Source: Octopus sinensis
Taxonomy: Eukaryota
Length of the DNA stretch: 64,000 nucleotides
Direction of reading: 5' to 3'
Assembly: GCF_006345805.1 (NCBI RefSeq)
Contig: NC_043011.1
Span: 53,518,464 to 53,582,463 of the forward strand
Shown here: in pieces, positions 1 to 64,000 of the stretch
How positions within the stretch are numbered: the first letter of the stretch is position 1
Layout: each line of letters opens with the position of its first letter
Made by a program: the position numbers and the translations under genes
Notes under the pieces: model-generated
Told to the model about the DNA's origin: nothing
Database searches by the model: none
What the model saw: the letters and a program-made list of their open reading frames with translations, nothing else

Positions 1-242
1 ATACATGGCATGCACACACACACACATACACACATACATACATACACAAACATATTGCTTACAAAATCTATTTACATAGAGATAAACACACAAAACAGTT
101 TTACACAGCACACTTACATGTATGTATATTACATGGACTTATACCAAACAAATTATGCACACAAAATTTTTCCAGACTCTCACAGTTTTTGCACACAGCC
201 CATATAAGCACAGATTTATATACACAACATATATACAAGTCA

Positions 243-288
<46 letters not shown>

Positions 289-419
289 CACAGTTCATCT
301 ACACTCTACACATACATGGAAGTATATATATATGTACATTTAGAAATATTTTGTATGAGTCTTTCTGAACAGAAATGTGTCTGTATGTATGTATGTGTCT
401 ATGTACATATTAATATTTT

Positions 420-440
420 TATGTGTTGTGGTTATGTGCT

Positions 441-490
<50 letters not shown>

Positions 491-770
491 GTGTGTGTGT
501 GTGTTAGTGTGTGTGTGTGTGTGTGTGAGTATAACACTCGTGCACATATAAAAATATATAATTTGCATAAGTAGACATGAATGTATGTGTGTGTTTCGGT
601 GTGTGTGTGTGTGTGTGTGTGTGTGAGTATGTGTGTGTTTCGGTGTGTGTGTGTGTGTGTATGTGTGTGTGTGTGTGTGTGTTTCGGTGTGTGTGTGTGT
701 GTGTGTGTTTCGGTGTGTGTTTGTGTGTGTGTGTGTGTATGTTTGTGTTTCAGTGTGTGTGTGTGTGTAA
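420..770. repeat. (GT)n microsatellite with recurrent GTTTCG interruptions
   Basis: Direct reading; explains the VCVC/HTHT ORFs in the track. Confidence 0.95.
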
Positions 771-1972
771 CTATTTGTCTGTCTCCTCTCATTGTCAGAA
801 AGCTATGTTACAGCTTTGACAAAACTGCAATATTTTTATTTCATCCTGCATCATGTCTTATTCATGGTAAAAACCAATTCTCTAAAGACGGCAAGTGAAA
901 TGTGACTGACCAGACATGTCTCCGATAACTACGACAGACTTTCAAATTGATGTTAATGTGTATCTAGCGATTTATCAGGTGTAAACGATGGACACGAGCT
1001 TCACAACAATTTCGGAGAGAGTGAGATGAAAGATTTCGACAGCTGTCTGATGTATGTCGTTTTTGAGGTAGTTTTCTCATTAACAATATTGATATGTTCT
1101 ACACAAAACAGACTCTTTTCATTATGCATAATTAAAAAAATAAAATGAGCTAAGGGAAGTAACTCAAGTGGACCAGTGACATGAAGATAAATAAGTTAAG
1201 TTGATGATGTTCATTATTGACAGATGTAAGCAAAAAAAAAAAAAAATTAATCTTTAGCGCCTTTCAAATAAAGGAACGGGAGCAGGATATAATTTTAAGA
1301 AATTAAGAATTAATTTCACAAAATTTATTTTTATATTTACAAAATCTGGTATTTGTTAGCTTTGAGTTTTGTGAACTGATGAGGTGTAATAAGAACAAAA
1401 CATGTTCGTAGTTGTCCTCCTGCTTGTTAACAAAAATCTGTTGCATTTTTCTTAAATGCGTGAATTTATTTTGTGAAATTAATTCTTAATTTCTTGATAT
1501 TATCTCCCCTTTTCCTTTCAGAGCTGCTAACTATTACTGTTAGGTTTCTTCTTTCTCCAACTAATACGGAAATTTTGGCCATTTGATAATTTTTATCCTT
1601 ATACATACAGTACAATACATACATACATACATACATAATACATACATACATACATACATACATAATACATACATACATACATACATAAATGATAACACAG
1701 AGGGGTTGTGGTTCACTACAGCTGCTTTAGATGTGTTCTTTGTTGAAGAACAAAAGTGTTACATCATGCAAAAGAACTGTTTTTTATCAGGTGAATACTG
1801 GCAAGAATTAACAATAAGAACTTCTGGCAAAACAGGACATAGTGCCAGATGATCACCTAACCTGATTTTGGCAGAAAATACACACACACAAACACACACA
1901 CATTCACACATGCAAACGCACACGCACATGCACACACACACACACACATACACACACGTGCACACACACAAG

Positions 1973-2186
1973 TAAGAACATAGATGCAAAACAAAGTGGA
2001 AAAGATAATACTCGAATACCAAAGCTAGAGCCAAAAAAAAAGCCAAAAAAATCTGCACAAACTGTTACTCAGAGTTTCATGTGAGTGTTCATTGGCAGTT
2101 GGGAGTATTATCACAACAGTCTGATGAACAGTAATGTGAAACTCGGAGTAACAGTTTGCAAGGATTTTGTTTGGGCTTAATAAAAA
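1973..2186. mobile_element. Palindromic hammerhead-bearing element (family also at 62421-62610)
   Basis: Imperfect inverted arms ~2040-2100 / ~2115-2177; left tail 1973-2035 is the reverse complement of 62556-62610 (TTTGGTATTCGAGTA.TATT.TTTCCAC). Confidence 0.75.
2115..2156 (+). ncRNA. Minimal type I hammerhead ribozyme motif
   Basis: AACAGT-CTGATGA(2121-27)-ACA gtaa TGT-GAAA(2138-41)-CTCGGAG-TA-ACAGTT; stem I has one mismatch; decayed antisense partner at 2059-2100. Confidence 0.7.
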
Positions 2187-2187
2187 G

Positions 2188-3010
2188 TATTGGGTTGTCT
2201 GGAAAGTTTGTGCCGATTTTGGAAGGAAAGAAAAAGATCAATAAATACTTGCCATTACATTTTTAATCAACCAAATATGAACCATTTTGTTGCACAATGC
2301 GTCTCCATCTTTCCTTTAACTTGAAAATACCCTCTTCCCAGAATTGAGGTGGTTTCATGGCAAAGAATTCATCAAGGTATCTTTTTACGTCATCCAAGGA
2401 ATTGAAATTTTTACCATTAAGACTATTCTACAGAGACCTGAATCAGTGGAAATCCGAAGGAGCAATATCTGGTGAATATGGAGGGTGGGGTAACACATCC
2501 CAGCCGAGCTACAGCAATTTTTGTCTGGTTCCCAAAGAAACGTGCAGTTTGCATTATCATGTTGGAAAACAACACCCTTCCTGTTGGCCAATTCTGGGCG
2601 TTTCTCTTGAATTGCTGCTTTTAACTCATCCAGTTGTGTGCAGTATTTCTCAGAATTAATTATCTGGTTACTTGGGAGAAGCTCATAGTACAGAATTCCA
2701 TTCCAATTCCACCAGACACAAAGCAAGGCTTTTTTAGTGTGAAGACTTGCTTTTGAGGTGGCTAAGAGTGACTCATGTTGCTTCCTCCAGGATCACTTTC
2801 TCTGAACATTTCGGTAGATAATCCATTTCTCATCACCTGTCACAATTTGCTTTAAAAAAGGCATGTTTTCATTCTGTTTATAAAGCGAATCACAGATGGA
2901 AATGCGATCCAAAAGGTTCTTCTCACTCAACTCATGTGGTACCCAAACATTGTAGCGATTTGTGTACCCAAGCTTTACCAGGTGCTCATGAACGATGGAG
3001 TGTTGTACTA
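2188..3010 (-). mobile_element. mariner (DD34D-type) transposon relic, 3' part with one TIR
   Basis: Frameshifted ORFs with WVPHEL, IVTGDEKWIIY, MLCVWWNWNGILYYELLP, VVFQHDNA; TA+TTGGGTTGTC TIR-like end at 2188. Confidence 0.92.
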
Positions 3011-4426
3011 AATCCCAGTCTAACACATGTTAGCATGGAAAACAGACACTAAATGATAATCATGATGATGATGATGATGATGACGATGACGACTACATCA
3101 TTCGCTCTGCTCCAATTTCAAATTTTCTCATTTTGGATATGCTCTTGCAATGATATACCTAGCATAGATCTTAAATATATATTGGTATTTTTTCACCGAA
3201 TAATTGGTCTATCAAGAAGGTTTATGAGTATCACAGCAATCTATGTTTCTGATTAACCTAGTAACAGAAAATCAAATTGAAGGCTGGTTATTGTGAAGGT
3301 CATTGCACTTTAATGATCATAGAACATATACGTTTCTAAGTGATGCATAGTAGATCCACTGAAGTGTTTTGGATAATGACTACAAAATATAGTTGTTTTA
3401 CACAAAAGTGAAATTTCTTGTCAGAAACAGCTACATAAATGGTGTAATGAAATTGAAGGAAGACGTTGAAATTCCCCTCTGTGAGTTTATATTTTTCAAC
3501 AGCAAAAGGAGCTATTTTTTTGGAGAGAAAAGCTAACAAAAGCCCCTTTATTCTGTTTTTCCACATAGCCTGCATATAAACTAACAGTGAATGCTGCATA
3601 AAGTTAATTTGGTATGGAGCTTTCTGAAAGATACATATAGCTTTCGCTAGTGGAAGCAAAACTCTTATTTAAAGGTTGATTCTTTGGGACGAATCATATG
3701 TAATTGTTTAAAAAAGGCTAGAATGACAATGCTAAAGCATATTTCAAACAATGGACAACAGTCGAAATATCATAATGGATGGGTCAATAAGCATACTTAA
3801 AATGAAGCAATGCATAGGTAGGTAAACAAAGGTATCAACAAATAGAAAAGAAGGAAGGGAACATCACCTTTCAAGTAACTTAGAATAGGTAAAGGAAAGC
3901 TTGCTAAAGTTTAATACAGTTTAAATATGGAGATTAAGATTGTTTGGTATTGGATATTCATCTCTCTTTTACTCTTTAACTTGTTTCAGTCACTTGACTT
4001 CAGCCATGCTGGAGCACCGCCTTTAATCGAGCAACTCGACCCCGGGACTTATTCGGTTGTCAAGCAATACTAAGTAAAGTTTGGTGAAAATCGGTTGAGA
4101 ATTGTGGAAATGTATGCATTAGCCATAATACACACATACTGGGATTTATATATACTAAATATATATTTTTATTTTTTGTTTCAGTCATTTGACTGTGGCC
4201 ATGCTGGAGCACCACCTTAAGGGTTTTAGTCAAATAAATCAACCCCAGAACTTTGTAAGCTTAGAACTTGTTTTATCAAACTCTTTTTCTGAACTGCTAA
4301 GTTATGGTGACATAAACACACCAAGATCAGTTGTCGATGCTGGTGGGGATGGGACTAACACAGACACAACACACAAATATATATATATATATTTATACAC
4401 ACACACACACATATATATATATATAT

Positions 4427-4806
4427 TCTTTTACTTGTTTCGGTCATTTGACTGCAGCCATGCTGGAACACTGTCTTTAGTCGAACAAATCGACCCCAGG
4501 ACTTGTTCTTTTTAAGAATAGTACTTATTCTATCAGCCTCTTTTGCCAAACCGCTAATTTATGGGGACGCAAACACACCAGTATCAGTTGTCAAGCGATG
4601 GTGGTGGTGGGGGGGGGGGCAAACACAGACACACAGATACACATGTGTCTTCTTTCAGTTTCCGTCTACCAAATCCACTCACAAGGCTTTGGTCAGCCTG
4701 AGGCTATAGCAGAAGACCCTTGCCCAAGGTGCCACACAGTGGGAGTGAACCTGGAACCACGTGGTTGGTAAGCAAGCTATTTACCACACAGCCACTCCTG
4801 CACCTA
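4427..4806 (-). mobile_element. tRNA-derived SINE family A (CORE-like CCTTGGGCAAG, internal CA/TA microsatellite); partial copies at 3961-4053 and 4175-4370
   Basis: Reverse strand starts GGTGCAGGAGTGGCTGTGTGG with a B-box-like GGTTCACTCCC and ends ...ACAAGTAAAAGA; more than 20 copies in the window. Confidence 0.9.
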
Positions 4807-5304
4807 CATATATAAATATATAATTAAACCTTTTCCTGAATCTTTTTCGTCTATTTGCCCAAATTCGGTGCATATTTATTAAAGCATGTGGCAAAGCCAC
4901 TGTACTTACTCACTTGCCCTGAATATTAATTCATAAATTTATTAATTTCACCTTATACTGGTTTATTACATGGTTAACTACCTGATAAAATCATATATAG
5001 ATTTTATCCTGAATTTTAAAATATATTAAATATATATATATATAATTTTGCATAAACCAATATTATTCACTGCTGAATTATTTGGTTATTCAAACATGGC
5101 CAAAAATAAATGAAACTAATTTCTGAATTTTAATTTGTATTTAAGTACGAACAGTTGTATTTACACTGAGAAGCTGTTTGTTGTGTTTGTGGGGGTATGT
5201 GTATTTGTTCATCTTTGTATACATTGGGTTGTATTATACAGATGATGGGGGGAAAAAAAGGGGTTTCTTGTTAATCCTGAAATCATTTAATATGTGATTA
5301 AACC

Positions 5305-5546
5305 TTTTACTCTCTCTTTTACTCTTTTACTTGTTTCAGTCATTTGACTGTGGCCATGCTGGAGCACTGCCTTTATAGTTGAGCAAATCGACCCCATAGC
5401 TTATTCTTTGTTAACCTAGTACTTACTCTATCGGTTGCTTTTGCCAAACTGCTAAGTTACAGGGACCTAAACACACCAGCATCTGTTGTCAAGTGATGCT
5501 GGGGGGACAAACAGACATACAAACATATACACACACACATATACAT

Positions 5547-5585
<39 letters not shown>

Positions 5586-5755
5586 ATATACGACGGGCTT
5601 CTTTCAGTTTCCGTCTACCAAATCCACTCACAAGGCTTTGGTTGGCTCGAGGCTATAGTAGAAGGCACTCGCCCAAGGTGCCATGCAGTGGGACTGAACC
5701 TGGGACCATGCAGTTGGAAAGCAAGCTACTTACCACACAGCCACTCTTGCGCCTA
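5305..5755 (-). mobile_element. SINE family A, full length
   Basis: Colinear with the other family A copies. Confidence 0.9.
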
Positions 5756-6537
5756 TGAATCTTTTAAATCTTTTAAAATCTTTTAAATTTATTTGCCTGA
5801 ATTCAGCATGTATTTATTGTGATAATTTTAAGGTAGCTTAGAGTCATTCATCTTCTTAAAGCATGTGGCAAAGCCAGTGTACTCACTTCCCCTGGGCTTC
5901 TTTCAGTTTCCCTCTGCCAAATCTACTCACAAGGCTTTGGTCAGCCTGAAGCTATAGTAGAAGACACTTCCCAAGATGCCATGCAGTGGGACTGTATTAG
6001 TGTATAGTTTCCTTGGAGCTTCTAAGATAGCTGCAGGCATGTAAGAGTGATAAATGCTTTTGTGATTGGATTTGTTGATAGAGACACCATCCTCTCCTCA
6101 TCAAATAGGAGACTTAAACATCCATGACCATATGCACAGGGTGAATTCTATCAATTTATTCATATGTGATATGTTTCAACTGAGGAAGATATTGTGTAAG
6201 AAATTCCCTTTTTATCTATTTCAGAATTATCTGAAATGCACATATTAAATGCATTCAAAATATCATTAATTGGTCTGACTTCCTTTTATACAATATATAT
6301 ATAAATAAACTAACATTTATTTTTATTATAAGTGCTGAAATGTATATATAGATACAAAAAAGATGGTGATTTATTTTTGATTGCAGATACGCCATTAGAA
6401 CAGGAAAAATATTGGGTACAAAGCAGAAAATTTTGTCTGTTTGTTTATAAATGTTTCCACTTTGTAGGGGTAATTTACCCAATGTTTCTGCTGATCTAAT
6501 GGCATCTCTGCATTTGAAAATAAATTAACATCTTATT

Positions 6538-6583
<46 letters not shown>

Positions 6584-6724
6584 CATATCCTTTAAGTTCC
6601 CTTATTGGAGACATTTTGAATATGCATATTAAAAACTCCTATTTTATTAACCCTAATGATACCAACTGGCAATACTGGTTTTTTGAGGTTGCACCAAGCT
6701 GTGCTGATATAATGTAGGATTAAT

Positions 6725-6777
<53 letters not shown>

Positions 6778-7074
6778 CCATAGATCATCATTATCAACAT
6801 CATCATCGTTTAATGTCCGTTTTCCATGCTAGCATGGATTGGACGGTTCAACTGGGGTCTGGGAAGCCAGAAGGGAATTTAGAAATATTTTAATCCCCCA
6901 AAGAAATGAGCACATGAATATGATCTGCCCAATGTCCATGGATGCTACAAACTGTACTGTAATCATCCCAGGAATATGGACTATGATCTTAAGAAACATG
7001 TGATTTGTGGAAACGTGTTTAGTGATGCATTAGAATATCTCTAGATTCCATCCATGGATTATTATTATTGTTAT

Positions 7075-7600
7075 TCATCATCATCAGCATCAGCATCGTT
7101 TAACGTTTGCTTTCCATGCTGGCAAGGGTTGGACGATTTGACTGAGGACTGGTGAACCAGAGGCTACACCAAGCTCAATCTTGTCTGGCAAAGTTTCTAC
7201 AGCTGGATGCCCTTCCTAGTGCCAACCACTCCGAGAGTATAGTGGGTGCTTTTTACGTGCCAGTGGCATGTGGGCCAGTCTGGCGTTTCTGGCAATGACC
7301 ATGCTCATGCCCAAAAGGTGTTTTTATGTGCTACCTGCACAGGAGCCAGCCTGGCGGCACTGGCAACGACCACATTTGAATGTTGATTTTCACTGGCACA
7401 TGTGCTGGTAAGGCGACGCTGGAAACAATCACGCTCGAATGGTGCATTTCACGTGTCACCAACATGGGAGCCAATCTGTGGCACTGACAACGATCATGCT
7501 CGGTTGTGCTTTTACCATTCCACTGGCATGAGTGCCAATCGGGCGGTACTGTCATCGGCTGCATCAATGATTTTGATTTGTTTACACTTGCCTCAACAGA
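7075..7600 (-). mobile_element. (GAT)n-tailed interspersed repeat family B with internal variable minisatellite
   Basis: CATCGTTTAACG...TTTCTACAGCTGGATGCCCTTCCTA motif shared with 12609, 44304, 50102, 52007, 58000 and others. Confidence 0.85.
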
Positions 7601-8509
7601 TCATATATATATATATTGTTGCTATTATGCAAAAGTATGGTAAGTCCAAAACGTTTCTTTTGCAGAAAACGAAAAAATAGATTCACCATTCCATAGTTAA
7701 CTGTTGTACAACACTTTGACAATTTTTAATATCTTGGCAGCATCTTGGCAGGTATGATAGTTTGACCAAGAAAACCAGCTATTGCATGGAAAAATAAATA
7801 TTGAAAAAAAATGTATTTAACCAAATTTGGACATACAACACTTTAACATAATAGCAACGACACACACACACACACAACATATTTCCATACTGTTTCTATT
7901 TACAAATTGACTCACAAAACATTAGTTGTCCTGGGATTATAGTAGAAGACACTTGCCTAAGGAATGAACTCATGGTCATGTACTTGCAAAGCAAACGTCT
8001 TAATCACACAACCATGCTTTCATCTATATCTAAAAGACACCAAGAACTTTTCATTATTTCATTAACAAAGTCCAGTAATACTGAAACACACCTGTAGTTG
8101 TCCATTCTTCAGTTAAAACAAACAAACAGATTTTGTGAACTTAATTCTCAATTCTGCAAATTATCTCCCTTTTCTTCTTGAAGTCACTAATAGTAAATAA
8201 GTTTTTTTTTTTCTTACCTACAACTAAGAGGGGAAACATTAATTAGTTCATTTCTTTCTGTTTTGTTTTGTTCAATTTTTTTTTTCTCTTTTAGCTTTTT
8301 TTTTCTTTCTTCCCCAGAAATTACCCCCAGAAGACTTTTTTCCTCACACTTTTTCTTCATAGCAGCTGTTAAGATATCTGAAGTAAAAAAATTGTGGTGT
8401 CCCTTTGAAAATTCTCTTTCAAGAATATTGAGTTTTTAGTTTAAAAAAAAGAAAATATTTCTACACTTATTTCTTCAAGTATGTAACAGTTGTTTTTTTA
8501 ATTATTATC

Positions 8510-8567
8510 ATTATTTATTATTGTTATTATTAATGTTGTTGTTGTTGCTGCTGCAGCAGTAGTAGCC

Positions 8568-8620
<53 letters not shown>

Positions 8621-8654
8621 GGTGGTGGTGGTGGTGGTGGTGGTGGTGGTGGTG

Positions 8655-8717
<63 letters not shown>

Positions 8718-8735
8718 ATTTATAATAATAATAAT
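8510..8735. repeat. Compound (TTA)/(GTA)n/(GTG)n trinucleotide microsatellite
   Basis: Direct reading. Confidence 0.95.
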
Positions 8736-8909
8736 CCTTTCTGCTAAAGGCACAAGGCCTGAAATTTGGGGGAGGGGACTAGTTGATGTAATTGACCCCA
8801 GTATTTCACTGGTACTTAACTCATTGACACTGAAAGGATGAAAGCAAAGTCGATTAATCTTGACGGAATTTGTATTCAGAACGTAAAGATGGATGAAATG
8901 CTGCTAATT

Positions 8910-8953
<44 letters not shown>

Positions 8954-9000
8954 TAATAATAATGATAATAATAATAATAATAATAATAATAGTAATAATA

Positions 9001-9548
9001 ACTTCACCATTCAAACTGACAGGAAGATAGATGCAAATAGGCCAGACATCATATTGAAAGACTTCAGACAAAGAACATGCCTCCTCATTGATATGACTGT
9101 CCCAATCGATATAAATGTATCTGTCAAGACCTACCAAAAACTGAGCAAATATAAAGATCTTGAAATAGAAATCAGCAAAATGTGGAAGCTGAAGACTAAA
9201 ACAATACCTGTTGTCATAGGTGCCCTGGGAATGATAGTGAAAGGGACTGATTGCTACCTAACTCAGATAGCAGGAAACCCCAAAATGGCAGAAATTCAAA
9301 AGATAGTGCTCATGCGAACTGCTCATATCCTACGCAAAATACTCTCTATGTAATCCCAAGGTTTAAAACAAACTTTTTTTTTTTTAAATTTTATTTTTAT
9401 GTATTAGACATTCACTAGTACAACACCAAAAATAAACAAAAAACCCCCCAAATATATGGCACAGAACTTCCAACCTGTTATCTCTTGAGGTCTCTGGGTG
9501 AGACTTGGAGCCAACTTGTACAGACATAAAGCAAAAGTCAAACATAGA

Positions 9549-9549
<1 letters not shown>
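9001..9549 (+). mobile_element. 5'-truncated R4/Dong-clade non-LTR retrotransposon (restriction-like endonuclease C-terminus + 3' UTR) in an (AAT)n tract
   Basis: Open frame TDRKIDANRPDIILKD..CLLIDMTVP..KLSKYKDL..IPVVIGALG..IQKIVL, stop at 9351-9353; (AAT)n on both sides, matching the known TAA-repeat targeting of Dong. Confidence 0.88.
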
Positions 9550-9579
<30 letters not shown>

Positions 9580-9583
9580 TTGT

Positions 9584-9800
9584 AATCCCCTCTACTATAG
9601 GCCGAAGGCCTGAAATTTTTGGTGGGAGAGGATATTTGATGAGATTGTCTCCAGTGTTTCACTGGTACTTAATTTATTGACCCCAAAAGGATGAAAGGCA
9701 AAGTCAATCTCATGGAATTTGAACTCAGAGCGTAGCAACGGGTGAAATGCCGCTAAGCATATCATCCAGTTTCCTAATGATTCTGCCAGCTCGCCACCTT
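9584..9800 (-). mobile_element. tRNA-derived SINE family C (Nin-domain-like GCCTTTCATCCTTT..GGGTC.ATAAA..AGTACC)
   Basis: Matches copies at 8733, 9843, 10057, 14065, 31620, 33289, 38362, 47600, 53381; usually embedded in (AAT)n. Confidence 0.85.
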
Positions 9801-9842
9801 AATAATAATAATAATTATAATAATAATAATAATAATGATAAT

Positions 9843-10259
9843 AATCCTTTCTAGTATAGGCACAAGGCCTGACATTTGAGGGGAGGGGACTAGTCAATTA
9901 CATTGACCCCAGTGATTCTCTGATACTTAATCTATCGACCCCGAAAGGATTAAAGGCAAAGTTGACCCCCGGTGGAATTTGAACTTGAAATGTAGCAATT
10001 GGTGAAATACTGCCAAGCATTTCGTCCAGCATGCTAAAGATTCCACCATATCCAGTTGGTGAACTGGCAGAATCGTTAGCACACTGGGCAAAGTGCTTAG
10101 CAGCTTTTCATTCAAATTTATGTTCAAGAGTTCAAATTCCACCGAGGTTGACTTTGCCTTTCATCCTTGCAGAGTCAATAAAAAAAATACCAGTTGAACA
10201 CTGGGGATCGATGTTACTAACTTGCCCCCCCCCCCATTTTGTGCCAAGTTTTGAAATCA

Positions 10260-10260
<1 letters not shown>
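9843..10260. mobile_element. Two SINE C copies head-to-head (9843-10050 minus, 10057-10260 plus)
   Basis: Mutually reverse-complementary family C sequences. Confidence 0.8.
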
Positions 10261-10510
<250 letters not shown>

Positions 10511-10633
10511 TTGGTCATTAGAACTTGCTGTGTGACCTAATTTTAAATTGTAAGCACAGGTTTCGGCAAAGATGGAATGGATGCTGAAACCTCCTTCATC
10601 TGTCGACTGGATTTAAATTCCAGTACTCTATCT

Positions 10634-10669
<36 letters not shown>

Positions 10670-11299
10670 AATTCTCTCTCCCTCTTCTCTCTCTCTCTCC
10701 TCCTCTCTCTTTTCCCCTCTCCGTTTCTCTCTTACCTGAGAGTCTTCAGGGATTATTTCCATTGAAGAATACTCTACGGCTGATTGGCTACAATGCTCTT
10801 TGAGATTGCTATCGAACGCTCAAACCAAATCAAAATTGATGCAGGAAAAAAATATTTTTGTTCATTTGTTTCAGCCAATCATTCTTGGCAGCTAAAACTT
10901 ATTGATTTTTTTTTTTTCACATGGATACCAAAACCCCATATCTGTAGGGCAAGGTAAGGAAATCGGTCAGTGTTCCTGACTTCCCCAAAAGTATTAGATA
11001 AAGGATACGGAATAAAGAGATAAATATTTATTTATCCTATGTACTTTTGGGAGGAAGAGAATCAATGATCCAAGGAAACTGCATGCATGATCACTCAACC
11101 TATTAGAAATAGCAGTTAAATCTCTCCGAAATTGCACTCTGCCATCGTTAGGTAGGAAGGTCATAGAATGTTAAGGAACTTCGAATAATGTGATTCCAGA
11201 TTTATCATTTCTGGAATAAAGATGTGGTGGTCATTGTTGGAACCAATTTGATCATAAACCTACTTTATTAGGGCTATTTTTACCATGTTAGATATCTTG

Positions 11300-11554
11300 T
11301 ATCTTTTATCATTTACTTATTTCAGTCATTGGCCTGTGGCCATGCTGGAGCGCCACCTTGAAGTGTTGAGATGAACAAATCGAACTTTTTTTAAAGCCTA
11401 GATCTTATTTTATCATTCTCTTTTTGGTGAATTGCTAGGATATTGGAATGTAAACAAACCAACACCCGTAGGGTGGGCAAACACAAACACAAAGACACAC
11501 ACACATAAACACATACATATTTACATATATACATATACGTACATATACACCCAC

Positions 11555-11596
<42 letters not shown>

Positions 11597-11770
11597 ATAT
11601 ATATGTACATGACAAGCTTCTTTCAGTTTGTCAACCAAATCCACTCACAAGGCTTTTGTCAGCTCAGGACTATAACAGAACATACTGGCAGAATGTGCGA
11701 TAGTGGGATTGAACCCAGGACCATGTGGTTGGGAAGCAAACTTTTTACCACACAACCACACCCAAACCTA
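11300..11770 (-). mobile_element. SINE family A, diverged
   Basis: Colinear with family A. Confidence 0.8.
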
Positions 11771-12933
11771 TGAAAGAAAAAACAGTGCCCGTTACTCTGT
11801 AGTTTTACAGATTCTCAAAGACTGGTAGAAGGATCCCATCCTTCAACTGAACACCTCAACTAAATGCTTATAGCAGATTGAAATCCATTCAGGGTTTGCA
11901 GTGACTAGATCGTCAGATGGTGATACTGAACTGGGCAATGGATTAACTCTTTAGCATTCAGATTATCCTGGCAAATGTAATGTTTATCTATTCTCATTGT
12001 TTTGAATCACTCATGAATTTATCTCATAGCTTTGGGATTTTGATGGTGGCACGTAAAAGCACCCACTACACTCTCAGAGTGGTTGGCATTTGGAAGGACA
12101 TCCAGCTGTAGAAACTCTGCCAGATCAGATTGGTGGCTAGTGCAGCCATCTGGTTTGCCAGACCTCAGTGAAATCGTCCAATCCATGCTAGCATGGAAAG
12201 TAGATGTTAAACGATGATGATGATGATGATGATTATATGAATTTTTACAATGACATTGTAGGGTAGGTGTGAGAGGCCAGAACTGGAGTACAAATGCATA
12301 ATCAGAAATATGTCTGACGATTTTACTCTCTGTTTTGGCTGCATTTTCTGTTTCAAATTTAAAGCAGATGGTGCCATGACTTTTTCCCCCTTTTTACAGT
12401 TGAGAGAATTTCTTCTGATATGTCCTGAAGGGTTTGACGTATTACCATTTGGCATGAAGAAAGATTTAGTCTGCTTCTGTCTTTTCAAAAGCAGAAATAT
12501 ACAATATTTCACTTTAATCTTTTTTATGTGTTAGCTCCTCTGACAAAGAAATGCTGTTTTGGTCTTGCAAAATTCTCCCAACTACATTTAGTTTTCTTGT
12601 AACTCTAACATCATCATCATCATCATCATCGTTTAACGTCCGCTTTCCACGCTAGCATGGGTTGGACGATTTTGACTTAGGGCTGGTGAACCAGATGGCT
12701 GCACCAGGCTCCAATCTTGATCTGGCAGAGTTTCTACAGCTGGATGCCCTTCCTCGAATCTTTTTACACATGCCTCCGGCACAAGTGCCAGTAAGGCGAT
12801 GCTGGTAACAATCATGCTTGAATGGTGCCTTATACGTGCCACCAGCATGGAAGCCAGTCAGCCGCTCTGGCAACGATCACGCTCCGATGGTGCTCTTAGC
12901 ACCCTAGTCTAAAAAATCTGTTTGTTCAGACTG

Positions 12934-13162
12934 TTATCCCCTTAGCATTCAGATTATCCTGTCAAATGTAATCTTTATTTACTCATATTCATTTGAATTA
13001 ATCATGCATTTCCTTGTAGCTTCAAGATTGTGACAGTGTGGTTGTTTAGTTTTAGAATGGCATGGTAGGATAGGTGTAAGAGGTATGGTCTAGTCGGTTT
13101 GAAAATAAAACAGGTGGAAATATTTTGGCCGAATATAGCTGTTTTGACTGCCAAGGGGTTAA
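12934..13162 (-). mobile_element. piggyBac-like MITE (~220 bp)
   Basis: TTA(T)CCCCTTAGCA...CCAAGGGGTTAA ends; related copies at 11943-12285 (split by family B), 21856-22040, 22850-23070, 32575-32800. Confidence 0.75.
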
Positions 13163-13192
13163 AGGAAGGTTTGCTTCAACACAACTACTATA

Positions 13193-13597
13193 TTCTTTTG
13201 TTCTTTTATTTGTTTCATTTGTCTGACTTGGCCATGCTGGAGCACCACCTTAAAGTGTTTGGTCGAAGAAATTGACCCCAGAACTTATTCGTTGTAGGCC
13301 TAGTACTTATTCTATTGGTCACTTCTGCTGAACCGCTAGGGTATGGGAACATAAGCACACCAACATCGGTTGTCAAGCAATGGCAGGTGAACAAACACAG
13401 ATATACACACATACATATATACATGTATATGTATATATACGACATGCTTCTTTCAGTTTCCATCTACCAAATCCACTCACAAGGCTTTGATTGGCCCAAA
13501 GCTATAATAGAAGACACTTGCCCATGGTGCCACACAATGGGACTGAACCTGGAATCACATGGCTGTGAAGCAAGCTTCTTATCACACAGCCATTCCT
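13193..13597 (-). mobile_element. SINE family A
   Basis: Colinear with family A. Confidence 0.85.
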
Positions 13598-14310
13598 GAT
13601 CCAAATGGATTATAGAGTTAAAGTCCATGCAAGACACATCACTTGTTACTCACAGTACTTTTGAATCCTCTAAGTGTCTGAGATATTTCTACCGTTTAAT
13701 TTTTCACTAAACTGTTAATTTTGCATCTGTTTTGGGATTTAATTACTTGTTTGGATTCTGTGATGTTGTTTTTTTTCTTTTGCCATTGCAGTGCTTTGGT
13801 TGTGTCGCATAAATATATTTGGTGGCCATTTCGGATGTCAAAATGAAATGTGTGGAGATGAAATAAAGTTTTTTAAAGTTTGTAAAACAGACCTTATTTT
13901 TTTTTTATTGTTTCCCCTGTGAATTGAGGGCAGGTTTTCCTTAGTTAATTATAGTTCTTTTTATAAATACTCCAAAGAAAATTCCATTTGGTAATGCTTG
14001 AATAAATCATGTCTTGAAGAGAGATGAAATATGGCATCAAATTTAATAATAATAATAGTAATGATGTCAAATTTTGCCACAAGGGCAGCCATTTGTGGGG
14101 AGGGGGCTAGTCGATTACATTGATCCCCTGTGTTTTACTGGTACTTAATTTATTGACCCTGAAAGGATGAAAGGCAAAGTCGACCTTAGCAGAATTTGAA
14201 CTCAGAATGTAGTGACAGGCGAAATACCACTAAGCATTTCGTCCAGCGTGCTAATGATTCTGCCAGCTTGCCACCTTGATATAATGATAATAATAATAAT
14301 AATAATAATA

Positions 14311-14347
<37 letters not shown>

Positions 14348-14361
14348 TAATAATAATAATA

Positions 14362-14444
<83 letters not shown>

Positions 14445-14458
14445 GTAATAGTAATAAA

Positions 14459-15014
14459 ATACCCTGATGCAGTACCAGGCAGTGGCTCTTATGGCTTCTG
14501 ATCTTAACTGATTGGAAGTGTTATCATGTACATTGTTTTGTCTTGGTATAAAAGATGGACTACAGCAAATATTCTGCTCAATACCACAGATTTGCTTGTC
14601 AGTTGTTTGACCTTAACCAGTTGAGCATCTCCCTTAGTGGCTGACGATATGTGCATCTCTGATCATGAGCAGAAGTAGTGGGGGAGCATCACAGTCATGT
14701 GTTGAGAGGGATTCTTTGGGGTTTGAATAATTCACCTCTGGAAACATGGGTGTTTTGTTTAACATCCTTAAACAACCCTTATTCAGGGACCTTTTGAGCG
14801 GGATGGGCTACTTGACCAGAAGAAAATTCTAACTGGGCCCCACCTGCAAGGTCATGTGCTGTTTATCTTCATATGAAATTACTATGTCGCGCACATATGG
14901 TTGTGATGCATGTGCCTAGTGTACCCTTATCAGATTGGTAGTCATGATGGGTATACTGGGCTTCGTATATTTTACCCCAGCGTCACTTTGATGGCATGCA
15001 CTGATCTCTCACTC
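14459..15014 (+). mobile_element. Non-coding insert bounded by (AAT)n on both sides; probable 3' UTR of a TAA-targeting (Dong-like) LINE
   Basis: Complex sequence of higher GC with sharp boundaries in an (AAT)n array; no ORF; identity inferred from the target site only. Confidence 0.5.
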
Positions 15015-15142
15015 AATAATAATAATGATAATAATAATCCTTTCAATTATAGTCACAAGTCAAGAATTTGGGGGAAGGAAGCAAGAAGTGGAGGAGGAAT
15101 GGAGGAGGAGAGGAGGTGTGGAGGAGGCAGAACAACAAGAGA

Positions 15143-15350
15143 TAATGACGATGATGATGATGATGACGACGACGACGATGACGATGATGATGATGATGAT
15201 GATGATGATGACGATGACGACGACGACGATGACGATGACGATGACGATGATGATGATGATGACGATGACGATGACGATGACGATGATGATGATGGTGATG
15301 ATGATGGTGATGATGATGGTGATGATGATGATGATGATGATGAGGAGGAG
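15143..15350. repeat. (GAT/GAC)n microsatellite
   Basis: Direct reading; source of the poly-D/poly-M/poly-S ORFs. Confidence 0.95.
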
Positions 15351-16451
15351 GAGAATTTGGAAAACTGGGATGATGATGGTGATAGTGAAGTTGATGACAA
15401 TGGCATCAATGACAATTTTTGTGACCCTTTTCTGAATTCTAGATCCTTCCTCTTCTCTCCTGTCCCTTTCCCATCCTTCTTAATCCATTCTGTCTACCAT
15501 CCATTGCCCATATATATATACATTCAGGCTCATCAGTGAATCCTCAAAGGGAAAGCCATGCTTTGGTGTGTCATACATAGAACCTTAAGAATGATTAAAT
15601 TAACAGCTGTGTTTGAATGTTTGAAGTAAGGACTAAAAGTGCAAGGCCCCTATTTATTGATGACATTTCCTACATAACTCTATTTGCGTTGTCTTCAACA
15701 TAAATGGAACTAAGATCTACTCACCCTCAATTCTTTCTCATTGATTCTGCTATGTCTGTCAGGTTTTGCTTCTCATCACGACCTTGTTTCAGACGAAACA
15801 GTGATTTGCGCACAGATTAGCAGATCAAAGAGGAACTTTCAGACAAATATTGTCGTATTCTTGTTTTACTTCAAAGTTTCGAGCGATCACCAAGTCTCTC
15901 TAAGATACATTATAGTTCCTCCAGAACTGATTTTATCAGGAATTTCAATGCGTCTCTGTTTCTGTTAGTGTGTAATATTTGCATCTCTGTATGTGTGTAG
16001 AACTGTTTGCCTTGGTGTGTATGTGTATGTGAGTGTGCATGTGTGTGTTGTGTTTTGTGTGTGTGTGTGTGTATATGCATTGGTATGTCTCAGGGAGTAT
16101 ATGTTGTTCGCAAGATTTCTGTTCGTTATGTCGTCAACATATTTGTACCTATGTCTGTCTTTCTTCTCTCTTACTTTTTCTGTCTTACTCCGTGTGTTTA
16201 TATACATTTATAAATACATACACACACATATATATATATGTGTGTGTGTGTGTGTGCGTGTGTATATCTATACACACATACATACATAAATCCATACATA
16301 CATACATATATTATGGAGGTGTACTTGCATAGCAAGTGACCAAATCTGCGATCGTGTGCTGGAACGAAAACAATAGCAGTATGGAAGGTGTTTATAAACC
16401 ATTTAAGAAACACTCAAAAACCGTTAGATTCACTTCAACATTTAAATTTAA

Positions 16452-16502
16452 TTTGCCAAAATATTTCTGTCACTTTGAGACCACGACCTGTTCACTGACA
16501 AA
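16452..16502 (-). ncRNA. Putative hammerhead variant with G3-C8 core, inside a (TA)n-flanked element ~16312-16516
   Basis: Minus strand: TTTGTCA-GTGAACA-G-GTCGT ggtctcaaa GTGAC-A-GAAA-TAT-TT-TGGCAAA. Confidence 0.5.
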
Positions 16503-16798
16503 ATTCCATGCTGCGTGTATATATATATATACATATATATATATGAGGGCAGCAGCATCAAACTCCCTCATTCACTAAATGCCACTTATCAGACCAGGCT
16601 TTACATAGTGAAAGTGTCGCAAAGCTAACAGTGGTGCTCTGCTAACAATGGCCACAACTCTTGAGTCTAAACTAGTATAAGATACATAAATATATATATA
16701 TATATATATACAGAAAACAGAAAATGGCGATAACATTGATGAGCAAAAATTGCTTTGCATCAATTATCCTTTATTAATAATTTACTAAAAGACTGCCT

Positions 16799-16919
16799 CC
16801 CATCTAACAGCCGTTTCTGCTGCCAATGTTCTTTGGAATTGCCATTATGATGCTAAGAGTATATTTATCATAGTTGTTAATAAAACCCATTTGAATCATG
16901 GAGCTTCATCAGAGTGGAA
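16799..16919 (-). ncRNA. Type I hammerhead motif with long stem II insertion, in an element ~16711-16930 abutting (TA)n
   Basis: Minus strand: TTCCACT-CTGATGA-A-GCTCCA...TGGCAGC-A-GAAA-CGGCTG-TT-AGATGGG. Confidence 0.65.
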
Positions 16920-17166
16920 AATAAATAAATAAAAAGAGAGAAGAGAAGAAGAATGAAAGGGTGAATATGGTGTCATGTTGCATGTAGAGCCATTGAGCAA
17001 TGCAGTGGCTCTCTCACTCTCTCTCTCTCTCTCTCTCCATATATATATATATATATATAGAAATTCGGGGTGAGTACTTGATAATTATAAGCACCTGTGT
17101 ATACCATTTGGTGGTGTAGGTGGTGGAGTAAATTGATCAAAATAAAAACATGATGCGAAGGATTCA

Positions 17167-17244
17167 GCGGTACATATGTTTCGGGCCTTTATTAGACAGA
17201 TTTATAACAATGCATAATGTATGTCTGTGGCCTTCTTCAGCCGC
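17167..17244 (-). ncRNA. Type I hammerhead ribozyme, antisense twin of 17422-17499
   Basis: Exact reverse complement of the plus-strand motif. Confidence 0.85.
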
Positions 17245-17421
17245 GCACAACAGCTTCCACAAGGACATGTGTTACAAATCAAAATTCTTGGTTGGGGATG
17301 CAAATCCTCCCATTCGCGTACGACATAATGCTGCCGCATTATGTCGTACGCGAATGGGAGGATTTGCATCCCCAACCAAGAATTTTTGATGTAACACATG
17401 TCCTTGTGGAAGCTGTTGTGC

Positions 17422-17499
17422 GCGGCTGAAGAAGGCCACAGACATACATTATGCATTGTTATAAATCTGTCTAATAAAGGCCCGAAACATATGTACCGC
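17422..17499 (+). ncRNA. Type I hammerhead ribozyme, intact core
   Basis: GCGG-CTGAAGA(17426-32)-A-GGCC ACAGA...TCTGT..GGCC-C-GAAA(17484-87)-CATATG-TA-CCGC; palindromic stem III ACATATGT; predicted cleavage after A17495. Confidence 0.85.
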
Positions 17500-17532
17500 T
17501 GAATCCTTCGCATCATGTTTTTATTTTGATCA

Positions 17533-17595
<63 letters not shown>

Positions 17596-17760
17596 ATATA
17601 TTATATATATATATAACAATAATTTAAATACCTTGTTAAATTGAAATATCTTAGACTAACTTCTGTGCTATTTCCACCTCTGTCTTTTATATATAAAAAT
17701 TTGATTTGTATAGATCTCTAATCTTTTTTCAGCTATATATATATACACACACACACACAC

Positions 17761-18175
17761 ACTCTTTTACTCTTTTACTTGTTTCAGTCCTTTGACTGTG
17801 ACCATGCTGAAGCACTACCTTTAGCTGAGAAAATTGACCCTAGGACATATTCTTTGTAAGCTTAGTACTTATTCTATCGACCCCTTTTGCTGAACCGCTA
17901 AGTTACGGGGACATAAACACACCAGCATCGGTTGTCAAGCGATGTTGGGGAGACAAACAGAGACACACAAACATATACACATGAACATATACACACACAT
18001 ACATATATATATTATATATATATATATACGATAGGCTTCTTTCAGTTTTCATCTACCAAATCCACTCACAAGGCTTTGGTCGTCCTGAGGCTATAGTAGA
18101 AGACACCTGCCCAAGATGCAACCCAGAACCATGTGGTTGGTAAGCAAGCTACTTACCACACAGCCACTCCTGCGC

Positions 18176-18176
<1 letters not shown>
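17761..18176 (-). mobile_element. SINE family A
   Basis: Colinear with family A, internal deletion in the head. Confidence 0.85.
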
Positions 18177-18221
<45 letters not shown>

Positions 18222-18230
18222 ATATGTATG

Positions 18231-18261
<31 letters not shown>

Positions 18262-18829
18262 ACACCTATCAATGTACTTGTCTATCTAGCTAATATCAAA
18301 ATTGGGTGCAATATGTCTCTCTTCTGCCAGATTTCCTTTGAAAAACTTCCATATTTCAATTGCATCAAAAAAGGACATCATTCCCTCTCTCTCTCTCTTT
18401 TTGTTCCCTACAAATCTATCCCACTCCAAACACACACACACATAGACAGATATGCACTCGTACTCGTGTTCATCTTACTCATGAAAATAAAAGAAATAAC
18501 AAAAAGTCAGCACCAAAAGAAATAATAATAATAAAAATAAAAATAAAAATAAAAATAAAAATAAAAAAAAAACAGGAGGGAAAATAGAGGAACAAATTGA
18601 GGAAATCCCCCTCAGAACTGTTTGAAATGAAGGAAAAAAGAGTAGCAGGGACCTGAGCGGAGTAGGAATGTCTCAAAAAAAAACAACAATGAACACTTGT
18701 AAGAAAAAAAAAGGTAAAAAAAAAAAAAAAAAAAAAAAATTCCGAGAGAGAGACAAAAACGTAACCCTTTTCCTATCCCATTAGGAAGATTGTGAATGTT
18801 TTGAGGAAAGAGAAGAAAATAAAATAAAT

Positions 18830-18863
<34 letters not shown>

Positions 18864-18871
18864 GCTGCAAT

Positions 18872-18904
<33 letters not shown>

Positions 18905-19384
18905 ATTATTGTCTCAAAAGAGAGAAGAGTATAAAGGAATGGTGGATAGAAGAAAGAAAAAATTCCAATATTGGACTGTGTGCATCGATAAATCAATGTT
19001 CTACTGTATGTTAATGTTGGCTTTGCTTCTGTTGTGTCGGTTTTAATACTCCGTCTTCTTCTCTGCTGGTTTTCCCTCACTACAGAATACACTCGCCTTA
19101 TCTTGAACGCAGCTCTGTAGTGCTGGGTTGTGAGCTGCGTTTCTTTTCTTCTATGTTGTGTGTGTTTGTTGTTGTTGTTATTGTTGTTGTTGTGGTGGTG
19201 GTGGTGGTGGTGTTGTTGTTGATACACGTTAGGTTTGTTAAATACGGTATCTCGTGGCGTTGGTGGCTTTAACTCACCGTTTCAATTTATATTCGCCTTA
19301 TCTCAGCCATGCCTCTGTAATTCTGGTGGGGTTTTGCGGCAGAGCTTTTGTGTGTTAGCCATACATGTGTTGTGTGTCGATTGT

Positions 19385-19434
19385 ATATGTGTGTGTGTAT
19401 GTTTGAATGTATGTATGTGTGTGTATATATATAT

Positions 19435-19493
<59 letters not shown>

Positions 19494-19592
19494 ATATATA
19501 TATAATATATATATATATAATATAATATATATATGTATGTATATGTATATATATATATATAGCCGAGTGTTGTATAGCTGTGTGTGTATATT

Positions 19593-19629
<37 letters not shown>

Positions 19630-19646
19630 CTGATTGTTTGTGTAGC

Positions 19647-19699
<53 letters not shown>

Positions 19700-19718
19700 A
19701 TACATATATATATTATAT

Positions 19719-19751
<33 letters not shown>

Positions 19752-19803
19752 TATACACACATGCATATATATAAGTATGTATGTGTATATGTGTATGTGT
19801 GGA

Positions 19804-19852
<49 letters not shown>

Positions 19853-19883
19853 TATACACTGACACATATATACATATATATAT

Positions 19884-19926
<43 letters not shown>
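19385..19926. repeat. Long compound (TA)/(CA)/(TACA) microsatellite field
   Basis: Direct reading. Confidence 0.95.
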
Positions 19927-19927
<1 letters not shown>

Positions 19928-20267
19928 CTCTGTGTTGATGCGTTGTTGGCTTCATCCATTCCTAAATCATCCTCTTCTTGTGTCCAACACATCTGTAGTC
20001 TCAGCTTGGTGTCTGTCTGTGTGTTGTCTGTTTCCCCCCCCCCCCCGTATTAGTTTTTCTGTGTTAATGTGGTCTGTGTTGAGATGTAGTCGGTTGGTAG
20101 AGCATGTGAATATACCTAGTATCTGTTTGCGGCTCTAGTGTGTTGGTGTGGTTTTCACTTTGGTATCTATTGGTATTGCATTTATGTACTATGTGTTTTT
20201 CGGTACTATAGTGTGTTGGTCTGGGATTCGCTTTTTTTTAAATAGTTTTCTTCCTCCTCTTCCTCCA

Positions 20268-20895
20268 AATGAAAATGATGATGATGATGATGATGATGAG
20301 GAGGAGGAGGAGGAGGAAGAGAGGACGACAATGATGATGATGACGACTGTTGTGATGATGCTGGCAATGATGACAATGACAATGATGGTAATGAAGATGA
20401 TGATGATGATGACAATGACACTGTTGATGATAATGATAACGATGATGATGATGATAATGTCAACGTTGATGACAATGATTATGTTGATGAGGATGATGAT
20501 GAAGATGATGATGATGATGAGGAGGAGGAGAACAACAACAACGATGATGATGAGGAGGAGTAGGAGGTGGATGAAGATGATGATGATGAAGATGATGATA
20601 ATGATGATGATGATGATGATGATGAGGAGGAGGAGGAGGAGGATGGAGATGAGGAGGGAGGAGGAGGAGGAGGATGAACAGGAGGAAGAAGATGATGATG
20701 ATGAGGAGGAGAGGAGGATGAAGATGAAGATGATGATGATGATGATGGTGGTTGTGATGGTGATGATGGCAATTACGACTACGATGACGACAACTACAAC
20801 GATGATGATGTTGACGAAGACGATAATGAATGAAGAATACAGCAACTATGACGACGATGATGTCGGCTATGAAAATGACAATGATGTTGACGACT
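20268..20895. repeat. Degenerate (GAT)/(GAG)/(GAC) trinucleotide field
   Basis: Direct reading; explains the 264-aa poly-M/E/D ORF. Confidence 0.93.
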
Positions 20896-21237
20896 TTTTC
20901 TTCCATCCTTGCATGGGTCTGATGAAGGTACGTTGGGGGTAGAATTTTCTTCAACTGAACATAAGATGCAAGGCTTTATCGTGATAACATAGTGTTGTAG
21001 TTATGTGTGTCAAGATTTGTCTTGGAGCATTATCTATCATCTTAAATTTAAGGTTCTGCTCTTTAGATTATCTTTTCCCTGATGGACAAAAAACTATGAA
21101 ACAGACCATTGTATGAAGATTTCTGTTGTCACCCATCCCTTCTTCTGTCATTTCCAAATGTCAAGCTGATTTTTCTTTTCCTATATTGTCTACATTATGT
21201 GCCATATTTACTGAGCATTGCATTTATTTTGTAGCCT

Positions 21238-21603
21238 CCTGAAACATGCCGCCGTGATGATCTCATTCTCGCCAACAACATCATAAGCGGAAAGTGTAAC
21301 CTCTCGAAAGAGCTGTTCTTCACTCCTGCTCCAGAGCGTCGGCTGCGGGGTCATTCCGAAAAGCTCTACCTGCGACGATTTCATCTCAATCGAAGGAGAG
21401 GAGCTTTCTCCGTCCGGGTTGCAGATCCGTGGAACAAGCTGCCAGACGAGATGGTGAAGATGCCGACGACCGCTTTGTTCAAAGTCTCCCTTGACCTCAA
21501 GTGGCCTGAACTCTTTACATGAACATCACCCTGTACTTAACCCCATGTCCCCCTACATGGCCTTGCTATTTGCTTTTGAGCCAAAAATTAACTAACTAAC
21601 TAA
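21238..21603 (+). mobile_element. CR1-clade LINE 3' end
   Basis: RRDDLILANNII..RLRGHSEKL..RRGAFSVRVADPWNKLPDEMV..FKVSLD..stop, followed by a short UTR and a (CTAA)n tail. Confidence 0.88.
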
Positions 21604-22042
21604 ATTACTGCCATTTAGATGTGTTAACCATTTTTTTCACAACCCACCAGTTATTCTTTTCTACTCAGGAGTTAAAAGTGTGAGTTGATAGTCTTTTCCA
21701 GAAAGTTCTATTTCAAATACTTTGAATATGAGTTGGTGAGGGTAGTTTGCCATGTTTAATGATACTCATAAGATCCTTGGAAATTCTTTAGCTTGTTGGG
21801 TGTCTGTAGTTTCACACGACACTCATTTTGTGTATTATGCCATCATTTGTGAATGTTAATCCTTTTGTATTCAAACCAGCCATATTAGGCCCAAATATTC
21901 TAACTGTTCTATGTGCAAACTGAGCAGATCAGGCCTCTCATACCTACCCTACAATGCCATTCTAAAAATAAACAATCACATCATTGAAATCTGAAAGCTA
22001 CAAGTTAATGTATGTTTAACTCAAAACAATGTGAATACATAA

Positions 22043-22757
22043 GCTCAGTGGTTAGAGTGTCAGGCTTGCTTACAATCATGAGGTAGTGAGTTCGATTCCC
22101 AGACTGGGTTGTGTGTTGTGTTCTTGAGCAAGACACTTTATTTCACGTTGCTCCAGTTCACTCAGTTGTAGAAATGAGTTGCAATGTCACTAAGCTGTAT
22201 CGACCTTTGCTTTTCCCTTGAATACCATCAGTGGTGTGAAGAGGGGGGAGTGGTATGCATGGGTGACTGCTGGTCTTCCATAAAACAACTTTGCCTGGAT
22301 TTGTGCCTTATGGTGACAAAAAACGCATCTTAAACACTTATAAGAAGAATGAAATAATTCAGAAGCATTTGCAACTAACATAGGATGGTTTAACCCTTCA
22401 GCATCCAGATTACTCTGTCAAATGTAAAAGGATAAAGACCCCTTTTGGTCACAAATTACCATGGGATTGCACCAAGAAAGCTCCCTACCAAGGCGTAAAT
22501 CCAGGTAAGGTTGTTTATAGAAGACCAGCACTTACCCATGCATACCAGTCTCTCCTCTTGTGCCACAGATGTTATCCAAGAGAAAGGCAAAGGTTAATAC
22601 AGCTTGGCACCAGTGATATTGCAACTCATTTCTGCAACTCAGAGAACGGAAATAAAGTGTCTTGCTCAAGAACACAACTCACAGCCTGGTCTGGGAATTG
22701 AAATCACTACTGCATGATTGTAAGCCCAACACTCTAACCACTCAGCTATGCACCTTC
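22043..22757. mobile_element. Two related tRNA-derived SINEs in tail-to-tail orientation (22043-22310 plus, 22430-22757 minus); relative at 30672-30990
   Basis: GCTCAGTGGTTAGAG / GAGTTCGATTCCC A/B boxes; shared TTCTTGAGCAAGACACTTTATTTC block. Confidence 0.75.
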
Positions 22758-22849
22758 AAGAGGCTAGAATACTTTTCAGTAATGATACTCTTCCCCTGTG
22801 AGAAAGGGGAAAGGAGATTGGTAATAACTTTAAACGAGGTGTTGAGAGG

Positions 22850-23070
22850 TTAACCCCTTAGCATTTAAACTGGCCCATATCCGGCCCAAATATTCTTCCT
22901 GTTTTATGTTCAAACTAGCCAGATCCAGCCTCTCATGCCTAGCCTACAATGTCAATTTAAAAGTACATAACCACATCATCAAAATCACAAAGCTATGAGA
23001 TAATTCATGATTAATTTAAAACAATGTGAATAAATAAGCATTAAATTTGACAGAGCAATCCAAGAGTTAA
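22850..23070 (+). mobile_element. piggyBac-like MITE
   Basis: TTAACCCCTTAGCA...AAGAGTTAA; colinear with 12934-13162. Confidence 0.78.
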
Positions 23071-23559
23071 ATGATTAATGAATGATGGAAGGAATCAGAA
23101 CAGGTTTACTGATGTGGAGGAGCTTCATGGCTACCTTGTTTGTATTTTACATGGATGGAGTGGAGAGTCTGAGGTGGTGCCCCCAAAATGAAGTAAATGT
23201 GGTGGGGACATGGTACCAGAATGTACCTTAATGACCAAAAATGTGAACAGAAGACAGTGTGAATACAGAAGAGCCAGATGGAGTGGATGGGGTTGGCAGA
23301 GTGAGGGAGCAGAGTGATAGATGGAACCTGAATGTGGGTGGAGGTGGTCAGATCTATATAGGGGAAGAATATAGAGAAAAGTGAACAGGGATGGAATGGT
23401 AAATATGGGGTAGACACCATGATAAGAATGGGAGATGGATGTCAACTGGGAGTAGTACAAAGGAGAGGGAGTAGTGGCTGACAGTTCAGAAATGGTGATA
23501 TTGTATGTAGTAACAGATTCTAGTCTAGAGAATGCCAGCCAGGAACATTGACATGAATG

Positions 23560-24290
23560 GTAGCCTCTTCCAGACCTGTGTTAACTACACTGCATCTCAT
23601 TTAGATGACTTTAACTTTGCTATCCAAAAACAGGAGACAGCTAATAAATACCTGATCAACAAAAGAGATAGGAATGGCTGTAAACTTCCATGCTCTGATA
23701 GAAAATGTTGATTGTGCCATACCAAAGAGAAGATATCGCTTGTATCATCAGTAGCTATCTAAAAATGTTTGTGAGATGCTAACTTTCCGTGAGACATGAC
23801 ATTGTTTGTTCAGACAGACTGCAATGCTATATGCAGGAAATATTATCCTGACTACCATGTAAAACACACACCGGAACAGAAAGTATCCAAACCCTGAAAA
23901 ATAAAGAATTCTGGTGGAATATTCCAATAAAAGCTGCAGCCCGGTGTAAGCACAACAGGAGAGATATTGTTTTATAAGATGGGGAACAAAAGTTGTGGAG
24001 CATTGCAGTGATCAGTTGTTCAGCAGATGTGAATGCCTCTTCAAAAATTGAGGAAAAGAGAATATCTATGAAGAACAAAAGAGAAATCTACAGCTCTTGT
24101 ATCCATGCTGTAAATTTTCATTTGTTCCTATTATCATAAGTGTACTGGGCTTCATAATAAATTAGCTTAAAAGCCTAAAAATATTTGGGTTCACCAAAAA
24201 GGAATAGAAGAGACTGATTCACATTCTTCAGATATAATTGGTAAGAGGAACAGAGAAAATTTCTAAAATACTTCAGGGATTCTCCATTTC
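23560..24290 (+). pseudogene. Decayed R4/Dong-like LINE fragment (CCHC knuckle + RLE)
   Basis: Interrupted frames FAIQKQET.NKYL, KC*LCHTKEEDIACIISS..RHDIV, KEFWWNIPIK..KHNRRDIVL, FSFVPIIISVLG. Confidence 0.75.
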
Positions 24291-24354
24291 AGGTTTCTGG
24301 ATCAACATATGTGCATAATCACACAAACATATGGAGGTATTGCTGTGTAATATG

Positions 24355-24690
24355 TGCAGGCGTGGCTGTGTGGTAAAAAGTTTCCTTCCCAACTACATAG
24401 ATCCAGGTTCAGTCTTACACCGTTGCACCTTGGGCAAGTGTCTTCTACTATAGCCCCGGGCTGACCAAAGCCTTACAAGTGGATTTGATTGATGGAAACT
24501 GAAAGAAGCCCATTGTATAATATGTGTGTGCGTGTTTGTGTTTGAGGATGTCTCCCACCTCTCCTTGACAACTAGTGTTTTTGTGTTTATATCCCTGTAA
24601 CTTAGTGGTTTGGCAAAAGAGTCTGATAGAATAAATGCGAGGCTTTAAAAGGAGTTCTGGGATTTATTCATTTGACTAAAAATTCTTCAA
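24355..24690 (+). mobile_element. SINE family A, older subfamily
   Basis: GCAGGCGTGGCTGTGTGG head; CCTTGGGCAAGTGTCTTC block. Confidence 0.8.
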
Positions 24691-26136
24691 ATAAATCTCA
24701 AAAAAACATAGACACATAGATACCTACATACATACATATATACATACATGTATGCATGCATATGCACATACATACATACATAATCCCATATATATTCTCT
24801 GTTAATTGCAGTTTAAATTGTGAATCAATGACAGCCGTTTTCAAACAGAAAATATCTGGAATATTTATGGAACTATTGGAATTCAAGTATATATCTTTAA
24901 ATATGTGCTACCTAGTCAGAAGAATCCAGATTTATGTCTTTTTCCAGTGCATTAGAGATATATTGGGAAGTAAAAACAGTTGCAATCATAAATTGCAAAT
25001 TGGGTTGTGGAACTTGGTTCGACAGAAAATATAGTTCTGCAACTCAGCTCTTATGCTAAGAATTCTAACATAATGATTTGAAAACATAATCATAATATCA
25101 TTGAAATTGAGCAGATTCTCTCAACAAAAGCAGTAACTTATTCAGTAAGGAGCCGCTATTACAAGTTTTACATCCCTAGCAATAAAAGCAATTATATTCA
25201 ATGTATTTTTGTTATCTTTTTAAAAAAAAATTTGGGGAAAACAGAAAGAAACCTTGGTTCCATTTCGAAAATAATACTAAGTAAATCATGTGTTGAAAGT
25301 AAAAATTAGCAACTGCCTTAAAAATTCGATAGAAAATTCTATTTTCCCCATAGGATTTCTTTGATTTTCATTTTATTCTTTCCAGAAGTTTTCCCCACAA
25401 ATTTAATGATACAAAGTTATTGATATTATCCAGAGAGAAATTTTGGTAGATTTCTTAACATTAAGCTAATAATTGTGATATTGAGAGAAAGTTGGTTATA
25501 TAGTGACATTTCTTTGTGGAAAAATATTCAATGATTTGTTTTGTATGTAACCCCTTAAATTCTAAAATTGAACTTCTTTACGATTCTTTGATAAAAGCAG
25601 TAAAAAGAAAATGGAATTGAACTGATAACATTTAATAAGAAAAATAAATAAACTGTTAGAAATTCTATTTTATTCAAAGAAACTGAATTTGAAGAGAAAA
25701 AAAAAATAAAGCAAATTTTAATGTTTGTATGTATAAGAGTGTGGCAGAAATTTAAATTATTTTATTTACTGTTTACTGAAATTCTGCAAAAGATTTTATT
25801 TATTTTTTTCCTTTCTTTTCCTTTCCTTTCTTTCTTTCTTTTAATAAAAGAATAAACATGTTATCTTTGTCAGTGAAACAAACATATTAACTATACATTG
25901 TTGGAAACGAAACATTATCTGAGATAGCAAATTCTGTTAAGGGAAGATATTAACCCCCTGCTGCAGCAGCCATCACAATATTCTGATTATTTACTTATAT
26001 TACCATACTTTCTTCTTAGATCCAATTAATGTTTTGATCTGGTATCTGATACATACATACATACATACATACATACATACATACATACATACATACATAC
26101 ATACATACATACATACATACATACATACATACATAC

Positions 26137-26185
<49 letters not shown>

Positions 26186-26468
26186 GGCACACATACATAC
26201 AAATTATAAATGTATATATATACACACATACATTCATATTATATATGTATATGTATTTATATACATATGTATAACATATGTCATTCATACATACATACAT
26301 ACATACCTACATACATACATACATACAGAAAATATACATACACACATACATACACATACACATACATATATACATGCATACATACATACAAATTATGAAT
26401 GTATATATACAAACATTATATTTTATATGTATATACATTTATATACATATGTATATTATGTCATACAT

Positions 26469-26545
<77 letters not shown>

Positions 26546-26621
26546 CACACATATATGTAGCATATATCACACACATATGTATCATGTACACATTATATAT
26601 ATTATATATATATATATATAT

Positions 26622-27002
26622 TTAAATATTTGTTGTGCAAGATTTTTTATGTGAAGTCGTGTGTTGAAACAGATATTGTTATATTTTGGAATGGTCATTT
26701 TGCCAGTTTAGCCAATAAAACACACGCACTATATATTTGGTGTTATTTTGCTTCAGTGTTATTTATTTTTTACATTAATCGTAATCTTATTTCGGCTGAC
26801 GGTTAGTAAAGAGAGACACAAACAAGAAAGAAGAAAACAAAGGACCACTGATGCTGTCACAGGAGTGTGACGAAAGAACTCTGGCCGAAATAAGATTAAG
26901 ATTAATGTAAAAATAAATAACACTGAAGCAAAATAACACCAATATATAGTGCGTGTGTTTTTATTGGCTAAACTGGCAAAATGACCATTCCGAAATATAA
27001 CA

Positions 27003-27006
<4 letters not shown>
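26622..27006. mobile_element. (TA)n-flanked element with ~123-bp inverted arms (26673-26796 / 26884-27006) and a hammerhead-like motif in the spacer
   Basis: Arms are reverse-complementary with few differences; ~50-bp unpaired left extension, as in the 17 kb element. Confidence 0.88.
26843..26886 (+). ncRNA. Hammerhead-like motif with C at position 9
   Basis: GACCA-CTGATGC-T-GTCAC aggagt GTGAC-GAAA-GAAC-TC-TGGCC. Confidence 0.6.
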
Positions 27007-27033
<27 letters not shown>

Positions 27034-27073
27034 TACATACATACATACATACATACATACATACATACATACA

Positions 27074-27109
<36 letters not shown>

Positions 27110-28053
27110 TATCATATATTCATATATTACCTCAGAGGAGTATAGCAGCTTAGGGCTGAAAGTAATAAACCAAGGATTCTGATGCTATTGATCAATATGG
27201 AAGACAAGTGTAGCAGCTGAGTGAGTGAAGCACAAAACACAATCATGAGGTCTTTGGCTCAACTTACCTGTGGGGCATCTTAGGCAAATGTCTCTATCAT
27301 AAGCCTTGAGTTGAACCCTTTTTGGGAGTGAAATTGCATAGACACGAACCATAAGGAAGCTTCTCAGGTGGATTGTATGGGCCATTCAGAGATTCAGTTT
27401 TGTTACATAATGTAATATAATGATTAAGCTTCGGAAATGCAATAAGGGTACCAATGCCTATGGAATACTCAGCCACATACATATTAACGAAATGAGTCAG
27501 ATGTTCTGTTGATGGAACGACCAAATGCTTTTCACTGAAATCAACGTAGGATCTGTTGCAGAAGGTGAGGGCGTGAAGGTCAATATGTGCTACAGGTTCA
27601 GTTTTTGCTGTTGTTGAGCTTTTGCGCGAGGTCCTCCTTCTCCTCTTCTTCCTCCTCATCATGATCGTCATTGCCATTGTCACCGCCATCATTATCACTG
27701 CAGCCACCACTACCACCACCAACCCCACCACCACCACCAACACCACCACTACCATCATCTTCATCATCATTTAGCATCCATTTCCCATTCTAGCATGGAT
27801 GAGATGGTTTAACTGGAGCTGGTAAGCTGGAGAGCTGTACCTGACATGGTTTCTTACAGCTGAGTGTCCTTCCTAATGCCATCCAACCCACAGAGTGTAC
27901 AGGGTGTCAAAATACATGTCATTGGCATGGGTGCCTTTTCACGCATCACTGGCACAGGTGCCTTTTACATGTCATGGCATGGGTGCCTAACACCTGTAAT
28001 GAAGAAATTTCTTCCATGACTATCCTGTCACTCAACTAACTTACTGTTTAGAT

Positions 28054-28708
28054 CAGGGATTCTTAACCATTTTTTACCTCTTTTACTTGTTTCAGTCCTT
28101 TGACTGCGGCCATGCTGGAGCACCGCTTTTAGTTGAGCAAATCGACCCCAGGACTTATTCTTTGTAAGCCCAGTACTTATTCTATCGGTCTCTTTTGCCG
28201 AACCGCTAAGTTATGGGGATGTAAACACACCAGCATCGGTTGTCAAGCAATGCTAGGGGGACAAACACAGACACATACACACACACACATATAGACACAT
28301 ACATATACACAACGAGCTTCTTTCAGTTTCTGTCTACGAAATCCACTCACAAGGCTTTGGTCGGCCCAAGGCTATAATAGAAGACACTTGCCCAAGGTGC
28401 CACGCAGTGGGACTGAACCCGGAACCATGCAGTTTGTAAGCAATCTATTTACCACACAGCCACTTCCTACGCATAGGGACCCCTTTGATTATTATTTTAC
28501 TCTGGTGGACCCCCATAGCCATTTGATGTTTAAAACCTAGTTTTATAGATACTTCTTCAAAATACGTATTTTGTTATTCACACATTAACTTCTTGGACCA
28601 TTGATATACTACTGTGCCTCCCCAATTTACTATTTTGCTTGTGTAGAATCCCCAAAATCTTATTTAGATCCGGGGGGGGGTCATGTGGACTCTGGCTGAG
28701 AACCACTG
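28054..28708 (+). mobile_element. hAT (Charlie-like) MITE interrupted by SINE A (28078-28472)
   Basis: TIRs CAGGGATTCTTAACC / GGCTGAGAACCACTG; 8-bp flanks GTTTAGAT / GTTTAGGC; related copies 48391-49123 and 54553-55203. Confidence 0.8.
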
Positions 28709-28739
28709 GTTTAGGCGTATGAGATGATTGTAGAAAACA

Positions 28740-29465
28740 AGAAGTAAAATAAGGCGTCCTATCAGAAGTGACCATTATTAGACTTTTCAGCCAGCTCTCC
28801 AAGCATGACCAACTGAGACTATTAGTATTATCTAACCAACTTGTTCTTCCTCTTCTCTTAGACCCCATGTTAATTGGCCAGGTTTGAAGAACCTGTCTTG
28901 TGATTCTTTTCTGTGATGTTTTAATCACCTGATTGCAATACCAGAGCTGTGACCCCCTCAGTGCAGAGAAGTAGCTACTTGAACCAGAGGGGCTCCCTGG
29001 TCTCTGAGCTATGTTCCCTGTTGAGTAACATTCCTCAAAAGTACCCCATTTTGGCCACTTGTACATTAAATATGAGCTTACAACATATGAGTTAGTAGTT
29101 GAATGTCTTTGTCCAATTAGTTATATTTCTTTTATAATCACATGTTTGTAATACCAGAGCCGTGGCCCCTCAGTGCTGAGAAGCAGCTGCTCAATTTACT
29201 CAGAAGAGCCCCATTTTGGCCACTTGTACATTAAATGTGAGCTTACAACATATGAGTTAGTAGTTGAGCATCTTTGTCCAATTAGTTATATTTCTTTTAT
29301 AATCAGATGTTTGTAATACCAGAGATGTGACCCCTCAATGCTGAGAAGCAGCTGCTCAATTTACTCAGAAGAACCTCATTTTGGCCACTCGTACATTGAA
29401 TATGAGCTTACAACATATGAGTTGCCGGTTGACCACCTTTGTCCAATTAGCCATATTTCTTCTAC
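28740..29465 (-). pseudogene. Decayed RTE-like LINE C-terminus containing a three-unit tandem duplication
   Basis: GSQLWYCNQV..RITRQVLQTWP..KRRGRTSWLD resembles the RTE QLRW.GHV..RGRP..W.D region; units start at 28937, 29150 and 29315. Confidence 0.55.
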
Positions 29466-31484
29466 AACAATCTACACAAACGTGTGAAGCTGTAGTATCA
29501 CCCGTTCCACTCTATGCTTATGCAAGAAAATGCTTAAAATGATTAGACTGAACGTTGTGGTACATTATATATGTAAATTGAGATGTTATATATTGTCTAA
29601 GAGATGGAATTTAAAGAAATTCTTCACCGTACTTAACAGAAGGTATTATTCAGAGTTTTACAAACATGGTAAGATCTTATCAATTTCTTTGGAAAAAAAA
29701 AAAATAATAAAAGCTTGCCTTTTGAACTTCGTAGCAATCTTTGATGAAATCTTGTTAGTTAGCTTAACTGCTTAAATGTTTAATCATTTCATCTCTAAGT
29801 CTTTTTTTTTCTTCTTCTTTGTTCCGATCAGCTCTGAAATGGTTCTCTCAACTAAAGTACCTTGATTCAACAGCAGAGTGCGGGAATTAGTGACTTAGGT
29901 CACTGAGTTTAAATTTTGTGTGAAACTTTCTGCTGATTTATCTTTTGTGACTAATGAAGAAAATATCCTTACCATTGTGGCATCTGTGTGGATGCTTCAG
30001 CTGCTAGAAACAACAGCTAAATCCTTTTCAAATAACACCCTACCTCTCTCTCTCTTTCGGAGAGGCACTGAGCAGCTATACGCACACATACACACACGGC
30101 AGTAACTTCCACCTACCGAATTTAATCACAAAGCTCCGGTCGGCTCGGGGCTATAGTGGAAGACACCTACCCAGAGTGCCATGCAGTGGGACTGAACCCG
30201 AAACCATGTAGCTAGGAAGCAAGCTCCCTAACCACACAGCCATGCCATCTTTAAAAAACAGGAAGGACATTCAATATGGGAGTTCTGAATATCAGCCAAA
30301 AAAGATGTGATGCTTTTGATTATAGGTCTGTCCAATCGTGCTTTATCTGGGTCCAAACAGTAACAGCATTGGCAGGAGATTACAAATAGCTGAACCAATT
30401 AGATACCAGGCATTGAACAGAGAGGTCATTGGTTTGTATACAGTAACTGACATTGTATTGTGTCTGTGGTCAAAACAACTTAATTGTTGATGGATGGGGT
30501 GCACTCAACTGTAAGTAATCACTCACATAGAAAATTGTGAAGTTGTACACTTGGTGAGTGAGTTACTGGTTTGCAGTACTGAACCCAGTTCAATCTGTTG
30601 GTAAATCTACCAGCAGTGATGATGGGTCTTGCATTGGTCTTGAAGATTAGCTTTTAGTTATTTGATCCATTGTGAAGGCACGTGGCTTAGTGGTTAAGGT
30701 ATTCAGCTCATGATCACAAGGTTGTGAGTTCAATTCCTGGCAAGGCATTGTCTCCTTGAGCAAGAAACTTTATTTCACATTGCTTCAGTCCACTCAGATG
30801 GCAAAAATGAGTAGTACCTGTATTTCAAAGGGCCAGCCTTATCACATTCTGTGTCCGCTGAATCTCCCTGAGAACTACGTTAAGGGAATATATGTCTGTG
30901 GCGTACTCAGCCACATGAACATTTATTTCATGAGTAGGCTATTCTGTTGATCTGTTCAACTGGAACCCTTGTCATTGTAACCGATGGAGTAGCAGTAATT
31001 TGATCCACTGAATTACCTGCTCATTAAAATTTACCTGTAAGTATTTGATTATTCCACAGAAATATGTAACCTTGATATGTAACCTTGATGTAATTCTCAA
31101 GCTAACTCAGTGAAATCAACTGAATTGCAATATGGGACAAAGCTGGAAATTTTGATTTTTGAATTACAGGTACAATACAGCCAATGAGATTCCATACTAT
31201 GTTTATGATTCAACTTCACTTACAAGGCTCGGGTTGACCTGAGGCTATTGAGAAAAAAACATTTGCCCTTGATGCTGTGTAGTTGGACTGAATCTAAGAC
31301 CTCATGGTTCTAAATCAAACTTAAAAACTACTCGGCTATGCCTGCACTTGGCTAGTCTTGAATAAGGATTCTGAATAAATATATTTGTTATGATACAGGC
31401 AGCCATTAGAAAGGTGATAGGATTTTCATCAGACATCTCCGATGTCTAAATTTTGAAAGTAATTTGCACAAAGGTTGTTTGAGG

Positions 31485-31620
31485 CACAAGGGTTGTAAGA
31501 CTAAGGTATGAGGTACAGTAAGATTAAGGTATGAAGCACAATGGTCATGATACTAAAGTTTAAAGTAGAGTGGTCATATGATTAAGGTCTGAAGTATAGT
31601 GGTCATAAGATTAAGGTGCA
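31485..31620. repeat. ~29-bp degenerate minisatellite (GGTCATAAGATTAAGGTATGAAGTATAGT-like)
   Basis: Four to five imperfect units. Confidence 0.7.
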
Positions 31621-33074
31621 GGAATGCTTAGCGGTGTTTTGTCTGCCGTTATGTTCTGAGTTCAAATTCTGCCGAAGTCGACTTTGCCTTTCATCCTTTC
31701 GGGGGTCAATAAATTAAGTACCAGTCATGCACTGGAGTCGATATAATTGACTTTATCCCTTTGTCTGTCCTTGTTTGTCCCCTCTGTGTTCAGCCCCTTG
31801 TGGGCAATAAAGAAATAAGATTAAAGTGCAGGACTACTGACTGCATAGTTTGTGTCCCCTCAGCAAGGTAAACAACTCTGCAAACTCCAGTTGGCTTGAC
31901 TGACAAAACAGGTTCTGTCCTGCTTCACAGTTGAGTGATTAGTGGGAAGAAAATCATCCAGCTAGAAAATCCTTTGCTTCAATGAAAATTCATCCCATCC
32001 ATATATACACAGAAAAATGAATGCAAATCAATAAACAGAAAATTGAAGAAGGTGGTTACAACAGTTCTAATAACAATTACATTGTGGCTGAGTGACTTTA
32101 GCCATTTAAGAACACACAAAACTGTTGCTTGTTTTTCTTTTTACTTGTTTCTGTCAATAGACTGTGGCCATGCTGGGGCACCACACTGAAAGATTTTTAG
32201 TTGAATGAATCGACCCCAGTACTTATTTTGCATTTTTAAAAAACCTGTTATTTATTCTATTGATATCTTTTTGCCAAACCGCTAAGTTATGGGGATGTAA
32301 ACCCACCAACACCAGTTGTCAACCAGTGGTTGGGGACAGACACAAAGACACACACACAATGGGCTTCTTTCAGTTTCCGTCTTCCAAATTCACTCACAAG
32401 GCTTTGGTTAGCCTGAGGTTATAGTAGAAGACACTTGCCCAAGGTGCCATGCTGGGGGACTGAACCAGCAACAACGTGGTTGGGAAACTTCAGTTTCAAT
32501 ATATTTATTCAAGACCAAGTCACTCGCCAAACAATAATGAAAACTGCAGTTAGCCATGTAAGAAATCTAGGCTCTTAATTCATTAGCATTTATACCAGCC
32601 ATATCTGGCCCAAATATCCTACCCATTTTATGTTCCAACTGGCCAGATCCAGCCTCTCACACATTCCCTACAATGCCAGTCTAAAAATAAACAACCACAT
32701 CATCAAAGGCTTGAAGCTACAAGATAATGCATGATTGAGTCAAAACAATGCAAATAAGTAAGCATTACATTTGATAGAGTAATCTGAATGATGAAAGGGA
32801 TGCTTGTTTATGAGCTAAGTCTGTGTTATTTCAAATAAGCACCGTTAAATGATGCAGCTCACTACTATATGCAACAGAGGTTATATATAAAGAATCCTTA
32901 ATTTTTTTGTTATTGTTTTTAAAAGATATTGTGTGTTTTTATTAATTTCGTTTTGGTAAGAATACAAAGAAACAGGAAAAGAGAGAGACAAGAAAAGAAA
33001 AAAGGAGGAGTGAAGCAGCAGAAGATGGGGTGTGTGGGACGATAGGCCACACATCCCAGAACAAATGGTGTGCT

Positions 33075-33265
33075 CAGTTGTGCCTTGTGGCAATGACTGC
33101 GATGGCATTGCTGAGGAGAATGGCCAGTGGCACTCACTGCAGCAGCCACTCCACCTCATGGGGCTTCTTTCTCCAACAAGCTGCTGTTATCTTGATTTTG
33201 TGGAGGAAATCGGTAGTATGGTGTCTGAGAATACCTGATGTCTCGATGGTATCTGGCACAAATAG
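33075..33265 (-). pseudogene. CRE-like non-LTR retrotransposon RLE C-terminus, decayed
   Basis: LFVPDTIETSGILRHHTTDFLHKI..EVEWLLQ*VPLAILLSNAIAVIAT parallels the CRE F.P.A.ET.G..FL..L.QR.S.A..RGNA motif. Confidence 0.55.
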
Positions 33266-33284
33266 AATCATCCCTCACCAATGG

Positions 33285-33496
33285 CATAAGGTGCGAGCTG
33301 GCAGAATCGTTAGCACGCCGGGCGAAATGCTTAGTTCTGAGTTCAAATTCCACTGAGGTCGACTTTGCCTTTCGTCCTTTCAGAGTCGATAAATTAAGTA
33401 CCAGTTACGCACTGGGATCGATTTAATCGACTTAATCCCTTTGTCTGTCTTTGTTTGTCCCTCTATGTTTAGCCCCTTGTGGGCAATAAAGAAATA
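33285..33496 (+). mobile_element. SINE family C with 21-bp target-site duplication
   Basis: AGAATCATCCCTCACCAATGG (33264-84) vs AGAATCCTCCCTCACCTATGG (33497-517). Confidence 0.88.
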
Positions 33497-36400
33497 AGAA
33501 TCCTCCCTCACCTATGGATGTACAACAAGCTGATGAAAACTACTCTAAGAGAGTATCACCCACCAAAAAAAAAAAAACTACAAGAAATAATAAAATAAAA
33601 TCTTAAAATTGGTCTAAAATTTAGGATTTCTTTCATCAAAGCAATTCGTTTGAAGGTGTAAAGTAGTTAAAAACGAAACAAAATTAACTGGTTGAACTAC
33701 ACCAATTTAGATGGTGGCTTAACAAAATATTTAGAAGAGATCTGTGTGTGTATGCGTATGTGTATGTGTATGTGTGTGTGAATGAAAAATCAGTGTGATG
33801 TAGACAGACACTAGCCTACACTGGCACTGAAGATTAAATTCAGCTGCAAAACCATTCTTAAGAACTGGTTTACAACCTGTCTTATTGAGACATAGCACAA
33901 TCCCGAATAGCTAGATAGATAATCACTGATCTTAACAATAGCCAGTATCACCCGCTCAGATGATTCCAATTGTAGCCTCCAGAATTTTCTTCCATATATT
34001 AATAGCTGAGTACAGAAAATACAGTATTAGTTCTTGAACAACAGCATACTACACACTGCTGTGGTTGTATAGCTCCAAGCTCTGACATTCTGAAGTTTAG
34101 ATGCATTTTATAGATTACTGTAATAGCATAAACTTTTGACTAGGCATTTTTGCAGCTTCTACATCAATAACTACAACGATGTTAAAGCTTTCTGTTGGAC
34201 TATATTGAGTTGGTTGAGCATATTATTGTGAAGTAATCATTCAGAATAGACAAGTGAGTCATTCGTGCTTTAAAAGTGTGGTGACAGGTTGATTCTGAAC
34301 TTCAGTAGTTGAACTGTTTGTATAACATATTTTTATTGTTATGTAATTGCTGTAAACCAGATCCATATAAAATATCTTACGGAACAAGAGTCAAACTAGC
34401 AGAAAGGCAGGCTGTTTTCCAATGTGAACTTGGTTGAACGTGTGAACGTTTAAAGAATAAAGAATAAAAAAATAATGTTCAAATGGAACATTAACTGTAT
34501 CATTCTAAAGACTTTGAGGACTGTAAAAGCCAAGGGTACCGCTTTCCCATCTTCTATCGGTTATGTGGTTAAGAAGTTTACTTCCAAAATGTGTGGTCTT
34601 GGTTTCAGTCCTATTGTGTGTCACCTTGGGAATGGTATCTTCTACTATAGCCCCAGGCTGATCAAAGACTTGTGAGTGGACAGGAAATGAAAGAAGCTTG
34701 TCATGTGTGTGTGTATCATCTATCTATCTGTCTGTCTGTCTGTCTGTCTATCTACCTATCTAGACTGTGGCCATGCTGGAGCACCACATTGAAGAATTGA
34801 CCCCTGTACTTATTTTTCCTTTTTTTTTAGCCTGGTGCTTATTCTGTCGGTCTCTATTGCTGAATTGTTAAGTTGCAGGGATGTAAACACACCAACACTG
34901 GTTGTCAAGCAGTGGCATGAAGACCATAGGCAATGTCTGTTCCTTCTTGTAAATGATGGACACTCAACTGCTAGAGATAGCAACAACTCATTTCCCTCCC
35001 AGCAATATTTGTAATAGTAAACATGAAATCCTGTCTATCTGTCTGTCCAGGACCCCTGTATCTCTGTCTACATATACCTTTTTGGAATCAGGATGATCCT
35101 GGGATTGAAAATTTTCCCTTCATTTGGTTCTTCAACATCCAGCATTGGAATCTGGTCTAGATGAGGATTTGTTATATGCTAACAGCTGAAAATTCAAATT
35201 TTCAATGAACTCCAAAAATTTGTGAATTTATAGGTTTTTCATTTAAGCCAAATTTAAAGCAATACCATATTGGTAGGGTACCAATAAATGCTTTATTATT
35301 ATTGCTTTCTTTAGTTTTGGGCTGCAGGTCCAATTAGCCCTCCACAGGAGTTAACTTAAAAGTTTGCACAGTGTGGATTTTAAGCTACTATAGAATAACT
35401 GTGCCAGAACAGGTGCTAGGGTCATGATTAACCAGTGAGCTTGTTAAAAAAATATATATGTTTATTAGTGACAGAGGCCGTATTAATACCAAGAGGTGGT
35501 ATTATCCCCACTTAAACATGAATGTTCCATTAGAACAAACAATACTGCAGCAGTTATCGCGAGAGAAGCATTCATAGCTTTTGGTGCAAAACGTCCTCTT
35601 TTTATATCAACTTTATCATCCTGTCCTTCTGTGCGCTTCCATGTTAGACAGATGGAAACAATACATATTTGGATGCTTTGTAAATCAGGAGTGGTTGTTT
35701 AAGGCACATGCTATGCAAAAATATAATTAATTATAAAGTAAGTTAAGTATTTGAAGTAGTTTTCCATTAATGAATCATTATTCGTATCAACATCATCATT
35801 ATTATCATTATTGGTGTTGCTGTTATTATCATTATTATTATTATTTTGGTCTTGTGTGAAGTTCTTAAAATATGCCTGTTGGTCAAGACATACATCACTC
35901 ATTCTGTACATAGTAGTATGTTAGAATACCACTGGTCAAAACAGAGACTGCAACACCACACTTCATTAAGCATGTATGCTGCTAGGAAAAGAAACCCAAT
36001 ATCTGGACATTAATATCTCTAACTCTATTAACATTATATAGTTGTAATACTTCAATACTAAGATGAAAAGAATGATATTCATTAGAGGGGAACCTTGTGT
36101 CAGATAGAGATCAAGGAATACAGAGACGAAAGAGAGAGAGAGAGAGAGAGACCAAGAGAGAGACTATATGTACATACATTTATATATATATATATATATA
36201 TATGTGTGGAGAGAGAGAGGGAAGACTTTGATCTATGACCGTTGAATTATAATTTTAAGTTTTCCTTCAAGTTTTTCAAGTTTGTGGGTTTCAGCTTGTA
36301 TTGTACTCTGAAGTATGTTTCAATAATAATAATGTCTAATATTTTCTTTAACTGACTTGAAATGTGCTTTAAGATTTACTACAGCTACTTCTGTTGTTGT

Positions 36401-36756
36401 TGTTGTTGTTGCTTATACCCACATCAGCCTTGATCAAGTAGACCCATGATCAAAGGCATTCCACACGTAATCATCTTGTCTTTTTTTTTGCAGTCAGTGA
36501 ATTTATTTAGGCCCACATATTCAGTGTGTTCTTCGCTTTTAAGATGGTACGGTTTGATTTAAGGGAGATTTAGTTGCTATTTCTAGCAGACAATCCATTA
36601 CCCAGTTTAACGCTACAATTACCTGACCTGTAGATGTCATCAGCAGAGTCAACCCTGTTGCAAGTATTCAAGCTAGGTGTCTAGTCTAAGGATAGTTTTC
36701 TCAATGGTGGTGTGGGGACAAACAGACACAAAGACACATACACATAATTATATACG

Positions 36757-36796
<40 letters not shown>

Positions 36797-36825
36797 TGTG
36801 TGTGTATGTGTGTGTGTGTGTGTAT

Positions 36826-36857
<32 letters not shown>

Positions 36858-37032
36858 CGATAGGCTTCTTTCAATTTCTGTCTACCAATCTGTCTACCAA
36901 ATCCAAGGCTTTCATTGAAGACACTTGCCCAAGGTGCCACACAATGCGACTGAACTCAGAACTATGTGGTTGGGAAGCAAGCCTCTTACCACACAGCCAA
37001 TGCTTGAGCCTATGTATATACATATATATATC

Positions 37033-37120
<88 letters not shown>

Positions 37121-37720
37121 ATCTAAGGTCTTTGTAGGACACAAAGGTAGAATATTTCCAATGAAACACTAAACTGAAGATCTGGGCTATCATAACTGTC
37201 AGATTCCAAACTAATACCAAAATTCTTCAGGTGTAGAAAATCCTGGTTTCACAACAGTAAAACTGTTGTGTGGATTTAGCAAAGAGATAAAACATAATCC
37301 AAATAATAAGAGAAAAATACTTTAATAAATCTCTGATGAAGAGTTACAAACATTTTCTGTACCAACTCTGCTTGCAACATCAGTTTATGCAAAAATTCAA
37401 AGTGAAAAGTTACATAATATTTGAAGTTTTACACTTTAGAGTGGCACTTCATCAGACTTGTATCAAAAATGTGCTCTTACATTATGCTTATATATGAGGT
37501 GGTACCAAAACGTCTCTGGTCTAGTTCTGTAGCACACAGCTGTGTGTGCAGTGAGAGCTAGCAGTGACCTTCGTGAGGGAGTGTGCCTAGTGGCATCACT
37601 GTGTTTACATCACAAGTGGTGAAATGTGTGTTTCCGTGATCACATGTATGATGTAAGTCTGTGATTTTGTTATGGACAGGAACAGAGAGCCAAAGTGAAA
37701 TTTTGTGTTAAACTTTGGAA

Positions 37721-37932
37721 CATTATTTACATTATTTACATTTGACAGATATTTGTCCTCGTCTTGTTTTTTGTTAACAATGAGAACCCAGGTTTGAAAT
37801 TTCCCCAAGACACCTGATGAAGGCTGGAGGGTATATCAGTCGAAATGTTAGTGTTAGCAAAAAACAAGATGAGGACAAATATCTGTCAAATGTAAATAAT
37901 GTACTTAATTCCTCATCTCTTAAATATAGAAC
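37721..37932 (+). mobile_element. 212-bp hammerhead-bearing insertion with ~51-bp inverted arms and a 17-bp TSD
   Basis: TSD TGTGTTAAACTTTGGAA (37704-20) / TGTATTAAACTTTGGAA (37933-49); arms 37729-37779 / 37852-37902. Confidence 0.88.
37809..37855 (+). ncRNA. Minimal type I hammerhead motif
   Basis: GACAC-CTGATGA(37814-20)-A-GGCTGG agggtata TCAGTC-GAAA(37842-45)-TGT-TA-GTGTT. Confidence 0.75.
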
Positions 37933-38361
37933 TGTATTAAACTTTGGAAGTTTGCTAAAGAGATGTTGAGCATGCTTCAGTAAGCTTACGGTGACAAGGC
38001 AATGGGTCGTATGCAATGTTTTGAGTGGCATGGGTGCTTCAAAGGTGAAAGAACATCCCTGGAGGATAATGGGTGGTCTGGAAGACCTGCCTTGAGTGTT
38101 ATCCCCAGAAATATGGTATTGTGTATCAAGAATTCATGTCTCAGGGCCAGACCATCAATTGAGAGTTCTATTGCAACATTTTGAAATGTTTGAGGGAAGA
38201 TATTTGGCAAAAGTGACTGGATCCATAGAGTGCGAAGAATAGGATTCTTCACGAAGCTCTCCTCACTCGTAGCTGTCTGCTTTCTCTGACCTGCTGGAAA
38301 TAGCAGCCAAATTTCCCTCATACCACACCATATCATCATCAAATCTTTTCAGAAAATGGCA

Positions 38362-38910
38362 GAATTGCCAGAATCATTAGCACAGCAGACAAAATGCTTA
38401 GCAACATTTTGACTGTCTGTATGTCCTAGGTTCAAGTTCTGCTGAGGTTGACTCTGCCTTTCATCCTTTCAGAGTTGATAAATTAAGTACCAGTTGAGCA
38501 CTGGGGTCGATCTAATTGATTTACCCCTCCCTGAAATGCTTAATGGCATTTTGTCAGTCTATATGTTCTGAGTTCAAATTCCACCGAAGTCAACTTTGCC
38601 TTTCATCATTTTTGAGTTGATGAAATAAGTTCTGCCGAGGTCCAATTTACCATCCATCCTTTTGGGGGGTCAATAAAATAAGTACCAGTTGAACACTGGT
38701 GTTGATGTAATCAATTTACTCCTCACTGAAATGCTTAGTGGCGCTTTGTCCTTCTTTATGTTCTGAGTTCAAATTCTGCCGGGGTCCAATTGACCTCCCA
38801 TCCTTTCAGAGCCAATAAAATAAGTACCAGTTGAATACTTGGGTTCAATGTAATCAATTTACCCCCCCCCCCTGAAATTGCTGGCATTATGCCCAAATTT
38901 GAAACCAGTA
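38362..38910 (+). mobile_element. SINE family C with about four tandem repeats of its central domain
   Basis: Repeated TTCTGAGTTCAAATTC..CCTTTCATCCTTT..AAGTACCAGTTGA blocks. Confidence 0.8.
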
Positions 38911-39594
38911 CCATTTTACTTATTAATACTGCTACTATTATTGTAACCTCAGCTGTAACCATCTACGCCAGCTAATTAATATGCCAACAGAAGAACAACT
39001 CTATCACTTTTAGTTTTCTATTGTTCCTGAAATCAAGTTTTCTCTGCATCTGAGTAGCCTAGATATTTCTCCAATTTGCTAGTTATTAGTCAGGCAGGCC
39101 AGTCACTGTATGAACAATGGCAGCATCAGTTGGTGTGGCCTTTTAGTCTGCTGGAAAATACCATTCTACAACTCTGATGGGATTCTGAAATGCCAACTGT
39201 CTTCAGAACAGCTAATGATGTTAAGCGTTACTGCTAATAAGCTTAAGAATTGCTTACAAGATCTGAGAGAGCAAATTGCCTTTATATTTACAAATATTCC
39301 ATCTTTGTGTTTTGCAGCAATATAAATATCGTGTTCTGGAACATACACTTCTCTCTGTTTGTAGTTTTGGTTTAGTTACCGGTTATTACTGTTGTTGTTG
39401 TTGTTGCTACTTTTGCTTGTCTATCACTTTATATTATTGAAGGTATTCTGAGAGAAAACGAACTGACAATTCTACCAATTTTTAAGATCTCTATGGAGAG
39501 AATTCACTACTTTTTTTCATATTCCTTTCTTTCAAGCTTAACAAAATCCTTTATAAACTGTATAGTAAGCTCACTGGTTGCTGTTGTTCAGTTA

Positions 39595-39637
39595 CCTAAC
39601 CCTAATCCTAACCCTAACCCTAACCCTAACCCTAACC
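39595..39637 (-). repeat. Interstitial (TTAGGG)n telomere-type repeat, ~7 units
   Basis: CCTAACCCTAATCCTAACCCTAACCCTAACCCTAACCCTAACC. Confidence 0.85.
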
Positions 39638-39909
39638 TACCTATTGTATCTGTTTTGCATTTCATCATTCCAGGGTTGATAAAATAAAGTATCAATGTAG
39701 TACTACGTTGATATAATCAAACATTTCATCCTCCAGATCCATGGCTTTATGCCTATGTTAGAAATTATTAATATTGGTCTCTGATTTAGGTAGAAGAACA
39801 GTAATTTTGAAGGGAGCAGGTTAGGAATACCATTGGCCCCTGTACTTCCAGTACTTTATTTTTATCAACCCCAGAAGGATGAAAGATAAAGCTAACCTCT
39901 GTGGAAATT

Positions 39910-40577
39910 GTGCAGGTGCCACATAAAAAAGCACTTGCGCTGGTGTCATATTAAAAGCACTGGTGCAGGGGCCACATAAAAGCATAAAAAGCATTCGTGC
40001 TGGTGTCACATTAAAAGCACTGGTGCAGGGGCCACATAAAAGCATAAAAAGCATTCGTGCTGGTGTCATATTAAAAGCACTGGTGCAGGGGCCTCATAAA
40101 AAGCACTCATGGTGATGATGCATTAAAAGTGCTTGTGTCACTTAAAAGGCACCTGGCATCTTCTGTGGAATGGTTGATGTTGGGAAGGGCATCCAGTCAT
40201 AGAAACTATGTCAAAACAGACAATGGAGTCTGGTGTGCACCCCACCTGCAGCCTTACCAGCTCTGAGGAAGCCATCCAACTCATGCCAACATGGAAAACA
40301 GATTTTAAACGATGACTTGTGCCGGTGGTGTGCAGGTGACATGATTTTTTCGTGGCCATTATCAGTACCGCCTGACAGGCCCTCGTGCCGGTGGCACGTA
40401 AAAGCACCCACTACACTCTCGGAGTGGTTGGCATTAGGAAGGGCATCCAGCTGTAGAAACTCTGCCAGTTCAAGATTGGAGCCTGGTGCAGCCATCTGGT
40501 TTGCCAGTCCTCAGTCAAATCGTCCAACCCATGCTAGCATGGAAAGCAGACGTTAAACAATGACGATGATGATGATG
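39910..40577 (+). mobile_element. Two family B copies with a 60-bp tandem array (39920-40110)
   Basis: Lines 39961, 40021 and 40081 start with the same sequence; ends GACGTTAAACAATGACGATGATGATG. Confidence 0.85.
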
Positions 40578-40719
40578 GTGAGGAATACAAAGATTTTAGA
40601 CAAATACTGTAAGGCCTATTTTTTGACAGATAAAATATAGTGAAGATGAAACAACGTATGTCTAGTATGCATTCTTTACTCTATGGTTTTCCTGCTCATA
40701 AGCAGATGTGCTCACTTAC

Positions 40720-40781
<62 letters not shown>

Positions 40782-41454
40782 CACGAACACCAGATATAAA
40801 TACATACACTTGCACATATTTATATCATACCCAAAGGATCCAAAGATAAATCTGTATAGTCAGAAAATTACTAAGACAAAACACTCCAGATTGCTACAAA
40901 ATGAAGGAAATACAATAGAATAGTTTCTTGCCTGACTGTGGTGGACAGACCATCTGGCTGAGAAAGAAGATAGATTCCATGCCATATTCAGAAGGAGAAG
41001 TTGGTATTTCTGTTAGAAACAAAAGACTTCTTTGTTAGCGCATTACAATGAAGCAAGTCTCGAGTACTTGCTTGACCTGCTCTAAGTAGCAGGTAAATGT
41101 CCTACCCACAATAAATTCCCTAATGTTAAAATGAGGATCACATTGTCTAAGTCTTTATCATAGAACAGCATGTAGTTAATTACTTATCAACACCACCATG
41201 GTGTTGTTGAAGTCTGGGTCTTTCAGTTCAGTTGTGTGTGACATGACTGGCAATGGCATCTGTTAGTTCCTCTCTGGGATTTATTTTTAAAAATGAAGTC
41301 AAGCTTTGTAGGGGTTAAAAGCAGGTTTTGATATTTTTATTTTTATTTTTTTTTTCATTTTTTATTTCAAATGCCACATTCGAAACACCACAAGTGTGAG
41401 GTTTGAGTTGTATCAACAAGCTAAGGGCAATATGTTATACACGACAAAACAACA

Positions 41455-42470
41455 ACATTGATTTCTTTTATTTGCCCCCAGGGGCATCAGATAGGGCGAG
41501 TATCACATGGACAGCTTATAATTTGTGTTGGTGTTTACATAAAAGAAAAGGGGAAGAAAAGGAGAGGAGGGAGAAATGAGATAAAAAGTATACATAAGAT
41601 ACAAAATATATGAGCACAAAACTGAAGTAGCTCTCCTGATACAGAGAGCCTTTAATCGGGGCCAATCAAGGAACCACACAAATTCAGGACCATGAAGAGT
41701 ACAAGACCTCTACTGACTGTTGCTCAGCTATCTACAGGAGCATTCTTAGAGTAGTTCCATTTACTCTGACCATTTTTGTCACAGTCAGCCACATTTTGAT
41801 AAATTCATTGGCAAGAACTCTCCCCTTTCAGCTCTCACTTTTCTTTTCAAGTGGATCTTCAAAATCTTGATGAGGGCTTGATTGAAGAGGGAAGTGTTTG
41901 TCCTCAATACTTTCAGCTTTTCTTTTTTTCTTACCAAACAGCAATTTTCAGCATAGCCACTTGAGGAACACTGGCTGCCCTACCTTGTCCAAGGTAGATT
42001 GGTGGGTAACCCACAACTGTTATCGTATCTAGCCAGATAGAGTAACAGTTGATTGACACAACTCCATAAGTCAACAATGCTTGGACACTGCACAAGTGTG
42101 TGCAGTAAGGTTTTGTGGCTTGGTGTGCATCTTGGACAGTCCTAGTAGTGCTCTGCAGTAGCCCTGCTTGGCCATAAGTTTCTGGAAGTTATCTACAGTA
42201 GTCCTTCGCTCAACAGTCCTTAGAAACAGGCCAGTTAGTTCATCCTCCTTGCTACCTAGGGTTTCATTGAGGGCATCATTGTCCTTATCCACCACTAGAT
42301 CTCTATGCATTATTAGCATAGAACTTCCATTAACTGGATTGCCTGGCTCGTAGAGGCTGGTAAGAGCCTGCTGACATTCCAGCTGCTAGGCACCAAATTT
42401 TGGTCATTTCATGACCTAGGGTGGCAGCTCCATCAAAGAAATGAACTGCAGAAAAATGTCTTACAGTGAC
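41455..42470 (-). pseudogene. Decayed L1/Tx1-like LINE 3' portion
   Basis: Minus-strand remnants DNFQKLMA..RALL, AVSKHC, KIHLKRKVRAER, plus a pyrimidine-rich 3' UTR; family assignment by recall only. Confidence 0.5.
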
Positions 42471-43654
42471 CACACTTACTCACATCATCATCATCATCAC
42501 CACCACCACCACCACAACCACCACCACCACCACCACCACAACCTTCACCACCACCACCACTGACATATATGTCAGTATTATTCAACATTTATACTGAATG
42601 CTTGTGTCCCAGTTATGTGGATCTATACAGGCCTATGTATTTGCAAGAATTTTCATACTCTTGTAAAATTTCCACATTTTTATCCATTACATCTGCCCAT
42701 CATCTCCATTATCCTTGGATAGTTGCTCCTTTCTTCAGTCAAGATATTTCTATCTATGAGTCCAACATGTGGCTTATTCATTGAGATAATACTCCCTTTT
42801 AAAAATCCCTCTGTGTGTATTACAGAAACAGCATTCATGGAGAAATTTATATTTATTCATAAAATAAAAAAAACTAAGATTCTCTTTATGGCATTTTCGC
42901 CATCGTTCGTTTAAAATATTCGCGTTATTTACTTATTTGAAAGTGGTGGGAATATTTCTTATTGAAAAGTTTCCATTTTGCTTTCAGTTAGACAATTAAC
43001 AAACCCCTTATTTTGTTGTTGTTACAAATTTCTATCAATAAATTTCAAATATTTATTTATTTATTTGTTTAACTGTCAGTCATATAAGTATTAGCAAAAC
43101 ATTATTTATTGAACATTTTTTTATGCCTTCGTATGTGTTCCATATTTAAAAGATAATTTTTTGGCGATATTTTTCACTGCCATTCTTTCAAAATATTTGC
43201 TTGTTTCTTCATATGTCAACAGTGTGAACATTTCTTATTGAAAAGTTTAAAAAATTAGCAACACCCATCTTCATTTGCTGTTCCAAATTTCCATCAATAA
43301 CTTCAGAAATTTCTTTATTTCTTTCTAATTTCTTTTTCTCCCCTTTTTTTTTTGTCAATATTTAAAAGATAATTTTCTTTCTAAAATGTTCAATGTCATT
43401 CTGTTGAATTGTTTGTTTAGTGTTTGTTGCTTGGTCAGTCAGTTAAAAAATTAGCAGAACCAATATTTAAAATGGCATTTTAAAAAGACAGGCAACATTA
43501 GCTCTGAAGCTCCTCCCTAACCCTTCAGGTTAGGAAATAAAAAGAGAGCAAGCGGCTGCACATTAACTCCGGTTTCCTTTTCGAGCTGATGCTTCCAGAA
43601 ATATCAAGGAGAAGGCAGCCAGAAACAAAAGAGCACAATTCTGCAGCAGGCCAA

Positions 43655-43671
43655 TACATGCACACACACAC

Positions 43672-43705
<34 letters not shown>

Positions 43706-44060
43706 CACACACATGCACACACACACACTATATGCATGCACACACACACTATATGCACACACACATACACAGACACACACACACACTATATGCATGCACA
43801 TACACACTATATGCACACACACATACACAGACACACACACACACACACACACTATACGCATGCACATACACACTATATGACAACACACATACACAGACAC
43901 ACACACACACACACACTATACGCATGCACATACACACTATATGACAACACACATACACAGACACACACACACACACTATATGCATGCACATACACACTAT
44001 ATGACAACACACATACACACACACACACACACACTATACGCATGCATGCACACACATACA
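43655..44060. repeat. Higher-order minisatellite (~55-60-bp units) built from CA/TA microsatellite
   Basis: Recurring CACACACTATA(T/C)GCATGCACATACACACTATATG(AC)AACACACATACACAGA. Confidence 0.85.
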
Positions 44061-44230
44061 CAAAAAGAACAGGAAGAAAGAAATATACATGCATACATAT
44101 ATACATGTGTGTGTCTGCATATTGATACAGTACATGCATAATGCATAAAGGCATATGTACATATACACACATTGTGTATGTATATATATATATGTGTATA
44201 TATATATATATGTGTGTATATATATATGTG

Positions 44231-44291
<61 letters not shown>

Positions 44292-46218
44292 TACATTCAT
44301 ATATCATCATCATCATCATCATCGTTTAATGTCCGTTGTCCATGCTGGCAGGGTTGGACGGTTCGACGGGGGATCTGGGAAGCCAGAAGGCTGCACAGGC
44401 TCCAGTCTTATCTGGCAGTGTTTCTACAGCTGGATGCCCTTCCTAATGCCAACCACTCCGTGAGTGTAGTGGGTGCTTTTTACGTGCCACCTGCACAGGT
44501 GCCAGGCGAGGCTGGCAACGGCCACGGTCGGATTGGTGTATTTTATGTGCCACCGGCACGGAAGCCAGACGAGGCGGAGCTGGCATCGGCCACGAGTCGG
44601 ATAGTGCTTTTTATGCCACGAGTTGGATAGTGCTTATATATATATAAATAGACATACATCCCTCTCTCTCACTCTTTCTCCTTGACTTACACGTGACCAA
44701 CGGCCATCCATCTTTCTTTCTTCCGCTTCCTTCCAAAAGACAAGACGTGCTTTTATCTGTCTCTTCTCAAAGCTCGTTTTTCCAGTGTTCACCACTTCAT
44801 ATCGTCTTGACTTAACAGCCCTCACCGTTTGTTTTTACTGTTTTGTTTTCGCTGTCCTGTTTTTGTTACTACTTTCACCCACCGCAAAAAATCCCAAATT
44901 TTATTTAATTTGCTTTGCAGGAAGGACTGTTTTAATGAAGTCACGTTTTGTCCCTACCTTCAAAATATGGAGTAGGTAAAACAGGGGACAACTGATGAAG
45001 GGAACGTTCTTTATGTTGCCTGTCTTGTTTCCCTGGTTTTTTTTTGTCGTTCGAAAAAGTTCATTTTCAATATTTTTGACTTTCATGTTCTCGTTTCTCA
45101 TTTTGTCTATGTTTTATTGATGTCCTGTACCCATATATGCATGTATATATATATATATATATATATACTATACTTGTTCCATGTCCTCGCGTTGTTGTGT
45201 TTTCATGTTTGGATTAACTATATATGTAGTTATGTACATATATATGTATGTATATCTGCATATATTTATATATTATTTATATTATATGATCAAACACCAC
45301 ACATCTTTTCCAAGTAAGTTTTATCATAATAATTATGATGCACACTCTTATTCTATCTTCCTCTCTTGTTCTTCTTTCTTTCTGTTTTTCTCACATATCT
45401 GTGTATGTGTGTGTGTGTATGTGTATTTATTTACACATAGACAAATACAGGTATAACAAATGCTATACAATATAAATTCCTGATTTATTGAAATTATCTT
45501 CACCTCCAGAAGATATGTCATAATTTACCAAATGGTAATTAAGAGTATTTCCACATTAGAAGGGGAGATAATCTAAAGAATTAAAGAATTCTCCAAAGTG
45601 GACATGCCATAAAGGAAAAAGTCAGAATTATTGTGTGGCGCTGGCACCAGCACCCATACCAACCTCTTTATGTGGCTCCTAAAACCAAGGTGCTTTTTAA
45701 ATGGAACCAGCATCCATCTCAATGCAGAACCAATGTGGCACCTAAAACCAAGGTGCCGTGTAAAAAGCACTGGTGCGGGTGCTGATTCCATGTGAAAAGT
45801 ATTGCTGAAGGTGCCATGTACAAAATACACATTCTGCTCTGTAAAGTGGTTGGTGCTAGGAAGGGCATTGAGCTGTAGAGACCAAGCCAAAACAGACACT
45901 TTGGAACCTGGTTCGGCCCTGACCTTGCCAGTTCCTGTCAAGCTGTCCAACCCATGACAGTATGGAAAATGGATGTTAAATGATGATGACGATGATGATG
46001 ATGAGATTAGAGGGCAATCATGGAATTGTGTTTTTGCTGCAAAAACATGACATCATTCCTGCCTTATTTTCAGTAGCTAAGGGTCTTAGACATATGCAAC
46101 GAGAGTACCTTCTCATTTAGCGCTCATTGTAATTGCCATTTGGTAATTATGACACAACCTCTAAGGGCAGAGATGATTTTAGTAAATCAAAAATTTATGT
46201 TGTGCTTTTTATGTGTCA

Positions 46219-46421
46219 CTGGCATCTCGTCAGTTATCAAGGCAATCAAAATATGCTATTTTGATTGCCTTGATAACTGACGAGATGCCAGAGCAGGTTT
46301 CCGCCCCGACATCCGAAACTCGGAGTCTTATTATGACAACCGAATAATTGTCACATATTATATTACAGATAAATTACATAATTTTGAGGTTTCTTTCATT
46401 CTTTTGTTGTCTTACCATTAC

Positions 46422-46422
<1 letters not shown>
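46219..46422 (+). mobile_element. Hammerhead-bearing element with a perfect 35-bp 5' hairpin, ending in (TA)n
   Basis: Arms 46219-46253 / 46257-46291, loop TGC. Confidence 0.85.
46271..46333 (+). ncRNA. Type I hammerhead motif with GUC cleavage triplet
   Basis: TGATAA-CTGACGA(46277-83)-GATG...CATC-C-GAAA(46315-18)-CTCGGAG-TC-TTATTA. Confidence 0.8.
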
Positions 46423-46475
<53 letters not shown>

Positions 46476-47122
46476 TGTGGGAATATTATTCCAAACTTAT
46501 ACTATTTTCATCGACAAAATAAGTAACGTTTTTTATTTAACAATATTATTTAACTTTTGAATTGTATTAAGTTTGATTATTATTATTATTATTGTTGTTA
46601 AAATATTAATTTATATATAATTTCTTGATAATTATTAGTTATGATATGTATATCTATTTATTTATTATGTTTATTATTATTTTTATAATGTGATTTAATG
46701 TATTACATATAATTTAATTTGAGAAATAGTTTTGTAAGACAATATATTATTTAATAGTTAGGTGGTCTATTTATTATGTAATATTACATTTAAGTAAATT
46801 AGTTTAATATTAATTGATATTTTGTTCAACTGTATAATTGAGTAAAATATTAAATCTATAAATACTACATATATATTAATAATATAGTTAGTTTATCTAA
46901 TAGGTGTGTATATATTTGAACCATTTCCTATTTTTGATTCTAATATTTATAGCTTGTACTAACATTATGTATATTACTTAACATTAAGGTTTTTAATATA
47001 AATTACTTAATGGATATACGATTTTATTTAGATGTTTATTAAATAAGTAAATTAATTAATAATTTAATTTAATGTATATAGATTAAATTATAGTATTTAG
47101 TTTTCACTTAATGTATATTTTG

Positions 47123-47160
<38 letters not shown>

Positions 47161-47313
47161 ATTTGTTTTAAATATTTTAATTAATTGTATCTTATTTTTT
47201 ATTCTATTTTTTATTTAAACAAGAATATATTTGCTAAGCTATTTCATATTTTATAAGATTATTTACGTATATATTTTAATTTATCTAATTAATTATTTTA
47301 TTGTTTTTATCTT

Positions 47314-47408
47314 TAACCTGAAGAGTGGCTATTTTTATATTGAAGTGATTTTAGTATTATTATTACTATTATCATTTCTTAAATATAGCCATGAAACACG
47401 TGTCATTA
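47314..47408 (+). ncRNA. Type I hammerhead motif inside an extremely AT-rich ~1.1-kb block
   Basis: TAAC-CTGAAGA(47318-24)-GTGGCTAT...ATAGCCAT-GAAA(47393-96)-CACGTG-TC-ATTA; palindromic stem III ACACGTGT. Confidence 0.8.
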
Positions 47409-47883
47409 TTCTACCAAATATATACGTTTTATTTATTATTTTGCACATTACTTAATCATTGTTATATGTTTTATCTTATATTTAATCTTTCTATTAAATG
47501 TAAATGTTTCTAAATGGTATAATTGAATTTTTCATTATTGAATTGATAAAAGGTGGTTTTTTTTCTAATTTATATATATGTTATGACCTGCAGAACAATA
47601 ACGCTTTCTATTATAGGCACAAGGCCTGAAATTTGGGGGGGAGGGTTTTGTCAATTACATCAACCTAAGGGTATAACTGGTATTGATGTCATTGACCCAG
47701 AAAGGGTGAAAGGCAAAGTTGACCTTAGCAGAATTTGAATGCAGAATGTAAAGACAGACAAATTGCTGCAAGTCATTTTGTTTGAAATGCCAACGATTTT
47801 GCCAGCTTACTTGCCTTACCCATTAAACAATAATAAACAGAAGGGAGCTGAAAAGCCACCTCTGATTGATACCTTACTGCATA

Positions 47884-48298
47884 CTCTTTTACTCTTTTAC
47901 TTGTTTCAGTCATTTGACTGCGGCCATGCTGGAGCACCACCTTTAGTCGAGCAACTCGACCCCGGAACTTATTCTTTTGTAAGCCCAGTACTTATTCTAT
48001 CTGTCTCTTTTGCCAAACCGCTAAGTGACGGGGACGTAAACACACCAGCATCGGTTGTCAAGCAATACTAGGGGGACAAACAGACACACAAACACACACA
48101 CACACCTACATACATATATATATATACATATATACGACTGGCTTCTTTCAGTTTCTGTCTACCAAATCCACTCACAAGGCATTGGTCGGCCCGGGGCTAT
48201 AGCAGAAAACACTTGCCCAAGGTGCCAAGCAGTGGGACTGAACCAGGAACCATGTGGTTGGTTAGCAAGCTACTTACCACACAGCCACTCCTGCACCT
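47884..48298 (-). mobile_element. SINE family A, full length
   Basis: Colinear with family A. Confidence 0.9.
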
Positions 48299-48390
48299 AT
48301 GTTAAATTTCCCATTAATCCCAATGCTCTAAACTTGATGACAACTCTCTACATGGTTTTACACAGCTCTCATAATGACATTCATCTTCAC

Positions 48391-49123
48391 CAGGGTTTCT
48401 CAAGCATTTTTTTTATCTATGGAGTTGCTTTAATTGCTCTTTTATTCTGGTGGACCCCCGTCGTCATTTGATGCTTAAAAACTAGTTTTACCCTTTTACT
48501 TGTTTCAGTCATTTGACTGTGGCCATACTGGAGCACCACCTTTAGTCGAGAAAATCGACCCCGGGACTTATTCTTTGTAAAGCCTAGTACTTATTCTATT
48601 GGTCTCTTTTGCCGAACTGCTAAGACACAGGGACGTAAACGCACCAGCATTGGTTGTCAAGCGATGTTGGGAGGACAAACACAGACACACAAACACACAT
48701 ACATATATACAGGCTTCTTTCAGTTTCCATCTACCAAATCCACTCACAAGGCTTTGGTCGGCCCGAGGCTATAGTAAAAGACACTTGCCCAAGGTACCAC
48801 GCAGTGGGACTGAACCTGGATCCATGTGGTTGGTAAGCAAGCTACTTACCACAAAGCCACGCCTGCGCCTATAGTTTCATAGAATGTTCTTTATTAATGT
48901 TTTCATGCATTAATTTGTGTAGGTTGAACTACGTAAAATGTTAGAGAAAGAAATCTAGCTGTTTCTTGCAATATACACCAATACCTATTTCTAAAGCAAA
49001 ATTTTCTCAGAGGCCTTTAAAATACTATTGTGAATCCCCAATTTACTATTTTTGCTGTATGGACCTCCAAAAATCTGATGTGGGCCCTTAGGGGCCTTGA
49101 TGGACCCTAGTTCAGAACCACTG
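48391..49123 (+). mobile_element. hAT-like MITE interrupted by SINE A (48492-48870)
   Basis: CAGGGTTTCTCAAG / TTCAGAACCACTG ends; 8-bp flanks ATCTTCAC / GTCTACAC. Confidence 0.78.
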
Positions 49124-49179
49124 GTCTACACCTTAATTTCTTAGCAACCACCATATGAAAACAGTTGTTTAAACATTCA

Positions 49180-49300
49180 AATTTGGGTGTGGTATATCTT
49201 GATTTTGCACCTGCTATTCATAAAGTTGATTATGACAAAATTTGTCACAAACTGTGTGTACTTAGCATAGTTGGAGAATTATGAGAGTGGCTTTATGACC
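49180..49300 (+). pseudogene. Non-LTR reverse transcriptase fragment (CR1-like)
   Basis: VVYLDFAPAIHKVDYDKICHKL..SIVGEL*EWL resembles YLDFAKAFDKVDH..L.KL..GI.G...W. Confidence 0.6.
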
Positions 49301-49516
49301 CTCAAGAGGTCAAAGTGCTCAGACATGCTTATAGGTACACAGGCAGCCAGTTTCATTTGTTACACTGACAAAATGACAGTATCTCATGAAAGCTAGATCC
49401 CCATTGAGGTCACCAGCCTGTGAGGCCTAAATACAATATATTAGTGGGATGAAAGAAACCCATCAGGATTTGGTTGTCAGAAACTGAAAGAAGTCCGTTG
49501 CATGTATATATATATC

Positions 49517-49821
49517 ATGTGATCACGTGACCGACCAGGCTATCAGATGTTGCTACACATCACTGGTCACAATGCGCTTCGCATTGTTTTAGCCTTCGAA
49601 TGACGCCACCCCACTGGCTAAGCGAGCAGGCCAACAGAAGAGTGAGAGAAAGTTGCGGCGAAAGAGTACAGCAGGGATCACCACCATCCCCTGCCAGAGC
49701 CTTGTGCAAATTTAGGTGTTTTTCGCTCAATAAACACTCACAACGCCTGGTCTGGGAGTCGAAACCGCGATCCTACGACCGCGAGTTCGCTGCCCTAACC
49801 ACTGGGCCATTGCGCCTCCAC
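49517..49821 (-). mobile_element. tRNA-derived SINE family F (tail type 1)
   Basis: Minus strand GTGGAGGCGCAATGGCCCAGTGGTTAGGGC..GGTTTCGACTCCC; head and body shared with 54677-54995. Confidence 0.85.
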
Positions 49822-49822
49822 G

Positions 49823-49871
<49 letters not shown>

Positions 49872-49881
49872 TTATATATAT

Positions 49882-50057
49882 AGTTAAACCAAACATGAAA
49901 ACAAACAACACAAGGACGTGGAACAAGTATAGTGTTAATGGACGCTCGGGAAAGGAAAGAAAGAAGGAGGATTTAACGTTTCGAGCGGAGCTCTTCGTCA
50001 GAAACATAGAAAAAGGAAAGGTCCAAGAAAGAAAATCGCCAACGATACACACGCGGT

Positions 50058-50060
<3 letters not shown>
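49882..50060 (-). mobile_element. ~180-bp hammerhead element in TA/CA repeats (family of 62179-62380)
   Basis: Minus strand 49971-50005: GTTT-CTGACGA-A-GAGC tcc GCTC-GAAA-CG-TT-AAAT. Confidence 0.8.
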
Positions 50061-50098
<38 letters not shown>

Positions 50099-50101
50099 TC
50101 T

Positions 50102-50640
50102 CATCATCATCATCGTTTAACATCCGTTTTCCGCGCTAGCACGGGTTGGACGGTTCAACTGCGGTCTGGGAAGCCAGGGGCTGCACCAGACTCCAGTCTG
50201 ATCTGGCAGAGTTTCTACAGCTGGATGCCCTTCCTAACACCAACCACTCCGCGAGTGTAGTGGGTCCTTTTTACGTGCCACCTGCACAGGTGCCAGGGGG
50301 GTCCGGCATCGGCCACGATCGGTTGGAGCTTTTAACGTACCACCGGCACGGAAGCCAGCTAAGGCGGCGCTGGCAACGGCCACGTTCGGATGGTGCTTTT
50401 TATGTGCCACCGGCACAGAAGCCAGTTGGGGCGGCGCTTTCATCGGCCACGTTCGGATGGTGCTTTTTATGTGCCACTGGCGCAGGAACTAGTCGGGGAG
50501 GCGCTGGCATCGGCCACGTTCAGATGGTGCTTTTTATGTGCCACCGGCACAGAAGCCAGTCGGGGCGGCGCTTGCATCGGCCACGTTCGGATGGTGCTTT
50601 TTATGTGCCACCGGCACAGGAGCCAGTCGGGGTGGCACTT
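50102..50640 (-). mobile_element. Family B repeat with about five GC-rich 66-bp tandem units
   Basis: Unit GTGCCACCGGCACAGAAGCCAGT.GGGGCGGCGCT..CATCGGCCACGTTCGGATGGTGCTTTTTAT. Confidence 0.9.
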
Positions 50641-50941
50641 ATATATATATATATAGATAAGTATGTGTGTGTGTTTTTGTCCCCCATCACAACTTAACAA
50701 CTGGTGTTAGTGTGTTTACGTCCCTGTAACTTAGTGGTTTGACAGAAAGAGAGAGTAATAAGTACCAGACTTAAAATAAGTCCTGGGGTTGATTTATTTG
50801 ACTAAACAATTCTTTAAGGTGGTACCTCATGTGAGGGCCACAGTCTAATGATTGAAAGAAGTAAAAGATAGAATATATTGTGTATGTATATAGTGTGTGC
50901 ATGTATATATATATATATGTATATGTATGTATATAGGTGTG

Positions 50942-50976
<35 letters not shown>

Positions 50977-51121
50977 TTCACAGTGTTTAAATATGCACAT
51001 ACATTAAGTATACCATATTAATAATATTTACATTAGCTAAGCTGCTTCAAACAAAAATTTTAATTTTGTTTTCCTAATGTGACACATATGCACATCAGTA
51101 AATATTTTTTTTGCTGTTTGT

Positions 51122-51153
<32 letters not shown>

Positions 51154-51186
51154 CATACATACATACATACATATATATACATATAC

Positions 51187-51225
<39 letters not shown>

Positions 51226-51800
51226 CAGGTATGCCCATAAGTCGCTTTACCCATTGGTGTTTATTATAATTAGAACTGGGTTCAGCCACTTATGGCCATC
51301 CCTGTATATACCTCTAACTGGCCAAAGCAGGTTTATTCAGTGGTGAATGAGTGTGTGACACTAAAGGATGGATATGACCACCAGGTATCGATGTCTTTCA
51401 CTCCTGGGGTGATTTTGCATTGCCTAGCTTGAGGTATCTTTTATTTGCACTGTTTTAAATGGTTTTAGTCAAACAAATTGACCCCAAGGACTTGTTTTTT
51501 GGCCTTGTACATATTCTATCAGTCTCTTTTGCTGAACCACTAGGTTATGGGGATGTAAACACACCAACACCGGTTGTGAGGCAGTGGTGGGGGACAAATG
51601 CAGATACGAAGACACACACATACACACATTGGTTTTTTTATTAGCACGAAAGTGCTAATAAAGAATTATCGAAAATTCTGACTGCCTCCTTTTTCTCAAT
51701 ATACAATATCTGTACACTACTTCAAACACTCTATACATACATACACACATATATATACATATATATAATCAAAAAAAGCAACAAGGATATCCAGAGGTAA

Positions 51801-51892
51801 TGCAGTACGATCGTTTCATGCGACTCCATTTAATTGAATAATGCAATCATTTCATTACATCAATTTGAAATGTAGAGCAATCTTCAGCTGCA
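51801..51892 (-). ncRNA. Type I hammerhead motif in a (TA)n-flanked element ~51768-51998
   Basis: Minus strand TGCAG-CTGAAGA-T-TGC...GCA-T-GAAA-CGATCG-TA-CTGCA; perfect 5-bp stem I, palindromic stem III ACGATCGT. Confidence 0.8.
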
Positions 51893-52896
51893 CAAAGACA
51901 TAGAATTTAATTAAATTAGAAGGACACATTAGTATAATTTTACCCAAAATCACCAAGAGGATAAGGCGATAGACAAAGAACATGTTTTACCAACAACATA
52001 TATATATCATCATCATCATCATCATTTAACGTCCGCTTTCCATGTTAGCACGGGTTGGAAGGTTCAACCGGGGTCTGGGAAGCCAGGGGCTGCACCAGGC
52101 TCCAGTCTGATCTGGCAGTGTTTCTACAGCTGGATGCCCTTCCTAACGCCCACCACTCCGCGAGTGTAGTGGGTGCTTTTTACGTGCCACCTGCACAGGT
52201 GCCATGGGAGTCCGGCGTCGGCCACGATCGGTTGGTGCTTTTAATGTGCCACCGGCACAGAAGCCAACAAGGCGGCGCTGGCATCGGCCCCGTTCGGATG
52301 GTGCTTTTTATGTGCCACCAGCACAGAGGGTTATGTTATATATGTTATGTTATATAAAATTATCATCATCACCTTTTAACATCTGTCTTCCATGCTGGCA
52401 ATGGTTAGATTTGTGTGTGTATATATATATATATAATGGAAAATATATCAATATCTATATGTATCTATGTATCACCATAACAAAAGTACAGTTCTTGTAA
52501 TCCATCATATTTGGGACTTAGCCAGGACTGGATTATCAAGCATGCTGGTTCTTAGATCTCAGTTTTAGGAAAAAACAAAACGTAAGAAATCATGTTTTTC
52601 ACAAGGTCTCGTCAAATGCATAACTGTATTTTACATTCCACCTCAGTATTTGCAGATGTCTTTTTTTGCAGGACAGATTAAGTCTACTAATGCCATGTCA
52701 TATTTTAATGGTTCTTGAGCACCAAACTGTAAACATCGAAGTCTCTGTGATAGTCATGTCTTCATGTAACTGCATGCAGTTTTCAAAGACCGTTGATTTG
52801 AAAACAGCATTCTCTTGTATTGTTTTGGTACTAGACCATTCAAATAATACTGAAGCTGGTTGCGATTTAAGAAAAAAAATGTTTGCAGCAGGAATA

Positions 52897-53297
52897 GGCG
52901 CAGGAGTGGCTGTGTGGTAAGTAGCTTGCTAACCAACCACATGGTTCCGGGTTCAGTCCCAATGCATGGCACATTGGGCAAGTGTCTTCTGCTATAGCCT
53001 TGGGCCGACCAATGCCTTGTGAGTGGATTTGGTAGACGGAAACTGAAAGAAGCCTGTCGTATATATGTATATATATATATATATAAGTGTGTGTCTGTGT
53101 TTGTCCCCCTAGCATTGCTTGACAACCGATGCTGGTGTGTTTACGTCCCCATCACTTAGCGGTTCGGCAAAAGAGACCGATAGAATAAGTAGTGGGCTTA
53201 CAAAGAATAAGTCCCGGGGTTGATTTGCTCGACTAAAGGCGGTGCTCCAGCATGGCCGCAGTCAAATGACTGAAACAAGTAAAAGAGTAAAAGAGAG
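52897..53297 (+). mobile_element. SINE family A, full length
   Basis: GGCGCAGGAGTGGCTGTGTGG ... GAAACAAGTAAAAGAGTAAAAGAG. Confidence 0.92.
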
Positions 53298-53782
53298 AGC
53301 ACGGAAACACATTGGTTTTCCTCTGAATCAAGCACCAGTTACATTGACTTGTACTTTTGCTTCTTAATGTTATAAATTGCTAAGGCTGCGAGCTTGGCAG
53401 AATTGTTAGTAGGCTGGGCAAAATGCTTAGCAGAATTATGTTGAGAGTTCATATTGTGCCAAGGTCGACTTTGCCTTTCATCCTTTCAGAGTAGATGAAA
53501 TAAGTAGCAATTGAATACTAAACCCCACCCCTGAAATTGCCACAATTTGAAACCAATGTCATAAATTGTTGAAGAACCTTTATTATTTTCACACATAATA
53601 GCAGTACGGTGAGAGTTAGTAATGAGTTCAATGATGAATTTAGTGTGCATGTAAGAGTTCACTAAAGCTCAACTTTCAATCCCTTTCTGTTCATCATAGT
53701 TCTCCAGATCATAACAGAAAGTTATGAGGGCCTTGTTCTTAAGCTGAATCTGTAGTTGAATTAGAAAAGAAATTCTTGATAT

Positions 53783-54192
53783 GGCACAGGAGTGGCTGTG
53801 TGGTAAGTAGCTTGTTTACCAACCACATGGTTCCGGGTTCAGTCCTACTGCGTGGCACCTTGGGCAAGTGTCTTCTACTATAGCCTCGGGCCGACCAAAG
53901 CCTTGTGAGTGGATTTGGTAGACGGAAACTGAAAGAAGCCCGTTGTATATATGTATATATATATATGCGTGTGTGTGTTTGTGCGTCTGTATTTGTCCCC
54001 CTAGCATTGCTTGACAACCGATGCTGGTGTGTTTATGTCCCCGTTACTTAGCGGTTCGGCAAAAGAGACCGATAGAATAAGTACTGGGCTTACAAAGAAT
54101 AAGTCCCGGGGTTGATTTGCTTGATTAAAGGCGGTGCTCCAGCATGGCTGCAGTCAAATGACTGAAACAAGTAAAAGAGTAAAGAGTAAAGA
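53783..54192 (+). mobile_element. SINE family A, full length
   Basis: Same structure as 52897-53297. Confidence 0.92.
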
Positions 54193-54552
54193 GATATGGA
54201 AGCATAAATTGTTGAAAAACCTATATTATATGCACACACAATAGCAGTATAGCGAGAGTTAACAATGAGTTCAGTGATAAATATAGTGTGCATGTAAGAA
54301 TTCACCAAGGCTCAGCTCTCACTCCCCTTCTGTTCATCATTGTTCTCCAGACCATAACAGTAAGCTCAATATCATTCCTTACTACTTTATTTCCCATTGA
54401 AGAACCCTTTCCCATGAACATCCTCTCATACCTGCCACCGACATCCACTTTGCCTCTCTCTATATCCACTCCTGTGAGCCTCTGACATTTGTTGCTGTCT
54501 TTGGTGCATCTTTTCTTTCTCTAACACTTCACATCAACTCCTTATTTCTCAG

Positions 54553-55203
54553 CAGTGGTTCTCAACCAGGGCCCATATAAGATTTTTGGGTGTCTATACA
54601 ACAAAGAAATAAATTGGGGAGCCACAATATTTTAAGGACTCCTGAAAGAAAAATTTGCTTTAGATATATGTATTGGTGTGGAGGTGCAATGGCCCAGTAG
54701 TTAGGGCAGCAGACTCGTGGTCAGAGGATTGCAGTTTCAATTCCCAGGCCAGGCATTGTGTGTGTTTATTGAGCAAAAACACCTAAAAGCCCCACGAGGC
54801 TCCGGCAGGGGTTGGTGGTGATCTGTTGTATTCTTTCGCCCCAACTTTCTCTCACTCTTTCTTCCTGTTTCTTGAGTAATGCTGCAATGGACTGGCGTCC
54901 CGTCCAGCTGGGGGGAACACATATGCCACAGAAACCGGGAAACTGGGGCCCATGAGCCTGGCTAGGCTTGAAAAGGGCACATAAATAAATAAAAAGCATG
55001 TATTGGTATATATTACAAGAAAGAGTGAGGTTTCTTTCTTTCAACATTTTACTTAATTCAACCTACAATTTAATGTATGTAAACATTAATAAATAACATT
55101 CCTTAAAACAAGTTTTAAACACTGAATGGCTATGGGGATCTGCCAGAATGAAATAGTAATCAAAGTGGGTTTCATAAATAAAAAAAAGGGTTGAGAATCC
55201 CTG
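54553..55203 (-). mobile_element. hAT-like MITE interrupted by SINE F (54677-54995, plus strand, tail type 2)
   Basis: CAGTGGTTCTCAACC / GGTTGAGAATCCCTG TIRs. Confidence 0.8.
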
Positions 55204-55970
55204 ATCCACAGGTTTCATTTTATGTATTGTCACCAATCATCCCCTCCTCCTCTCTGACTCATTGCTATTTTCCTTTACCTTCTTCCAAACTGAGATTCAT
55301 CATTAACCACACCTCCAACCATTTTCACCATTCACCTCAATCTCCATCACTCACCATCTGTCACACTCCTTCCAAACTTACTCACCATCCTTCATATTTT
55401 CGGTCCCTCTTCTCTCTTGATCGACTTTCTTGTACATTGAGAGCATACCATCACATCTCATTTCCCCTATTCATTCTCGTTTCCAAGTTGGGGTGGCCAT
55501 GCATCTCCCTTTACAGCAAGATACCTGTTCTTGTCCTCTTTTATATTTCAACTTTTTAACACCAGACACAAAGCCACCTCTTTCAGTGCTACACTCCCAG
55601 TCTGTCGAGGGCATCTTTTCTTGCAAGTTACTTGGGGACTTCACAAGTAACAGAGCCATGGAAAAGCACCCAGCACTCACTGTAGAGTGGTTGATGTTAA
55701 GAAGGGTGTCCAGACATAGAGACCATGCTGAGGCTCAATGAAGTCCTTTGCCTTGTCAGTTCCTGTTGAACTGGCCAAAATATGTCAGCATGGAATACAG
55801 ATGTTAAATGAAGATGATGGTGATGGTGATGATGCTGATGATGATGATGATCATCATCATTATCATCATCATCATCAACAACATATTTATGTCTATTCTT
55901 CCATGCTGCTATCATATATTTAGTTCAATTGGTGTTTGAGTCTCACGTTGGATGAACACACACACACATG

Positions 55971-56004
<34 letters not shown>

Positions 56005-56669
56005 CATACATACATATAGAGGTATAGATGCTTACACACATCTATACATTACATATAATTCACATTTTTGTTCATACATATGTATAAACAGATATACATA
56101 TATAAATGTATACATATATATATATATACATAACACACAGAGACATGTATTTTCATGCACACACATATATATACATATATATGCTTATATATATATATAT
56201 ACACATACATAGATTATATATATATATAAATACACATAAATACATACATACACATATATATATATAGATATATACATACATACATAGATACATACACACA
56301 AATATACAGGATGAGACACATACATTCTGCGTCTACTTTGTATGCTATCTCTCTCTCCTATCTTATTTGTCATGGGAATGAATCTGCTTGAAACAACATC
56401 AAGGAAGGAATCCAATGGGGGTGATAGTAGTGAAGTCTGCTACCTGCAAGCCACCAATGAGACACTTCATGGATGACCTAACTCTAACAGCTTCCTCCAA
56501 CCCGTTTACAGGCAAGCCAGGTCCTGAAGGTATTGCATGATGTGGCAACAAGGGCAAAAATGAAGTTCAGAAATGCGTAAGTAACCAGAAAGTTTTAACT
56601 CCAAGTTCAGGATGGGGTTTAAACCATCAAGAGAGGAGTACCCAATAAAATATTATACAAAAATGATGC

Positions 56670-56784
56670 CACATGGTTCTGGGTTAAGTCCCACTGCATG
56701 GCACCTTGGGCAAGTGTCTTCTGTTAGAATTTCATATCAACCAAAGCCTTGCGAATGGATTTGGAAAATGGAAACTGAAAGACA

Positions 56785-56822
<38 letters not shown>

Positions 56823-56979
56823 AGTGGCTGTGTGGTTAGTAGCTTGCTTACCAACCACATGGTTCCAGGTTCAATCCCACTATGTGGCACCTTGGGCAAG
56901 TGTCTTCTACTATAGTCTCGGGCCGACCAAAGCCATGCTAGTGGATTCGGTAAACAGAAACTGAAAAAGAAGCCCATTG

Positions 56980-57012
<33 letters not shown>

Positions 57013-57203
57013 GTATATATATGTTTGTGTGTCTGCGTTTGTCTCCCCAACATTGCTTGAGAACCAATGCTGGTGTGTTTACATCCCCGTAACTTAGCGG
57101 TTCAACAAAAAAGGACCGATAGAATAAGTACTGGGGTTGATTTCCTCAACTAAAAGCAGTACTCCGGCATGGCTACAGTCAAATGACTGAAACAAATAAA
57201 AGA
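56670..57203 (+). mobile_element. Tandem/nested SINE family A copies
   Basis: Partial head 56670-56790 followed by a near-full copy from 56821. Confidence 0.85.
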
Positions 57204-57654
57204 CTAAATATATATAATATACATATATATAGATATCATCATCATCATTTAATGTCTGGTCTCCATGATGACATGGGTCGGATGGCTTGACATGGAGCTG
57301 GCTAGCTGGGAGCTGTCCAGATATATAGATATATATAATGTATGTGTGTGTACATTTGTGTCTGTGTTTGACCCCCACACTGCTGCTTGACAATCGGTGT
57401 TAGTTTGTTTACATCCCCATAACTTAATGGCTTGGCAAATGAGATTGATAGAATAAGTAGGAGGCTTAAAAATAAGTACTGAGGTTAATTTGTTTGACTA
57501 AAAATTTAAGGATGGCCCCAGCATGGCCACAGTCTAATGACTGAAACAAGTAAAAGGTTAAGATGAAAAAATGTCTGTCTTGTTGTCAGAAGCAGTGCAT
57601 TCTATACAGACAAACAGACAGATGATTAGTGAGGAAGTCAGAGGAAGTTAGGGA

Positions 57655-57995
57655 AAAATTAAGGCCTGGGTCTTCTTGCACAGGCTTCTACCAAAACTCT
57701 GGGTAGCATATGTCTGGGTATTGACAGTCAAAGAAGTGCAGATGCAATCTGTAGAATTAATTGAGAGATGGGAGAGCAAACAGATCTGCCGATGGCTTGG
57801 AATTCCACCAACTTTCATGCTGGCGAAGTGGGGGGACAGATTAGGGTTGGGTAGTTATGGCTGCCCCAAATATCAAGTTCAAGAAGCGTTCAAGTTGACA
57901 AAGGGTAGGGTTGTGATGTATAGAGATTGCAGCCATGAAAAGATCAGTGATTGCAGATGTCACCACAAGATTAGATCACAAGCAGAAAACTGGCT
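57655..57995 (+). pseudogene. Decayed RLE-type (HERO-like) LINE fragment
   Basis: LLPKL..SVELIERWESKQICRWLGIPPTF..QEAFKLTKGRVVM.RD..EKI resembles the post-RT region of HERO-type elements. Confidence 0.45.
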
Positions 57996-59258
57996 GAAGA
58001 TCATCATCATCATCATCTATTTTCCATGCTGGCATGGGTTTATCAGTTTGACTGGAATTGGTTAGCAGAAGAGCTGCACCTGGTTCCAGTCTGTTTTAGC
58101 TTGGTTTCCACAGCTGGATGCCCTTCCTAACACCAATCACTCGATAGAGTGTACTGAGTGCCTTTTACATGTCACTAGCTCAGGTGCCTTTAACTTGTTA
58201 CTGGCACGGGTGCCTTTTACATATCACCAGCTTGGGCTCCTTCTATGTGTCACTGGCACAGATGCCTTTCCTGTGCCATCAACACTGGCCATGATTACAA
58301 TTTCACTTAGCTTGATGTGTCTTCTCAAGCACAGCAAATTGCTAAAAGTCTCGGTCACTTGTCATCATGTCTGTGAGATTCAATATCTGAAGATCATATT
58401 TCATCAGCTCATCCCATGTTTTCCTGGATCTATCTCTTCCACCAGTTCCCTCCACAGGTAGAGATTGGCACTTCTAGGAATCAATGTATAAGAATATAAA
58501 GAATCAGAAGAACACAATTGCAGCAATAGAGGAAAGAGGACCTAAGGCAGAAGAGACACAGGAACCAAGCCAAAGTCTGATACCTTAAAAGAAAGAAGGG
58601 TGAAAGTCATGGTCTCTGGAACATAGATCACAAGGCACCATTTATAAAAGGGAACCTGTCAAAGTCGGTTATGTGTTATGGAGCTTGGAGATTGGAGTCC
58701 TTGGAAAAGCAGGAAAGGTGAGGAAGAGAAGAGCTTCATAAGTTAAGTTAAACAGTAGAATGATTTCTTGTTGACTACGGGACAAGTGGCAGGGATTGAG
58801 TCAAAAGATGAGCAGGGACTGGCTAACTGGTTTTAAAGTGTGAGGAAAGATAGATGGCACCTGAAGACTTTGGTTGAAAGTTAGTTCTAAGAAAATGACT
58901 ATCAGTCAGAATTTACAGAAAATGCATCTAATATGTATATATATATATACTCTTTTACTTGTTTCAGTCATTTGACTGTGGTCATGCTGGAGCACCGCCT
59001 ATAGTTGAGCAAATCAACCCCAGGACTTATTCTTTGTAAGCCTAGTACTTATTCTATCAGTCTCTTTTGCCAAACCGCTAAGTTACAGGGATGTAAACAC
59101 ACCACTATCAGTTGTCAAGCGTTGTTGTGGGGACAAACACAGACACATAAACATATACACATGCATACATACATAGCAGTAGACACTTGCCCAAGGTGCC
59201 ATGCAGTGGGACTGAACCTGGAACCATGTGGTTGGGAAGCAACCACACAGCCATGCCT

Positions 59259-59622
59259 ATATATGAGACAAGTTACAGATAATGGTCATTTCATATTTTT
59301 CCTTAATTAGAGCAAATTTGGCTTACAACTGTTTCTAGGAATCATTGTAGGTCCATTACTGATATGCTTACTCAACTGAGCAAAATTGAATGACCTAAGA
59401 AAATTAATGCTACTTTTATCAGAGCCATTTCTGGTTAAATGGCTCTGACAAAAGTAACATTAACATTTTAGGTTGTTCAGCTTTTCTCAATTGATCAATA
59501 ACTCAATTGAGAAACCTATGAGTAACGAACCTATAATGACTACTGGAAACAGCTGTAAGCCATATTTGCTCTGATAAAGGAAAATTATGTAATGACCATT
59601 ATGTATAACCTGGTCTTATATA
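59259..59622. mobile_element. Diverged ~360-bp palindrome carrying a hammerhead-like motif on each strand
   Basis: Centre AGAGCCATTT-ctggtt-AAATGGCTCT (59421-59446); plus motif AAATGGCT-CTGACAA-A-AGTAACATTA...TAATGACTACT-G-GAAA(59546-49)-CAGCTG-TA-AGCCAT. Confidence 0.8.
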
Positions 59623-60318
59623 TCACTCTGTAAAAACCAGTTTGTCTAGAGCCTGACCACGGATTTACAATATAGAGTTGTGATAAACCATAACCGTGGA
59701 CCCTGCCATAAGAATATTTGGAGGTTTTCTCTAAGCTAAACAATATTGTTTGCCTGTTGTACCAGCAAAGAACTTATGAAGTATTTTGCCCAGACTGACA
59801 ATCCTCACTATTAGCTCTACATATGATGGGCTTCTTCCAGTTTCCGCCAACCAATTCCACTCACGGAACTTGGTTGGCCTGAGGATATAGAGAAGACATT
59901 TGCCCAAGGTGTCATGCAGTGGGACTGAACCCAAACCATCTGGTTGGGAAGCAAGCTTCTTACAACACATCCATACCTGCACCTATATATATTATCATCA
60001 TCAGAATGGTCATCATTTAATGTCCATGTTGGCATGGGTTGGGCACAGTTTGATAAGGACCCAGGGAGTAATGGTCTGCACCATACTCCAAAGTTTCCAC
60101 AGCTGGATGCTTTTCCAAATGCCAACCACCTTACAATGTGTATTGGGTGCTTTTTTTCATGCTATCAGTACTATTGAGGTCATTATGTAGCTTGTAAGTC
60201 AAGAAACCCAAGGAGGGAGCACATTACCTCTGTACATTAAATGAGGGCCATGATATGAGGAAAGAGGTTGGAGTAGAGCAGGTTTCTGTTGTATAGGAAC
60301 TACATGGCTGTGTATGTA

Positions 60319-61624
60319 CAAGGTGGGAGCAGAGAGGACGGTCATCGTCATTTTTGAAAAATTCACAAAATTATTAATTTTAGCTGCAAACAAATTTTAT
60401 TGACATCAATGTGTTTGTATTGAATTAGCATTTGTCATAATCAAGAGAGGAAAACATCCTTCATGTGGTGTCTGTTTTTATTGATGCATTTCTGAAGGCA
60501 TTCTTGGAAGTTGGACACCACTCTCTCTAGTATTGTTCTGTTGATTTGTGTGACTTCCTTCAAATCATCCAATGTACGGGGCTTATGTGCATACACACGA
60601 GCCTTGAGGCTCATGTGTATGCACATGAAATAATTACACATGGTCAAATCAGTGGACCGAGGAATGTCAGGAAACCTGGAAATGAGGCAGTCACCAGAGA
60701 GAGGCTCTGGCTGTGTGGGTTCGTTGAACCAACCTGCTGAAATCACATAAGTCGAATAGGCTTACATTTTCATCGTAATTCAGGTACAAAGAAGTTGTTT
60801 ATCATCTTCATGTAATGCTCGGAGTTCACAGTAACAGCATTTCCATTACTGTCTTCAAAAAACGTAAGGACCAATGATGGCAGCTTTTCCAACAGCACAC
60901 CAGACAGTCACTTTTGGGCCGAGCAGTGGTCTTTCGTGCAGGTCTCTCGGATTTTCAAGAGCCCAATAACAACAGTTCTATTGATTCCCCATGCCATTGA
61001 GGTGAAAATGAGCTTCATCATTCATTAACAAAACGAGGTTGCCATTTGCCTCAAAAATTGCTTCCATCTGACGTGTGAAGTTAAGCCGCTGTGCGTAGTA
61101 CCATGGTTTCAACTGCTGCCCAATGGCCAATCTGTACGGGTGGAAATGGTGGTCTCTATGCAAAATACACCTTACCAATTGATTATCGATGCCAAATTCA
61201 GTGGAATGCCTCTGAGCAGAGTGATTCAGACTCCTTATCAAATCTTGTCTGATGCATTCCACATTTTCTGGGGCCTGTACCATTTATGGCACCCCCACCG
61301 GTTTCTTATTCATTAGTGTACCTCGTGTATGAAGTGCATTCACCCAACATAAGATTGTGTTACAGGTGGGAACAGCCTGATTTTGGTGAACGTTGAAGTG
61401 GCACTAAAACTCACTGCTGTAACAGACTTGTTATTCTTCATGTAACTGTTATAGGAAAACATGCGATACTCTATCGTCCACAGTGCCATGGCTCCACCTG
61501 AAAAGAAAAAAAAACAAAATGCTAAGACACCATAAACTGAATGGAACCTGTTGGACATAAGTTTCTTCTCCCAGGGCTGAGTAATAGCCATTTCAAAAAT
61601 GTCCGTCCTCTCTGCCCCACCCTG
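60319..61624 (-). mobile_element. Full-length decayed Tc1/mariner-superfamily transposon (maT/rosa-like transposase)
   Basis: TIRs CAAGGTGGGAGCAGAGAGGACGG / CCGTCCTCTCTGCCCCACCCTG with TA on both sides; motifs NDEAHFHLNG, KVTVWCA, PRSTDLTMCNYF, LKARVYAHKPRTLDDLK across frameshifts. Confidence 0.9.
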
Positions 61625-61789
61625 TATATGAGTGTGAATATATACACATTTACATTCACACATCTTTCAGATTCCCTAATAGCTATGATCATGTGACATC
61701 AACCACAAAACACTTTAGATACAAGGAAATAATCCAGATTAGCAAAGCGCAATTAAAATATATACATAAATATACATGTGTTTATATAT

Positions 61790-62168
61790 ATCTTTTATCT
61801 TTTACTTGTTTCAGTCATTAGACTGCGGCCATACTGGGGCACCACCTTGAATTTTTAGTCGAATGAATTGAGCCCAATTCTTATTTTTAAAGCCGGGTAC
61901 TTATTCTATTGGTCTCTTTTACTGAACCGCTAAGTTACGGGGACGTAAACACATCAACACCGGTTGTGAAGCAGTGTTGAGGGGACAAACACAGACACAT
62001 ATATGATGGGCTTCTTTCAGTTTCTGTCTACCAAATGCATTCACAAGGCTTAAGTCAGCCTGAGGCTATAGCAGAAGACACTTGCCCATGGTGCTAAGCA
62101 ATAGGACTGAAACCCAGAACCATGTGGTTGGGAGACAGGCTTCTTACTACACAGCCACTCCAGTGCCT
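61790..62168 (-). mobile_element. SINE family A
   Basis: Colinear with family A. Confidence 0.85.
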
Positions 62169-62178
62169 ATATATATAT

Positions 62179-62380
62179 GTGACCACGTGTGTATCATTGG
62201 CGATTTTCTTTCTCGGTCTTCCCTTCCTTGGACCTTTCCCTTTTCTATGTTTCTGATGAAGAGCTCCGCTCGAAACGTTAAATCCTCCTTCTTTCTTTCC
62301 TTTCCTGAGCGTTCAATAACACTATACTTGTTCAGTGTCCTCGCGTTGTTGTGTTTTCTTTGTTCATGTTTGGATTAACT
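62179..62380 (+). mobile_element. ~200-bp hammerhead element between (TA)n tracts
   Basis: GTTT-CTGATGA(62253-59)-A-GAGC tcc GCTC-GAAA(62272-75)-CG-TT-AAAT; same family as 49882-50060 and the 3' fragment at 45167-45219. Confidence 0.82.
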
Positions 62381-62420
62381 ATATATATATATATATGCAC
62401 ACAACACACACACATATATA

Positions 62421-62610
62421 TCTTTTATTAAAAATGCAAAATTATCATAAGACTGTTACTCAGAGTTTCACATTCCCTCTCCAATGAACAAGAATGTGAA
62501 ACTGAATAGCAGTTCTGCGATAATTTTGAAGCTTTAATAAAAAAAGCATATTACTCTACCTTTGGTATTCGAGTACTATTTTTTCCACCTTGTTTTGCAC
62601 TTATGTACTC
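62421..62610 (+). mobile_element. Palindromic element with decayed hammerhead (family of 1973-2186)
   Basis: Arms ~62423-62475 / ~62492-62543; CCAATGAACAAGAATGTGAAACT remnant. Confidence 0.7.
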
Positions 62611-62959
62611 ACCTGTGTACATACATACATATATATATATATATTGTGAATACATTTACATACAAATCCATATCCATCATATTCTTACAACACAAACACC
62701 CATTATTTCTGCAATCAGAATATTTGCTACGCCTGATTCAACAAAGTGTATGTTCTCTGACGAGTCTCATTGAGCAACTGTTTTGCTGAAACAACAGTGG
62801 CCATGTTGTAAGAATAAGAACAAAACCCATTTTCTCTATATCTACCCCACCTTATGCGCACACACACACACACACACATACACATATTTACGCGTATACA
62901 TATACACGCATATATGCATACACATATCTACACACACACATATATGCATACACAGATCT

Positions 62960-63018
<59 letters not shown>

Positions 63019-63182
63019 TATATGCACACATACACTTGCAGTCTAAGGTAAAAGTACATTTTCTTAAATGCACACAAAAACATACATGTACCGAAGACTA
63101 GCGAAACAATAACCGCGGTTTTAATGGTAAATAACAATAACAACATGTACTCTTAGTTATCTCTCTTACAGGTTCACGGTAG

Positions 63183-63221
<39 letters not shown>

Positions 63222-63367
63222 GTGAAGTTATACATACACAGACACACGTACACGGTTTATTTTCCATCGCTAAAAACATATATTCATGTTGTTTTTTCCC
63301 CTGCATTTTACTTACACAAACACTAACATATGATAACAATTGTACACACATATACATACATACATAT

Positions 63368-63417
<50 letters not shown>

Positions 63418-63679
63418 GAATATGTTGTACACACGCGAACCATCTAATTTGACGAAAATATATTGTCAATAGTATAGGATATGGATGCGTATACGCATGT
63501 TTGCGTGCGTATATATACATGTATGTTCAATAAGGAGTACATTAATGAAATATTTTAAATTGTTCCCCACCAAATTCTCTCAACATCATCACTTTCTGAT
63601 GTTTGTTATTTTTTTGAATGACAAAAAAAAAGGTGTGTATGTATGTATGTGTGCGAGTGTTAATTAACGGGTGTCGGTA

Positions 63680-64000
63680 AAAGAAGGGGTTAAGAGAGAG
63701 AGAGAGAGGGTGTAAGCATGTATTAGAGAGGAAAGAGAGGGAATGAGGGCTTGAATACGTATTAGTGAGAGAGAGCAGAGAGGAAGAGAGGAAAGGGAAA
63801 AGAAGTAAAGAGAGAGAGAGAGAGAGAGGGGAGGAAAGGGAAACAAGGAAGGGAGGGAGAGAAAGATAGGGAGAGGGCGAGAGAAGTAAAGAGAGAGAGA
63901 GAGAGAGGAAATAGGTGAAAGAGTTTAAATATGTATAAGTGTACGAATGAAAGAGAAAGAAAGAAGAAAAATATGAGAGGAAAAGGGGGAGAGAAAAGAA
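63680..64000. repeat. GA-rich polypurine tract
   Basis: Direct reading. Confidence 0.9.

Follow-up and report, generated by a model that had tools for sequence, protein, structure and literature searches.

The window, a stretch of 64,000 nt of the Octopus sinensis contig NC_043011.1, contains a decayed Tc1/mariner-type transposon copy on its plus strand that is interrupted by an insert of 216 bp. The left part of the transposon (37490-37720; start approximate, with some other copies aligning from 37490) matches other copies at 84-87% over 37530-37720, the right part (37937-38274; end approximate) at 67-83%; the label mariner is presumed from an N-terminal likeness, and the piece that was tested gave no match in Pfam. 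The initial annotation had described a discrete insertion into a mariner reading frame, and this description holds: after deletion of the insert in silico the frame ..KVKFCVKLWKFAKEMLSMLQ is regained, and in the alignment to uninterrupted mariner copies, which had been proposed as a check, all 29 other copies retrieved (among 39 others listed) possess the target once and lack the insert. A stop follows 8 codons after the insertion site; since the mariner copy is decayed and internally deleted, no working gene has been split. Among the contig joints shown at the insert junctions no empty orthologous site was seen; contigs of run X1 matched both junctions exactly, and contigs of run X5 matched the right junction with 2 differences, but with less than 31 nt on one side in either case, and they were not counted as bridges. 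Beyond the mariner copy, the segment 38290-38880 holds a common SINE-like repeat in several copies, all in decayed form (direct-repeat families D4-D7).

The insert is associated with direct repeats of 17 nt (37704-37720 and 37933-37949; spacing 229) and comprises inverted arms of 58 nt with 93% identity (37722-37779 and 37852-37909). The repeats had been regarded as a 17-bp target-site duplication (TSD); this length has to be corrected to 13 bp, because the first four nucleotides of the right repeat (TGTA) are the element's own 3' end. TGTA follows the tail as the 3' end of the whole family (T92/G86/T71/A86 per 100 copies, with mixed bases beyond), as counted in the first 100 copies by position on contig C1 from 5,509 tail matches. 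The true TSD is a perfect 13-mer on the plus strand, with identical left (37708-37720) and right (37937-37949) copies, that occurs once in 29/29 uninterrupted mariner copies; its first 3 nt equal the continuation of the template (TTA overlap), which leaves a possible length of 10-13 bp. The start of the right repeat with the element's TGTA also accounts for the single G/A mismatch between the 17-nt repeats, a site at which mariner has G in 19/29 copies. Both TSD copies have T at a column where mariner has G in 22/29 and T in 4/29 copies.

As judged from its sequence, the insert is a doubly truncated head-to-head pair of terminal repeats (pLTR) of a high-copy Penelope-like retrotransposon. The inverted, tail-less arm (37721-37779, minus strand) corresponds to about -80 to -23 of the pLTR (0 being base 37932) and has its last base in common with the right arm; the sense, tail-bearing arm (37779-37936, plus strand) corresponds to -152 to +4 and is 5'-truncated, without the tRNA-like head and the (AAT)n tract. 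The 27-nt tail (37910-37936, plus strand), present on one arm only, is positioned between two inferred reverse-transcription starts, with arm ends clustering at -19 to -34 and at -8 to +4. The Penelope ORF is represented by its first ~52 codons in decayed form (MRTQV.NFPKTPDEGWRVYQ..; 37780-37935, plus strand), where a CpG-decay stop and an inserted nucleotide disrupt a frame that is open in L191 and L198. Because the ATG at 37780 opens this ORF, the insert is not non-coding in origin; in place of the independent non-coding unit of the initial annotation there is thus a pair of truncated pLTRs from a Penelope with an ORF. The arms differ in their 9-nt units, of which the inverted arm has two identical ones (37721-37740) and the sense arm one plus a variant (37892-37909); the difference may be due to slippage at initiation or to two different template RNAs. 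Two further candidates were discarded: the tail-less end does not call for telomerase-like repeat addition, as the in-frame 9-nt unit is variable in the template itself, and a pile-up of sense-arm ends at -43 is an alignment artefact of the variable (GTAAATAAT)n units.

Exact matches in the genome G000 numbered 5,509 for the 22-nt tail and 5,466 for the 24-nt ribozyme core. In some copies the tail continues into the ORF, and longer stretches constitute an ORF of ~2.3 kb with an RVT_1 match (above the Pfam cut-off in two ORF pieces). This ORF is 42% identical over 548 aa to P0064, a protein with matches to RT and, at its C terminus, to a GIY-YIG domain; Pfam gave no direct GIY-YIG match in the decayed ORF copies, and the 42% identity spans that domain. 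With a single ORF for RT and C-terminal GIY-YIG endonuclease, and with a pLTR that holds the ORF start and a hammerhead motif, the parent has the composition of an EN+ Penelope-like element; it presumably belongs to the Penelope/Poseidon clade, as judged by the domain order and by relatives with ORFs of ~830-850 aa. Starting at the ATG (window position 37780), the frame reads through the hammerhead, the variable 9-nt unit being an in-frame VNN repeat. Beyond the ORF stop the order is ~30 nt, a GCCC-AC-GGGC palindrome, the tRNA-like head, (AAT)n, ribozyme and tail; among 30 copies chosen on the ORF end alone, the tRNA-like head comes directly after the ORF stop in 29. In consequence of this shared order, head, body, ribozyme and tail together represent the pLTR, and the window insert a truncated pair of it. 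Four contig sets guessed to be RNA cover the ORF end; strand, start and level are unreadable from such contigs. Identical flanks within 1 Mb of contig C1 were observed for L108, L109, L111 and L112 (segmental duplication or assembly redundancy).

The insertion layout itself is the published Penelope layout: inverted pLTR, one-sided tail, TSDs of 8-10 bp, 5' palindrome and solo pLTRs are found in the available text of PMC3846280, PMC8557442 and PMC2377424. As far as the accessible portions of the reports extend, the octopus family resembles the EN+ elements PAc of Anolis (PMC11167929), Penelope of D. virilis (PMC2377424) and Pen2/Pen2a of Adineta (PMC3846280) in the pLTR with ORF start and hammerhead, the inverted truncated pLTR, a tail of ~30 nt on one side, AT-rich targets, the 5' palindrome of the pLTR, solo pLTRs, the single RT plus C-terminal GIY-YIG ORF and the short TSDs (8-16 bp here, 8-10 in Adineta). 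The presumptive starts are located ~129 and ~156 nt after the ATG, with the tail of 27 nt, compared with 111-118 in PAc. Unlike these elements, the octopus pLTR has at its start a tRNA-Arg-like head, equipped with A and B boxes, followed by an (AAT)n tract, and pLTR-only palindromes outnumber the ORF-bearing copies. Non-LTR retrozymes, in the part of the preprint available (bioRxiv 10.64898/2026.07.22.740005), are likewise derivatives of PLE pLTRs with type I hammerheads; they are non-autonomous and defined as tandem arrays with a hammerhead in each unit, whereas the insert in the window consists of one inverted pair, is monomeric and has a TSD, and most sampled loci of the family are single or inverted with a few partial tandems. 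Such partial tandems (L161-L165, L169-L171) have the first ~120 nt of the ORF beyond the tail joined back to head or body and carry two ribozymes on one strand, the arrangement needed by a dimer hammerhead.

How Penelope makes its inverted ends is termed undefined in the accessible part of PMC8557442, and the thousands of small two-armed copies of this family provide a genomic test of their formation. Four duplicates were removed from the 100 tail-selected copies for the counts that follow. A TSD score of at least 9 was obtained for 33/52 two-armed copies vs 2/305 shuffled pairs; beyond TGTA, the TSDs are 8-16 bp long with 72% AT. Together with the empty mariner copies, these family-wide duplications support the staggered cut with target-primed reverse transcription that had been proposed for the locus, and the proposal that insertion extends beyond (TA)n is supported by the occurrence of (TA)5 or more in only 4/96 right flanks. 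The TTA found after TGTA in the template also follows an intact TGTA in 12/50 copies (about 4% expected).

The 3' ends of the arms form two clusters at about -23 and +4. An inverted partner was present in 39/79 core-selected loci, with tails on both arms in 0, on one arm in 35 and on neither in 4, vs 7.9, 19.3 and 11.9 if independent (P=4e-7); the four pairs without a tail include one mis-scored tandem and one true case with a TSD. A second tail was found in 0/52 tail-selected copies, a sample that overlaps the core-selected set. The family thereby has the inverted 5'-truncated copy with a tail at one end (27 nt here, 30-40 bp in Penelope inserts generally) and the short TSD of EN+ Penelope-like inserts. 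At L268 (G000:C1:33579954-33582954), both arms are present with the tail on neither and with a clear TSD of ~12 bp, an exception to the one-tail rule; at L291 and L295, both arms comprise tail, head and part of the ORF end, and their head-to-head junction lies within the ORF, at differing depths.

The insert is therefore described as a head-to-head, 5'-truncated pLTR pair that likely resulted from two-ended cDNA priming at a staggered cut of ~13 bp. The RT-endonuclease would nick both strands of AT-rich DNA 8-16 bp apart; one 3'-OH would prime at the distal start (+4), often aided by pairing of 1-3 nt of TTA, while the second would use the proximal start (about -23), and the 27-nt tail would thereby be confined to one arm. 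Both cDNAs would then end early, their inner ends would be joined with little or no overlap, and fill-in would create the TSD; the ribozyme would be a passenger during insertion that does not set the breakpoint. In the available text on PAc, the enzyme cuts and extends both strands, uses two adjacent internal starts and is modelled as a dimer; in vitro neither start is preferred on a given strand, and ribozyme cleavage is dispensable (PMC11167929), whereas one start per side is what we infer from the genomic copies. The two arms in the window may derive from different RNAs, as the numbers of 9-nt units differ.

Alternatively, a single target-primed cDNA might have folded back or primed itself at a palindrome, later hairpin deletions varying the inner joint; palindrome self-priming has been put forward for inverted arm formation in the available text of PMC3846280. 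Several features agree with this scheme: near-symmetric joints (within 30 nt) are in excess (25/52 vs 15.3 expected, P=0.0004), many full-length pairs join at the GCCC-AC-GGGC palindrome, arms of one insertion share derived bases (13.9% vs 6.2% in shuffled pairs; maximum 13.6% in 500 shuffles), a finding that fits two-ended priming as well, and the strict one-tail asymmetry would also fit one primed plus one resolved end. However, the 82 mixed pairs include 52 direct joints, of which 26 have the greater 5' extent on the tail-less arm and 16 on the tailed arm, the remaining 10 being equal; several times the tail-less arm is longer by 130-600 nt and reaches into the ORF. A longer tail-less arm is impossible by simple fold-back of one cDNA; every such case would call for another RNA-templated priming event or for a large deletion on one side. 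Two primings therefore fit better, and fold-back as the general route is considered distinctly unlikely. As either arm may be the longer one, priming at both sides of the break is favoured; jointly with the one-tail rule, the longer tail-less arms speak for two-ended priming rather than fold-back, in agreement with the two starts known in vitro. Hairpin fold-back may nevertheless produce some copies, given the excess of near-symmetric joints, and later deletions inside the palindromes could scramble the inner ends and blur the record.

The sense arm of the window insert carries a minimal type I hammerhead motif (37809-37855, plus strand) with stem I at 37809-37813/37851-37855, core at 37814-37820, stem II at 37822-37826/37837-37841, GAAA at 37842-37845 and a predicted cut after 37849. 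The window copy has changes C>T at 37840 and 37846 (one a wobble) and an extra A at 37850 beside the cut site, and is predicted to be inactive or weak. Of the 72 copies covering the ribozyme, 4 have all parts of the family form (CUGAUGA, stem II, GAAA, palindromic CG, NUH, stem I), and only 16 retain both core motifs. Rfam gave no match in the window at the gathering level, and when 7 loci were scanned by E-value, the sole matches were hairpin miRNA look-alikes, with no tRNA or hammerhead. Like the minimal hammerheads of metazoan PLEs described in the accessible part of PMC4209133, the motif has an extra nucleotide between 9 and 10.1, a G10.1-C11.1 pair, palindromic 15.2-16.2 and no stem III loop, such that a dimer would be needed; unlike them, there is usually one motif per strand in head-to-head pairs, with no second one on the same RNA, and the window copy is mutated beside the cut site.

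The left arm of the insert ends 1-2 nt 3' of the predicted scissile bond, as the initial annotation had noticed, and from this the inversion breakpoint had been connected with the cleavage site. In such a scheme ribozyme cleavage would fix the breakpoint and the 3' cleavage product would template the inverted arm; besides the window copy, L002 and L004 have a similar joint, though both were chosen for likeness to the query. The position in the window copy is confirmed, whereas its extension to the family is contradicted by 160 unique loci. For these, 81 of 100 listed ribozyme-core places (from the pattern with 5,466 matches) were added, 19 having been skipped as overlaps or second arms; 2 more were dropped and 15 were common to the tail-selected set. 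Inverted arms end inside a 104-nt zone around the ribozyme in 20/85 cases; their inner ends lie at most 3 nt from the cut in 1/20 (1.35 expected) and at most 5 nt in 2/20 (2.12 expected), and 5' ends of sense arms lie at most 3 nt from it in 2/29 (1.95 expected). Breakpoints are thus random relative to the cleavage site, most arms read through it, and hammerhead mutants had no effect on PAc insertion in vitro, according to the available sections of PMC11167929; a breakpoint fixed by cleavage is regarded as highly improbable. A weak excess at the cleavage site, under about 3-fold, may be compatible with the sample size; the near match in the window is best read as chance. Other minimal-hammerhead-like cores in the window are located at 62253 (plus strand; CUGAUGA, a stem II and GAAACGUU retained), 37455 (minus strand; decayed, ~250 bp left of the insert) and 2121 (plus strand) and are unrelated to the Penelope family.

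The less ordinary feature of the family would be the tRNA-derived head within the pLTR of an ORF-bearing element, which is unusual. A search of full-text papers, as distinct from repeat databases and supplements, found no Penelope whose pLTR derives from a tRNA, and the accessible part of PMC13282606 does not mention hammerheads. A and B boxes were recognized in 21/30 and 20/30 head copies, respectively, and the best match of the head among 20 tRNA sequences with 8 anticodons is the tRNA-Arg(TCT) of the same genome (z 7-10). The family therewith has the tRNA-related head with A and B boxes of a SINE; the window copy lacks it by truncation. In the parts of the respective sources available, a Pol III-type promoter is joined to a type I hammerhead in SMalpha and Sjalpha of Schistosoma (PMC6765202; PMC8490949), which are non-coding tandem repeats, whereas here the head is placed on an ORF-bearing element with copies dispersed as inverted pairs; the TRIMp3 elements Cassandra, Helenus and Ajax (PMC10886601) have a small-RNA-derived Pol III promoter inside the terminal repeat, and these are non-autonomous LTR elements, with Pol II expected in autonomous partners.

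The tRNA-derived head is the likely starting point of the element RNA. Among the 112 arms that extend into this head, 19 continue as far as the ORF, 51 terminate in the 3' 73 nt of the head and 42 close to its start (about 39 on visual inspection). Of the 61 arms that get as far as the head start, about 39 thus stop within ~10 nt of it, a ~12-fold rate vs the rest of the head. That an RNA starting here is transcribed by RNA polymerase III would, on balance, be somewhat favoured by the motifs and end positions, and pLTR-only copies could then spread like SINEs. The sense strand of three near-complete copies is free of TTTT (2.4-3.6 expected each; P 0.01-0.09, the copies not being independent), and no TTTT site was common to 30% of copies over the 2,155/2,620 positions covered five-fold; for the 2.6-kb unit the shared absence has P~0.02-0.05, with a single master behind the copies. 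A control Penelope-like family had 4 shared TTTT sites with only 1 inside its ORF (~2 kb), and TTTT absence is therefore only a weak hint of Pol III. The control (L341-L360) is a second high-copy family with a different RT motif and a CxxC region before its GIY-YIG-like end.

The head might instead be a non-functional remnant of a tRNA or SINE that was inserted long ago, in an element transcribed by Pol II, with a hairpin halting the reverse transcriptase at the head, a reading that is quite conceivable if somewhat doubtful. At its default score ARAGORN found no tRNA in 17 loci, and its calls at relaxed scores were inconsistent; the pile-up at the head start coincides with the GC-rich palindrome, and the 5' palindromes of rotifer pLTRs are known without any tRNA claim in the available text of PMC3846280. 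An ORF requires a translatable RNA, and in D. virilis the pLTR of Penelope contains an internal promoter of the Pol II type, according to the accessible part of PMC2377424. On the other hand, the A and B boxes have survived the decay of the acceptor and T stems, the ends are situated 6-15 nt before the A box with many joined to non-palindromic sequence, and TTTT is shared nowhere along the unit. A more far-reaching version of the Pol III reading, tentative and rather unlikely as a whole, is that an autonomous, protein-coding Penelope would be transcribed by Pol III end to end from a captured tRNA-Arg promoter, which would explain the TTTT-free 2.6 kb, and that two-start insertions would plant two outward-facing promoters and reseed SINE-like pLTR palindromes by the thousands. 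If true, an ORF-bearing element with a tRNA-derived promoter in its pLTR would make the line between SINEs and autonomous elements less sharp, and a Pol III RNA of such an element would raise the question of its translation.

The short units could also represent a separate tRNA-headed SINE family with a borrowed Penelope 3' end that is mobilised in trans. A tRNA-like head with A and B boxes, a microsatellite body and thousands of short copies would suit such a family, as would the mere 19 of 112 head-entering arms that continue into the ORF. Against this, the same head follows the ORF stop in 29/30 copies and the body is the 5' end of the ORF itself; the unit is therefore the pLTR of the autonomous element, and a separate family is unlikely. 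Indeed, a SINE is distinct from its autonomous partner except for the 3' tail, whereas here the whole unit is the partner's pLTR. Solo copies might possibly be re-amplified in a SINE-like manner. OR SINEs reportedly derive from tRNA-Arg (Ohshima and Okada 1994).
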